64,000 nt of DNA from Selaginella moellendorffii (Eukaryota > Plantae > Lycopodiophyta): NCBI RefSeq assembly GCF_000143415.4, contig NW_003314281.1:1220481-1284480 (forward strand), written 5' to 3'. A model generated the notes under the pieces. The model had not been told where the DNA came from, made no database searches, and saw nothing but the letters and a program-made list of their open reading frames with translations. Positions 1 through 64,000 of this stretch are shown one piece after another (position 1 is the stretch's first letter; every line of letters begins with the position of its first letter). The position numbers and the translations under genes were made by a program.

Positions 1-799
1 ATCTTAACCGACCTCCGCCATAGCCGCATTCTAACTCGTAGAACTCGAAGCCATGGCTTTCTTGTTGCCTGGATTTCTCTCTTCCCGTCATTGCTGTTGC
101 TGCTGCTACTGTTCCTGCCGATTACCGCTAGAGGTCTTCTTCCAAAGTTGTGCTCGCTTTGATACGAAGAACACCTCAAGCTTAACCGGCATCTCTTGTC
201 GTCTCCACCGCCGCTAGCCCTACTACCGCGAGGCCATAGCCGCGCTCTATGGAAACTATCCGAGCTCGAGGTAGTGAAAAGTGTACCTGTGGTGGAGACC
301 TTGTGGAATCCATAGCACGCAGCATTCATTCCGGCTCTCGCTACCTAGAAGGTAGGGCATTTGGTAAGATAAAACTCTTTCACAGGAATAAGAGTTGCTT
401 AATAGTGGTCAAACAGCCACTTGCCGGTTCGCGGTCAAAGGATGAAATCAAAGACGAGTGACTAGTGACGAGTGACCATGTAACTCCAATGTTAATGGAT
501 ACGGGGCCGCGCCAGCCATAGCAGGTGTCAAAAGCTTGGGTCGATCTGGTGGCCACAATGGGGGATGGCAAAACAAGATGAGCTTCACTTCAGCAGGGTA
601 ATTTAAATTCTTTTGACAGATCCTGAGCTCTGGCATTAGCCAGATTGCAGAAAACTTGCTGCAAGCCCAAACTGCTCCAACTCCTTGTGAGAATGTTCTT
701 AAAATTCTGAGTTCTTAGCATTTTTATGTCCAACTGCGAGATGAAGATCTGTTGTAAATCCTTCCTGAGCAAATGCTAACAAAACTTATGGACGGAGGC

Positions 800-2950
800 T
801 TTTGCCAGCATAGTTATGATTGCAAGATATTACAAAGCTTTGAAGTTGACTTATGTCTAATTGATTAAACTTACAAAATACATTTTTCCATGCTATCTAC
901 TATGCAGTCAGTCCCTGCTTTCCTATCATTTGTGTTAAAAGAAAGTGAGATAGAGTGATTTAAAATGGAAGGGAGTGATCAAAAGAAAAGAAGCGTTGGA
1001 ACCAAGAAACTAGAATTAACTAGGGCCATTTCAGTCTTAGTGTTTTTTTAGTGTTAACCATCAGTTTAGCGCATCTAAAAGGTCTACTTAGTGTTAACAA
1101 ATTTTAGCACATATTTGCCATTATTGAAAATATTTTACATTTTGAGTGAAAATTGACACAAGTAATAGAATAAAAAAGTATATAAATTAATAGATGTTGC
1201 ATAATTTATAATATAGACTAGAAATGTATTAATAAAATAAAGTAAGGCAAGCAGTGTGCTAATATAAATTTTTCACAAGAAATAAAAGAATAATATAAAA
1301 ATGTTAGTATAAAAAGTTTATATAAATTTCGGCTGTAAGGTTTGTAAATACATGTATATACTATTAAATATATATTTTTGTGGGAAAAACAATGGAAGAA
1401 AACATTAAAAAGTTTCGTCCACCTAGAAAAGAAAAATTCATAATAGTATTACTATGAGGAAAAATTAAATATTAAATTCACATATTTAGTTATATATAAT
1501 ATTTTAACTTTATGTCACTTTATAAAGGATTTAAAGACTCACAAATTAATAAAGAAAAATTATATAAAATAATACTTTAATTTTTTCTTGAAAAATTAAA
1601 GATGTGGCAATAAAATTAATAGGCAAGTAAAAATAATATAAAGTTAATCAACCTATTATTTAAATTAGAGAAACAATATTTTATTTACAATCTTGAATAA
1701 AAAAGGTTTATATATAAACAAAAGAAACTAATTTATTATTTATATTATGATACAAATTATTTATTGATCTAACCATCAACTTATTTTAGATAGAAATACT
1801 TAACAATAAAAATAGTTTTCAGTAGAAAAACTATAATATAATTTCATTTTTTATTTAGAAACATTTATAATGACTTTATGACCTTTAAAAATTTACAACA
1901 TCATTAAAAGAAAGTCAGGTTTCAAGGTAATAAGTTATTCATTATAAAACTTTAAAGAAGTTAATATTAAAATGTAAATTTTAATTTAAATATAACTCCA
2001 TAAATTAAATAATGTTAAAATGATTTTTCTGAAATTTTCTATATATCAACAAGTAAATAATTTAATATTTTTAATAATATTTTATATAATATTATGATTT
2101 GCAATATAAAGTTTATAATATCAGTAAATGCTTTGTAACATAAAAACTTACAACCTCAATAATGTATACAAAACAATAAATAATTATTTATTATGATTGA
2201 AACTCTAACTCAAAAGTGTCTAAAGAGGAACAAAATTGAGAAATAAAAGGTGCCAACCATAGCAAAAATTAATTTTGATATTCACATTGTTGTAAAAAAT
2301 AGATAAAAAATATTTTAGACTTTTTATTTTTTTTTTTTTAGTTTTTATTTTTTTAATAGTCATAAAGTGTATAGTCATAAAAATCCTAAAAAATTATGGG
2401 CTAAAAAACAAAGTTAATTTATACAAATTTTCAGAAATGCTTATGTATGGAGTTAAAGTTTTTTTTAATCTTTTCTCACTCTTTTTAAAAGTTTTTAAAA
2501 TATATTTCCATATAAAAAAGTTATAAAGTGGTATAAATGTTGTTTAGGATATAATAATATGTATATCAATTTTATATAATATAAATTAGTAAAAAACTAG
2601 TAGTGGCTGTGGTTGTGACATTTCTGTAACCTTAGTATACGCTCATTTAAAACTTAATGTAATATCCATTTTTATATTTAAATAAATACTATAACTAATT
2701 TAATTAACTATATTACTATAGTATTATAATTAATATATTATATACTTATAACTTTTTATATTAAATTAAATATTTATTAAATGTTCTATTTTATTTACAT
2801 TTCTTTAACATGTAATAGTATAATTTGCAATATAAAAAAAGGAAATTTATAAATCCTAGAGATTCTGAAAGTTAAACTTATTTAGCTCACCAACCAAATT
2901 GTTATAGTAAAAGTGACCCTAAAATAAGTGAAATTGAGTGAACTATCATG
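800..2950. other. Extremely AT-rich non-coding block, possibly a decayed transposon
   Basis: No ORF of 60 aa or more between 772 and 3038. Visibly very AT-rich compared with the flanking genes. Weak inverted ends GGGCCATTT (1023-1031) and AAGTGACCC (2911-2919). Confidence 0.4.
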
Positions 2951-2981
2951 AATTAAGTGATGGAAAGATTCACATGATCTA

Positions 2982-3246
2982 TGGAGTGCTTGTTGCCATG
3001 AGAACGAGACCGTATTGGTCATTGTTTCCAACACCCTGTGAACCAAAAGAGCTTCTCTTCATTTCTTCGGTTTACAGCTTACCTGCATTTGGACGAGAAG
3101 CTCAGTTTTGATTCGTCTCGTCTCCTTGCTCTCGTTGCCTTCACCGCATTGTCCACACAGCGAATCAATCTCGTCCCCTGGCCATTTGGAAAAAGTTGGC
3201 TACAAGCTTCTCGCTCTCCCCCAACTAGCTCTAATGAAGAAATACT
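2982..3246 (-). pseudogene. VPS4/SKD1 AAA-ATPase gene fragment
   Basis: Minus strand reads, across frameshifts, SISSLELV / GESEKLVANFFQMAR / DEIDSLCGQCGEGNESKETRRIKTELLVQMQ, then a GT-AG intron (3082-3036), then GVGNNDQYGLVLMATSTP*. This matches the VPS4 Walker B region. Confidence 0.8.
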
Positions 3247-3540
3247 GTTGTCACCAATTTATCACAGTCATACCTCAAGGTGGAGTCCGAGAACCGCTTC
3301 TGATCCCTTTTCATCACAGGGGTGCAATGTTCTGGAGATCCCCTCCATGTTCCTTGTGACAAACAGGCAATTTCATCCTCAGGCATTGCTACCTTAAGTA
3401 CGGTACACACTAACAACATAGAGAAAGGGAGCCTAGAATGTCACCTTGAGATACAAAACCAAGGCCACACTTCAGAGTCACACCTGTAGCCACAGTATAT
3501 GGCCTTCATTACTCCCGTCATCAATCTTCTACGTCCAGCT

Positions 3541-5709
3541 CTACTCGAATCGATCATCCGGGCCACTGGAACCATACAAGTTTGCCAGCAAAACGTATGA
3601 GAAGGTTCCTCCGGGATCCATCTCCAGCGCCTTCTCAGCTGCTCGGACACCAGCAATCTCATCCTTGCTCGCAGCGCAAGCCGCGAGCAAAATCCCCCAC
3701 ACAACGTCGTGAGCTTCGAAAGGCATGGCCGCCGCAATCCCGTGCGCCAAGCTCAGCTGCCCCGACCTCGCAAAGATATCTATCACGCAGCAAAAGTGCT
3801 CTCTCGCGGGAGCCACGCCAAAGTCACAGGCCATGCCAGAGAAGAGAGCCAGAGCTTCGCAAACCATGCCTCCATGGCTGCACGACGTCAACACGCTTGC
3901 GAGGGTCGTCTTGTCCGGCTTGAAACCAGCCAAGTTCATCGCCCTCAAGAGCTGGATCGCTCGCCCCGATCGCGAGTAAGCTCGGATCATCGCGTTCCAC
4001 GACACTGTGTCCTGGCAAGGCATCTCGTCGAAAGTAGTCCTGGCCTCTCGGAGGAAACCATTTTGCTCGTAGACCGTGGCCATAGCGTTCCAAGCCGCGA
4101 CGTCTCGTCCAGGCATGCTCTCAAAAACATCCCTCGCTTCATCAAGAGACCCGTTTTGTCCGAGGCCCGAGACTACCGAGCTCCACGACACGACTTGTCT
4201 CTGCGGGATCTGATCAAACAGCGCCCTGGCCTCGTCGAGGAATCCAAACTGGCAGTAAACTCCGATCATGCTGTTCCACGAGACGACGTCCCGCTGTGGC
4301 ATCTGCTCGAAAGTCTTGCGAGACTTTTCCCAGAAACCGTTTAGAGCGTATGCCATGATCGCTGCGTTGAAAGACACAACGTTGAGCTGCGGCATCCTCT
4401 CCAGCAACACCATGGATTCATCAAACAGGCCAGCGCGAGCGAATCCAGGGACCAGACTCGTCCAAGAACACATATCCCTCTCTGGAAGCTCGTCAAACTT
4501 CGCCTTCGCATCGCCCAACGAGCCGCTCTGCGCATACGCTGCAATGACCGAGTTCCACGAGACCGTGTTCCTGTGAGGGATCTTCTCAAACACCGCCAGC
4601 GCTAGATCGATGCTGCAGCACTGCTCCCCAGCGATCACCAGCGCCGTCCACGAGATCACGTCCCTCTCCGGCATCTGATCAAACAGAAACTTCGATTCCT
4701 CCATATACCCATTCCGAGCATACGCTGAAACGATGGAGTTCCACGACACCAGATCCCTGTGAGGCATCCTCTCAAACACCGTCCTCGCTCGATCGACATC
4801 AAAGTCACAGAGAAAAGATCTAGCCATCGTGTTCCACGCGCCGACACTGCGATTCTCCATAGAATCAAACGTCGATTTCGCCTCTAGCACACGGCCATTC
4901 TGGGCGAGGAGCAAAACCATCACGCAGCACGCCACGGAATCCTTCTCGCCCATCGCATCGAATGCCCTCCTCGCCTCGTCGATCAATCCACACTCCGAGA
5001 ATGTGACGATCATCGCGGTGGCCAAGACAGTGTCGTGCTGGGGCATTTGTTCATACACTCTCTTGGCGCCATAGACATTCCCAGCGCCGGCATATGCCTT
5101 GACCACGCCAGTCCACGCAAGCACGGTCAACTTGGGCATCCGGTCAAACAGCCACTTGGCATCCGCCGGTTCGCTGGCGCAAATGAGGCAATTCCACGCA
5201 ACCTCGTTCCACGCGGGCATCCGGTCAAAGATTTTCTTTGCGTAGCTGGCGCACTGCGATTGGGCGTAGCCCGTGACCATCGTGTTCCACGTCACTAGGT
5301 CGCGGTGGCGGCGCATGCTTTGAAAGAGTGTTCTTGCGGCGTCTAGATGCCCTCTCTGGGCATATGCGGAGATCATGGAGTTCCACGAGATTGTATCCGC
5401 GACCGGGAGCATTCGATCGAAGAGCTTCCTGGCCTCGCCCACGAATCCATTGCGGATGTAGACGAAGAGCATGAGATTCCAGGAGCGAGTGTCGGGGTCG
5501 TGGATCATGGAATCGAAGACGAGCGATGCCGCCCGGAGGTCTGCGCAGCTGCCATACATGGCGAGGAGGTGCTCGGCGACGATCTTGGAGGCGGCGAGGC
5601 GGGGATCGCCCTGGATGTAGCGGTGCAACCGCTTGCCCTCTTCCAGATCCCTGGCCTTGGCGCAGGATTTGAGGCGAGAGAGGAGCTCCTCGGCCGAGAA
5701 CTTTCTCAT
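3541..5709 (-). CDS. PLS-class PPR protein (mostly 31-aa SS-type repeats) with E domain, no DYW; putative organellar C-to-U editing factor
   Basis: Intronless ORF with repeated WNxxxxxYAxxG...A...FxxMP units and a C-terminal EHFCCVIDIFARSG...WGILLAAC...SYVLLANLY E domain. First ATG at 5709. Confidence 0.92.
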   Translation of the reverse strand: MRKFSAEELLSRLKSCAKARDLEEGKRLHRYIQGDPRLAASKIVAEHLLAMYGSCADLRAASLVFDSMIHDPDTRSWNLMLFVYIRNGFVGEARKLFDRMLPVADTISWNSMISAYAQRGHLDAARTLFQSMRRHRDLVTWNTMVTGYAQSQCASYAKKIFDRMPAWNEVAWNCLICASEPADAKWLFDRMPKLTVLAWTGVVKAYAGAGNVYGAKRVYEQMPQHDTVLATAMIVTFSECGLIDEARRAFDAMGEKDSVACCVMVLLLAQNGRVLEAKSTFDSMENRSVGAWNTMARSFLCDFDVDRARTVFERMPHRDLVSWNSIVSAYARNGYMEESKFLFDQMPERDVISWTALVIAGEQCCSIDLALAVFEKIPHRNTVSWNSVIAAYAQSGSLGDAKAKFDELPERDMCSWTSLVPGFARAGLFDESMVLLERMPQLNVVSFNAAIMAYALNGFWEKSRKTFEQMPQRDVVSWNSMIGVYCQFGFLDEARALFDQIPQRQVVSWSSVVSGLGQNGSLDEARDVFESMPGRDVAAWNAMATVYEQNGFLREARTTFDEMPCQDTVSWNAMIRAYSRSGRAIQLLRAMNLAGFKPDKTTLASVLTSCSHGGMVCEALALFSGMACDFGVAPAREHFCCVIDIFARSGQLSLAHGIAAAMPFEAHDVVWGILLAACAASKDEIAGVRAAEKALEMDPGGTFSYVLLANLYGSSGPDDRFE

Positions 5710-5967
5710 CAAATCCTCGCTCTCCGCCGCACATTTTGTCGATCATGGAACCTCCGGAGCTAAATTCCGATGTTGGGCGAGTGAGACTGCGCGTGTATAG
5801 CTGCTGGAATCCAGATCGAATAGACTCTCCATGCGCTCAAAGCGCCATAGCCATGCCCTAAATTACTGTTAGATCGGACGGACAATATTTAAATAAGTTT
5901 CCCGCAAAGTAGAGATCCACCGTCCCTTGTGGAGGAATTAGGGTTCCTGAGTAAATCGTGCAATGGA

Positions 5968-7575
5968 ATGGAATCGCTCCTCCACAATCACGCCTCCATC
6001 GACATCCACACATACGCCACTCTTCTCCAGCAATGCGGCGAGCGCCGGGCTCTCGGCGACGGCAAAGCCCTCCACGCCCACATTGCGTCGCGGCTGCCAA
6101 ATCCCCCACTCTTCCTCTCGAATCACTTGCTGGGCATGTACGCCAAATGCGGCAGCGCCCGCGACGCGCTCGCGGCCTTCGATTCCATGCGCGATCGCAA
6201 CGTCGTCTCCTGGACAACCATCGTCACCGCATTTGCCCACGCCGGGCATCCCACCGCCGCGCTGCGTCTCTTCCAGCGCATGCTCGCGGAAGGCATCGCT
6301 CCAAACAAGGTGACATTCGTCGCTGTTCTTCACGCCTGTAGCGATTCCCGCGAGCTCCTCGATCCTGGAAGGATGATCCACCGCTGCTGCGAGGAGTCCG
6401 GCCTCACTCGCGATCGCTCCGTCGCGATCTCGCTCGCCAACATGTATGGCAAGTGCGGGGACGTCGACACCGCCGCCTCGATGCTCGATGAGATGTTCCA
6501 GCCGGATGTGATCGCCTGGAGCGCGGTGATCACTGGATTCGCGCAGCAGGGGCGGAGCTCCGACGCTCTCCATCTCTTCCGGAGGATGCAGCACGAAGGC
6601 GTGATCGCCAACAAGATCACGCTCGTCGCCACCCTCAGCGCTTGCACGAACAGCTCGGCTCTGGCCGATGGGAAGTTTCTCCATTCTTTAATCGCCGAGA
6701 AGAAGCTCGAGAGTGATGTGATCGTCGGCGGAGCTCTTGTCACCATGTATACCAACTGTGGAAGCCTGGACGACGCTCGCCTGGCCTTTGGAGCTGTGAG
6801 ACGTCCCAACGTCATCGCCTGGACTGCCATGATCTCTGCATGCGTCCACTTTGGAGAGCTCGACGAGGCGCTCCAGATCTTCCGCTTGATAGAAGCCCAG
6901 TGCCTGGACGATCGCGAGCTCCTCCTCGACGGTATAGTTTTCGTGCCGCTCATCAATGCCTGTGCTCGTCTCACGGATCTCTCCCAGGGCCGACGGCTTC
7001 ACGCTCGGATCTCCAGCGATGAGAGCATCAAAGTCGACGTCCAGCTCGGGAACGCGCTCGTCAACATGTACTCCAAGTGTGGCAGCGTCGAGGAGGCCGC
7101 GAGAGTTTTCGATGGGATGAAGTACCGGAGCACTGTCAGCTGGAACACGATGATCTCGGCGTACGCGGTCGCTGGTCACAGTGACAAGGTGCTGTGGATG
7201 TTTCACAGGATGCAGCAGGACGGTGTCGAGCCGGACGAAGTGAGCTTTGTCGGAGTCCTCTCGGCTTGCAATGCTGCTGGGACTGTCGAGGAGGGATGCA
7301 AGTACTTCGGACTTTGCTGCGAGGACTACCGCATTTTGTTGGAGCCGCAGCACTTCGGGTGTTTGATCGACTTGCTCGGCCGGGTTGGATATCTGGACGA
7401 GGCGGAAAGGCTGCTCAGGAGAATGACGGAGCCAGATGTCATGGCCTGGATGATGATGCTGGACGCTTGTCGAGTTCACAACGACTTGACACGAGCTAAA
7501 GCTGCTGCCGAGCGTGTTCTTGAGCTGGATCCTGGAAACAGTGCGGCTTATATCATGTATACTCAATCAAGTTAA
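5968..7575 (+). CDS. PLS-class PPR protein with truncated E domain
   Basis: P-L-S triplets (LLGMYAKCGS, NVVSWTTIVTAFAHAG, PNKVTFVAVLHAC), then QHFGCLIDLLGRVG. First ATG (MESLLH) at 5968. Divergent from the previous PPR. Confidence 0.92.
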   Translation: MESLLHNHASIDIHTYATLLQQCGERRALGDGKALHAHIASRLPNPPLFLSNHLLGMYAKCGSARDALAAFDSMRDRNVVSWTTIVTAFAHAGHPTAALRLFQRMLAEGIAPNKVTFVAVLHACSDSRELLDPGRMIHRCCEESGLTRDRSVAISLANMYGKCGDVDTAASMLDEMFQPDVIAWSAVITGFAQQGRSSDALHLFRRMQHEGVIANKITLVATLSACTNSSALADGKFLHSLIAEKKLESDVIVGGALVTMYTNCGSLDDARLAFGAVRRPNVIAWTAMISACVHFGELDEALQIFRLIEAQCLDDRELLLDGIVFVPLINACARLTDLSQGRRLHARISSDESIKVDVQLGNALVNMYSKCGSVEEAARVFDGMKYRSTVSWNTMISAYAVAGHSDKVLWMFHRMQQDGVEPDEVSFVGVLSACNAAGTVEEGCKYFGLCCEDYRILLEPQHFGCLIDLLGRVGYLDEAERLLRRMTEPDVMAWMMMLDACRVHNDLTRAKAAAERVLELDPGNSAAYIMYTQSS

Positions 7576-7662
7576 AAAGCTTGAATTTTTTTCCACTCAC
7601 CTTAGTTAAGTCATGCGTACCAAAGAGCAATGGAAACTTTGCTCTCGAGCCAAGAGCTGCTG

Positions 7663-9290
7663 TTACGTTTGAGAGTCGTCGACGAATAGAGCTACACAGC
7701 TGCAGGCTACGGAAGTTAACACGTACCAGACGATGCCAGCAAGAAGTGGCTGCATGCCTGGAGTCGAGGCGAGGTCCTGGAGCACTGAGCTGAACCGATC
7801 TGAGTGTGCCGCTCCTGAACTGGCCGCAGCTTGAGATATCTGGGAGCTGGATACCGTTTGAAACTGGACAACCAGAGCCGCAGCCAAAGAGACCGCCACT
7901 GGAACAGCTTGTCTCATCATAAAAAGCTTTTGCTGCTTTTCCGATGGTCGGTGGATCCGAGGTGGTGTTTTAGTGGCCGCGTCAACACGGGTGGCAGGCG
8001 TTGTAGACGTTGATGACGAGTTCTCAATGGGGGTAGTTACGTTACTGAGAGGTTCCCAGTACTCCTCAGCTTGAGCATAGGAAGATTCCCGTTGTTGAGT
8101 GACGGCTTCGTACAAAGCTTTCATCTTGCCTTGTGCGAACAGTGATCCCCTGAAGGCTTGATTATACACATCCTTAGCGAACCAGCTGAGCGGAACGATT
8201 GCTCCCTGCGAGGATCTCGCATGATCGAAGTCGTCCGATGAGGAGTAGCTTTTCCCAACAAAAAAATGCCACCACCTTCCAGCTCGGGCTTGTATAGCAT
8301 CAGTAGCAGCCGTTCTGTATTTCTGTGCAGGGTTTTCCTGAAGAAAAGCGCGTGTCAGCTACAAATCAAGTACAAAAAGAACTGCGTACCTTTTCAGATT
8401 GAAACTCTGCATTTTTCTTCAAGAACTTTTCTGCGCTCTTGAAAACGTCGATTGCACGCTCGCCGGGGCTGTTTTCAGGCTCTATGTTTACCGTATAGCG
8501 AGGCTGTTTAGCCATGAGATACTCGAGAGCTGCTAGTTTCCCTCTATCCACCCACCTATAGAAACAAAGCTTTTAGAAACAGAAAATCTTCAATCACTAG
8601 AAAAACTTACGAAATGCAATCCACGGGACAAGCTCGGATAGCATCGTCGATAACTGGCTTCGAATCACCCCACTGTGAAACTGCCCGAGCTCGACCATAG
8701 CGTTTCTCAACAGCAAAAGTGTTGGACGCAATGAGAGCACACTTCAAGCAGCCAATGCAGCGTACTTCGTCCACAAAAACGGCCTTTTCTTCGCTTGCTG
8801 GTCCCATCCATCTGGAATAGAGCGGCTCGCCCGTGAATCCTTCGAACTGAATCCATTCAGCACGGACCTGTGAAAACAAAGAAGAGAAACTCATGTCTTC
8901 CAGAAAAGAAAAGAAGAAAGAAAATCTTACAGCGTCGTATGAACCACGGCTGGTCGGATCGGAGAGAATGGCGTAGGCCTCATTGAGAAGAATCGACATG
9001 TCGTGTCCCAGCTCGCCGGCGACATCCGGATGGCATTTCTTCTGGAGCCATCGGTATGCTTTCTTGATCTCCGGCTGTGGCGCGGAATTCTCGACGCCAA
9101 GGAGCTCATACAGATCATAGCCATAGTAGCTCTTGCCGGTGCTGCCGCTGCTGCTTCTACCAGCGTGAGCCCTACATTTGAATCTAGACGGCCGCGGACG
9201 AGTACCTTGCCGTGCTCTCACGAGCGACGAATCGATCGCCATCCCAGGAGCCAGATTCAAGCCCGATGTAAACGCCAGCGCCATTGCCAT
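7663..9290 (-). CDS. Chloroplast J-domain/ferredoxin chaperone (DJC76/CDJ3-5 type), multi-exon
   Basis: Transit-peptide-like N-terminus, J domain with HPD (KKCHPDVAG), ferredoxin motif VDEVRCIGCLKC...ACPVDCI, short GT-AG introns. Confidence 0.9.
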
Positions 9291-9356
9291 CGCCCGAGAG
9301 AGAAGAAGAGAGCCCTAGCAAGAAAGCTCGAAAAATATCACACTTGGCGCGTAAGG

Positions 9357-9378
9357 GACACGTCACGGAGACACGTCA
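9357..9378 (-). promoter_or_regulatory. Two tandem TGACGTGTC (C/G-hybrid ACGT box) sites upstream of the DJC76-type gene
   Basis: GACACGTCA occurs at 9357-9365 and 9370-9378, ~70-90 bp upstream of the ATG. bZIP-type sites. Confidence 0.5.
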
Positions 9379-10819
9379 TGTGGCACTTTTTACACTTTTC
9401 CAACACCAAAGGAGTCGAACCCGCGACCAGCAAAAGGTAGGCTCTATTCTCTGGAATCTTCCACAAAAGCCAAGCCCTAAAGTCAAAGTGGATTGACAAG
9501 TTGGTGTGACCTGCCTCTAGAGTCAACGCAACGAATTGTCCATGAACGCCTTTAAGCCACTTGCACCCACCAAAGCCTCCAGCGTCAAGATCAACAAAGG
9601 AGGTTAAAATACAACGCTGTGAAAGAAAGTGGCCAGCGAGCGAGCAAAAAGCTCATGCCTTTACTCCCCTTTATTTCTTCTGGGACAATACAAACAAGAG
9701 CGTGAGAGAGGTACCCATAAAACAAGATTTTTCTCCCCACCTTTCAAGCATGGCTGGACCCGAGATTGTTTACGCGTATCGTAGATCCCCAGAGATCCAT
9801 CCTGATTCTCCAGCTTTCCTTAGCGTTGGATCAAGCCTTTGTTTAGTCCTGGAGAACGTGTGAGTGTGTCAGGGGGGGCGAAGATCATCCAGCCTTTCTC
9901 TAGAATCGAAGAAAACATAGAAAAGTCAAACCTGAGAGTATGGGTGGGGTGATCTCGAGCTCCTCAAAAATCAATCAGTCACCTTGACTGGTTCGGATCT
10001 CGTCACTCTCGTCGCCGCATGACCCCTCTTTTTGGCCACACCGAGGATTTTTCCTCTGCAGGGATCGAGTGCTACCTTTTCCTTATTTTATTCCTCCGTG
10101 AAGAAATCTCATCAGACTTTTCTGCCGCCGAGTTTTCGCCCACTGTTCACACAAAAATGTGTTAAAACTTGGACCAGGATTGCCGCCACCGTGGACCAAA
10201 TAAACACGAACCTGTAGAGGGAGAGACTTGTTGGAGCATTATTTCTTTGAAATCCTTGTGAAGGTGAATGAATTCACTACCTGCAAAGTCTTAAGTAGAT
10301 AAGAGGAATAGACTGCAAAGACAACCATAAGTCTCACCAAGAGCAGTTCTTTTTGTGGCCCCAGCCGAGCAGCAGCACGGTTTCTGGCTTGTTTCCAGCT
10401 CCAGTGTCTCAGAGCGTTTGTTGCATGGTCGCAGCTTCTTTTTAAACTCGAAAGAATCCGCCTACACTGCCGTGCCCGTTTCCGGAGTGCGCTGCAAGCT
10501 CTGCGATGCCATAGCCTGGAGAGCAAAGCCGAGAAGAAGGGAAAAAAATATATATATGCGTGTGAGTTGTGAGTAAGAGTCTATAGAGCATGCTGAATTG
10601 CACAGACCTTTAAAATGTGTCAGGCGGCGAATATTTGGTACACACGCTCTTTGCTGTCGAGGTGATGGATGCAGTAGCAGGAGCAGCATGCCCCAAGTGA
10701 CTGCCTTGATGAGAACAAACCCCTGCAAGAAATCAATGAATGAGCTATGAATGATCATCTGTAAGTGGAAGTAGTAGTAGCTCTCAACTCACCAGGGACG
10801 GGACCAAGACACCAAAGCG

Positions 10820-12915
10820 ATGGCAGCTTACAATCTTCGGCAGCAGCAAAACCGGCGTTTCTGGTGTTGTTGCAGCCTGCTGCCGGTGCTAATCCTCTTG
10901 ATAGATGCTCAAGCACAGCAGCAAAACCAGAGTCAGGATGTGTCCACGTTGCTGAAAATCAAACCTGCCTTGGATACCAATCCGGCTCTGCCGCTGCTGC
11001 TAAGTTGGAGTTTCCAAAATCCTCTATGCAACTGGCAAGGCGTGCAGTGGATGCTCAATGATGGAACGCCGGTGAATTGCTCGGTTCCAGCCACAGCACT
11101 CAATGACAGTCTTGCTCAAGACCCGTCCATTCTTGTCGAAAGCATCACTCTCACCAAGCTTCAAGGGGCTCTAGTCGGCACCATTCCTCCAGAAATCGGT
11201 CTTCTCTCGGGTCTCAGGAAGCTCGAGCTCAGCAGCAACAATTTAACCGGTCCCATCCCCGAAGAGATCTCCAATGCCTCCAGTCTCGCCTTCATTCACC
11301 TTGGTAACAATCGACTCAACGGGAGCATTCCTTCGACAATCTGGAAGCTGTGTGGTGTCCTCGCCGAGCTTGACTTGGATCACAACCAGCTCTCCGGAAG
11401 CATTCCAGTTGCCGCAGATCCAAAAGCCAGGTGCTCTAACTTGACATCTCTCCGCCTCAACAGCAACAATCTTTCCGGCCTGGTTCCATCTGAGTTCCTC
11501 AAGTCCCTGGCTCCAAGCTTGACGGAGCTCGACTTAAGCAACAACATCCTTCTCGGAGGAGTAGTAGCAGCACCGGGAGCAACCAGTATTCAATCCAATG
11601 CGGCAGCTCCAGCTACTTCCCCAGCACTGGTGGCGGCACCTTCCACGGGGTCGAGCAAGTTATCCGCTGGGGCAGTGTCCGGTATCATAATTGGAGTTCT
11701 CGTAGCCACTGTTCTGCTGCTATCACTTCTCATCGGGATTTGTAGTAGCAACAGATCTCCAATAGCGTCAAAGCTGACGACTTCTCCGTCACTTCACCGT
11801 GAGCTTGACGAGGCAGAGGATGCTACGACTGGAAAGCTTGTTGCATTTGAGGGAGGCGAGCGATTCAACGCCGACCAGGTACTTAATGCGTCAGGTGAAG
11901 TGTTGGGAAAGACGAGCTACGGCACCGTGTACAAAGCCAAGCTCCAGGCTGGGCCGATGATAACTCTCAGGCTGCTCCGCGATGGAAGTGTCAAGGACCG
12001 GGACGAGTTTGTGTCCGCTGTCAAGGAGCTGGGACTTATCCGCCATAGAAATCTGGTACCTCTTCGAGCTTATTACCACGGACCAAAAGACGAAAAGCTG
12101 CTCGTTTACGACTACATTCCCAAGGGAAACCTCCAAGAGCTGATACATAGTAAGTCTTTCTTTCTGCTTTCCCTGCATGGTTACACTCAGTAGGACGTCA
12201 ACTAAAGGAAAAGAATGCTAACCTTTTGCCTGGATCAGGATCCACCGCTTACGCTCCAGCTCCATCTTGGGCAATACGGCACAAAATCGCACTGGGAGCA
12301 GCTCGAGGACTGGGCCATCTCCACACAGGCTTGCACCTTCCCCTGCTGCATGGGAACCTCAAGTCGAAGAACATCTTGGTTGACGAGAACTTCGAGCCAC
12401 ATCTATCCGACTTTGGCCTCCATTTGCTCATGAACGCTGCGGCAAGCAACGAGATGATCACTGCTCAAGCTACCCAAGGCTACAAGGCGCCGGAGCTTAC
12501 CAGGATCAAGAAAGCCAACACCAAGACCGACATCTACAGCTTCGGGATCATCCTGCTGGAGCTCCTGACAGGGAAAAAACCCGGAAACTTAGCCGCTGGA
12601 GACAACGATAGCGTCACGGTGGTGGACTTACCCACATTGGTGAAAACCGCGGTGATCGAGGAGAGGACGGCCGAGCTGTTTGATCTCGATCTGCTACGAG
12701 GATTGCGGAGCCCGATGGAGGACGGCCTCCTCCAAGCCCTTCAGCTGGCCATGGGATGCTGCGCGCCATCGCCGGCGGTACGCCCGGACATCAAGGAGGT
12801 AATCCGGCAGCTGGAAGAGATCAGGCCAAAGATCCACTCGCCAATCTTCACGCCGGTGTCGCATTCTCGAAACTCGCCCCGGATTCCACTGTCGCCGCTG
12901 AGAGACGCATCGTGA
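10820..12915 (+). CDS. TMKL1: LRR receptor-like pseudokinase, TMKL1 type (2 exons)
   Basis: Signal peptide, LRRs and a TM helix, then GKTSYGTVYKAKL...ITLRLLRDG (no beta3 Lys), HGNLKSKN, DFG. One intron at ~12150-12238. Confidence 0.85.
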
Positions 12916-13753
12916 GAGATGAATAGCGCGCCCTAGTTGGAATAGAAAGAAATCTCTCACCTCTTTGCTTGCTCACCTGCCAAAACCCTAAAACCCTAAT
13001 CTAGATTTCTTAGATGGAAGTTTGATTTATTCTTTGGAGGGAAAATCTTCTGTCATGAGAGCTCCAAAAAGAAAAAAGAATTTCCAGGAGAAGATTCCAA
13101 TAATTTCCCAAGAGAAGACAAACACGCGGCAGCCCTTGTGCCTGGTACGTCCTTGACAATGCTTCTTTCTTCATTAAATTTCACTGTTCTTCGTTATTGC
13201 CGTGGTGGCATATGCATTGTAACGCCTGGAGCCAAAAAACCATTTCTCTGCGCTGCGCTCCATCGTCCAACCAGCAAACCTACTGTCAGCGACACGATAG
13301 CGGCGAGAAGACCAAACCATTTGTCTTGAGCTCCATATCATCAAATAACGTGTTGACGTTGTGGCCTTGGATTTGATAAAGACGGTGTCCACAATCTTTC
13401 ACCTGCAAGGACGAAAGGGAGGAAAAAAAAAAAAAGAAGGAGAAACTGAGCCGCTCGTCCCTTTAAAGCTGACGAACGAGAAGAAATACTTGCGGCTCAA
13501 GTACTTTCAATGTGGATAAGTTCCAAACTGTGGACCGCCATTTTTCCTGTACAATTTTGTCATTTTCATCAGAAACCATCGGTGTTTTTTCGCTGAAAAA
13601 TCAAACTTTGTGTCATAGTAGCGTTTTTTTACCATCCTCAAGCGTCTCACGAAGCTTGCTCTTCAAAAATCACATCTCGAGTACACTCGAGTGCTTGTAT
13701 GATTAGTCGCTTAGATTTAGTATACAAACACCAAGAAAAAATGAAGAATTGTG

Positions 13754-15673
13754 TCAACCTGTCAAAGCTTGCGAGGCATCCTTCACAGCTTGAATTGTCG
13801 ATTTAACCATCTGCTTCCTGCAGCGCTCAAAAATGCTATCGTACAAAACGTCAAAATGAACGCCGGCACGCTCGCGATCGATTATAAAAAAGATGTGGTC
13901 TGCTTCCAAAACTGTGTAGTACCTGTGAGAAGTCATCCAATTAAACATAGACAAGAAGAGAAACTTCACGGCCAGCTTACCAGAGACCTCGTTTTAATGG
14001 TTGATCGCCCTGCAAAGAATCCAACAAAGAATTTGGATGGCTGAATGGAAATCTCGGATAAAGCTGTGATATCGTGTTCAATGCCCCATCGTTGTCTTGC
14101 CAATCGGCATCTCTGGAAACAAACGCGTAAGAAAACGAAAGCCAGAAAAAAATTACTTTTCTACAAAAACTTATACCTGTATCCGGAAAATGGAAGCGAA
14201 AGATGGCCGGGATGACGCCACAAACACATCTCCAAGGTTCGCAAAAGGAGCAAAGGATGGATCCCGCGTAAACTCGACGGTATTGTTTTGCCACAGACTT
14301 TCATTGTTCTCTGCGTTGCATAACTGCAAAGAAACATCAGTATAAGGTACACAGAAACTACGAGCAAACCTTATATAGTACGTATTGGGATGAGTCTTTA
14401 GCTTCCGGTTAATTCGTGCTGCCGCTTGAAGGCTCAAGTCTGGCAGTATCCAGTCTCCGGTAGCAAAAGGACCAGAGTAACCAGCAATGGACGAAGCCAG
14501 ACCGATCAATCCAGCTTTCTGCCACTGGAGATTGTAGTGATCAAAACCAAAACTATAGTAGTTCTTAAGGTAGCTTATGTCCAGCCACTCGTAGACGAGA
14601 GCACCCACACGCAATAGCTGCAAAAGGCAGAGAGGTTTTAAGGTGCAACCATCCTCTGGTCTGGTGTTACGGAGCAACACAAGCATTAGACGAGGATGGT
14701 TTGTGAGCAACGTTGTTCTTACTGGATTCCATCGATGTAAACTCGAGTTGTTCCATTGAGAGCGCCGGACAAGGCTGTGATGCTAAGCACCCAGTCCGCG
14801 GATGCATTTTCGTAGCCAGGAAATTCCTGTAGAGAGGAGCAATATGACTTTTTCTAGAGGAAGGAAACGAAAGAAAAGCCGAATACGCACCTTGTTTGCA
14901 AGCATTTCCTGCAAGACTCGTGCCACTTGAGCTCCGGAGGAATGGCCAACAAAATGCACTGGTCGATGTTCATCCCACTCCGGAAAATGCCCTGCCAGAA
15001 TTCCCTGCGATTTTTAGTTCTTCTTTTTCTTACAGCTCGCAAGCTACCTTGCTCAAACGTCCTTCCAAATCGTGCGTGCCCATACTCGGAGCTATGACTA
15101 GCACCATAATCAACAGTTCCTCCTTTTAAAAAGTAGAACAGCTCACAAGCACTGCTCACAAAAAAGAATAAGAAAACAAGAACTTAGAGAAACTATGCCA
15201 AATTCGAGGAAAGGAAAGGCTGGAAAGAAGAAAACCGGTCGTGAATACTTGTCAAGGAGCCGAGATCCGGCACAAGAACTCGTCCATATTTCTTCTCAGC
15301 GCCAGCCCAATATGAAATTGTTCCCAGCTTCTATTCAATCCAGAATCGACAATATAAAGCAAACATAAAAAAAAAAAAAACAAACACTCACCCCTTTCCC
15401 AAATCCAAAGATCCCGTGAAGCAAGACAACAGGCGTGACATCCGATCCATCACGGGTGTCGGTGGTGGCAATGCCCCCGTCAATTGAAGTTGCGACACTC
15501 GGATTCACGGCTTCGGATGCCACAGTAAATGCTGAGTCGATCGATCGGCCACTCAATAGATCTGCAAGGACTGCTGATCCAAATATCACAAGCCCATAAG
15601 CTAGATGCACAGCAGAACTCACAAATAGCTCTGCAAAGAGCAAGAAATGCCACAAGAATTTCTCTCCAGCCAT
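13754..15673 (-). CDS. Alpha/beta-hydrolase lipase, multi-exon
   Basis: PVVLLHGIFGFG, ACELFYFLKGGTVDYG, nucleophile motif HFVGHSSG, NDGALNTISQ, EADHIFFI. The 3' end is tentative. Confidence 0.85.
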
Positions 15674-15925
15674 CGAAATCCAGAGGAAGCCAGAGATGGA
15701 TTGATTGTGCTTGAAACCCTAACCATTCAATCATCCAACCCACAAATCCCCACAATGGAATGCCCGCTCAAAACTTGAACCTCTCGAGGATTTAACAGAT
15801 TCTGTTAAATTGACGATCTCTCGGAAAACTATTTTAGGTTATACCCAGAACCTTTTTTATCCTTTTTCTAGCTTATATAGCTTGGAGCTCTAAGAGGTTG
15901 TTTTAGGGTATAGAAGATTGGAGCT

Positions 15926-16678
15926 ATGGCAGCCAAGGTTTTAGACGCTGGGGAGTTCCCAGTGTTGAGCACGATGAGCAATGCTGCTGTGACAAGGCAG
16001 CAAAGCATTTGGGAGAAGATCTCCTCTGAGGTAAAGGCACAGCCCACGATTGTCAAGTCCAACCATCTAGATGTTGGATCCAAGGTTTTGGGATCAAAGG
16101 TTTTGGAATCGAAGGTCACTGGGACGTCTGGCTATGCTCCAAGATCAAGCTCTAGGAAGGGCAAGGCATCCAAGGTGGTGGAAGATGACGATGAATTAGA
16201 GAGGCCTCTCCGAGCTATCAAACGAGATATCGAGTTGGCTCTCCATGACGAGGATGGTTTCCAAAAGCCCGTGAGGAAAGCTAGCAAGGAATTTCAAAAC
16301 TCTGGGAGTGAGAAGTCCAAGGGAAAGGGTGTCCAGATCGCGGTGAATAGCTGGGAAGTCTTGGATTTGGAATGTGAAAAGGCTCTTGAACAAGATGGTG
16401 AAGAAGCGAAGAAGAAGAAGAACAAGAACAAGAATCGGCGAAGAAACAAGAAAAAACAAGATGAAACTTCGATTTCGGGTGATTCTTTGGCCATGGAAAA
16501 TGAGGATGAGGCTTTGATTCTAGATGAGTTTCCCGAGAGAAATCACAATGAATCAGCTCATCCTTCCAATCCAACTCCTGTGTTGGAGGTGAAAGAAGCA
16601 GAAACTCCAGCTCCAGCTCTTGGGATTATTTCAAAGATTGCAAGATTCATAATCTTTTTCTTCTCACTACACAAGTAA
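15926..16678 (+). CDS. Uncharacterised Lys/Glu-rich protein
   Basis: 250-aa ATG-initiated ORF with a basic patch KKKKNKNKNRRRNKKK. No recognisable domain. Confidence 0.5.
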   Translation: MAAKVLDAGEFPVLSTMSNAAVTRQQSIWEKISSEVKAQPTIVKSNHLDVGSKVLGSKVLESKVTGTSGYAPRSSSRKGKASKVVEDDDELERPLRAIKRDIELALHDEDGFQKPVRKASKEFQNSGSEKSKGKGVQIAVNSWEVLDLECEKALEQDGEEAKKKKNKNKNRRRNKKKQDETSISGDSLAMENEDEALILDEFPERNHNESAHPSNPTPVLEVKEAETPAPALGIISKIARFIIFFFSLHK

Positions 16679-16700
16679 ATCATAATTCTGTCTTAAGGTT

Positions 16701-18590
16701 TTAAGTATCATTGCATCTCTGAAGTATTTCTGATAATGGCTTCCTGCAATCAAACTCAAACATTAGGTCGATTAGACCTTTGTGCAAATCTATGCTGGCA
16801 TCTCTATATCTTTCAGTCTCTTTCTCCAAAGTTCCAGGCCTCTTCCCTTCGATGTATCTCTCAAGACAAATCTCATGAAAAGGCATCCATTTCTTAGTCA
16901 CAGGCAAGAACAAAGGTGGCAGCACTTGGCACGAATGCCGGAATGGAATCCCCACGATCTCGTCGGGGAGAGGCTTGATCCTCCTGGCATACTCGAAAAC
17001 TCCCTTCTTTCCCTTGATCTTCCAGCTGAGATCATCGCCGCCAAGCTTGTAGACGGGCGCTCTCCTCTGGAGCCGGTGCTTGGAAGCGTACATGATCGCC
17101 AGGGACGATCGCAGGACAAACGTCAGGAACACCGTGATCTTCTTGCGGTTGATCGCCAGGCGATAGAAGCCGGCCAGGAGATGGAGGAGATCCGAGACCT
17201 GGAGGTTGGCGTCCTCCTGGCGCGCCTTGAGCAGCCGCAAGCACGGATGGATCTTCATCCTCTGCCCGGCCGGGAGCTCCAGGATCTTCAATCGCGCCAG
17301 GCTCTCCACGCAGTGCTTCATGCTGGCCACCAGCCGGATCTTCTGCTTGCTCACCTCCCGCGAGTTCTCGCGGCTCCGAGGAATTCGATGCTCGAGAGCC
17401 GCGTCGGCGCTGGCCTGGATCGTGTGAGCCAGGAATGGGACCTTTTGCGAGAGGTGGAAGATCTCCGGGAAGAGCTCGAGCTTGAGCTTGTCACGGCAAA
17501 ACTCGCGGAGCTTGGCCTCCATCGCGACGATCTCCTCGTCGGCGCCTTTAATCCCCAGGAGGAAATGCCCGGCGTAGCGAACGTACTCCATCACCTGGCC
17601 CTGCCCCTGCGCGGCGTCGAATTCCTCGATCTCGCGCTCCACGAATCGATCGAGCTCGTCCAGGACGATGTTGAGCAGCAGGGGGCTCAAGATCTTGCAG
17701 CTTCCCCAGTGTGGCGAGTTCTTCCCCTCGATCGGTCCCATGGCGAGGAAGCACTTGAGCCAGAATGGTCGATTCTTCTCCCTCGTCAGGCGATGGATCT
17801 CTTGCTCCATCACTCGCCACTTCTTCTTCTTGGAGAGGAAGTACTCCTCCGGGACGATGGTGTCTCTCGTCTCCACCGAGAGGCCATCCCTGACGAGCTT
17901 GACGATCAACTCGTCCTGGACGACGCGAGAGAAGATCTCCATCGCCACCTCCAGCTCCAGGCTCTCGAGGATCGACGTCTTGGCGGTGATGAACCACGTA
18001 CACTCTTGGAAGCTGCCCGTGATGTACTTGAGCGCTGTCATCGCTGTTCTTCCGGGCCGAAACGCGAAGGATCGATGCGAGAACCGCGCCTCAAACACCG
18101 GCTCCAAGATCATGAGAAGAACTTCCTGGACTACCCGATCCTGGAGCTCGGGAAGCTTGGTCGGGGAGAGGAACGCTGGAGTGAGATAGAGCGTGCCGGT
18201 GCCGCCCCAATCGTATCGCTGCGAGAGCACCGCTTCGCGCAGTGGATCCAGCTGCGCGGCCAGCTTGGGATGGAGGGGGCGATTCTTGGGGACGAAGAAA
18301 TCCAGCGCCCGGCACGATCTCCAGTAGGCCATCTCCCACAAGACCTTGCTCTCCATGGCGCTGGACGCGTTCTTGAGGATCGAGTGCCTGTCCTGGAAGC
18401 CCTGGATCCAGTGCTCACCGCATAGCCGTGCGCAATCGCTCGCCCATCCGCCATCTTTGCCCTGAGAATGATCGATCCAGCGATGGCGGGATTGACGCGC
18501 ATACCTGCGGCACTGGAATGGAGGTGCGAAAGCTCGATTCGTTGGCCGCATTCCGGGGTCTGGCTGGAAGTGCTTAAGCCCTAGAAACAT
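16701..18590 (-). CDS. Nuclear-encoded group II intron maturase, nMAT1/nMAT2 type
   Basis: RT-domain motifs QDRVVQEVLLMILEPVFEARFS, FAFRPGR, ILSPLLLNIVLDELD, YVRYAGHFLLG (degenerate YADD), then an X-domain-like region (RSSLAIMYASKHRL). Intronless. Confidence 0.9.
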   Translation of the reverse strand: MFLGLKHFQPDPGMRPTNRAFAPPFQCRRYARQSRHRWIDHSQGKDGGWASDCARLCGEHWIQGFQDRHSILKNASSAMESKVLWEMAYWRSCRALDFFVPKNRPLHPKLAAQLDPLREAVLSQRYDWGGTGTLYLTPAFLSPTKLPELQDRVVQEVLLMILEPVFEARFSHRSFAFRPGRTAMTALKYITGSFQECTWFITAKTSILESLELEVAMEIFSRVVQDELIVKLVRDGLSVETRDTIVPEEYFLSKKKKWRVMEQEIHRLTREKNRPFWLKCFLAMGPIEGKNSPHWGSCKILSPLLLNIVLDELDRFVEREIEEFDAAQGQGQVMEYVRYAGHFLLGIKGADEEIVAMEAKLREFCRDKLKLELFPEIFHLSQKVPFLAHTIQASADAALEHRIPRSRENSREVSKQKIRLVASMKHCVESLARLKILELPAGQRMKIHPCLRLLKARQEDANLQVSDLLHLLAGFYRLAINRKKITVFLTFVLRSSLAIMYASKHRLQRRAPVYKLGGDDLSWKIKGKKGVFEYARRIKPLPDEIVGIPFRHSCQVLPPLFLPVTKKWMPFHEICLERYIEGKRPGTLEKETERYRDASIDLHKGLIDLMFEFDCRKPLSEILQRCNDT

Positions 18591-18645
18591 TTAGACAGAA
18601 GAAAATATATCAGATAGTAAGAGTCTGCAGAAGCTTGCATAGCTT

Positions 18646-18727
18646 GTCGCTTTGGCCGAGTGGTTAAGGCGTGTGCCTGCTAAGTACATGGGGTTTCCCC
18701 GCGAGAGTTCGAATCTCTCAGGCGACG
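18646..18727 (+). tRNA. tRNA-Ser(GCU)
   Basis: 82 nt. A box TGGCCGAGTGG, anticodon loop CT-GCT-AA, long variable arm GGGGTTTCCCC, GTTCGAATC, then T-runs (Pol III terminator). Confidence 0.95.
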
Positions 18728-19207
18728 AGTTCTTTTTATTCTTTTTTGAGCAAAATATTATGCTTGGATATTCTAAAATATCTTACCATCTAACAATTGT
18801 TATTTATTTAGATTAATTTTGTATGTATAATTTATAAACATGTTATAAACTTTTAAAACCGTTTTAGTATATTCTTTTTTATTCTACCATCTAATGCAAT
18901 AAAATTAATCAATTACAAACATGCTTATATTTGATCAATTGGATTCATAAGTAAGAATAACACTGCTACTATTTTCTGTTGCTAAACACGATGCATGCAA
19001 AGCTCAATAATATTCGAGAGATTTTTGCCTCAAAAAATGAATAATAATCAAGATTTACAAAATTGGCAGGCTTTCTTAGCAGAAAATCGCTTCCCTGGAA
19101 CAAAAACACTGCGTGTAAGTTAACACCATAGAACGATTTTCGTCATACCTTCGCGGATAAGTTTACATTCGCTCCTTGCAGCAAATTCTTCCAGGAGGGA
19201 TTTCGTC

Positions 19208-20215
19208 CTATCGTACTTTTACAGTGGCAGCAGCCGCTGCAGTAGCGGAAGGAACCGCGGCCACAGCATCCGGATTTGGAGAGCTCTTGTGCTGCGAAAA
19301 AAAAGAGAGAAGAATCAATCGATACGCTGAGCAAAGAACTAAGGATTTCTCCGTGAATACCTTCTTCTTTTTGTGCTTGTGACCATCGCCTTCCTCCTCT
19401 TCACCCTCATGCCGTCGCTTCTAAGATCATCCACTTTGTAGTTACATACCACAAAGAAGAGAAGAGCTAGCCGAGAGTTACCTTCTTCTTATGCTTCCTT
19501 TTTTCTTCGCCATTCTCTCCCTTTGCATCTTTGTCCCTGTGCTTCTCCTTACGCTTCTCCTTGTCCTTCTCTTTGTCTTTGTCCTTGTGCTTGTGTTTAT
19601 CCTTGTGCTTGTGTTTCTTGTGCTTCCTTCTCTCCTCATCTTTCGTCTTTCCAATCGTTGGTTGCCCTCGATCGGCCTGGCCGAGCCACACATTCAGCCA
19701 AGAACACAAAGAAAGAACTCTAAAACTTACTTCTGGCAGAGAAATTGGCCCACTTTCTCGAAACGTGAAACATCGTCTCAGCGTCTCCAGATCAAAAGGA
19801 CGGATGTCCACCGGGAAACCGTCGCTGGGCGATGGTCTGAGCAATTGCCCAAGCTCCATCCCATCGCCTTTGCGAATTTCCATGTCTCCGACCACGTCCC
19901 GGAGGTACTTGGACTCGGCAATTGACGCTGGGAAGGATTTCTTCGTGTATGTCTCGTAGTGCTCGCGGAGGCCATAGTGCGTGATCAAATCCACAGCACC
20001 GGTCAGCTCTCGCGGTCCTACAGTAGAGCAAAAGAGCGTAAGCAAAGGATCGCGCTCACGCTCTCGTACAAAAACCCTAGAGAAGGAGAGAGGAAGAATC
20101 ACTGACTTGGTCCGGGTTTGAGAAGCTTGAATGCTCCACTGCCGCCTTCATTGCTACTGCTCACTGCTCCAGCGGCGATCCCAGCAGCTCCAGCGCCTCC
20201 GGAAGCCATCGCCAT
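19208..20215 (-). CDS. MED19: Mediator subunit 19
   Basis: GPRELTGAVDLITHYGL...YLRDVVGDMEIRKGDGMELGQL plus a KH/KD-rich C-terminus. Five exons with GT-AG introns. Confidence 0.9.
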
Positions 20216-20272
20216 ATCTCCGACTAGTGTTAGCCCTAGAATAAGGGGAAATTTCTAGGGTTTATCGAGGAG

Positions 20273-21701
20273 ATGCCCAAGAGAAGAAGGCGATCGAACG
20301 TTTTCTCGATTGCGCAGGCTGGAGAGGTTGATCGATTGCAGGAGGTAAAGGAGCAGCATTGTGACGAAGTAGAGCGAGTGCTTGAAACCGCCGGCGCCGC
20401 CCCTGTGGATGCCGGCGAAAATGGGACGCCATCGCGAAAAGAATCCTCTTCCAGCAAGAGATCTGCCAAAGCAATCTCTGATGTCCGTGTGGTCGATGAG
20501 CAAGTAAGCCGGGATATTTCCTCCTGCATTCTGGATCTCTCTTGATAAATCTCCTCTTTTCTTCTTTTCTTTCCAGGAATTGCGAGCGGCTTTGGCACAG
20601 CTCGTTCCAAAGCACCAGGTGGAGCAAGCACGCCTTCTCGACTCCTACAAAGAATCTTATCCACACTGGTTCTTTCAGCTGAAGTTGCTAGTTATGTTTC
20701 TGGATGAGATTCTTCTCTAACTCTTTCGTTTTCCTAGATGCGGTTTTGGACTTTTGATGTATGGATTTGGATCCAAGAGGCAGCTTCTTGAGGATTTTGG
20801 ATCCACAGCATTGACTGATGGTGCTGCTGTTGTGGTAAATGGCTTCCTTCCAACGATTAACTTCAAACAGGTAGCTTCTTTCCAGAGCTTATCAAGACTT
20901 CGCAGCAAATCTTTGCCAGGTTTTGCGTACTTTGAAGCAAAGTTTGTATGGAAGCTCGGGCACGACGAGTGCCACAAGCGTGGAAGACATGGTGGCCTTA
21001 CTCTCTGGCTATCAGGGTGACTCGATCGTTTATATCATCGTTCACAGCATCGATGGTCCTGGTCTGAGAGATGGCGCTACGCAGCAGCAGCTTGCCAAGC
21101 TAGCTTCGTGCTCGCATTTCCGGATAGTTTCTTCCATCGACAGCATCAATGGTCCATTATGTAAGTGAAATCTTTTCCTCCTTTTGGTTTTCATGCAACG
21201 TTGTGTTTGTTCTTTGTCCAGTGTGGGATAAACGCATGGCGAACACGCAGTTCAATTGGTGGTGGCATCACACCCCGACTTACGCTGCTTACGATGCCGA
21301 GGCCTCTCACGTTCCGCTACTGCTTTCTTCCCTCGGGACCAGCAAGAGCGTCCGCAGTGCACTGCTTGTTTTACAAAGCTTGACAACGAATGCTCAGAGC
21401 GTCTTCAAGGTTCTAGCCGACCACCAGCTCGCAAACCCGGAGGACGAAGGTGAGCTCTTTGTCTAGTATTCTCGTCCTGATGGCGTTTAGGAAACCAGGA
21501 ATGTCGCAGTACCAGCTCTACAACAAATGCAGGGAGCGTTTCCTGGTGAGCAGCGAGCTGACACTCCGAGCTCACCTCACGGAGTTCCGAGACCACCAGC
21601 TCGTTCGCTGGAAGAAAGGCTCAAACGGACAGGAGTGCTTGCAGATCACTCTATCAAACGATGCTCTAGCGAAGATGCTGGAAAATCTGTGTCCGAGCTA
21701 G
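20273..21701 (+). CDS. ORC2: Origin recognition complex subunit 2
   Basis: [66 protein letters not shown]. Multi-exon. Confidence 0.93.
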
Positions 21702-21821
21702 CACAGCCAGCAAAAACCATCGATCCAGCTTCATCTTTCCCGGGGATCCGGTAAGTCATCTCCTTTAGAGCGCTCCTTTGTGATTTTGCTTATCAACAGG
21801 GAAAGACCACTGCCACGGGAC

Positions 21822-21850
21822 GCCGTTGGATACGGCATCTATCCAACGGC
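21822..21850. promoter_or_regulatory. Inverted pair of MSA-like (TCCAACGG) elements
   Basis: GCCGTTGGATA-N7-TATCCAACGGC, a perfect 11-bp inverted repeat ~400 bp upstream of the DAZ1-like ATG. Confidence 0.45.
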
Positions 21851-22250
21851 CCACGACTGTTCTCATTTTTTTTAACGAACTGTGGGGAAGAGGCGCGCAT
21901 GCTGGTCCTCGAAGAAACGGCGCAACCGCTAGCTAGCTGCTGCCAAAAGCAAAAGAAAAAGAGAAAAAAAGAGTCCTGCGAAACCAGCAGCAGCCTACAC
22001 TGGAAGATCCAGCTCGCCGAATCGAAGCTCCAGCTTTGAGCTCAGGAGAAATCGAGGTGAGTGGAAAGTCTCCTTCTCGAGCTTGCATTCGCCGGTACGC
22101 TGAGGAACTCACTCACTCACTCTACTCGCTTGCTTGTAGCTGCCGGGAGCTGAGCTCAATTCCCGGAGAGCTCATCGCGCTTGCCCTAGGGAGCTCCGGG
22201 ATTTGTTTCAGCTGAATTCGGTTGAGAAACGAAGGGAGCTGGACAAGTCG

Positions 22251-24857
22251 ATGATGGATTTCCTAAGCTTGGTGGAGGCCCCCCGGAGCCAGGCAGCTAG
22301 CATCAACGTTAGCAGCGATACCACCACCAACGAGAAGAACACGGATATGGAGGTGGAGATGGTCGTGGAGGAGGAAGAGGAGGAGGATAAGAGCAAGCTG
22401 GGAGCTCAGGTCAATGGCCAGTTTAGCGAGCTCGTCGATATAGACTTGCATTGCGACGAGGACCTCGGGAGTGATTGGTCACCTCCAGGGAACCGTCCTC
22501 CTCCGGCTCCTGTTCTTCCTCAGCTTCTTCAAGCCAAGCCGGCTCGATCAGTTGAGGACGACAGTAGCATCCAAGTGAAGGTGATCGAGGAAGTTGTGAT
22601 CACGAGCAGCAGCACCGTGAAGTCGTCCGGAGAAGGTGGAGGCGACAAAGATTGTCTTGTGGTGACGAAAGCGAGCTCGGACGAAGAGGTGAATGTCAAC
22701 AGCAGTAGCAACACGAGCGTGCAAGTGCAGCAAGTTGTCGTAAACTCTTCACAGAGCGCGGTAGTGGAAGATCACAGCAGCAGCAAGGAGCTGCAAAAGA
22801 AGGAGCATTCACTCTACGCTCTACGGAGGAACCCGAAGCGCAGCCGGAGATTTATAGACCAGGAGTATGCTCTCGACATCCTTCCAACTTCTGGGAGCTC
22901 GTCATTTCATCCAATCTCGTCGCCAGTAACTCCTGGCGGCGGCGGAGCAGGAGCAGTGGCGACTCCAAAGAAGAACTCCAGCGCCGCTACCGTCAACAAC
23001 GCAAACTCCAACTCTTCCATCTTTGCGGACAAAGCAAGAGCTTGTACCGAGTGTGGCAAGGAGTTCTCGTCGTGGAAGGCGCTGTTTGGACACATGAGGT
23101 GCCATCCAGAGCGAGAATGGCGGGGAATCCAGCGGCCTGACAATCTCTCCGACTACAAACTATCCAAGTCAGGAAGCGTTCGCAGAAATTCCAGCAAGAA
23201 GTCGAGGCAAGCACCGCCGCCAGCAGCAGCACCGTCGTCCTTCCTGCTCGACGATGATCCAGACGACGAGCTCGAAGCTCTCTATATCAAAGTCGTGCCT
23301 TCGGATAACGAGAGTGATACGGAGAGCATCGAGGCGGCGTATATCAATGGAAGCTGCAACAGCTCCGGAGGCTTTAGCAGCAAAGGGAAGATCATCACTG
23401 GGAAACGGTCCAAAAGACCGAGGCAGCCGCCAGCGGAGATCAAAGAGGAGCGAGACATGGCAAGGTGCTTGGTGATGCTCGCCTGCGCAGGACGAAAGTC
23501 GAACAGTAGCTTGGGATTTGAGGACGAAGATGAGGACGGAGAAGAAGAAGGAGCCGTGGAAGGTGGTCGAGAAGAACATCAGGCAGAACAACGAGAAGAA
23601 CACGAGGAAGACGATGGCGAAGAAGGCGCGGAGGAAGAAGACGATGAGGAAGAAGAAGAAGAGCTCGAGGACGAAGGAACTTCCACGACTAATAACAACG
23701 TAGTCGCGGACTCCACTGCCACGAACAACGCAGTAACTTCAACACCGGACAACGCAATGGTGGTGCATGAGAGGAACATCGTGAGGAACAGCAGCGTGGT
23801 GAACTTTGGATCGTCCAACGAGATGATTGAAGATTTGGAGGACCTGGAAGAGGTCGGGATCGACGAGTCCAGCTTGGTGTGCTCTGCTGCGGAGCTCCTG
23901 GACCACGACTTTGATGGGATCAGGATGAAGTACGAGTGCTCGACGTGCAAGAGGATCTTCAAGTCGCACCAGGCACTTGGGGGACACCGAGCGAGCCACA
24001 AGAAAGTTAAAGGATGCTTTGCAAAGACGAGCTTGAGCGGTGGCAGTGATGGAATCATCCAGCCGCAGCAACAGCAGCAGCTTCCATTCCAGCAGCAGCA
24101 GCAAGTGATCCTCCATCACCAAATTCATCAAGCTCATCAACTCCAAGCTCACCACCAAGCCTCCCAGCAGGAAAGTGCCGAGGAGGACATCACCGACGAG
24201 GAGTTCTTGAGGTCCGAGGAGCAACTTTTGCCGCTAGACTTCCACCACCATCACCACCATCACCACCACCACCACCACAACCACAGCCACAGCCACATCC
24301 ACCATCTCCCGCTGGCGAGCAGCTTTCGATTCAAGGACGAGTTTGGCTACAGCAGCAGGAAGATGAGCATCAAAGGCCACGAGTGCTCGATCTGTCACCG
24401 GGTTTTTACGTCGGGCCAAGCTCTCGGGGGACACAAGAGATGCCACTGGGGTGGGAGTGATCGTCCACTGTCGTCGGAGCCACCATCGCAGCAAGTACTA
24501 GCGGTAACTTCTTCGATTGTGGCGACGACGATCGGAGCTCCAGCATCGAGTTTATTGCCAGCTCCAGCTCTAGTAGCAGCGGTTGTAAATCCAGTTCCAA
24601 CTCTTCCAGCAGCGGCAGTGGCCCCTACTCCAGCAACAACAGCTTTAGTTCCGGCTCCTCCAGTTCCAGTTCCAGCGGTGATTCCAGCGATGATCCCAGC
24701 AGCAGCGACGGTTGGCCGAGAAGAATTCGCAGCTGCGAGGGAGGAGTTTTTGGATCTGAATTTGCCGGCGCTGGTGGAAGAGGAAGAAGAGTGTGAGGAC
24801 GAAGACGATGGCGAAGACGAGCTAGAAGATACTAGCTTTATCAGTGTTCCAAGATGA
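22251..24857 (+). CDS. Three-finger C2H2 zinc-finger EAR repressor, DAZ1/ZAT2-3-like
   Basis: [29 protein letters not shown], two QALGGH fingers, DLNLP EAR motif, with poly-E, poly-Q and poly-H tracts. Intronless. Confidence 0.88.
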
Positions 24858-25000
24858 GATAGTTAAAGATATAATCCTGCTTGGATAAAATCGCTTATTT
24901 GGTTTAGGGCTTTAGTATCTAGGCGCGCATTTCTAGCGTCTTCGCGATCGGCAATCCAGGGTTCTTGCGATCAGAGCGGCGGCAGCAGCAGCGATTGGCA

Positions 25001-26471
25001 ATGGCGTGCAGGATTTCTGTGATTTCCAGGCATATTTCTTCGCCGCCGCTGGAACATCTCGACGATCTGGGGATTCGTGTCGCGCCTGAGGTTCGATCGG
25101 CTCTTTCCAGTGGCGTCGGTGTGGTTGCACTGGAATCGACCATTGTATCGCATGGTATCGCGCTTGTTAATTTCTTCCGACTTCCATTCGAGTGATTTTC
25201 TTGCTCTTTGCCAGGAATGCCTTACCCGCAAAACTTCCATACAGCTCAAGAGGTGGAATCCATTGTGAGAGCGAACGGGGCCGTGCCGGCAACCATAGCC
25301 ATCTTAGACGGTGTCCCATGCATCGGTATGCTTTTGTTTCGTTTTCTGGTTCTCTAACACAGCATGGATAGGCTTGAGCTTGGCGGAGCTCGAACGGCTT
25401 GCGAAGCTTGGTACCATGGTTTCAAAGACCGCTAGGCGCGACATTCCTTACGTCGTAAGCTCTTTTTTTACTTGTTCTCCACAGTTAGTGTTTTTCTTTC
25501 CCAGATTGCTCGTCGAGGAAACGGAGCAACCACTGTTTCAGCAACAATGTTTTTCGCTTCAAAGGTAGTTTCTACATTGGGAAAAAGAGGAGTCTCTGAT
25601 GGATTATGTTCCAGGCGGGAATCAAAGTGTTCGTAACTGGAGGTATTGGAGGAGTTCATCGACAGGGCGAGTCAAGTAAGCCCAATGTTCTTTCTTATGT
25701 CATACTTTTGTGTCTTCAACTTTGTTTTTATTAAGCTATGGACGTGTCCTCGGACTTGACAGAACTGGGTAAAACTCCAGTTGCGGTGGTTTGTGCAGGG
25801 GTAAAATCAATCCTTGACATTCCACGAACACTTGAGTACCTGGTAAGACCATCGTATAGCGCACGAGTGTTTTACTATGAAACAATTTGCAGGAAACTCA
25901 AGGAGTGACGGTTGTTAGCTACTCAACTGATGAATTTCCAGCATTTTTTACTCCTAACAGTGGCTGCAAAGCACCTTGCCGAGCAGACAGCGTGGAGGAA
26001 TGCGCAGACATCATAGGTAAGCTCTAGCCATCGTGGTTATCGATTCTAACTTGACACTGCAGAGGCAAGCACGAAGTTTGGATTGAGTTCAGGCATTTTG
26101 ATCGGGGTTCCAATACCCGCAGAGCATGCAGCGGCAGCTAAGAACGTGGAATCGGCCATACAATCGGCATTGCATGAAGCAGAGTACGTCTCAGTGACCT
26201 CTCGCTATTCCTACGTGTGTTTTCTTTATAGGAGCAGAGGTATTGCCGGTAATTCTGTGACGCCATTCTTGCTCAAGCGCGTCAACGAGCTCACTGGAGG
26301 CGATTCATTGGCTGCAAGTATCCTTTTGTTTGGTAGTCTTCGTTTGGTAGTTTTTCTTTGCTACAATTGACAGATATCCAGCTCGTGAAGAATAATGCAC
26401 TCGTTGGTGCGAAAATTGCAACGGCTCTGACAACAAGGCTGAGTCGCTTCACTAAATCGTCTTGCCACTAA
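25001..26471 (+). CDS. PUMY: Pseudouridine-5'-phosphate glycosidase (PsuG/IndA family)
   Basis: Spliced motifs [12 protein letters not shown]|[63 protein letters not shown]. Confidence 0.92.
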
Positions 26472-27083
26472 TGTCGTCCACGAAACGCGTACGTGAAAAC
26501 ACTGTTTCTTTTTCCCATCTGTTGGGTTCACCACTCCTTGCCTGTTTCTTTATTTCTGTGCTTTCAACAGATTATACTTCCCGCGGCATGTCGCTAGGTA
26601 GTGGCAACGGACAAAACACCACAGCTGTTAATGCCAGACACGGAAAAACTAAACTACTTGAAAGTGAGGTACTTACGAGGTAGAGACGATCAACATCAAC
26701 ACGTTTATTGGTTTTGATTTTCGTCTTGCTGTGTTGGATTACAGATGGGCAACGAGCTCAGTTTTTCTCACGAGAAACTTTTTGCCACACAGCCAATCCT
26801 CTCTTGCCATTGGAGCCTCGCTCGCGCAGAAGCTTCCTCCCATACCAACAACATATGGTGACCTTACTCTCTCTTGAGCTGGATCTTAGTAAGCCTCCAA
26901 CTCATTCTTCTCCCGATCACGCGCTTATTCCGCGGCAATGGCTACATCCTATAAATCTCCATCACCACCCCAGTGTCAACCATTGCAAACTCCATCCCGT
27001 CTGCTACCAGTCTTCGAAGTTTCATCCATCCAAGCCTCTGATCATACAAGTCTTCTGTTCTTGCCAGGACTTCCGATCGAGCA

Positions 27084-28073
27084 ATGGGTGCTCTCAAAGT
27101 CATTGCATTGCTGTTGTTGGTCGAGCTTGCGCTCTCTGCTCGTCTCCCACCAAAGTCAGATGTTTCTTTCTCTCAGAACTACTATGTCCGATGGGCCAAC
27201 GATCATACGCGAGCCCTCAACGGTGGCACCGAAATGCAGCTTGTTCTCGACAAGGCATCAGGTAACAATCTCTCTTTCTTTCAAAGCTTCTCTTTGCTGA
27301 TCAAGTCCTGTTGCATGATAGGTGCTGGATTTGGGTCCCGCAGCAAATACTTGTTCGGTCATGTCAGCATGAAGATCAAGCTGGTTCCCAAAGACTCTGC
27401 TGGAACGGTGACGGCATTCTACATGTCCTCCGAGACCGACAAGCACGACGAGATCGACTTTGAGTTCTTGGGGAACGTTTCCGGGCAGCCATACATCGTC
27501 CAGACCAACGTTTTCGCCAATGGCGTTGGAAACCGGGAGCAGCGACACTACCTCTGGTTCGACCCCACTCAGGACTTCCACAGCTACTCCTTCCTCTGGA
27601 ACAAGCAGCAGATCATGTAAGTGAGCCCTCCATAGCCACTAGTTTATATCGATCGATCATTGCTGAAGCTGTGGTTTTGGTCCCTCAGATTCTACGTGGA
27701 CGATGTCCCTCTGCGTGTCCACAAGAACAACGAAGCCATTGGGATCCCATTCCCGAAGAGCCAGCCAATGGGGATCTACTCGAGCCTGTGGAACGGAGAC
27801 GACTGGGCTACTCGCGGCGGACTGGAGAAGATCAACTGGGATCACGCTCCATTCGTGGCGGCGTACAAGGGATTCAGCGTGGATGCTTGCGCCGGGGGTG
27901 TGGAGTCGTGCAGCGCTCCCAGGGGCAACTGGTGGGAGCAAAAGGCATTCCAGCGTACCGACAAGGAGACCAAGAGCAAGCTCAAGTGGGTCAAGGACAA
28001 CTACATGATCTACGACTACTGCACCGATAGCAAAAGATTTCCCACCACTCCAGCCGACTGTGGCCAGTTTTGA
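27084..28073 (+). CDS. XTH: Xyloglucan endotransglucosylase/hydrolase (GH16), copy 1, 3 exons
   Basis: Signal peptide, catalytic [27 protein letters not shown]-like CTATAAAT at ~26948. Confidence 0.95.
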
Positions 28074-28284
28074 GAGCTTCCATGTACTTACATTCTTTTG
28101 TACAAAAAAACACACATTTTTTTTTACCAGACTTTACATGCTTCCTCAGTAAGATCATGCCATAGTTGCCGACTGTGGCCAGTTTTGAGAGCTTCCATGT
28201 ACTTACATTCTTTTGTACAAAAAAACACACATTTTTTTTACCAGACTTTACATGCTTCCTCAGTAAGATCATGCCATAGTTGCC
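28053..28284. repeat. Two-unit ~115-bp tandem duplication
   Basis: GCCGACTGTGGCCAG...CCATAGTT is repeated at 28053-28167 and 28168-28281, with GCC microhomology at the junctions. Confidence 0.95.
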
Positions 28285-29611
28285 TGGCTCTCATCGAAAA
28301 TCGGTGCGAGATACCACGCGTAAGGAAGGCCCTTTTCCTCGGAGGAAGTGTTGTAAGAGGCATGCGTGATTTTTCGCCTTCTAAAGTATTCTCCCCATGC
28401 GTACTGTACTATGAACCTGCGGGAAGAAGAAGGTGTTTGTGAAAAGGCACGAGCTTGAATGAGAAAGTTTTTTTAAAGTACCACAAGACGATGGCGATCG
28501 CACAGAGGGAGATGAATAGTATCGCTGTGACTTGGGATTCTCCAGAGTACTTTATCCATCCGATGACGATCATGCTCAGGAGGAAGAGAGAAACACCTGC
28601 GGCAAAAGAAAGAAAAGCTGAGCTCCAGGATTTGGCAACTGTTTTGTACGGCTTACCGAAAGAAAAGGAATGGAAAGCTTGCTGCCAGGTAGTCTCACAT
28701 CTGCGTGGACAGCAAGATCATGAAAGAGTGTACTTACGACAGAAGGAAAACAAGGAAAAAAGAACGAAAAATCTACCTGCAATACCAAAAGGCTTCCAGA
28801 GTTCTCCTGGGCGCAGGAGGATGATCACCTGGATTGTAGTTTCGGCAAAAGTCTAAGCAGTTAAAGATGAATTCCTCCTCGGCTTCTTCGTTGACATAAG
28901 TTCTGCCAATCTTGAGAATGCTTCCTAGAATAAGCGTGCAGGTAACCATTGACATGATCATCAACCCTTCCTGTAAGAAAAGAGTGAGCTGAATTTTAGG
29001 TAGATTAGGAAATCTCACCACAACAGCCGTGAGGACTCCATACACTCCAAACAAGGCCTACTGCGAGAAACAATGAGTCCATGAACCGCGAAGAAAAGTA
29101 ACTTCGAAACAATCAACCTTTGAAAACTTCATTTGTGGTTGGAACTGCGTAAGCGTGACAATAGCGAAGCCTGCAAAGAGCGCTGACAAGTTTGACACTG
29201 CCTTGAGAAGCTCCGATTTCTCTTCCACATCTCGCCGATTCCTCTCCACAAATCTGCCAAAGGAAAGAAGTTTTAGACCAAAAGAACAAGAAAAACAAGT
29301 CGAGAAGCCTGCCTTAGCCAAAGGCAGCGCGCATTCTCCAAATTCCTATACTCCAGATTCTCCTGCCTCCACCTGCGATCGATCCATCACTGCAAGAAAT
29401 CCCTTGCTCTAGACCCTCACCATCGCTTGCTCGCGCGCAATTCGGCGTCGTCCTTCCTCACTCGGCGCTCCACACGCATCCACTCCACATCCTGCGATCG
29501 CGCCTCGTGAATGTGCGCCCGCCAGGCCGCGTCCTCCTCCCGCCACGCCCGGTTCATGCCGCTGTCCAGCGCCGCGAGGATGCCCTGCGCTGCGTCGCCC
29601 GCGCTCGCCAT
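28269..29611 (-). CDS. Orai/CRAC-type four-TM channel homologue, multi-exon
   Basis: Spliced: EEKSELLKAVSNLSALFAGFAIVTLTQFQ (TM1), YGVLTAVV|EGLMIMSMVTCTLIL (TM2), GVSLFLLSMIVIGWIKY (TM3), VTAILFISLCAIAIVLW (TM4). The model needs one GC-AG intron. Confidence 0.82.
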
Positions 29612-29621
29612 AGCTGGCAAG

Positions 29622-29720
29622 AACCCTAAACCTTTAAAAAAGTATTACACGCTGGCATTAAAATTTCCATCGCGAGCCCTAAACCTTTAAGACAACTTTA
29701 CACGCTCGCATTAAATCCCT
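29622..29720. repeat. Degenerate ~50-bp direct repeat in the Orai upstream region
   Basis: CCCTAAACCTTTAA...TTACACGCTxGCATTAAA occurs twice. Confidence 0.7.
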
Positions 29721-29768
29721 TTTAAAACGTAAGGAGAAAAAGTATACAAAGGTTTATAGGTTTACCAA

Positions 29769-30883
29769 TCAATCAACTGGGATTGGTACCATAATGCTAT
29801 CATTTCTTGCACTTGCAAAGATCAGTTCTTCCAGCTCCCCTTCCTCCGAATCCACATGATCTAGAAAAACTCACAAAGAATGAATCAAAGATCTTCTAAC
29901 TTAGCGGCTTTTCATCGTGCTAACCTGGATCCTCGTCGAAGAGGATAGCTTTGCTGGTGCCACTGCTCTTGAAAACCTCCATCTTGATCACGCGATTGCC
30001 TCCAAACACCTCCAGATGCACGAGATCGCCAGTCTCGAGCTCCTGATCCTCCACAAACTGCCTCCATTCATGGCGCTTCACCATGAATCTCCTCCCGGAG
30101 CTGTGCACGCTCAGCGATTGGCAGCTCCCGCCATTGATCACGCGGTACTGCATCCCGATGTTGATGTGCGCGCGCACGAATCCTGGGGGCAAGTTCTAGA
30201 GCACACAAGCAATCACAGAGAAGCCAAGGTTGGAGGAGAAAGATCATAGAATCCCAGGGGAAGATCGATACCAGAGTGAAGCTGGGCGACAAATGCGACC
30301 TGGTGATCTTGATGTCGATGCTGGGCTTGTCCGTGTCGCTGCAGATCGTCACGCTCGACGGCCTGCCATTCCCCTTTGCGCGTTTCCTGGCTGGCGGCGA
30401 CGCACTGTTGTCATCTCCCGAGACTTTGGAGCTGGAGTCCAAGCTCGCCGCCGCCCGGTTCTTGGCACCGCCGCCGCCGCTCCTCCGCCTCTTCCTCCTC
30501 GGAGCTTTTTCCTTCTCCGCCTCTTCCTCTTCCTCGTACTCCTCCTCCTCCTCGTCTCCCCCCGGGCGAAAGCTTTGGAGAAGCTCCAGCTGCTCGTGCT
30601 GGCTATGGCGATCATCGTAATCGCCATCACCCTCCTCGTCATCGTCGCCCTCTTTTTCTTCCTCCGGGTCCTCTCCCTCGTCTACCTCTCGATGCTGCGC
30701 TTGGAGATGGCGATAGCTCGCGTCGGGATCGCCACCACCGTCGCCCACACTCTTCACTCGCAAATTCCAGCCATGCTCGCCTCCTCCATCTTTCTTCGTC
30801 AAGCTCTTCCTCCGAATCACAACGCTTGCTTTCACCTCTAGCTCTTCCTCCGCGCCGAGCGCCCGATCGAGACTATTTCCCAT
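29769..30883 (-). CDS. B3-domain-like protein (REM/VRN1-like), paralogue 1
   Basis: Acidic/basic N-terminal half, then IKITRSHLSPSFTL|ELAPGFVRAH...WRQFVEDQELETGDLVHLE, a B3-like pattern. The last exon is inferred. Confidence 0.65.
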
Positions 30884-31140
30884 ACAAACTCCACCTAAAA
30901 AGCCTAGTTGAAAAAACCAATGCGTCTACCTCACCAAGAACCCTAAAAACCACCCCTCACACAACTTGTCCCTCATACAAACACTTATATAATGTTTGAA
31001 GTTTAACAATACAACAAACCAATGCTCTATGGAGCCCTCGGTTACAAAGAAAGTGATTTTCTGTAGGAACAGTGTCTCCAGAGATGAAAAGGAAACGAAG
31101 AACGAAGAAAAAAAAGTACCAAGATGACCGGAAATTAATC

Positions 31141-31180
31141 TTAAGCCGCGACGCCTTCTGCTGGGGAAGATTCAGGCCCG

Positions 31181-31212
<32 letters not shown>

Positions 31213-32527
31213 TGTTGCTACTCCTGCTGCTGCTGGTGTTGCTGCTCCCGATGTTGCTGCTCCTGCCGAATCTGGACATGAAACTGAGCTAGCAACAAGC
31301 GTGTGAGTCAAGAGCGAAGTACAAAACCTGTTACTCCCGGCGAGTAGAGCTCAGCGCCGCCAGGTCCTGGAATGCCAAGAACATTAGCTCTAGAACACCT
31401 GAGAGAAGCAAGAGATCCAGCAAACCAGACAAGAGATCCGAGCAAGCCAGACAAGAGATCTGAGCAAACCAAACAAACAGATCCGAGCAAACCAGACAAA
31501 CAGATCCGAGCACAAGACAAAGAGAGCACACGGACCTGTGTTTGGGTAGGGAGGTGGAGACGCTGATGGCTCCGCTGGAGTGTACTGCGCGAGCGAGTGA
31601 CCCTTTTCGATCCGGAGCTTGGACTTGCCCTCCATCTCGAAGTGCACAGTGTCGTTGAGCTGGAGATTGTGCTCGTGGACGATCTGGGCCCAGTGCTGCT
31701 TCTTAAACTTGAACCTCGTCTTGGTGATCTCCTCGATCTCTAGGGACTTGCCCTGCACGCCGTTTGAGATGTCGAAGAAGCTCCCGTGCATCGCAACGAA
31801 CTCTGGCGGCACAGTCTGCGAGAGCAAGCAAGTCAGACATGGATGGATGGTAGAGAAAGCTCTAAGCTTCGAATCAAGCACAGAGAGAAAGAAGGCTCGA
31901 GCAAACTCCAAGTCGGACATGGATGGATGGACAGGCTAAAACTAGAGAAAGCTCCAAGCCTCGAATCAAGAACAAATATCAGCAAGAAGGAAAAAAAAAA
32001 GCACAGAAAGGGAAAAGGAAGAAAAACAAACCACACAGGGGAACAAAGCAGGAAGCAAGAAGAAAAAGGAAGAAACTAGCTCAAGAACACAAAAGGGAAG
32101 AAGGACTTACCACATGGAAATTTGGAGAAAGGTGTGACTTTAGCACGCTCATGTCCAGGCCGGAGTTACTCCACTTCATACACGAAGTCTTCCTCCCAGC
32201 GTAGCGCCCCGTCCGCGGCGTCGCCCCTTCCTCCAGCGGCTGCTGCTGCTCGCTATCGCTCGAATTCGCCTCGTCCAGCGCCCCCACCTTCAAAATCTTG
32301 CGCGCTCGCATCGACCGGTCGTCGGCGCTCTTGCGCGCCCTGCTGTCGCCGTTGGGCACCGCGTACTTGGGCATTGCCTCCGCGGCGGGCGTCTGCTCGG
32401 CATTCCCATTCGCGGCGCCATTCGCCTGCTGCCCGCGGCCGCCGTGATCCACCTTCTTGATGCGCAGCGTCACCTCATACTCGTCGTCCCGGAATACCTT
32501 CTCGAGATTGTTGCCCATCTCCGCCAA
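31141..32527 (-). CDS. B3-domain-like protein, paralogue 2
   Basis: VLKSHLSPNFHV|TVPPEFVAMH...WAQIVHEHNLQLNDTVHFE, with the same intron position as paralogue 1. The 3' exons are uncertain. Confidence 0.6.
31410..31520. repeat. Intronic minisatellite, about five copies of a ~22-bp unit
   Basis: Unit (G/C)AGATCCGAGCAAACCAGACAA with variants. Confidence 0.85.
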
Positions 32528-32883
32528 GAATCGCCGCCGCCGCCGCCGCCGCGAGATCCACAGCTCTTCCTTCTCCCGCCGAATCGAGGAGCGCGCTCAC
32601 ATTCTCTCCAAAATCCCGCTCCAGATACCCCAATAAGAGAACCCCTGAGCCCTAAGACTCTGCTTCCATTTCTTGATAAAGACGATTCCATGGGATATTC
32701 CCCCACCACGTTATTTCCCTGTGTAAGTAATTGATTGCGCAAGAACAAGGCCGTGTTCTTCCTTTCTCCGCTCGCTACTAAAACGTACCACTGTGGTCTC
32801 TCTTATTTTTCTTCCGCGATGGAATGGATCGATCGAGAGAGCGAGAGCGCTCCTCCATTCTTTTTTGCTGGTTTTGGCGTTGT

Positions 32884-33754
32884 CTATAAAATCTCCCACT
32901 CCGAGTCTGATTCTTCCTTGGGATTTGTCACGGCGGTAGCGCTGCTGTCCCAGTTTTCCACGATGCCAGAGCTTTTCTTGTACTCGTCCGTGATGTACCA
33001 CTGAGCAACTTGGTCGCCGGCTTCCACCACGGTATCGCTCTCCTCGGCCTGGGAGCAATCGAAAACATGAAAAACACGAGAAGCAAATGATTGGAGAACC
33101 TGTGATCCGGAAGAAGTTGTTTGGGCTTGGGTCTCCGCGAGCTCTTCGATCTCGGGCTCTTCAATCTCGGGACCATGCGTTTGATGGAGCTGAGCATCAC
33201 CTCCTGACAAAGCAAATCCATTTAGCCACACAAGCTAGTAATCCAAAAAACTTGGAAAGCTTTCCGTACCTTGCGAAACTCCCCCTGTTTCTGCCTGTGT
33301 TTGCGAATCCTCTTGCTTGACAGCGGCTTTTTTCTTGCTCGCCTCGCATCTACACTGGCACTTGTCGACGTGCTTGCACTCGTCCTCGGCTGGAAGCAAG
33401 TCACGAATGAGCTCCGAGCACACCTTTCTCATGGTTGCTCCAGCCGTCGATACCTGGGTCTCGAAGTACTTCCCAGCCTCCTGGAATCGCAAAACATAAC
33501 AGAGCTTGGAGCTTAGACTTGGAAACAAACGCTTAGACTTAGAAAGAGAGAGAAAGAAAGAAAGAAAAAAAAAAGCTCTAGCTCCACTACTCTAGAGCCT
33601 ATCTCTTTGAGAAAAATCCTCTCACCTGGAAAAGGAGCGAAGGGTTCTTGTCAGCCTCCACGCAAATGGCCTCGATCTTCATATACATCCGGTCCATGAA
33701 AGATGCCTCCTTGGATGGAGCTAGAGTCTCATCGGCTTCGGGCTTTTGATACAT
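32884..33754 (-). CDS. ATI3/At2g31130-like protein with a C-terminal ATG8-interacting motif
   Basis: Spliced N-terminus MDRMYMKIEAICVEA...Q|EAGKYFETQVSTAGATMRKVCSELIRDLLP and C-terminus ESDSEWEIL*. Start codon tentative. Confidence 0.65.
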
Positions 33755-34347
33755 TCTTCCTCCAATCGCATTCCCTGCGAAGCCAGGAGGAGAGATTCAG
33801 CCATCGCAGCACTATTCAAGCGGCAAAGACGACCCTAGAGGAGAAAGGACCAAAAACTGGGAGGAATCCATCGCGCGAGCGCCAGAACCGAGAAAAGAAT
33901 CCGTAATATCGCTAGGGGAAGGGGAGAATCCTCTCCAGGATCATCGCGGGGGCGATCGAGGCCAAAAAACAAGACGATCGTTACCTGTTTGCGAGCTCCT
34001 CCTGCGCCAATCCTCGCCTGGATTGCGAGAGCTTAAAGAAATCGCGCAGGATCAGGGCAGCGGCATACGCACCGCTCGTGGCTCCCAAATTTCCACGATC
34101 GCTTTGGCGGAGAGAAGAACTTTCAGGCGGCCGAGAATTATCCCCGGCAGGGCGCCCGTCAATGTGCCCGTCGAGGCCTCTGACGTGCTGACGGGCGGCC
34201 GTCATGACACTGGAGTCTGGACTGGCGTACACGTGTTGGAAATGTGCCGTACGCCACTGGGCCGGGTGGCCAAAATTCCCTTCCAAGCTATGGAGATGTT
34301 TGGATAAACCCTAGTGAGCTCTAGGGTTCTTTGCGAGCGCTCGAGCG

Positions 34348-34761
34348 ATGGATAAGATTTTCGGTCCAGCGTATCGCGGCGATCCTGGCGTCCCGCATTC
34401 CGGGAAGGAGAATTTCGAGAACATCTTCATGGCATCGGTGGGATTCACGGTCTACACTTGGTTCTTCCCATACTACTGGGAGCAGTCGCATTTCCTGTAC
34501 AAGTGAGTGGCCATTTCGTCTTCTCTCCATTCCAGATTCATTCGTTTCGCAGCTTTCACGACATCGCGATGTGCGCCGAGCATCACCAGTGGAGGAAAGC
34601 AATGCAGAAGGGCGAGCGCTACGAATTCAAGGTAAGACCTCTTGTGCTTCTCTCAAATCTCTCATTTTCTTGTTTTCTTTTGTTCTTCCCAGTGGAACAA
34701 GTTCATGAAGCCAAAGGAGCGACGCTCTTACTACTACCGCTGGAGAGATTACTACCCCTGA
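34348..34761 (+). CDS. Mitochondrial complex I plant-specific subunit P1 (At1g67350-like), 3 exons
   Basis: Spliced protein MDKIFGPAYRGDPGVPHS...FHDIAMCAEHHQWRKAM...YEFK|WNK...SYYYRWRDYYP*. Not represented in the ORF track. Inverted telo boxes at 34306-34328. Confidence 0.88.
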
Positions 34762-34897
34762 AAGGAAAGGAGAGCGTTTCTCTGGCCAACTTCATGGAAA
34801 TGTTCAAGCTCAATCACAGCAAAGAACTTCCAGGTCCTGTTTTGTTTTTCCTTTTTCAGTTCTTTCAATGGCAAACAACGGGAAGCTTTCTAAGTGT

Positions 34898-35776
34898 TTA
34901 TAAGTCTCCATAGCGACGACCATCGTCCTGTTCCTGGAAGCTACTCCCATTCCCGACGAAACCATTTTGGAGAGCAGGATAAACTCCATAGCCATATAAC
35001 TGTGGCCTCAGGTATGGAAACTGGAATGGACAATCAGTCGAGTACTGACTTTGCTGTGTGTAGAAATCCAGCTGCTGATCGCCTTGTGGCGTCCAGTCAT
35101 ACGAATCGATGGAGCTCCAGGCAAAACCACAGTCATAAATCGCAGCCTCGGCCAGCTGCTTGTGCTGGAAGTTATCAGCCTTTTGGAGCTCTGGAGAACA
35201 AAGGAAGAACTTAGCAACGAAAGCGAGGAAAGAGAACAACTTACCGCCAGCTCCATGAGCAAAGTGGCACTTACCACCGAAGGAGCAGCGGCCGGAGCTC
35301 TCCCACTGGTTGCAAATCCGGGTCTTCCAGTTCGGTGGCCGGATGGAGCTGTGATCGATGCTGCTACATGACGACGACGGTGCCTCGTCGTGGAGAAACG
35401 TGCAGCGATCAGCGTAGGGGCAGCTTCCTTCTCGGAAGAACTTACAGGGCCGGGTCTTGAAGCTCTGAGCAGCTGGATCGAGTGGAAACGATGGTCCTGC
35501 GGCGACGAGATCAGCCGCTGGCCTGCGAAGCTCCTCCACTCCGTGAGCAAAGTTACACCTCGCCTCGAAGGGGCAGCTCCCAGCTATGAACTTACTGCAC
35601 AGCTTGGTCTTGTAGAAGACCTTTGCCTTGCTTGAATCCATCGCCATCGAGGAGGAAGTTTGATGATCAACGAATTCATACCACGAGCTTTCCATCATCG
35701 TTCTCTGCGTGCTCGCTGTGATAGAATCATCACCCAGGAGCTTCTGTCCATTATCTTCCTCTCGCAATTCCTCCAT
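34898..35776 (-). CDS. Tandem CCCH zinc-finger protein (three fingers)
   Basis: KTKLC..C..CNFAHG, KTRPC..C..CTFLH, KTRIC..C..CHFAHG. Probable in-frame intron at ~35243-35193. Confidence 0.88.
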   Translation of the reverse strand: MEELREEDNGQKLLGDDSITASTQRTMMESSWYEFVDHQTSSSMAMDSSKAKVFYKTKLCSKFIAGSCPFEARCNFAHGVEELRRPAADLVAAGPSFPLDPAAQSFKTRPCKFFREGSCPYADRCTFLHDEAPSSSCSSIDHSSIRPPNWKTRICNQWESSGRCSFGGKCHFAHGAGGKLFSFLAFVAKFFLCSPELQKADNFQHKQLAEAAIYDCGFAWSSIDSYDWTPQGDQQLDFYTQQSQYSTDCPFQFPYLRPQLYGYGVYPALQNGFVGNGSSFQEQDDGRRYGDL

Positions 35777-35998
35777 CTCATATCGCGAACAATGGCCAAC
35801 CACCAAATTTTCGTTTCGGCATGAAAAACCGTCAAGTATATTCCGTCATCGTCAAGCACAGAGGGTAAAAAAGTACTAAAAAATATTCACTGGAGGAGAG
35901 GAAGAAAAAAGAAAAAATGAAACAACAAATGTGACACCGATCATCGAATCTACGTAAATTTTCCCTTCTTTTCTCCTTCGTTGCAAATTTTTTCCTCC

Positions 35999-37104
35999 CT
36001 AGCAGCAGCCACCCTTCTGGTTGAGAGGTTGCCCCTTGTTGAGACTGACGTTGTTGGGCTTGTTGCTGTTCATCGCCGGTTGGCTCGCCATCCTGGAAAC
36101 AATCACGAATTCTTCCGCTTAGATCGTGATCCCTTTGATCTTTTCTACATACCTGTTCTTGATCTCCGCAGCCATGGTCATGAATGCCTGCTCTACGTTG
36201 GTCGCATTCTTGGCACTGGTTTCTAGGAACGGGATTCCTATCTCGTCTGCAAAAGCCTGGAAGTAGAAGCCTTTTAAGATCTTGTCTTGCAAAAGGAAGA
36301 ATAGAAAAGCAGAAGAAAATAAACAACTTGCCTTGGCAGTCTGGGTGTCGACGACCTTCTTGGCCGTGAGATCGGCCTTGTTACCGACGAGGAGCTTGTT
36401 CACATTCTCGCTCGCGTAGCGATCGATCTCGTTCAGCCACTGCTTGACGTTGTTAAAGCTTTCCTGGTCGGTCACGTCGTACACGACCTGCGCGAACGAG
36501 CAAACGTGTCAGGGAATTACCATCGTGTGGAAAAACTGTAGGCCAGCTTACGATTATCCCGTGAGCGCCACGATAGTAACTGCTGGTGATGGTCCGGAAG
36601 CGCTCTTGCCCAGCAGTGTCCCACTGTTGTTCGCAATTGAAAAAGAAATAGTTAGAACTATACAAAACCTTTCCAACTGTCTTACAATTTGGAGCTTGAT
36701 GGTCTTTCCTTCCAGCTCCACTGTGCGAATTTTCTGTAGCAAGGAAGCCAAGCCGTCAGCGAGAGGATTGGCACGGCTAGCGAATGCGTGATACTTACAA
36801 AATCCACCCCGATAGTGCTGATGTAGCTCTCAAGGTAAGAATCGTCCTACAAACAAGCAAAAGAACAAGAAAATTCATCAATTCATCTCAATCACAGCAT
36901 GCAAAATGTAGAGCCGCTTACCGCGAATCGCAGCAACAGGCACGATTTTCCCACGCCGGAGTCGCCAATTAGCAAGAGTTTGAAGAGGTAGTCACTGCAA
37001 AGGCCAGGCGCCAGGGAGGAGAGAGGTCAATGACTGCAGAATCTAAACCCTAAAAAACAGCAGCGCCGGGGATGGAAAGAGTGCGCTTACTACTCGGGAT
37101 TCAT
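35999..37104 (-). CDS. RABD2: Rab1/RabD small GTPase, 8 exons
   Basis: MNPEY|[47 protein letters not shown]-terminal GGCC. Confidence 0.95.
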
Positions 37105-37652
37105 AGCTGCCGCTGCCGCCTTCTTCTCAGCTCCAAGCTCCCCAAAATCCCCGAAATCCCTGCAAAAGACCTGTGGATCTCGCGGCGCCCTGGCTGGAGC
37201 AGTCCCTTAGGTCGTGGATCGAAAGCGCCGCAGCTCAGATCTGACCCAGCTCGCGATGGCGCGCGCACACCGCTTTCCCTTCTTTCCTGGCGGATTCGCA
37301 ACAACAGGGCAACTTGTGAGGCCTGTTAAATATACATCGGAAACCCCAACTAATCCAGGCCGTCCAGGCCCCGCCATCCAACGGCGTGCATCACCACACG
37401 CGGGCAAAGGGCATATGCGGTAAGACGTCGCAAACGACCGTAATGTAAGTATCGCTGCCGCTAATCCGAGGCCATCCAACCGCCCCAAGCAGCGAGCGTG
37501 GGCTTTGCACCACCGTCGGATCTCATCTTCCTACATTTATGGTGTTTCTGGTTTTGGTATTACAACAAAAGAGTTCCTTCTGGCGAGCCTCGGCCATTTA
37601 GAAAAAAATTGAGGAGAATGTTAGTCACGGCTTGAACAATCACACGTACTTT

Positions 37653-39591
37653 TCATGGAGTGAATTGCTCTAAATCCATCGATGGTAGCACCGAAGCATG
37701 CTGCTGGACGCTTCTTATCTCCCGGAGTAGAGCTTTGGCCTCCTCTTTAGCCTGTGGAGAACGAGAACTTCCTCTTAGAACCAACACGAAGAAGTATCAA
37801 AGAGAGAACTTACCGGGCCGCCATAGTCGAGGAGTCTCATACAGTACATCTCACTGTCGTCTAGAAATCCCTGGTTCTTGGAGTGCGTCGCCAGGAAGAG
37901 CAACGCATCCACCACGTCCTGTCCTTCACTTTGATCCGCCTCGAGCCTCTCGAGATTTTTCTTGTAGTAGTAAGAGGCCTGGTCCGCCTGTCCAAGCTGG
38001 CTGTGCAGCTTCGCAAGCTTGTTGAGCGCTATGCCTTCGCGATCGTTGTTGTTCACGGCCCGGCGGTAGCACCGGATAGCGGCATCAAACATCTGGAGCT
38101 GCTCGTTCTCGTAGCACTGTCCCATGGCACACCACATCCGAGCGTCATGAGGACGGAGCTGCGCGGCACGCCGGTAGTAGTAGAGCGCGTAGAACGGCAT
38201 GATGAGAAGCTCGTAAGTTTGTCCCAGGCCATACCACGCGCGGTAGTCTCTGGGATTGATATCCACAGCTCTGCGGTACGCGTCGATGGCTGCCGGAGTG
38301 TTCTTCATTTCCACGTACTCGTGACCCATGAGAGTCCATGCTGATAAGTACTTCCGGTTGAGCTTGAGAGCTCTCTTGAAGTAGAGCACCGCCTTCTCGT
38401 GCTGGGCTTTCAAGCTGTAGTAGTTCCCGATGATGCAGCACGTCTCAGGCCGATACTTGTCCGTCAGCACCGCCTTGTGAGCAAGATGGCTCAGAGCTGC
38501 GAAGCACTCTTTGACGTAGAGAATGTTGGAGTACATGTCCATGCCTTCGATGCGATACGGGTCCGTCCGGAGGAGTTCCTCGAACAGCCCCTCGGCTTCG
38601 TCAAACTCTCGGAGGTTGTAGTGTGCTGTGGCTGTCTGCGCGAGAACGTAGTCACTGACTGGAAACATCGCGTGGAGCGAGCGGTAGCACGCCAGGCCTT
38701 CGGAGTTCTTCTGGAGATCCAAGTAGACGCTGGCTATGAAGAAGTCACGCATCCAGTGGTCCTCGAGTCGCAACGTTGGTAGGATCTCTGGGTCTGTGCA
38801 GAGAGCTTGGAGCTCCAGCCATGCGCTCCAGTTCCAAGGATATGTGTTGACGGATGCACAGAGAACGGCCCGAGCCTCCGACTTTCGGTCCCTTTCATGG
38901 AGGACCACCCCGTAGAGATAGTTTCCAAACGCATCAAGAGTTCCTTTTTCACTGTGTGATGTCAGCTCCTGTTCTAATCCGGCTAGCTCGGGATTTACAG
39001 CATCACTCCTTCCCAAAGGACCACCCAGCTCAATAATCTCCTCTTCTTTCCTTTTCTCCCCGGCCTGAAATCGAAGAAGCAAAGATGAAAGCGACTAAGT
39101 CTCGCTAGACCAAAAATGAAGAAAGTCTAGTCGTACTAGAGTTTTTCTACTAGAACGAAAAAATGGAGCTAGCTTACCAGGTAAGTCGCGTAACACCTTA
39201 GAAAAAAAGATTTCTTGCCAGTAGCACCCCTCAAAGCGTGTGCTGCTCTTCGATACTCCCGCATATCAAAGAATGCCTTTGCGAGTAGAAACACGTCTCC
39301 ATCGCCGCCCTCCGCCTCGTCGGGCACTGGCGCTGGACCTACATTCTCACGATCCTCCGGAAGCCCGACCAGTTGCTCGGCAGCCCTATTCACGCCCGCT
39401 AAACAGAGCTAGTTCAATAGCGAAGAACACAGCAGCGAGCGCTCAAAGAAAACGCGATCGCGAGAAAATGGAAAAACATCGAGAATCGAGAGCTAGAACA
39501 CGCACCATTTCGCGGCTGTGTAGAGTCCCCTGTCGCGGAGCTCGCGAATCGCCCGGCGGAGCTGGAGCCTGTGAGACGCGCCTGCCGCCAT
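37653..39591 (-). CDS. APC8: Anaphase-promoting complex subunit 8 (CDC23)
   Basis: LRRAIRELRDRGLYTAAKW|AAEQL, then a TPR array including YRPETCCIIGNYYSL, AWTLMGHEYVEMKN, DYRAWYGLGQ. Confidence 0.95.
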
Positions 39592-39654
39592 AGCGCAGCA
39601 GCAGCACTTCCTAGAACTAGGGCATCGTCTAAACCCTGAGAATGTTTTAGCCAA

Positions 39655-39688
39655 TCCAACGGCTCACAACTGGTAGCTATCCAACGGC
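39655..39688. promoter_or_regulatory. Two MSA-like elements in the APC8/ARM bidirectional promoter
   Basis: TCCAACGGC at 39655-39663 and 39680-39688, flanked by opposite telo-like boxes. Confidence 0.5.
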
Positions 39689-39753
39689 TGCGATCTTGCA
39701 CAAAATAGAAAAATTTCCTCCCTCTAGGGTTTTTGCGCGGAGGGGGGAGGGCC

Positions 39754-40673
39754 ATGGCTGCTGTGAGATCGATTTGTCGGCTTGGAGCTGCGATCCAGGT
39801 AGAGATTTACCCAGCTCTAGTGAAGCGCCTAAATTTCTGGGACAGGGCTGGCATAGAAATCTCATAGCGAAGATTCCAGTTCCCAAGCTTGGTAAGCGTC
39901 CTACATTTTTTCTTCTCTTGGAATAATCGAGGGGATTTTCTCTTTTCCAACAGCGTCGGAGTTTAAGCCTCCTCCAGTGAACGAATTTGGAGAAACAAAC
40001 GCCAGGCCTGGATGGCTTCGTGTTTCTGTGACCGCGGCTTTTCTTGGATACATGAGCATGAACGCTATTCCAATAATTGGTATGTGAAAAAAACTTGCGT
40101 TGTTCTTCCATAGCTTCTTAACGAACGGGAACTTTGTTTTTCTAGCCGAGGGTACTGTGAAACATCCGGTGCTCTTGCTCAAAGTGAAAGATCCCTTCTT
40201 CCAGCGAAGTGGTGCTTCCAGATTGATTTATCTCACTCTTACCGGTAAGTTCTCGCTTGTAAATTCAAGCTCTTGACATTCATGCGTGTTTGCTTCTTTC
40301 TTAGATGGAAGGAAGCAGGCAGCAGTGAAATACGGAGCCATCGGATTGCTCCTGGAAATGCTTGAGTCGGCCACCGATGACAAAACACGCATCGCTGCTC
40401 TCAAAGCAATGAACGCCCTTGCTCAATGCGGTACTTTTCACACTTTTCCTTGGTCTCTCTCTCAAATGCGCTACTTGTTCTTGGACAGATTTAGCGATCA
40501 AGGTGCTTCACAGGCGAGAAGGAGGTGCTGCTCTCGAAAAGATGGCCGAGTCTACTGCCAACCTCGAAATCCTGTCGCTTATTACTTCCATTCAAGACAA
40601 GATGAGGAGGCCGCTTGTGCTGGACGAAGAGGACGACCTTTTAGTGGCTACTCCGGCACTGGCTATGTCGTAA
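39754..40673 (+). CDS. Small ARM-repeat protein, probably organellar, 6 exons
   Basis: Open spliced frame with LLKVKDPFFQRSGASRL and GAIGLLLEMLESATDDKTRIAALKAMNALA. Confidence 0.7.
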
Positions 40674-41260
40674 GCAGCAACAGCGATGGACGAGTCGAGA
40701 GCTCGGTGCAAATAAAACCCGGGCTTGTGAAGAACAAAGAAAACTTGATATGAACTTCGTGTTTTGTGAATGTAAAAACCATTTTGTGGACAGGATCATC
40801 TCTCGCTCAAGTCGAGCTTTGCTCTTGAGTGAGCGATTGAAGAAAAGAATAGAAAGAAGCTAGCTAGACTTTAGCTCACAGAACTTTGGAGCTTGCATTT
40901 GATCTCGGTGAAGAGAGAGACGAGAGAAAAAATCACGTCGCCAACGATTGCAGCCTTGATTTGGCCCCTCCTTCGCAGCTTTCTTCTTTGCAACCTCTTC
41001 GGATCATGATCCGGCGAGCAAATCGAAACCAATCCTTGAATCAAAACCTCCATTTTTTCTCTGGCGTTCTTTCTCTCCCGGCGAGAAGAGTACCACTTAT
41101 ATTGACTCGACCAAAACAAAAGAAAAACGAAGAATCAAAGCGATACAGCTGTGAGTTGGCTGTGGTTTCATACGCGATTGGAATGTTTAATCGTGTTAGC
41201 GATGTCAAAATCGACATCAGCCAGGATGATAGCGTGAAAAAAAGGCCTTGACACTTTCTT

Positions 41261-41970
41261 TTGCTCAAATGTGTCGACTAAATCGCGAGTCCACCAAGCA
41301 CGGTTGGGCCAGCTCTCGATTTCGTGACCCCAACAACCGATCAAACTTTAAACTTTGTCGTACGGAAGTTCCCAAACTTTGCCGAAGAAACTCTTTTCAC
41401 AACTTTTCAAAGTTTCGGCCATGAGCACGTAGCTGGCGCTGTTTCGCTTGTCCATTTCTTTGATGGGTTGGAAAGCGGCACTTCCCACTTGCAAATTCCC
41501 CACTTTCTACTGGGATCCAGCAGCGTCGACCAGATCTCTCACGCCACGGTATTGTTTTTGCCGAGAGAAAGGCATCCTCCAGCCGGTTTGCTCGTCCGAG
41601 CATGTCAATCACGCAGTTGTAATGCTCCATCGCTGGTTTTAGTGGATACTCTGGAGAACTCACGTTTTTCCTCAGAAAAAACAGCTCCTTCCCTCGATCG
41701 ACGATCCAGTACGCGGAGAGAAGAGCGGCTTGACAAGCTCCTTTGTCATTGTTCCAAGGAAATCGAACATTGTGGCTATAACCCGAGGTGAACGAGCTCC
41801 GTCACTGGATCGCTTTTGTCTCTGGAAAGTCTAAAAGACCTGTTAGGCGTTGACATCTGCCGTCAAAGTCGATTGCAGGGAAAACCACGGCACTGTCTTC
41901 TCCCAGCTCGGCCTTGCAAGTTTCCGAGTTTCCGATGTCCACAGCCGCCATCTTTGCGCAAGCTTTGTTC
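41261..41970 (-). pseudogene. Degraded copy of the 3' part of the PPR gene at 43034-45502
   Basis: Nucleotide match to 42904-43680 with deletions and frameshifts (PAMEHYNCVIDMLGRANRL retained). Confidence 0.88.
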
Positions 41971-43033
41971 ACAAATCCAGAACTGGACTTTGAAGAAGCT
42001 CCCGTAAAATTCAGAACTTACCCTTAAACGGAATGAAAATATAACAATTGGCAAAAATCAAAGTAATTCGTATTAAAGATCATGAAAGAAATTATTGTGT
42101 CAAAAAATAAATTATCTACTTATTTTATTCACAATTAAAAATAAATAAAATAAATGATAAAGAGAAGAACGCTTGTGATCTCCATAATCTCCAACCTCTC
42201 TGGTAAGCTATTAACAATTTGCAGAAGCGGTCTTCTGCCACTCTTCTGCCTGCATGAACATAGAGGCTCGAAAGCCAGCTTACAGTGTTTACACTTTTTG
42301 ATGCTTGTTTAGTGCATCAGAGCTACCAGAGAGCTCGTCACAACGAGATCACCATAGTGGCTGCGACAAAAAACATTCAGCTTGAGTTCGGCCTTCTCTC
42401 CCCACACATGAGATTGCTCTAGCCGCAGCGACGGGGTACAATCGTCGTCTCCTCGCCAGAGCCCACGATTACTTACTGGAGACCTCAGCCCAGGACATCC
42501 GTTATACCACATTCAATCAGCTAAAGTTACTGAAACATCCACCGCAGACGGATATGTTCTTTCTCAACGCAAACAGCATGGCGACTCGTTCTACGACTTG
42601 GCTGGCCCTACAAGAAAATTGAGTCTAAGGTATTCGACATATAAACGAAAAGCTCATTTGGACTGGAATCAAGAGTGCAAGAACACCGCAATATGAACGT
42701 GAAGTTCTTAGCTTAATACAGAGCGGAGAAAAGATCTGACAGAAATACTTGAACCAAAATTTTATTCCTTGCGTTCTTCCTTTTCCGGACTGTCGCCCAA
42801 GGCCATTTTTTTTCCACGCTATTATCGATTGACATTGCTAACACGATTAAACGTTCCAAAATCGCAGAGCCAACTCACAGCTGTATTGCTTTGATTCTTC
42901 GTTTGCTCAAATGTGCCGTCTCAATCGCGAGACCACCAAGCACGGTCGGGCCAGCACTCGATTTCGTGGCCCAACAACCGATCAAACTTTAAGCTTTGTC
43001 GTACGGAAGTTCCCAGACTTCGCGGAAGAAACT

Positions 43034-45502
43034 CTAGCAACTTATCAAAGTTTCGGCCATTAGTAAGTAGCTGGCGCTGTTCCGCTCGTCCATTCCCTTG
43101 ATGGCTTGAAACGCGGCTCTTCCCACTCGCAAATTCCCCCACTTTCGACTGGCATCCAGCAGCGTCGTCCAGATCTCCACACTTGGCTTCCACGGCATTG
43201 TTTTTGCCAAGAGAAAGGCATCGTCTAGCCGGTTTGCTCGTCCGAGCATGTCAATCACGCAGTTGTAGTGCTCCATCGCTGGTTTTAATCCATACTCCGG
43301 AGAACTCATCGATAAAAACAGCTCCTTTCCTCGATCGACGATCCCGGCGTGGCTACACGCGGCTAGAACCGAGAGAAAAGTGATGCTATCCGGTTTGACA
43401 CGCTCCTTTCTCATTGTTTCAAAGAGATCAAACACTCTTGGAGCATCGCCATTGTGGCTATAACCCGAGATGAGCGAGCTCCAAATCACTGGATCACTTT
43501 TGTTGCTGGGAATTCTTGTCACGCAATCAAAAACCTGTTTTGCGGCGACCATGCTGCCGCATTTGCCGTAGAAGTCGATCGCAGCGCAAGCCACGGCACT
43601 ATCTTCTCCCAGCTCGGCCTTGCAAGCTTGCAAGTAGAGTTTTCTTCCGGCGTCCACGGCCGCCATCTTTGCGCAAGCTTTGATCGCAGCAGCGTAAGTC
43701 GAGGCATTTGGAGCGTGGCCTTCGCGTTTCATGCTCGAGAGAAACGCGAGCGCCATATCTGGAGCTTGGCTCTGAGCATAGCCGGAGATCACTGCCGTGA
43801 AAGAAACCACGTCGTGAGAGGCCATCTGATCGAAAACCCGGTTTGTTCTCTCCAGGTTGCTTCCACCGCACTTGGAGTAGAGATCGAGCAGCGAACTGGT
43901 AACGAAAACGTCCTCTAGATCGTTCGTCCTCGCAGCTTGAGCGTGGAGTTCCATTGTTCTCCCTAGAAGCCACGAAAGTTTGGAGACTTTTCCACTGGAT
44001 TCTTGTCTTTCTGCTGCTAAGCTCGAGCAGGCAGCGAGAGCAGCGACGAAAGCTCGAGCATTCGGTCTCAAACCAGCACTTTGCATGCGCGAGAACAGCT
44101 CGAGAGCGATCTCTCCTTCGCCACCCTGTGCATATCCAAGAACCAGGCTCGTCCACAAGACGACGTCTCGTTTTGCCAGTGGAATCCTGTCGAAAACCCT
44201 TCGAGCCTCGATCATGCTCCCACACTTGGAGTAGAAATCCACCAGGCTGCTACTAACATATGTGTCCAGCTCCAGTCCGAGTTCTACGACCTGCGAGTGA
44301 ATCAATCGTCCCTTCTCCAGAAGTTCTCGATGATCATCGTCGTCAACTTCCGGCCTGATTGATCTCCTCGTTGCAAGACCCGTGCAAGCAGCGATCGCGG
44401 CAACAAAGGTCCGAGCATTCGGTCGAATCCCACCTTCACTTTCCATCCTGCAGAAGAACTCTAGAGCTAGCTTTGCGTCGCCAGCCCGAGAGTAACCAAA
44501 GATCATAGCAGTCCACAACGCAACATCAGCCTTTTGTGCTCCAACTCTCTGGAACACCCGACGAGCTTCTTCCATGCTTCCACACTTTGCGTACATGTCG
44601 ACCAAACTGCTCGCCAAGAACATATCCTCCAAGTCGAACCTCTTCTTGGCAGCGCGAGCGTGAATCCTCTTCCCGATCTCTAGAAGCTCTTCTCTCGATC
44701 CAACACTTCCAGCCTTCTCAGCACCACTGGCGCAGGCGTTCAAGGCCGCTACGAAAGTCCGGCCATCCGGCTCGATCCCAGTTGTTTCCATCCGAGAGAA
44801 GAGGCCGAGAGCTCGATCGCCATCGCCACCTTGAACGTAGCCTCTGATCATAGCGTTCCAAGCCACCAGGTCTGGAGCCACCATCTTCTCAAACACCGAG
44901 CGAGCGCTTTGCAAGCTTCCACACGCCGAGTACATATGGACGAGAGCGCTGGCCACGAAATCGTTCGATGCTTCGTCACTGTCCAAGCGAGAATGGATCT
45001 CCATGCCGATCTCCAGCTGCTTGAGATTGCTGCAAGCCTTGAGCGCTGCGAGGATCAAAGAAATGCCTGGAGCTGATCCTTGTTCTCGCATTCTCGAGTA
45101 GAGTTTGAGCGTTTCTTGGTCTGATGGAAGAACGCTGGAGCGATATTTGGTGCCGAGAGACTCGAGCTTGATTGGCACCCAGCTCGGGCAGCCGCAGGAA
45201 TCAATCCACAGGCCTTCCCACGTGAAGACGTGGACGAAATCTGGATCCTTGGGAGATTTCTACACGGAAAAAGAGTTCTCTAGCGTGGTTCCTTCAAATT
45301 ATCAGGCTATGGCGTGTTAGCTTACCTTGGATGATCGATTGTCCGACCACTTTGCTGGATCGTCGAACAGCTGCTGCCATTTGCGCTCTTCCGATCTGGC
45401 TGTGTGCTGCTCTCTCGAATTCCCAGGACCATTCTTCCTCCTCTTCTTCTTTGTGAAAGAAATCGCTCCGAAAGAAGGGAGCGAGGATGTAATGCCCTCC
45501 AT
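43034..45502 (-). CDS. PLS-class PPR protein with an N-terminal OSB-type PDF motif (2 exons, ~800 aa)
   Basis: Exon 1 45502-45326, intron 45325-45260 (GT-AG), exon 2 45259-43034 in frame with the 714-aa PPR ORF. Confidence 0.85.
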
Positions 45503-45536
45503 TTCATAAGAACCCTAATTTCTAGCATCTGTCTAA

Positions 45537-45608
45537 GCATCAGTAGTCCAACGGTTAGGATAATTGCCTTCCAAGCAATAGACCCGGGTTCGACTCCTGG
45601 CTGATGCA
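45537..45608 (+). tRNA. tRNA-Gly(UCC), copy 1
   Basis: 72 nt, GCATCAG...ATTGC-CTTCCAA-GCAAT...GGTTCGACTCC...CTGATGCA, followed by TTTT. One G:U pair in the T stem. Confidence 0.93.
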
Positions 45609-46254
45609 ACTTTTAAATATCTCCAATCTCCCGCGGTTTAGGTTAGGGTTGCCATGGATGTCGGTTGGCTATGGCGACCTTCACCCTTCTTCTACTGCGA
45701 GGCAGGCGGTGGGCTCATCGCTGCGTTCGATCTCGTCGGCAAGCGGTGGGAGCTCGCTCGCCACTTTGGCCTCTGGCCGTGGACCGCTTGGCGCTGGTCG
45801 GTATCGCTATCGATCAAGTCCAGCGCTTGTCTGGGAGGACGGGGAGGAGCGACCAGCCATTCCAGATTCGCGGGTACTATGCTCCATTCTCGAGGGGCAG
45901 CGTGGGTTCCTTTTGCTCGTGGCCACCACCAGGGCTCCATCCTCGATCTCGAGATCGTGGAACCGCTACTCTGTGGCGACTTACAGCACTGTGGTCGCTA
46001 GCACTGGCGAGTATGCTGTCCTCAAGCTGGCCTAGGACCCAAACCGGAGTGCGTGCATGAAGCTCGGGCTCGAGTGGGACACGCTCTCGGAGTTACGCGG
46101 CACAGGTCTCATTCTTTCAGCGCAGCGGGAGTTTACAGCGCGTTGCTCGTGCTCAGCCAGACGACCTCATTGGTTTCTACCACCTGAAAAGCCGAAGGGT
46201 TAGTTCTTCTCTTGCACGTCAATTAGCTGACAACGCTGTATCGTTTCTTCCAGG

Positions 46255-46825
46255 TCATGAGCCAACTAGAGCTGGAGGATGAGGTCCAGACAGATCTGAA
46301 GCGAGGTACCGGAGAGTTCACCAAAGACGGCAACGACACCAAGAAGCTCAATCGGGTGCTTCAGCTCACAGGCTTCAGCGGTCCCGTGTATTCTTGAACG
46401 ACATTTTGCTGGACGTGACGGTGATCAACCGGACCAAGGAGACGCTCCAGAACCTGTGCCTGGAGCAACCATGGGCGACCTGAAGCTGGTTGAGCGGCCA
46501 CAAAACTACACGCTGGCCCCCGATGCAAGCAAGCAAATCAGAGCAAACGTCAAGGTTTGATCCATTCGAACTCGGCCGAACGTCGGAGGCGGGCGAGATG
46601 TAGTCCATGATGTCAATGCGGATGTCAACGTTGCGGTCCAGTTCGTATACGATGTTCCCAAATATCACTCCAGAACAAGGTACGTGAGTTCTTTTCTTTT
46701 CTTTTCTCGATCGGTGGAAGCATCTGCTTGTGTTGCTGGTTTCTATGACCTCGACCATGGAGGACGTGAAGCAGTTCCTGGATCACAACGTTACGTCCAC
46801 AAACATGAAGTGCTTGACTCCACCG
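46255..46825 (+). pseudogene. Coatomer beta (beta-COP) gene fragment with an internal inversion
   Basis: MSQLELEDEVQTDLKR...KLNRVLQLTGFS, VINRTKETLQNLCLE, TMGDLKLVERPQNY, STNMKCLTPP on plus. GVIFGNIVYE...IDIMDYISPA on minus. Stops and deletions present. Confidence 0.88.
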
Positions 46826-46953
46826 TACGTTATCTTAGATCTAGCCTAGCTTGTCTCTGAGATTCTATAGGCTTGGCTTCAAGCTTGAGAATTTGCTGGC
46901 TTTAAAAATTGGCAAAAAGGGCACAAAAATAATAGAAAATTTTATAAAGCATG

Positions 46954-49900
46954 TCATTTCTTCTCCCGTTGGCATAAAGACCACAAAGGAGCGGCCAAGT
47001 GTGCCTTCGCATCTGACTCCATCACAGCCTTGATTAGAGCAGATAGCTCGGAGTCAGTCTTTCGTTGGAATGATAATGATGCTAAAATTGCAGCTTCAAC
47101 TTGTAACTCCAGTTTGTTTTGATTTAATGCATGCATGCGTCGCTCTAACTTGATCGAAGCTTTGAACTTCCATCAAAGCTGAAAAATCAAAATGAGAAAA
47201 ATAATGAAAGTTTACAAACTCTAAAATACATACATATGGAAACTGTAACACTTCGAATTTTTCTCCAGCTCATAGCTCTTTGATATTTCGACGAGAACAC
47301 AATGCATAGGTCTATAAAAGAAAAAACAAATCTCACAAAAAGAATTTCAAACCGGTCTTGATTTTCTGCAACAAGGTGGATATGTAAGTCGATTTCTGCC
47401 GTTTGTGGCACGTCTGGGACCATGTAATTTCCAGAACTATCCTTATCACCTTTCAAGCACTTCACTGCCAAATGCTCAACAGCGGGCAGGCAAAAATTTG
47501 AAATAGATCCGACGGTGTAGATAAAATTCCGGGCGGGAACAAAACGAAGATTACCTCGTCAAAGAAACCTCCGGGGAAACACGAGCTTGAAGATGTAAGT
47601 GACGAGCTTTACTGGCGGTCGGATAGAGCTCCCCTTGAAAAACGCTGGATCCACTGCCGTGGAGGACTGGAGGAAGAGGAAATTCTCTCGACCAGCTCGT
47701 TCTACCTGTGAGAGCCAAAGAAGAACAAGCTTAACATCACTCGAAAATCGTGAACGAGATCAGTACCTGGCACTGCCAAAATTCGATGTTGGTCATGGTG
47801 AGAAGCACCACAAGTCCACTGTGGAATAAGTTGAGCTTGCGCTGCGTCACTGCCAAGAAGTGGAAAATCTCCTGGAAGAACGCCTTGTGTTGATCTGAAT
47901 CGCTGATGCTCCTGAGTGGAAAGTTCCAGACGATGCACTTGACTTTCGTCCAGTCTGGGAGCTCTCTCGCTTCTTCTGCGGAGGAAGTAACCAAAGACGA
48001 TGCGCTGACCCCCCCCCCCCCAAAAGGATCTGGATTCTCGAAGGCAAGTCCAGGTTCACGTTGGAGAGAGATGGATCATACTTCTCTGCTTCTAGCTGAG
48101 AATCTTCGTTGCAAGCTACCGCGATGGATGCAGTAGGAAGATCTTGCAGCTGATGGATATAAGACAGTGCCTCCCTTCCAAAAACTAGCATGGTGCCCTC
48201 CAAGTTTCGAGTGGAAGAACACAGCACCGTAGGAAACTGAGCTACGTCTTCGTCAAACTCAAGACGATTGTCCCAGCGTGGAACATCCGAGTCGTGCTTA
48301 TATCGACAATGAGCACCATAGCGACATCCCTGGCATACAATCGCTTGAGAATAATGCGAGTTAAAAAGCTGACACTTACATCCCCGGACAAGAAAAACTT
48401 GCATACTGCTGGCGTGGAAGAGACGGAGTGTGAGAACTCACAGCAGTTTCCTTTAGCGCAAAAGCCTCTACGGAAGTACACGCACTGCACTTCCCCGTCC
48501 TCTTCTTTAGGAAAATGGATCGACTTGTAATTACTCTGCGGTTCTAAGTATCTTGCTTGAGTCTGAAACAGTGGATCGTAAGTGCTGGAAAACATAAGCA
48601 CGAGTTGAAACAAGTTACCTCCACAATGATCTTCAGCAAATCTGACTGGTTATTCTCGTTGTGGAAGCTCCCATTTGAAACATACGGAAGTCCCAGGCAC
48701 GAGTCGTCGTCTTGGCTATGGAAGCAGAGGTGCTGGAAGGAGAAAGCCGTATAATAAGATGGCGGTCCTGTTAGAAGCTTTATTGACCATGGTCTCCACC
48801 GATGCATAACTTCTAGCACGGAACTAGCTGCCTCAAAAACAAGCAAGCATCAAGTTTGGTTCTAAAACTCGAAAGACTTACAGAGCTCAGCGACAGCGTT
48901 GAGTGAAAACAAAGAAAGGTGATGCTGTTTGCAGAATTCCTTCTCCGACTCCTCTCCATGAATGGTGACGATCGTTCAGGATAAAAACTCGTGCGATACC
49001 TTTTGCCATCGATAGTTGTCCTGTGTGAAAAACATCAAGGAGAGACAGGGAAAAGAAACAAACAAACGAAGTCGTACCTTCAAGACGCACTGCCAGAATT
49101 CAAACGCGCAGAGGTTGCCAAGAAGAGCAGCTTGACGAGATTGCCTGATACCATTTTGTGATTCCTGGAAGTACTGAAAAGAATAGTGTGCTGTAGCGCT
49201 AGCTCCGAAAGGCAGGATAATCGGACTCGGCGTAGTATCTAGCACAGAAGCTATGACAGCACACTCATTCAGGTACCCGCGTTCGCAGCCCTCCATGACA
49301 AGCATAGAAGCCTCCAAAGATAGTGGAAGAGACGCAAGTATTCGTCCGTATGGAGTCGGCAACTTCTTCCCTCCAGCATCGCGCTGTAGAGCGTTCAGTG
49401 CTTCAAGTGACTCCAAAGCATCATAAACAGTGTCTGGATGCGGTGGATTCATGCATTTATCGAAGAATGCTGGAAAAACAAAACACAAAATTTCCGATTC
49501 AGAAAACGAAGAGACGTACCCAATGCATCATTCAAAGCTCGTGCTTCAGCACAAAACAGTGACAGTACTTGCTTTCGTAGAGACAAGAGCTGCATTGCGG
49601 GAACCTCAAACTTGTTGTATGTCGCGTACATTGTTCGGGGCATCATGCGAAAGACAGTACCATCGCAGGTACGCCCTGTGCGTCCCTTACGTTGTTCGGC
49701 CTACAGTTGAAAGGAGAAAGATACGGTGTCTGGCTGGAGGACAAAGACAACTTCTCACCTGTGAGTTCAACTCCCAGACAATCCGGGGACCGTCTCTCTT
49801 CATTTTCGAGTTCCAAAACACTTCTAGGCAGCGGCATGAGTCGATGACGAACGATGCTCCCGGTATTGTAATTGAAGACTCGGCGACATCAGTCGCAAGA

Positions 49901-51205
49901 ATCACCTGAAAGAAAAGAAGGATTCAGAAAAAACAAGACGGAGAATTAAGGAAAGAAAAGACCTTCCTCACTGAATGGTACGCCTCTATTGCTTCCAAAG
50001 ATTGGTCGATGTCAATGCTACTGTGGAGCACAAATATCTCCACATCCAGTGCCCGTTGCGTGAGGAGAGACCACTGCTCTTCCAAGGCACGATAAGTTGG
50101 CAGGAAGACCAGAATTCCCTTCCTGCGATCAGGCTCATCTTTGTGGATGTGAGCGATAAGATCGAAAATCAGGTGCTGTATCTCCATCCCAATATCAGTC
50201 CCGTTCTTAAAGGGAGAGGGGTTTTGCTCCAACGAGTTCATTACAGACAAGTGCTCTTTCTTGTTTCCAAGTTGTTGCACGACCTGACTGAGGTTTGTTA
50301 ACAGAAAGATAAAAATAAACGCGAGTGAAATAAAATATACAGAACCTGGTCGAGATACTTCACGCTGCACTGGAACAGATGTTGCTGGATCTTCGAGGCC
50401 AAGTTCGAGACAGCTGTTTCGCCAAGCTCAGACATGAGTACCAGACTATGGCAGCAGCAATCACATTAGCAAGAGAATCCAGAAACAAAAGAGACAAAAA
50501 GAAGCCCACCGTGAGTTCTTGTTCCGAAAGAGCAAGATCTTGACGCAACAAAGAACCATTTCTGACTCCACAGACCCCTCGTGGATTTCATCCAGTATGA
50601 CCACCTTGTAGTGAGAAAGAGCAGCCACGCCTTTGGATTTGATCTCCTCTAGAAGAACACCGGCAGTCTGGAAGACGATTTTGGAGCTGGAAAAATGCCG
50701 TGACTTAGGAATGGAAGAACAGAACATCTAAGATCAAAAGAAAGAACCACAGAACTCCAAGAACTCGAGGAGAAAGTTCCCAAGAACTAAACATCAAGGA
50801 AAGACTAGAACTTTCAGAACGACGAAAAGCTCGAGCATTTACCTGGAACTTGTCCGATTCATCTGACCAATGTGAAATCCAACTTCTTGTCCAAGCTCGC
50901 AGCCTCGCTCCTCGGCCACCATTTTGGACACGGCGACCACGGCAAACCTTCTCGGCTGCGTGCACAGAATGGGGACGAACCCTTCCTCGAGCAGCATTTG
51001 CGGGACTTGCGAGCTCTTTCCTAGACCCACATTCCCTTGCTAAGCTCCGAAAAGAGGGGTAATCCGAGCAAAGAAGAGGCAAACCTGAGCCAGTCTCGGC
51101 GAGGATGATCGTGACCCGGTTCATCTCCACCTTCTGGACGATCGTCGCCTTGAGGCGCCGCACGGGCAGCCGCCTGGATCGCAACCCCTCCCCATCGTCC
51201 GCCAT
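46954..51205 (-). CDS. DExH-box RNA helicase with two CCCH fingers (DExH8/C3H31 type); apparent frameshift at 48009-48021
   Basis: AETGS|GKSSQVPQ, CTQPRRFAV, ILDEIHE, ILVFLPT, ILATDVAESSITIPG, CVYFRRGFCAKGNCCEFSH. Confidence 0.88.
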
Positions 51206-51380
51206 GCAGCGGGCGCGCAAGAAATCTTGCTCGTGTTTAAGGGTGAAAAAAATGAAAGTGGATATTCCCGGCACTAGTATCATTTTTAGGGCTAATTGGT
51301 TTAAAAGGAAACCTAAAGGTGAAATGACGGCACTAATAACTTTTTCGTGTATCTCCAATTGCTTGTGGACAATCTCGCAG

Positions 51381-52283
51381 TCAGTACATTGGCATGGAAG
51401 CTTGTCCTCCCATTATCAAATCAGTTCTCACATCCTGTTTCGCTTCGACTTCCACCTTTGTTTCTGGGGCTGGCCTATTGTATTTTTGAGTGATCCGCTT
51501 GATCCACGGATGTTCCAAGATCTGGGCTGCCGTCAATCGTTTTTTCTTGTCCAGATTTAGCATCCCCAGCATCAAATCCTTGGCTAACACCGGAACCCTC
51601 GTCCAGTCGAAGAGAATAAGGGGCAAATCTTCATATCGCTCCAACTCGCTGAGAACTTGAGGTGTTTGAAGCTCCTCATATGCAATCTTTCCCGTGAGCA
51701 TCTCGTACAACGTCACGCCCAACGCCCAAATATCACAAGATTCTTTGAACCTTTCCCCGGGGGGCATGTACCGCGCAGTTCCACCGCGCATCAACGGCCC
51801 CTTTCCTTGCCCCTTCTGCCAGGAGAGGCCAAAATCCGCCACCTTTACCTCACCGTCAAAGCCTACTAGAATGTTTCCCGGTTTTATGTCGTTGTGAGCC
51901 ATCCCTAGGGCGTGCATCCGCTGCAACGTCCCCGCCACCTTCGCCACCACAAGCGCCGCCTCGTCCTCGCCCAAGGGAAGCCTCGAGAGGAGTGTTCCTT
52001 CGCACAGCTCCATTATGATATGGCAGAAACCCAAGTCACGCACAATGGCGACGAGACGAACCACGCCTGGGTCGTGCCTCAGTTGGGCCATGATCTTGAG
52101 CTCTTGCAGTAGTTTATCGTCGCCCATCATGCTGTTCGTCTTGCACGCAAAGTGTTTCCCATCTCTCAAACGGATCACCTCAAACACCCTCGAGAATCCA
52201 CCCATTCCTATAGTCTTTGTTACCTGGTACTTGTCTAGCAGATTGGGGAACAATATCTCCATCGTCTTTGGGTTCATCTCCAT
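51381..52283 (-). CDS. Intronless Ser/Thr protein kinase (CAMK-group-like)
   Basis: GMGGFS, FACK, HNDIKPGN, DFG, GTARYMPP, DIWALGV, RLTAAQILEHPW. Confidence 0.82.
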   Translation of the reverse strand: MEMNPKTMEILFPNLLDKYQVTKTIGMGGFSRVFEVIRLRDGKHFACKTNSMMGDDKLLQELKIMAQLRHDPGVVRLVAIVRDLGFCHIIMELCEGTLLSRLPLGEDEAALVVAKVAGTLQRMHALGMAHNDIKPGNILVGFDGEVKVADFGLSWQKGQGKGPLMRGGTARYMPPGERFKESCDIWALGVTLYEMLTGKIAYEELQTPQVLSELERYEDLPLILFDWTRVPVLAKDLMLGMLNLDKKKRLTAAQILEHPWIKRITQKYNRPAPETKVEVEAKQDVRTDLIMGGQASMPMY

Positions 52284-52419
52284 CTCCCTTTTCTCTGTTG
52301 CAAGAAAATGCCAAACCCTAGAGGATAGCCTTCCGCTTTTAACTTTAAAGGCCACAGAAGTCACCTTTTCTTCTGAGCTTGTTCATTGCGAAAACTGGTT
52401 TAGGGCTTTACAATTTCTG

Positions 52420-53515
52420 CTCTTTCCATTGTTGCGCTGGAATCCACCATTATATCGCGCTCTTTATTTCTTCCGACTTCCATTCGAGTGATTTTCTTGC
52501 TTGTTGCCTTACCCTAAAAATTCCATACAGCTCAAGAGGTGGAGTTCATTGTGAGAGCGAACCATAGCCATTTAAGACGATGTTCCGTGCATTGGTATGC
52601 TTTTTGTTTTTTTTTTGCACATGCATAGGCTTGAGCTTGGCTGAGCTTGAACGGCTTGGTACCACGGTTTCAAAGACGGCCAGCCACGACATTCCTTATG
52701 TCGTAAGCTCTTTTTTCTCTTGTTCTCCACAGTTAGTGTTTTTCTACGCAGCTCGCTCGTGGAGGAAACGGAGCAACCACTGTTTCAGCAACAATGTTTT
52801 TTGCTTCAAAGGTAGTTTCTACATTGGAAAAAAGAGGAGCCTTTGGGGAATTCAAAGTATTCGTAACTGGAGGTATGGGAGGAGTTCATCGACAGGGCGT
52901 CAAGTAAGCCCAATGTTCTTTCTTATGTCATACTTTTGTGTCTTCAACTTTGTTTGAAAGGGTGTTTTAATATGAAACAATTTGCAGGAAACTCAAGGAG
53001 TGACAGTTGTTAGCTACTCAACTGACGAATTTCCAGAATTTTTACTCCTAACAGTGGCTGCAAAGCACCTTGCCGAGCAGACAGCGTGGAGGAATGCGCA
53101 GACATCATAGGTAAGCTCTAGCCAACGTGGTTATCGATTCTAACTAGAGGCAAATACGAAGTTTGGATTGGGTTCAGGCATTTTGATCGGGGTTCCAATA
53201 CCCGCAGAGCATGCAGCGGCAACTAAGAACGTAAATCGGCCATACAATCGGCATTGCATGAAGCAGAGTACGTCTCAGTGACTTCGCTCTTGGTATTCCT
53301 ACGTGTTTTTTCTTTATAAGAGCAGAGGTATGGCTGGTAATTCTGTGACGCCATTCTTTCTCAAGCGCGTCAACGAGCTCACTGGAGGCGATTCATTGGC
53401 TGCAAGTATCCTTTTGTTTGGTAGTTTTTCTTTGCTACAATTGACAGATATCCAGCTCGTGAAGAATAATGCACTCGTTGGTGCGAAGATTGCAACGGCT
53501 CTGACAACAGCTTTT
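52420..53515 (+). pseudogene. Pseudouridine-5'-phosphate glycosidase pseudogene
   Basis: Start codon and the AGVKSILD exon are deleted. Multiple indels, e.g. AACGTAAATCG versus AACGTGGAATCG. Confidence 0.9.
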
Positions 53516-54143
53516 CTAAATCGTTTTGACACTCGGCCCCGATTGGTAGAAATGTCGTCCACAAAACGCGTGCGTGACAGCGCTGTTTCTTTTTCCCATC
53601 TGTTCTCTTTGCCTGTTTCTTTTTTTCTGTGCTTTCAACAGATTATACTTCCCGCGGCACGTCTTTAGGTAGTGGCAAGGGACAAAACACCACACTTGTA
53701 ATGCCAGACACGGGAAAACTAAACTCCTTGAAAGTGAGTTACTTACGAGGTAGAGACGATCAGCATCAACACGTTTATTGGTTTTGAATTTCGTCTTGCT
53801 TTGCTGTGTTGGATTACAGATAGGCAACGAGCTCAGTTTTTCTCACGAGAAACTTCTTGCCACACAGCCAATCCTCTCTTGCCATTGGAGCCTCACTCGC
53901 GCAGAAGCTTCCTCCTATGAACAAAATATGGCGACTTTACTCTTTCTTGAGCTGGATCTTAGTAAGCCTCCAACTCATCCTTCTTCCTATCACGCGTTTA
54001 TTCCGCGGCAATGGCAACATCTATAAATCTCCATCACCACTCCAGTGGCAACCATTGCAAACTCCATCCCCAGTATTCGAAGCTTCATCCCAAGCCTTCG
54101 ATCATACAAGTCTTCTGTTCCTGCCAGGAGTTTCGATCGAGCA

Positions 54144-55115
54144 ATGGGTGCTCTCAAAGTCATTGCATTGCTGTTGTTGGTCGAGCTTGCACTCTCTGCT
54201 CGTCTCCCACCAAAGTCAGATGTTTCTTTCTCTGAGAACTACTATGTCCGATGGGCTAATGATCATACGCGAGTGCTCAACGGTGGCAGCGAAATGCAGC
54301 TTGTTCTCGACAAGGCTTCAGGTAACAATCCCTGTCTCAAGCTTTTCTTTTGCTGATCAAGTCCTGTTGCATGATAGGTGCTGGATTTGGGTCCCGCAGC
54401 AAATACTTGTTCGGTCATATCAGCATGAAGATCAAGCTGGTTCCCAAAGACTCTGCTGGAACTGTGACGGCATTCTACATGTCCTCGGAGACAGACAAGC
54501 ACGATGAGATCGACTTTGAGTTCTTGGGGAACGTTTCCGGGCAGCCATACATCGTCCAGACCAACGTTTTCGCCAATGGCGTTGGAAACCGGGAGCAGCG
54601 ACACTACCTCTGGTTCGACCCCACTCAGGACTTCCACAGCTACTCCGTCCTCTGGAACAAGCAGCAGATCATGTATGTTTTTTGCGAACACTTTTCGATA
54701 ATCGCTCAAACTGTGGTTTTGGTCCCTCAGATTCTACGTGGACGATGTCCCTCTGCGTGTCCACAAGAACAACGAAGCCATCGGGATCCCATTCCCAAAG
54801 AGCCAGCCAATGGGGGTCTACTCGAGCCTGTGGAACGGAGACGACTGGGCTACTCGCGGCGGGCTGGAGAAGATCAACTGGGATCACGCTCCATTCGTGG
54901 CGGCGTACAAGGGATTCAGCGTGGATGCTTGCGCCGGGGGTGTGGAGTCGTGCAGCGCTCCCAAGGGCAACTGGTGGGAGCAAGAGGCATTCCAGAGCAC
55001 CGACGAGGAGACCAAGAGCAAGCTCAAGTGGGTCAAGGACAACTACATGATCTACGACTACTGCACCGACAGCAAGAGGTTTCCGACGACTCCCGCGGAC
55101 TGTGGCCAGTTTTGA
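54144..55115 (+). CDS. XTH: XTH copy 2, intact, 3 exons
   Basis: Same exon structure, [11 protein letters not shown] retained, few substitutions relative to copy 1. Confidence 0.93.
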
Positions 55116-58100
55116 GAGCTTCCATGTACTTACATTCTTTTGTACAGCACTATTCTTTTGTAATAGAAAATGTTCTTTTATTTTTTCATTTGGGTTCTTC
55201 CACACATTACCATCCAGGTAATGAAGAACACCAGAGTTTGTTCAGATTGTCACATGGCTTCCAACATTTCCAGGATCTCAAAGAGGAAGATTATTTTGCA
55301 TGATTCGACGAAGTTTCATCACTTAGAGAATGGTGCTTGCTACTGGTAAATTTAGAGGCATCTTATTTCGCTGCCAAGTAATTTTCCAAATTTTAGGATC
55401 GTTTGGTAGACTCTAGACCATGGACAAAGATGGTTTCATCAGACACTATTGACGTCAAAGCAAGCGTGACGCCCAACATGGAGAAAAAGAATCTCTTACG
55501 AACTATGCAAAGAAACAGGAAGTCGGGGATTAAGGCAACATGCATTGGGTGGGAGGAACCCTGAGCCTAGCGACCATCACAGCCAGAACTATAAGAACAA
55601 TCGTCCACAGGTGGCCAGATGTGAAATCGCAGGGAATGAAACCCCGGGATTCATCACAAAAAAAAGGTGGCAAAGGTGATTCAAAAAGTCGGAAGAACAA
55701 AAAATGCAGCATGCAAAGCACCCGACTTCATAACTTTAATAAAGGCGAGAGCATCAGATATTTTACGCCAGCCTGACGTGCATATATACACCCCACATAT
55801 CTAACAGTTAAAAAGACTAGAAGAAGGTAGTTAGCTTTTTTACCTGTATTGTGGTAGAAGCTGCTGAAGAAGAGGGATGAAATTGATCTTTGTAACTACC
55901 TCTGTGAAAATAGAAAGCATTTGCTTAGAGCCCCTTGTGTAGTTGGCTTTCAGTTCCGTTAAAGCCTTCTCCAACCTTTCCAAGTTCTTTGTCACGTCTT
56001 TTATGTTGTTTTCCAAGTCCTCTCTCTCCATCCTCATGTCTACCACCATTTCACATGGCGTATCCCAAGTTATTTGAAAAACCCACAAGTAAAGTTCTAG
56101 TCAGTTCAACTAATCCAACTTACATGGAGGCGTTGCCCTGAACAAGTGATCGAGTGCAGGGCTGGAAATTTGGGAAATGTGCACCCTGACTTACATCGAT
56201 CCTATTCGCATACTGAGATCCAACGGCCGAGATTGAATTATGGAACTTCTTGGTTAAAAAGCATAAGCGATTCTTCGGGCGGCTATTTAATGGAGCACGA
56301 TCATAGATATTCTGGGCAATCTAAGGCATGAAGCCAATCCCCCACGTCTGTGGGCTTGGATTAATAATTGGCTTCGGAACCACTACACGCATCGATTATT
56401 TGAGGTATCACTGTGGAAAGTCCTCTTTTCATGTTCTTGAATCCATATTTTCTCCTAGAAGAAGAAGCATCGCCCCAGCCGATGAGCTGAATCCAAAGCA
56501 TAGAGCAGCATTTGTGCAGCTGCCTTTTTGTAGTCAGGCTACATTCTTCTATAGGACTCCTTCATAAACATTTCCCATTCGCAAGAAAGCTCCTTCAATG
56601 AGGTAGTGATCAAGCAGGCCAAAAAGGAGCCTCTCACTTGCTCACCACCAATTGGAACAACAAAATTTAAAATTTCTCAACTACTTCGAGGAGGGCTACC
56701 TCCCAACGTTACTGTGGTAGAGGGCGATCCGTCCATAGATTGCAAGCCATGGGGCAGGAAGAGGCTTGCGGTTAAGCTGCAGCTGGCTACACTAGCATTG
56801 AAAGAGTCCAAGAAGCCAGAGAGATGCCGAGAGGAGATTCCTTCCATGCTGCGTGCGAGGTATATGAAGTTTACGCATATTTGTGTCCTCATAATGAGTG
56901 AGCTCCTGATCTTTGAAGGCACATGAAGAACACCTGGGCTTCACAAGCTACTTTGACCTGGGTGATGAAGCTGGTATCTGTCAGGTCGGAAGGCATTGCT
57001 ACTCAAATCCAAATAGAGATGTCTTGCAGTGCAGGTACCTTTCCTCCTGCTTCTGGATCAGAGGATGCTCGCAGGAAAGCTATGAGTCCACCTTGTTTTG
57101 GGGAATGGAAGCTAAGCTTAGTGTTACAAAACTTTACTTGTTTCTTTTAGTACTCTTTTAGGGACAACATGATTATAGCAGACACAAAGCATGTACAATC
57201 TATATTGTAATACAATGGAAACATTTCAAACACTTGACAATTCTGAGCGTATGCAGACAGAAAGGTATTCCACCCCACACAATTGGTTCCACTAGATGTT
57301 CCAAAGGCATTCCACTCCAATATATCCTCTCAGATTCCTATTGTTGGCTTATGCTACAAGAATGAGGTCATCGACATCACATTCCAGAGCATACACATCA
57401 ATTAAAAGAAATTTGATTTTCTTGGTCGATTTACCTACTTGGCTTTTTCAAACAAACAATATTACGTTTATAATGTTACAAGAGATAACATCCCATAATG
57501 TATAAGAAAATCATATCTGCATTATCATTTTCTCTAGACTTGGCATGGAGATTTGAGAGCTCAAAGATCCATCATTCATCCAAAAGAATACTAAAATCGC
57601 TCATAAGCCAAAAGAAGACACCTTGAGCAATTCCAGTTGCACTGGATTCTTGACGCCCTTGAGGATGCTAGATCTGTGCCAGGGCAATAGTGAGAGTTGG
57701 AGGCCGCGGCCACCAGGAAATTTGACTGGGGGCGCAGCAGTCGAGTATGCTGATGGCATATGTCCAAAGTGTGAATTTCTACGTGTGTGGAATGCCCACA
57801 TAGAAAACATATTGAGGCATCTCTTCTATCACATTGGTCGCTGATTCCAATTGGTACCAAGGGCTATTCCAGTTGGTACCACAAAGCCTACTCTGGGCAC
57901 GTGGAGGCCAAAACAATCTCTGAAAGAATGCCAAAGTGGGAGCTATTGATGTGGAACTCCAGTAGGTGTCCAGAGAGGCATTGAGGCTTTTTATAAGCAT
58001 GCCTCAACAAGCTACCAGGGCCCAAAAGCTAGATAACTTGGAAGAATGTCGAACTCCCTTCAATTCCATGCCAGAGCATCCTTTTCATTGTGATGTACTA

Positions 58101-58979
58101 CAATACATGACCTCGTCAAGAGAGCTTAACATGATTAATGGAACCGCAAGTCTTCAATCCTCCACTATTTTGGAGAACCTATCGCTGGTGCTAGGGCATT
58201 TGAAAGTATTTACTTATTAAATATTCAATTTTAAAGGGTAACACACAAAGCTACAAGAAATTATGTTGTTTGTAGTATTCTGTTCAAGTAAAGCATAGAG
58301 GGACCAAGAGTGATAAAGAAATCAATTTGCATCCATTGTATTGTAGTCTAATGCTTCCAGTTGGGTGTCAGATGACCTTTAAAAAACATGTAATGGTAAT
58401 AGGAATGATGATTGGTTAAAGATCGCTATGCTTAGAATTCACTATGTTATGATCCCCACCTTAGAATTCTGCCATTGACAGTTGGAGCCATGTCTAACAG
58501 TCAAGTTGAGCATGGCATTTCTGGCAGTTCCATTCAAACTTGCTCTGTTGTTGATTGTGTACAATGTCCATCTAAAAACCTCTCAATCTAAACTTCTTTT
58601 GAACGAAATTTGACTAAATCTTTTTTATTTCAAAAGAGATATAGCCATGGTGGTTGGTGGTTTTATGTGAGCTTGTAAATGCATCAACTCAGTGTAACAG
58701 GGAAATTTGGATATTTTCAAAATTGCATTATACAATCATAGTGTACCCTTCTTGACAATGTTTTGGCCTGAAGTGCATCCAGAAATTTGGCTGGGATCTT
58801 AGGTGGGTGTCCCAATATGTTTAGGTCCTTAACAATATATATCACTCGGGTATGTAAATTGTTTGCTCAGCTCTTGATAAAGTTGACCTTCTTTATGCTC
58901 AACACAAGTGTGTTGTTTTTCTACCATGTCACTCACTCTCTCCATATTTCCTTGACTTGACTAAGCCAGAGATCCTATG

Positions 58980-59366
58980 GGCAATTTGGACTTTCTACCA
59001 TCATTGATTATATAATTGCTTCACCAAAGGAGAATGGCTTTTTTTCAATGATACTAAGTAAGGCTTGATTCACATTAATTTCTGGCTCTTGCAACACCAA
59101 GCAAGTTGTAGAATAGTCCATACTCAAATGTCATGATCACTACATGGAAACAGTAAGTTTAGTTTGATCCCTGAAAAAACAACACAAGCAATTTGACCTG
59201 GCCAGCTATAGTAGATAATTAGGAACACATCAGAGATTTCTTGGAGAATAATGCTATAACGCTGCTTCCTGTCAAAGTAATCTATGATGTTTGGAGAGTT
59301 TGATTGTGTAATCTTAAAGTGTGTGCAACCTATCGCTCTTGCAAGTAAACCGTTAGAACAATGCAA
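58980..59366 (-). mobile_element. PIF/Harbinger (DDE_Tnp_4) transposase remnant
   Basis: AIGCTHFKI...DYFDRKQRYSIILQEISD...YSWPG, and downstream NYIINDG, resemble GAIDGTH..YFNRK..SIxLQ..D..GWPG..YxxGD. Degenerate; TIRs not identified. Confidence 0.6.
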
Positions 59367-59450
59367 GAAGAGAATTAGTTTTTACCTACAACATTTACTA
59401 GCTTGATGTGAGTCACATCACAAAACTCTTGGCTGATACCTTCAAGACTC

Positions 59451-59970
59451 CGAGCGCTTTGCAAGCTTCCACATACCGAGTACATATGGACGAGAGCCAC
59501 GAAATCGTGCGATGCTTCGTCACTGTCCAAGCGAAAGTGGATCTCCGTGCCGATCTCTAGCTGCTTGAGAGTGCTGCAAGCCTTGAGCGCTGCGGGGATC
59601 AAAGAAATGCCTGGAGCTGATCCTTTTTCTCGCATTCTTGAGTAGAGTTCGAGCGTTTCTTGGTCTGATGGAAGAACGTTAGAGCTATCTTTGGTGCCGA
59701 GAGCCTCGAGCTTGATTGGCACCCAGCTCGGGCAGCCGCAGGAATCAATCCACAGGCCTTCCCACGTGAAGACGTGGACGAAATCTGGATCCTTGGGAGA
59801 TTTCTACACGGAAAAAGAGTCGTGTTAGCTTACCTTGGATGATCTCTGACCACTTTGCTGGATAGTCCAACAGCTGCTGCCATTTCCGCTCTTCCGATCT
59901 GGCTGTGTGCTGCTCTCTCGAATTCCCAGAACCATTCTTCTCCTCTTCTCTGTAAAAGAAATCGCTCCGA
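59451..59970 (-). pseudogene. 5' fragment of the PDF-PPR gene (duplicate of ~44901-45470)
   Basis: High nucleotide identity. ATG lost, intron shortened to ~30 nt, DNR of the PDF motif disrupted, truncated next to the Harbinger remnant. Confidence 0.88.
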
Positions 59971-59987
59971 ATTTCAAACATCTCTAA

Positions 59988-60059
59988 GCATCAGTAGTCC
60001 AACGGTTAGGATAATTGCCTTCCAAGCAATAGACCCGGGTTCGACTCCCGGCTGATGCA
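59988..60059 (+). tRNA. tRNA-Gly(UCC), copy 2
   Basis: Identical to copy 1 except for a fully paired T stem (CCCGG). TTTTT terminator follows. Confidence 0.95.
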
Positions 60060-60790
60060 ATTTTTAAACAACTCCAATCTCGGCATGTACCTGTTGTGGG
60101 CCTTGTCACCAAGCCGCTGGGGAAGAGATCTGCGGAAGGGATGGTTCTCCATGGCGGGAAGGCGTGCCGCTTGTGGTGGATGGGCATCGCGTCTCGGAGC
60201 TCTGTGGGAGAGGACTCGCGAAGATCCGCTGCGGATCACGGGGAGGAGTGAAGTGCCACGGCTTGTGCGATGCCAGGAAGTTGTGCCTGAAGTTTATGCT
60301 GTTCTCAAGAGCATGCCTCGGACTGAGAGCCTCAGGCGTTTCACAGGCCGCACTCACATCGAGGGAGTGTAACTATATGTTGGAATCACTTAAGACCTAT
60401 GATCCAAACTATGCCATTTAATCAAAAAGCTTGGGCAAGCGACAGTGACAACGATCCCACGACGCCGCCGCTCATGCGCAGGATCACTCCAAGTTCAGCT
60501 TTTAGATTCTCCGACCATGACTCCCGCATTGACACCATTACATAATTGCCACCAACTATAGAGAATATCAGTGTTTTGTATTGGCTATGTTTTTGTTTGC
60601 TGACAGTGTTTTTATTTCCCTTTGGTTCTAGAAATTAGTCTGGTTTGTTTGACCAGAACAGTCAACGGCGAGCCGGCATAGTCAACGGCAAGGAGAGGTA
60701 CAGTCAACGACATGGATATCTTAAGTTGACACCAACATAAGACTTGAAGTTTGTATCCATTCCAGTCATTTGGTAAAGTCTAGGAAGAGT

Positions 60791-62606
60791 TTAGCTAGCC
60801 CATGCAGGAAGGGGGCACTCAAACGACCACTCCTCGCAAGAATATTGCACACAATGCAGCCATAGCCCGTCGGAGTCGTCGTCATAGCCCGACGGTCCCA
60901 AGCGTGGACAATGCGTACACAGTGGATCCGTCTCAAAACTTGGTTCTTCTCGATCATCGTCGACCTTCCTGGAATCTGATCAACAGAAAGGTGTCATTCG
61001 AAAGAAAGAAGAGAATGAAGTGATAAGAGCTTGTTTGTTTACCTTGTGCCTGTTGCTGGCGGCTCATGCCACTCCTTGCTGCCGAGTCTGCTGTTCCACC
61101 CCTTTTAGAGCGTTTTGGAGGATTTTCATGAAGGTAAAGATCGTCGTTGGCGATGGGGTGTTTTAAGTGCTGCAAATGGACGCGTATCTAGAATGTGAGA
61201 GGAAAAAGCTTAGCAAACGAATCAAGAGACTAAGTTTCTTGCCTGGTGAGTTCTTCCTGTCAGAGGTTTGCATTCAACGATGCTGGACACTCCATCCGTG
61301 CTTAGACGCACAAACCTCGTACAAGCTTCTTTCCCTTTGCTATCCTGTTCTTCGCAAACCTGAAAAACGTGAGAGCTGCAGTAAGCAACTGCTAACAATT
61401 GTGATGTTTACCTCCACAGTGCTCCTCCCTTCCCGTGCATCGTAATGAACAGCAGCATTCACCACCACCTGAGAAAAATCTTACAAGAGCGTCATCGAGA
61501 GCGGTTTTTTACCTCTTCTTCTGGAAACACGCCAGTTACTTTAGCAACGTATACTTTGCGAACTCTACCATTCTCGATCTGCAAGCATCACACAAAGACG
61601 TATAGCAAAATTTAAAAAGCGAAGGAAGCTTACGTCCTGCCGAAACTTGTCCGCTTTCACAGCGCTTTTGGCGAAAATAAGAAGCCCAGAAACAAGACGA
61701 TCGAGCCTGTGAACAGCTGATAGAAAATAAACGAGTTGAAAGAAAAATAGCATGAAAAGAGCTAGTTTACGGAATAAAGGTCCGGTGTTGTGCTCTGCTT
61801 GCAGGATGCCAAGCACAGTGTTCTTGCGGTACTGCCCGCAAGTATGGACCTGAAGAACAATAGTGGTGTTCAAAGTTTTCTTCCTTGCAAGTAGTAGAAT
61901 TTTTTGGCACTCACTGGTATAGATGCTGGCTTGCATACTGTGAGAACTTCGGGTCCCTCGTGGAGAATTACAATACTCTCGGCCAGAACCGGTGGCTCAT
62001 GCCTGGCTATCAAAATGGGAAAGCAGACTAGAAATCAATGGAAGGACTTTAGAAGTGATGTGAAGCACCTGTGAACAAAGTGGCTCAGTTTCTGTGTCGT
62101 TCGAACTCTATATTCACTCTCACATTTTTTATCCTCTAACAAAATCCGGCCTGATCGAACAGCATCAACCTGCAAGAACAATGCCAGGTTTGATCTTTGC
62201 TTTCCAAGGAAAAACTCACATAATACTCATACGGCCTTTGCCTGAATTCGTCGGCAAACATGTCCACGATTGTCTTTCCAGACCATCGCTGCTTCACCTG
62301 AGCAACGAGAAAAAGAGAGATCAAAATCAAGTTTTTCTTTCGAAATCGGAGAAACAAAAAAAGGAGAGAAGGTTTTCTTTCCAAACCACTTACAAGCGCA
62401 ATGAACTGGGAGCCAGAAAAAAAAGATAGATAGAAACCACTTACATGAGCAATGAACTCGAAATAATACGGTAGCACGAATCGCTTTCCTGTGACACAAT
62501 GAAATGCAGGCGCTAGCTCACGGCCAGAAAATTCCATCGTTTTCTTACCGCCCACGATGATGTAATGCGAGGGAAGGATGGGCGTGTCGGGGTTCTCCCA
62601 CTCCAT
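60791..62606 (-). CDS. RluA-family RNA pseudouridine synthase (plant RPUSD7 type), multi-exon
   Basis: [23 protein letters not shown], catalytic [20 protein letters not shown]-terminal LWLHC...ECPLPAWAS*. Confidence 0.9.
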
Positions 62607-62700
62607 TGCTGTCTAAACCCTAAACGTAGTTTAAAACATAATTATATCTTATCAATATTTTATCTATTCCGAGTTAACGCTGTTTAGGGTTTCTTTAGCT

Positions 62701-64000
62701 ATGGAGGGAACGCGCGATCGTGAGCCCCAGGAGATCTCCCGGCTCTTGGAGGTAATGCGCATTGGATTTTCATTCTCACTCCATCTCCTCAGGCGCTCAG
62801 AGTGCCGCGGGAGCTCACGAGGTCCTACGCGAGCAGCCAGGAGCAAGACGGTGCCAGGGCCGAGTTCCTGGCGTCGTCGCGCGAGGCGCTGGTCGCCCTG
62901 AGAGCAGCGCTTGTGTCTGGGAAATGGGACAAGCCTCGCGAGAGAGAGGTGATCTCTACGCTCGCTAATTTTGCTTGTGGCGAAGTGGAGTGGACGACGG
63001 ACGAGCTCAGGGAGATTGCAGTCAGTGCGATCGATTGTCTCGGCTCGTCTAGGCAGCAGCTGGTTTTGGATCACTTGCGAGAACTCTTGCTGGAGATCCA
63101 CGCAAGTTTGAGGCATGGAACAAGAGAGGCCACTGCTCAAAGCTTGTATGAAGAAGGGCATTCTTCTCGAGACGCTTCAAATGACATCGTTCTGGCGCAT
63201 CAAATGTCTTGGATACTTTCGCAGGTAAGTCTTTGTTCTCCATCTAGCTCAAAGTCGGAAGTTTTTGGATTATCTTTCTTTGTAGATTGGCCATCCTCAT
63301 CTCGGCAAGCACTGCCAAATTATCATGCCCTGTGTTCTCACAGCTTTAGATCACTACTCACCTCCAATCAAGGTACATTCTCTTTTACAGTTTTTCCTCA
63401 GCTTGTTCCTTTTTTTTTCTCCTGTAGCGCCAAGGATTGGAATGCTGTCTCCATTTGGAGCAGGGCATGAACTCCACCGAGCTGAGGTGGTACAAAGACG
63501 TTCTACTCGATGCCGTATGTCAAAACATCGCTGGATGCGACGAGTTGTGGCCGCTGGTCGTGAAAACTGCTGTTCGCCTTGTGACGCGTATAGAAGGACG
63601 GAATCCCGCTCGCCTTGGTAAGACGAAAGCTCCTTTTTGAGTTTGATCAGGAAAAATCTCTAAGGCATCCACACAGGTACAGGAAAATCCTGGCTGAGAT
63701 GCTGGGTGAGCTTGAGAGGCATCCGGACGACAAGGAGAAAACGAATGTGTTCCTCCAAGAGATCGGACCTCAACTCAAGGCGATGGGTCTTGTGTTGGTC
63801 GCTCTTTTCAAGAGACTGTTCGCTCTTCTCTTCTACTGGCTTGACACTGGAGACAAAAGGACGTCCATTCTGGTGAGAATTCAACGGAAATTACGTTCCT
63901 TCGTCCTGATGACAATTTTTTTTCTTCGCGTAGGTTCTTTCTTGCTTGCGGGCTGTGATTACTCACACTTGGGTCCGAATACCGCATCTTGCAAACAGGT
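62701..64000 (+). CDS. TTI2-family ARM protein (At2g39910-like), runs off the window
   Basis: IMPCVLTALDHYSPPIK and DVLLDAVCQNIAGCDELW. Short GT-AG introns. Confidence 0.72.

What the first reader, a model, noticed from the sequence alone, without database searches (positions are those of the whole stretch)
28269..29611. Orai-like channel with Gln at the E106 selectivity-filter position
Seen: TM1 LKAVSNLSALFAGFAIVTLTQFQ aligns without gaps to human Orai1 [23 protein letters not shown]. G98, F99 and V102 are kept, but E106 is Q (CAG, 29147-29145) and R91 is N. The TM3 E190 equivalent is Ser (LFLLSMIVIGWIKY), and a Glu appears in TM2 (VVEGLM). Established: E106Q abolishes Ca2+ conduction and is dominant-negative in animal Orai. 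Orai genes occur in non-flowering plants but not angiosperms, and plants lack STIM. Inference: an intact gene that may encode a regulatory subunit, a channel with different selectivity, or a STIM-independent channel gated via its long charged N-terminal helix.
Basis: partly seen in the sequence, partly recalled or inferred. Interest (0 to 1): 0.75.

Follow-up and report, generated by a model that had tools for sequence, protein, structure and literature searches.

The report
Spikemoss Orai channel with glutamine pore filter
This is a real, expressed Orai-type channel gene of the spikemoss Selaginella moellendorffii in which the glutamate that makes animal Orai channels calcium-selective is a glutamine. 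That glutamine is an ancient, conserved state of most green-plant Orai proteins rather than a defect, so plant Orai channels probably do not work like the animal calcium-entry channel.

Summary
Window 29611-28269 (minus strand) holds an 8-exon, 308-aa gene. It is 99.7% identical to RefSeq 'uncharacterized protein LOC9644061' of Selaginella moellendorffii.

- **Expression:** all seven introns, including the GC-AG intron, are spliced out in transcript contigs from four studies. Codon 29147-29145 reads CAG in all of them.
- **Family:** the protein matches Pfam Orai-1 at E=2.6e-41. Its AlphaFold model's top nine PDB matches are all Drosophila Orai.
- **Pore residues:** Gln120 aligns to E106, Asn105 to R91 and Ser229 to E190. 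G98, F99 and V102 are kept.
- **Selection:** 9 of 10 variants seen in transcripts are synonymous.

New here: the Gln is not private to this gene.
- Streptophyte Orai proteins fall into three old subfamilies. Two are Gln-type (this gene is in one). The third is a divergent Glu-type with Trp at the R91 position.
- All three are present from the alga Spirogloea to Ginkgo.
- Two chlorophyte clades are also Gln-type. An AU test rejects a single Gln clade (p=0.004).
- Every named trebouxiophyte homologue found is Gln-type.

Most likely this is a STIM-independent Orai-fold channel without CRAC-type calcium selectivity. Function is untested. The scan had already noted the Glu/Trp paralogue elsewhere in this genome.

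The parts
29421..29611 (-). Exon 1 (codons 1-64): start ATG at 29611 and most of the charged, Trp-studded N-terminal helix
   Evidence: Translation. Transcript contigs reach 29669. Aligns from residue 1 to RefSeq P0179.
29313..29372 (-). Exon 2 (codons 64-84), followed by the GC-AG intron 29312-29254
   Evidence: Joint 29253|29313 with ends CT..GC on the + strand, seen in 4 of 4 runs.
29118..29253 (-). Exon 3 (codons 84-129): conserved pre-TM1 helix (RFVERNRRDVEEKSE) and pore helix TM1
   Evidence: Pfam Orai-1 E=2.8e-11, profile positions 2-40. Aligns to dOrai TM1.
29145..29147 (-). CAG codon = Gln120, at the position of the E106 (dOrai E178) selectivity-filter glutamate
   Evidence: No variant in four transcript assemblies. 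Alignments.
29058..29063 (-). Tandem CAG|TAG acceptor of intron 3. The distal site (exon starts at 29057) gives the open frame. The proximal site (exon starts at 29060) puts TAG in frame after Lys129.
Evidence: Major joint 29057|29118 in 4 runs. Minor joint 29060|29118 in run X2 only.
29019..29057 (-). Exon 4 (codons 130-142): first half of TM2
28777..28970 (-). Exon 5 (codons 143-207): Glu143 (28970-28968), rest of TM2, and the conserved cytosolic TM2-TM3 loop (Cys180, Pro193, Pro196)
   Evidence: Pfam Orai-1 E=6.6e-07, profile positions 66-106. Conservation.
28657..28700 (-). Exon 6 (codons 207-222): RCE..W motif at the start of the TM3 helix
28482..28596 (-). Exon 7 (codons 222-260): TM3 with Ser229 (28576-28574) at the E190 position, short outer loop, first part of TM4
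   Evidence: Pfam Orai-1 profile positions 118-154. Alignments.
28269..28416 (-). Exon 8 (codons 260-308 plus stop TGA 28271-28269): end of TM4 and a low-confidence C-terminal tail with the conserved GLPY.W motif
28053..28284 (.). Two copies of a 115-bp tandem repeat covering the last 16 nt of the CDS and the 3' UTR
   Evidence: TRF finds 2.0 copies at 99% match. Contigs of 3 runs hold one copy only.

Best explanation
**Shown**
- The gene is Selaginella moellendorffii LOC9644061.
- It is a functional, transcribed member of the Orai family with a four-helix Orai fold.
- It belongs to one of two ancient Gln-type subfamilies of streptophyte Orai, called Q_I here.
- Its pore helix keeps the hydrophobic gate and hinge: Leu109, Gly112, Phe113 and Val116.
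- The outer ring of six glutamates that gives animal CRAC channels their high-affinity Ca2+ selectivity is a ring of glutamines (Gln120).
- In this protein the outer loop carries no acidic residue, and has Lys126 and Lys129.
- The Gln is fixed in all streptophyte Gln-clade sequences aligned here, taxa from zygnematophyte algae to Ginkgo, and the gene is under purifying selection.

**Inferred**
- It assembles into an Orai-type hexameric pore that cannot select Ca2+ the CRAC way.
- Most likely it passes cations with low or no Ca2+ selectivity. A Gln-lined filter is also found in plant CNGC channels.
- It is gated without STIM. Candidates for the gate are the family's most conserved cytosolic parts: the roughly 100-residue N-terminal helix continuous with TM1, and the TM2-TM3 loop.
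- It may also mix with the Q_II and Glu/Trp-type paralogues.
For: **Identity and integrity**
- Pfam Orai-1 at 141.6 bits, against a cutoff of 25, over the whole profile.
- AF2 model with mean pLDDT 90.4. Helix 2-120 is continuous with TM1.
- The nine best Foldseek PDB matches are all Drosophila Orai, with target TM-score 0.59-0.75.
- 99.7% identical to the RefSeq protein.
- Spliced transcripts in 4 studies, with CAG confirmed.
- 9 synonymous to 1 nonsynonymous variant.

**Gln is ancient and selected**
- 76 of 120 representative clusters that match TM1 have Gln.
- In the tree, a 22-row all-Gln streptophyte clade (support 93) splits into two subfamilies. Each holds zygnematophyte algae and land plants.
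- TM1 is almost invariant within them.
- Independent Gln clades exist in chlorophytes. The AU test rejects one all-Gln clade, p=0.004.

**Gln-type works without a Glu partner somewhere**
- All 8 named trebouxiophyte species have only Gln-type hits. These include natural double-Orai proteins in which both halves are Gln.

**Not CRAC-like**
- E106A/Q kills Orai1 and E106D lowers its selectivity (PMC4835918).
- E190Q lowers selectivity (PMC2151669).
- Outer-loop net charge is +2 here, against about -2 in Glu-type relatives.
- STIM is absent from plants according to reviews.
- Plant CNGC filters use GQN/GQS triplets (PMC7830781).
Against: - No electrophysiology, localisation or oligomer data exist for any plant Orai.
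- In the animal scaffold the same substitution gives a dead, not a re-tuned, channel.
- A Glu-type paralogue (P0229) is co-retained with the Gln types in Spirogloea, Sphagnum, Selaginella, Diphasiastrum and Ginkgo. That fits obligate mixing as well.
- The structure is a monomer model, so pore geometry is inferred by homology.
- The tree is unrooted. Glu-to-Gln polarity rests only on Glu being the state in animals, diatoms, Chlamydomonas, Mesostigma and Cymbomonas.
- 'Gln-only' genomes rest on word-based searches and on existing annotations.
Confidence: 0.6

Rival explanations
1. Obligate heteromer or regulatory subunit. Gln-type subunits do not conduct on their own. They co-assemble with the Glu-type paralogue (P0229 family), setting the number of glutamates in the ring and so tuning or damping Ca2+ entry. 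This would be a natural version of the dominant-negative E106Q.
For: - E106A/Q loses function in Orai1.
- A Glu-type paralogue exists in the same genome.
- All three subfamilies are co-retained from Spirogloea to Ginkgo.
Against: - Named trebouxiophytes (8 species) and six Closterium strains show only Gln-type hits.
- Natural tandem double-Orai proteins have Gln in both halves.
- The Glu-type partner has a strongly diverged TM1 (Trp at R91, Ser at G98, Thr at V102), so co-assembly is not obvious.
- Two Gln subfamilies kept for hundreds of millions of years is a lot for a mere damper.
Confidence: 0.2
2. Still a Ca2+-selective channel. Other residues take over Ca2+ binding, so physiology is CRAC-like despite Gln120. 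Candidates are Thr117 and Thr119 next to the Gln, the TM2 Glu143, or loop residues.
For: - The rest of the pore helix is conserved.
- Glu143 is conserved in 13 of 16 Q_I sequences.
- Chlorophyte Gln-types keep an Asp two residues after the Gln and an acidic loop.
Against: - In this protein there is no acidic residue between Val116 and TM2, and the loop is net +2.
- Glu143 maps to hOrai1 V131 in TM2. That helix lies behind TM1 and about three turns below the filter (alignment plus Orai structures; inference).
- Subfamily Q_II lacks this Glu altogether.
Confidence: 0.1
3. Repurposed pore. With a neutral outer ring, a positive outer loop and one conserved Lys ring inside, the channel carries anions or something other than metal cations, or the protein has a non-channel role as proposed for the Orai-derived Jiraiya/TMEM221.
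For: - Net positive outer mouth in this protein.
- Lys101 is conserved as K/R in all homologues.
- Jiraiya is an Orai-derived family lacking the Ca2+-binding residues (bioRxiv 10.1101/716472).
Against: - Lys126 and Lys129 are not conserved even within Q_I.
- The inner pore is less basic than in animals (Asn and Ser at R91 and R83).
- No precedent for anion conduction by an Orai was found in the papers read.
Confidence: 0.08
4. Artefact or decaying gene. The Gln is an assembly error, or the gene is a pseudogene.
For: - The proximal acceptor puts a TAG in frame.
- A minor isoform uses it in one run.
Against: - CAG in four independent transcript assemblies, with all introns correctly spliced.
- 9:1 synonymous to nonsynonymous variants.
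- Full-length alignment to orthologues at 55-61% identity.
- Gln in every aligned streptophyte Gln-clade sequence.
Confidence: 0.02

Closest known systems
Animal Orai1 / Drosophila Orai (CRAC channel pore subunit; PDB 4HKR, 6BBF, 7KR5)
   Same: - Same Pfam family and same four-helix fold.
- TM1 motif with L95, G98, F99 and V102 equivalents, and K87.
- TM1 extends as a helix into the cytosol.
   Different: - Gln instead of the E106 filter Glu, Asn for R91, Ser for R83 and Ser for E190.
- Met for the H134 gating His.
- No acidic outer loop.
- About 85 extra N-terminal helical residues with conserved Trp/Arg/Glu motifs.
- Long conserved TM2-TM3 loop and very short TM3-TM4 loop.
- No helical C-terminal STIM-binding arm in the model.
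- No STIM in plants.
Engineered Orai1 E106Q/E106A and E106D, E190Q mutants
   Same: Same residue change at the same pore position. E190 is also non-acidic here.
   Different: - In Orai1 the change abolishes function (PMC4835918).
- Here it is the conserved wild-type state of a whole clade under purifying selection.
PpOrai1 of Physcomitrium patens and the other 'plant Orai' listed in calcium-toolkit surveys (Edel et al. 2017, as cited)
   Same: - Same streptophyte Gln-type clade.
- PpOrai1 in the published alignment also reads ...VVTLTQF at this position.
   Different: - PpOrai1 is in the sister subfamily Q_II; this gene is in Q_I.
- The surveys record presence or absence only. None of the papers that could be read comments on the Gln.
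Selaginella paralogue LOC9650622 (P0229) and its land-plant/Spirogloea subfamily
   Same: Same genome, same family, same N-terminal helix and loop motifs.
   Different: Keeps Glu at E106 but has Trp at R91 (the human SCID residue change, from my own knowledge), Ser at G98 and Thr at V102.
Plant CNGC channels with GQN/GQS/GQG pore triplets
   Same: Ca2+-permeable plant channels whose filter uses Gln where animal relatives use Glu (PMC7830781). This is a functional analogy only.
   Different: Unrelated fold: tetrameric P-loop channels.

Membership tests
Orai family (Pfam PF07856, homology) | Profile match above the curated threshold over the whole domain | tested here: met
   141.6 bits against a cutoff of 25, profile positions 2-170 of 173. 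Three exons match collinear parts of the profile.
Orai family (Pfam PF07856, homology) | Four-TM Orai fold with TM1 continuing as a cytosolic helix | tested here: met
   AF2 pLDDT 90.4. Top nine Foldseek PDB hits are dOrai, probability 1.00, target TM-score up to 0.75.
Orai family (Pfam PF07856, homology) | TM1 pore motif: L95, G98, F99, V102 equivalents | tested here: met
   Leu109, Gly112, Phe113, Val116. Conserved in 130-156 of 161 aligned sequences (the 160 homologues plus the window model).
CRAC channel (Ca2+-selective, store-operated Orai) | Glutamate ring at E106 (dOrai E178) as selectivity filter | tested here: not met
   Gln120, codon CAG, confirmed in DNA and 4 transcript assemblies.
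CRAC channel (Ca2+-selective, store-operated Orai) | Acidic TM3 residue E190 and acidic TM1-TM2 loop (D110/112/114) | tested here: not met
   Ser229 at E190. The loop FQPQMKFSK has net charge +2.
CRAC channel (Ca2+-selective, store-operated Orai) | Basic inner pore R91/K87/R83 | tested here: not met
   Asn105, Lys101, Ser97: only the K87 equivalent is basic.
CRAC channel (Ca2+-selective, store-operated Orai) | C-terminal helical arm that binds STIM, and a STIM partner in the genome | tested here: inconclusive
   Residues 274-301 are non-helical with pLDDT 58-71. A conserved GLP[FY].W motif sits there instead. STIM absence in plants is taken from reviews; the genome was not searched here.
CRAC channel (Ca2+-selective, store-operated Orai) | Hexameric assembly and measured Ca2+-selective current | not testable with these tools
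   Only a monomer could be folded. There is no physiology for any plant Orai in the papers found.
Streptophyte Gln-type Orai, subfamily Q_I (defined here) | TM1 ...F.GFA.VTLTQF plus placement in the starred 10-row clade with Ginkgo, Diphasiastrum, moss and zygnematophyte orthologues | tested here: met
   Tree supports of 95*, 98* and 99* around the window row. Nearest rows are Ginkgo Gb_37702 (60-61% identity) and Diphasiastrum 15G.

The most novel reading that the evidence does not exclude
Green-lineage Orai proteins form a distinct functional class. The Glu ring of the filter has been exchanged for Gln at least three times: in streptophytes, in Sphaeropleales-type chlorophyceans and in trebouxiophytes. 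This would yield STIM-independent Orai-fold channels with non-CRAC permeation, meaning weakly selective cation or even anion conduction. In streptophytes a conserved trio of two Gln-type subfamilies and one Glu/Trp-type subfamily would mix to set selectivity. If so, 'plant Orai' would not be evidence for store-operated Ca2+ entry in plants at all.
Probability: 0.3. Interest if true: 0.8.

Novelty: new variant of a known kind. Interest (0 to 1): 0.6.

Why it matters
Reviews list Orai as a calcium channel that plants kept 'as far as gymnosperms'. They ask whether store-operated Ca2+ entry exists in plants that lack STIM (PMC11894410).

- Two of the three old streptophyte Orai subfamilies lack the one residue that makes Orai Ca2+-selective. 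Several chlorophyte clades lack it too.
- The third subfamily carries Trp at the position where Trp blocks human Orai1.
- The animal model therefore should not be transferred to plants.
- This gives a sharp, cheap experiment: wild type against Q120E, each subfamily alone and in combination.
- It also offers natural 'mutants' for understanding Orai permeation and STIM-free gating.

Tried and rejected
**Searches that gave little or nothing**
- The first exon model, using the proximal CAG acceptor, gave an in-frame TAG. Moving to the distal TAG acceptor fixed it, and reads confirmed the move.
- phmmer of the full protein P0179 against PDB sequences found nothing at E<=0.01. The TM1 exon alone gave only E about 1.2. 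A 54-sequence profile was needed.
- tblastn found no second Orai copy in the window.
- Collins & Meyer 2011 (PMC3175768) is not held. Edel et al. 2017 could not be read either, so I cannot exclude that one of them mentions the Gln.
- Searches for functional work on plant or algal Orai found none. One broad search was uninformative.

**Ideas rejected**
- TM2 Glu143 as a replacement filter. It maps to hOrai1 V131, one turn outward of H134, in a helix that does not line the pore. It is absent from subfamily Q_II.
- A single origin of Gln (AU test p=0.004).
- Assembly error or pseudogene.
- Asn at R91 and Ser at E190 as specific oddities. They are general outside animals.

- Exons were searched by reference.
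- Full-length searches used the database protein P0179, which differs at one residue (N179S).
- The joined model was used only inside local scripts.
Full report
**1. What is in the sequence**

On the minus strand, 29611-28269 holds an eight-exon open reading frame of 308 codons.
- The exons are 29611-29421, 29372-29313, 29253-29118, 29057-29019, 28970-28777, 28700-28657, 28596-28482 and 28416-28269.
- Six introns are GT-AG.
- Intron 3 ends in a tandem CAG|TAG acceptor. Only the distal site keeps the frame open; the proximal one puts TAG in frame.

**2. Is it real and expressed**

Twenty public runs from nine studies hold a third to over half of the sampled words of a 1.5-kb stretch around the gene. 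That is the expected share for a spliced transcript.
- Contigs of four runs from four studies were laid on the locus. All seven introns are skipped at exactly the modelled borders, including the GC-AG intron and the distal acceptor.
- The contigs reach from about 29669 to beyond the stop.
- No run shows another letter at 29145-29147, so CAG (Gln120) is not an assembly error.
- Ten single-base differences appear among the contigs. Nine are synonymous and one changes Asn179 to Ser.
- With roughly a quarter of sites synonymous, nine or more synonymous out of ten is expected about 3 times in 100,000 (my arithmetic). The gene is under purifying selection.

**3. Identity**

The exons were searched one by one, by reference.
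- The TM1 exon matches Pfam Orai-1 at E=2.8e-11, exon 5 at 6.6e-07 and exon 7 at 0.004, on collinear parts of the profile.
- A search with the TM1 exon against 1.84 billion representatives gave 120 hits.
- A word search seeded with one of them returned P0179, RefSeq 'uncharacterized protein LOC9644061 [Selaginella moellendorffii]'.
- P0179 has 308 aa and is identical to my model except N179S, the same variant seen in run X10.
- P0179 scores 141.6 bits over the whole Orai-1 profile.
- An AlphaFold model built on 54 homologues has mean pLDDT 90.4. It shows one helix from residue 2 to 120 (N-terminal extension plus TM1), TM2 at 129-167, a short helix at 170-185, TM3 at 200-238 and TM4 at 243-273.
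- The nine best Foldseek matches in the PDB are all Drosophila Orai.

The window is therefore spikemoss DNA and the gene is a true Orai homologue.

**4. The pore residues**

Three independent alignments agree: phmmer to dOrai, a 54-sequence profile to dOrai (E=4e-15), and the published alignment of PMC11085791 with HsOrai1-3.

| This protein | hOrai1 / dOrai position |
|---|---|
| Gln120 | E106 / dOrai E178 |
| Val116 | V102 |
| Phe113, Gly112 | F99, G98 |
| Leu109 | L95 |
| Asn105 | R91 |
| Lys101 | K87 |
| Ser229 | E190 |
| Met146 | H134 |
| Glu143 (TM2) | V131 |

The outer TM1-TM2 loop (FQPQMKFSK) has no acidic residue and two lysines.

**5. The Gln is a clade character**

- Of the 120 representative clusters found with TM1, 76 have Gln and 44 have Glu. 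Over all 314 proteins gathered, the counts are 142 Gln, 149 Glu and one Asp.
- A maximum-likelihood tree of 57 non-redundant full-length proteins shows a streptophyte clade (support 99*). It is made of a long-branched Glu-type group and an all-Gln group of 22 rows (support 93).
- The Gln group splits into two subfamilies.
  - Q_I holds this gene, Diphasiastrum 15G, Ginkgo Gb_37702, Sphagnum, Ceratodon, Spirogloea s96 and Closterium N68. Physcomitrium P0225 shares the moss Q_I TM1 motif but was not a row in the tree.
  - Q_II holds Selaginella P0011, Diphasiastrum 05G, Sphagnum, Chara, Closterium and Spirogloea s20. PpOrai1, seen only in the published alignment, has a Q_II-type TM1.
- The Glu-type group has TM1 LRSLSWLTGLITSFTMTSPVEF. 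It holds Selaginella P0229, Diphasiastrum 07G, Sphagnum and Picea in the tree. By the same TM1 motif it also includes Ginkgo Gb_35851 and Spirogloea s155.
- All three subfamilies therefore predate land plants. They are co-retained in a zygnematophyte alga, a moss genus (Sphagnum), lycophytes and Ginkgo.
- Within the two Gln subfamilies TM1 is almost invariant.

Outside streptophytes:
- Gln-type: Tetradesmus and Monoraphidium, and all named trebouxiophytes (Chlorella, two Micractinium, Myrmecia, Elliptochloris, two Apatococcus, Coccomyxa).
- Glu-type: Chlamydomonas Cre01.g025000, Bryopsis, Ostreobium, Cymbomonas and Mesostigma.
- Volvox africanus has Asp.

The tree needs at least three changes of state. 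An AU test rejects a tree with all Gln rows together (p=0.004). The group was named after seeing the tree, but the trait column was left in the alignment, which biases against rejection. Because Glu is the state in animals, diatoms and the early-branching green lineages, repeated Glu-to-Gln replacement is the simplest reading. The tree is not rooted.

**6. What this says about function**

Established for animals:
- E106A/Q abolishes Orai1 function and E106D lowers Ca2+ selectivity (PMC4835918).
- E190Q and the loop aspartates also lower selectivity and widen the pore (PMC2151669).

This protein lacks all three acidic elements. It keeps the hydrophobic gate and hinge, and it is under selection. 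A CRAC-type high-affinity Ca2+ filter is therefore very unlikely, but a working pore is likely.

A purely regulatory role is weakened by lineages in which only Gln-type proteins were found. These include natural two-domain proteins with Gln in both halves.

The most conserved parts of the whole family are cytosolic.
- The pre-TM1 helix LENAR.LW.RFVEKNRRDVEEKSEQLK holds two of the seven invariant residues (Asn77, Asn89).
- Upstream there are Trp-Arg-x-Glu-Asp repeats.
- The TM2-TM3 loop holds GD.PP.P.R...FW..RCE..W, with invariant Pro193, Pro196 and Trp212, and nearly invariant Cys180 and Cys208.
- There is a C-terminal GLP[FY].W motif.
- These, not a STIM-binding arm, are the candidates for gating. 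This is inference.

Gln-lined filters do occur in Ca2+-permeable plant channels: the CNGC triplets GQN and GQS (PMC7830781). That is an analogy, not evidence.

**7. Comparison with what is known**

Orai in Physcomitrella and Selaginella, its loss in angiosperms, and the lack of STIM are all in the literature. The RefSeq entry is unnamed. None of the papers I could read comments on the Gln, although it is visible for PpOrai1 in a published supplementary alignment. Two key papers could not be read.

I therefore rate this a new variant of a known kind. It belongs to the Orai family by homology and fold. It is not a CRAC channel by the defining pore features.

**8. Surroundings**

- A xyloglucan endotransglycosylase gene ends convergently at 28073 on the plus strand.
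- A B3-domain gene lies upstream at about 29923-30883 on the minus strand.
- There is no second Orai copy in the window.

**9. Earlier scan notes**

Another agent had described the Glu/Trp paralogue elsewhere in this genome (s1-394677). My tree and alignments place that paralogue as the sister subfamily of the Gln types.

**10. Limits**

- No hexamer model, physiology or rooted tree is available.
- Absence claims rest on word-based searches.
- The joined exon model was not sent to any search tool, by rule. P0179 stood in for it.

Noticed in passing
window 29058-29063 (minus strand): NAGNAG acceptor. In run X2 a minor contig (depth 4.6 against 8.6) uses the proximal CAG. This inserts an in-frame TAG after Lys129, giving an N-terminal helix plus TM1 only, or an NMD target. 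Another X2 contig (29033-29146) retains intron 3.
   Followed up: partly
window 28053-28284: A 115-bp tandem duplication (2.0 copies, 99% match) starts inside the last 16 nt of the Orai CDS and fills the 3' UTR. Transcript contigs of three runs carry a single copy. This could be an allele difference or a repeat collapse in assembly.
   Followed up: partly
P0229 (Selaginella LOC9650622) and relatives P0226, P0223, P0254, P0274, P0275: The third streptophyte Orai subfamily keeps Glu at E106. It has Trp at the R91 position, Ser at G98, Thr at V102 and Pro two residues before the Glu. It sits on a very long stem branch (1.18).
   Followed up: partly
P0020 (Myrmecia bisecta, 532 aa), P0280 (Elliptochloris bilobata, 550 aa), P0002, P0185: Natural proteins with two Orai domains in tandem, with Gln at the filter position in both domains of P0020 and P0280, the two checked. 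They look like ready-made concatemers, which fits a hexamer built as a trimer of dimers.
   Followed up: no
P0293 (Volvox africanus): Asp at the filter position, a natural equivalent of the selectivity-lowering E106D. Chlamydomonas has Glu there.
   Followed up: no
window 28959-28970 (TM2), and alignment: Acidic or His residues in TM2 vary by clade. Glu143 (hOrai1 V131 position) is found in 13 of 16 Q_I proteins. Chlorophycean Gln-types and Chlamydomonas-like Glu-types have Glu at the H134 position. Closterium Q_II proteins have His there, as animals do.
   Followed up: partly
window 28697-28859 (codons 180-208), and alignment A1: The cytosolic TM2-TM3 loop is long and highly conserved across non-animal Orai. 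Pro193, Pro196 and Trp212 are invariant, and Cys180 and Cys208 nearly so. In contrast, the outer TM3-TM4 loop is only about 5 residues. Its function is unknown; it may be a redox or ligand site.
   Followed up: no
window 27660-28073 (+) and 29923-30883 (-): Neighbouring genes. A xyloglucan endotransglycosylase (GH16 plus XET_C) has a 3' end converging on the Orai 3' UTR. A B3-domain protein with an acidic, Glu/Asp-rich N-terminal part lies upstream.
   Followed up: partly
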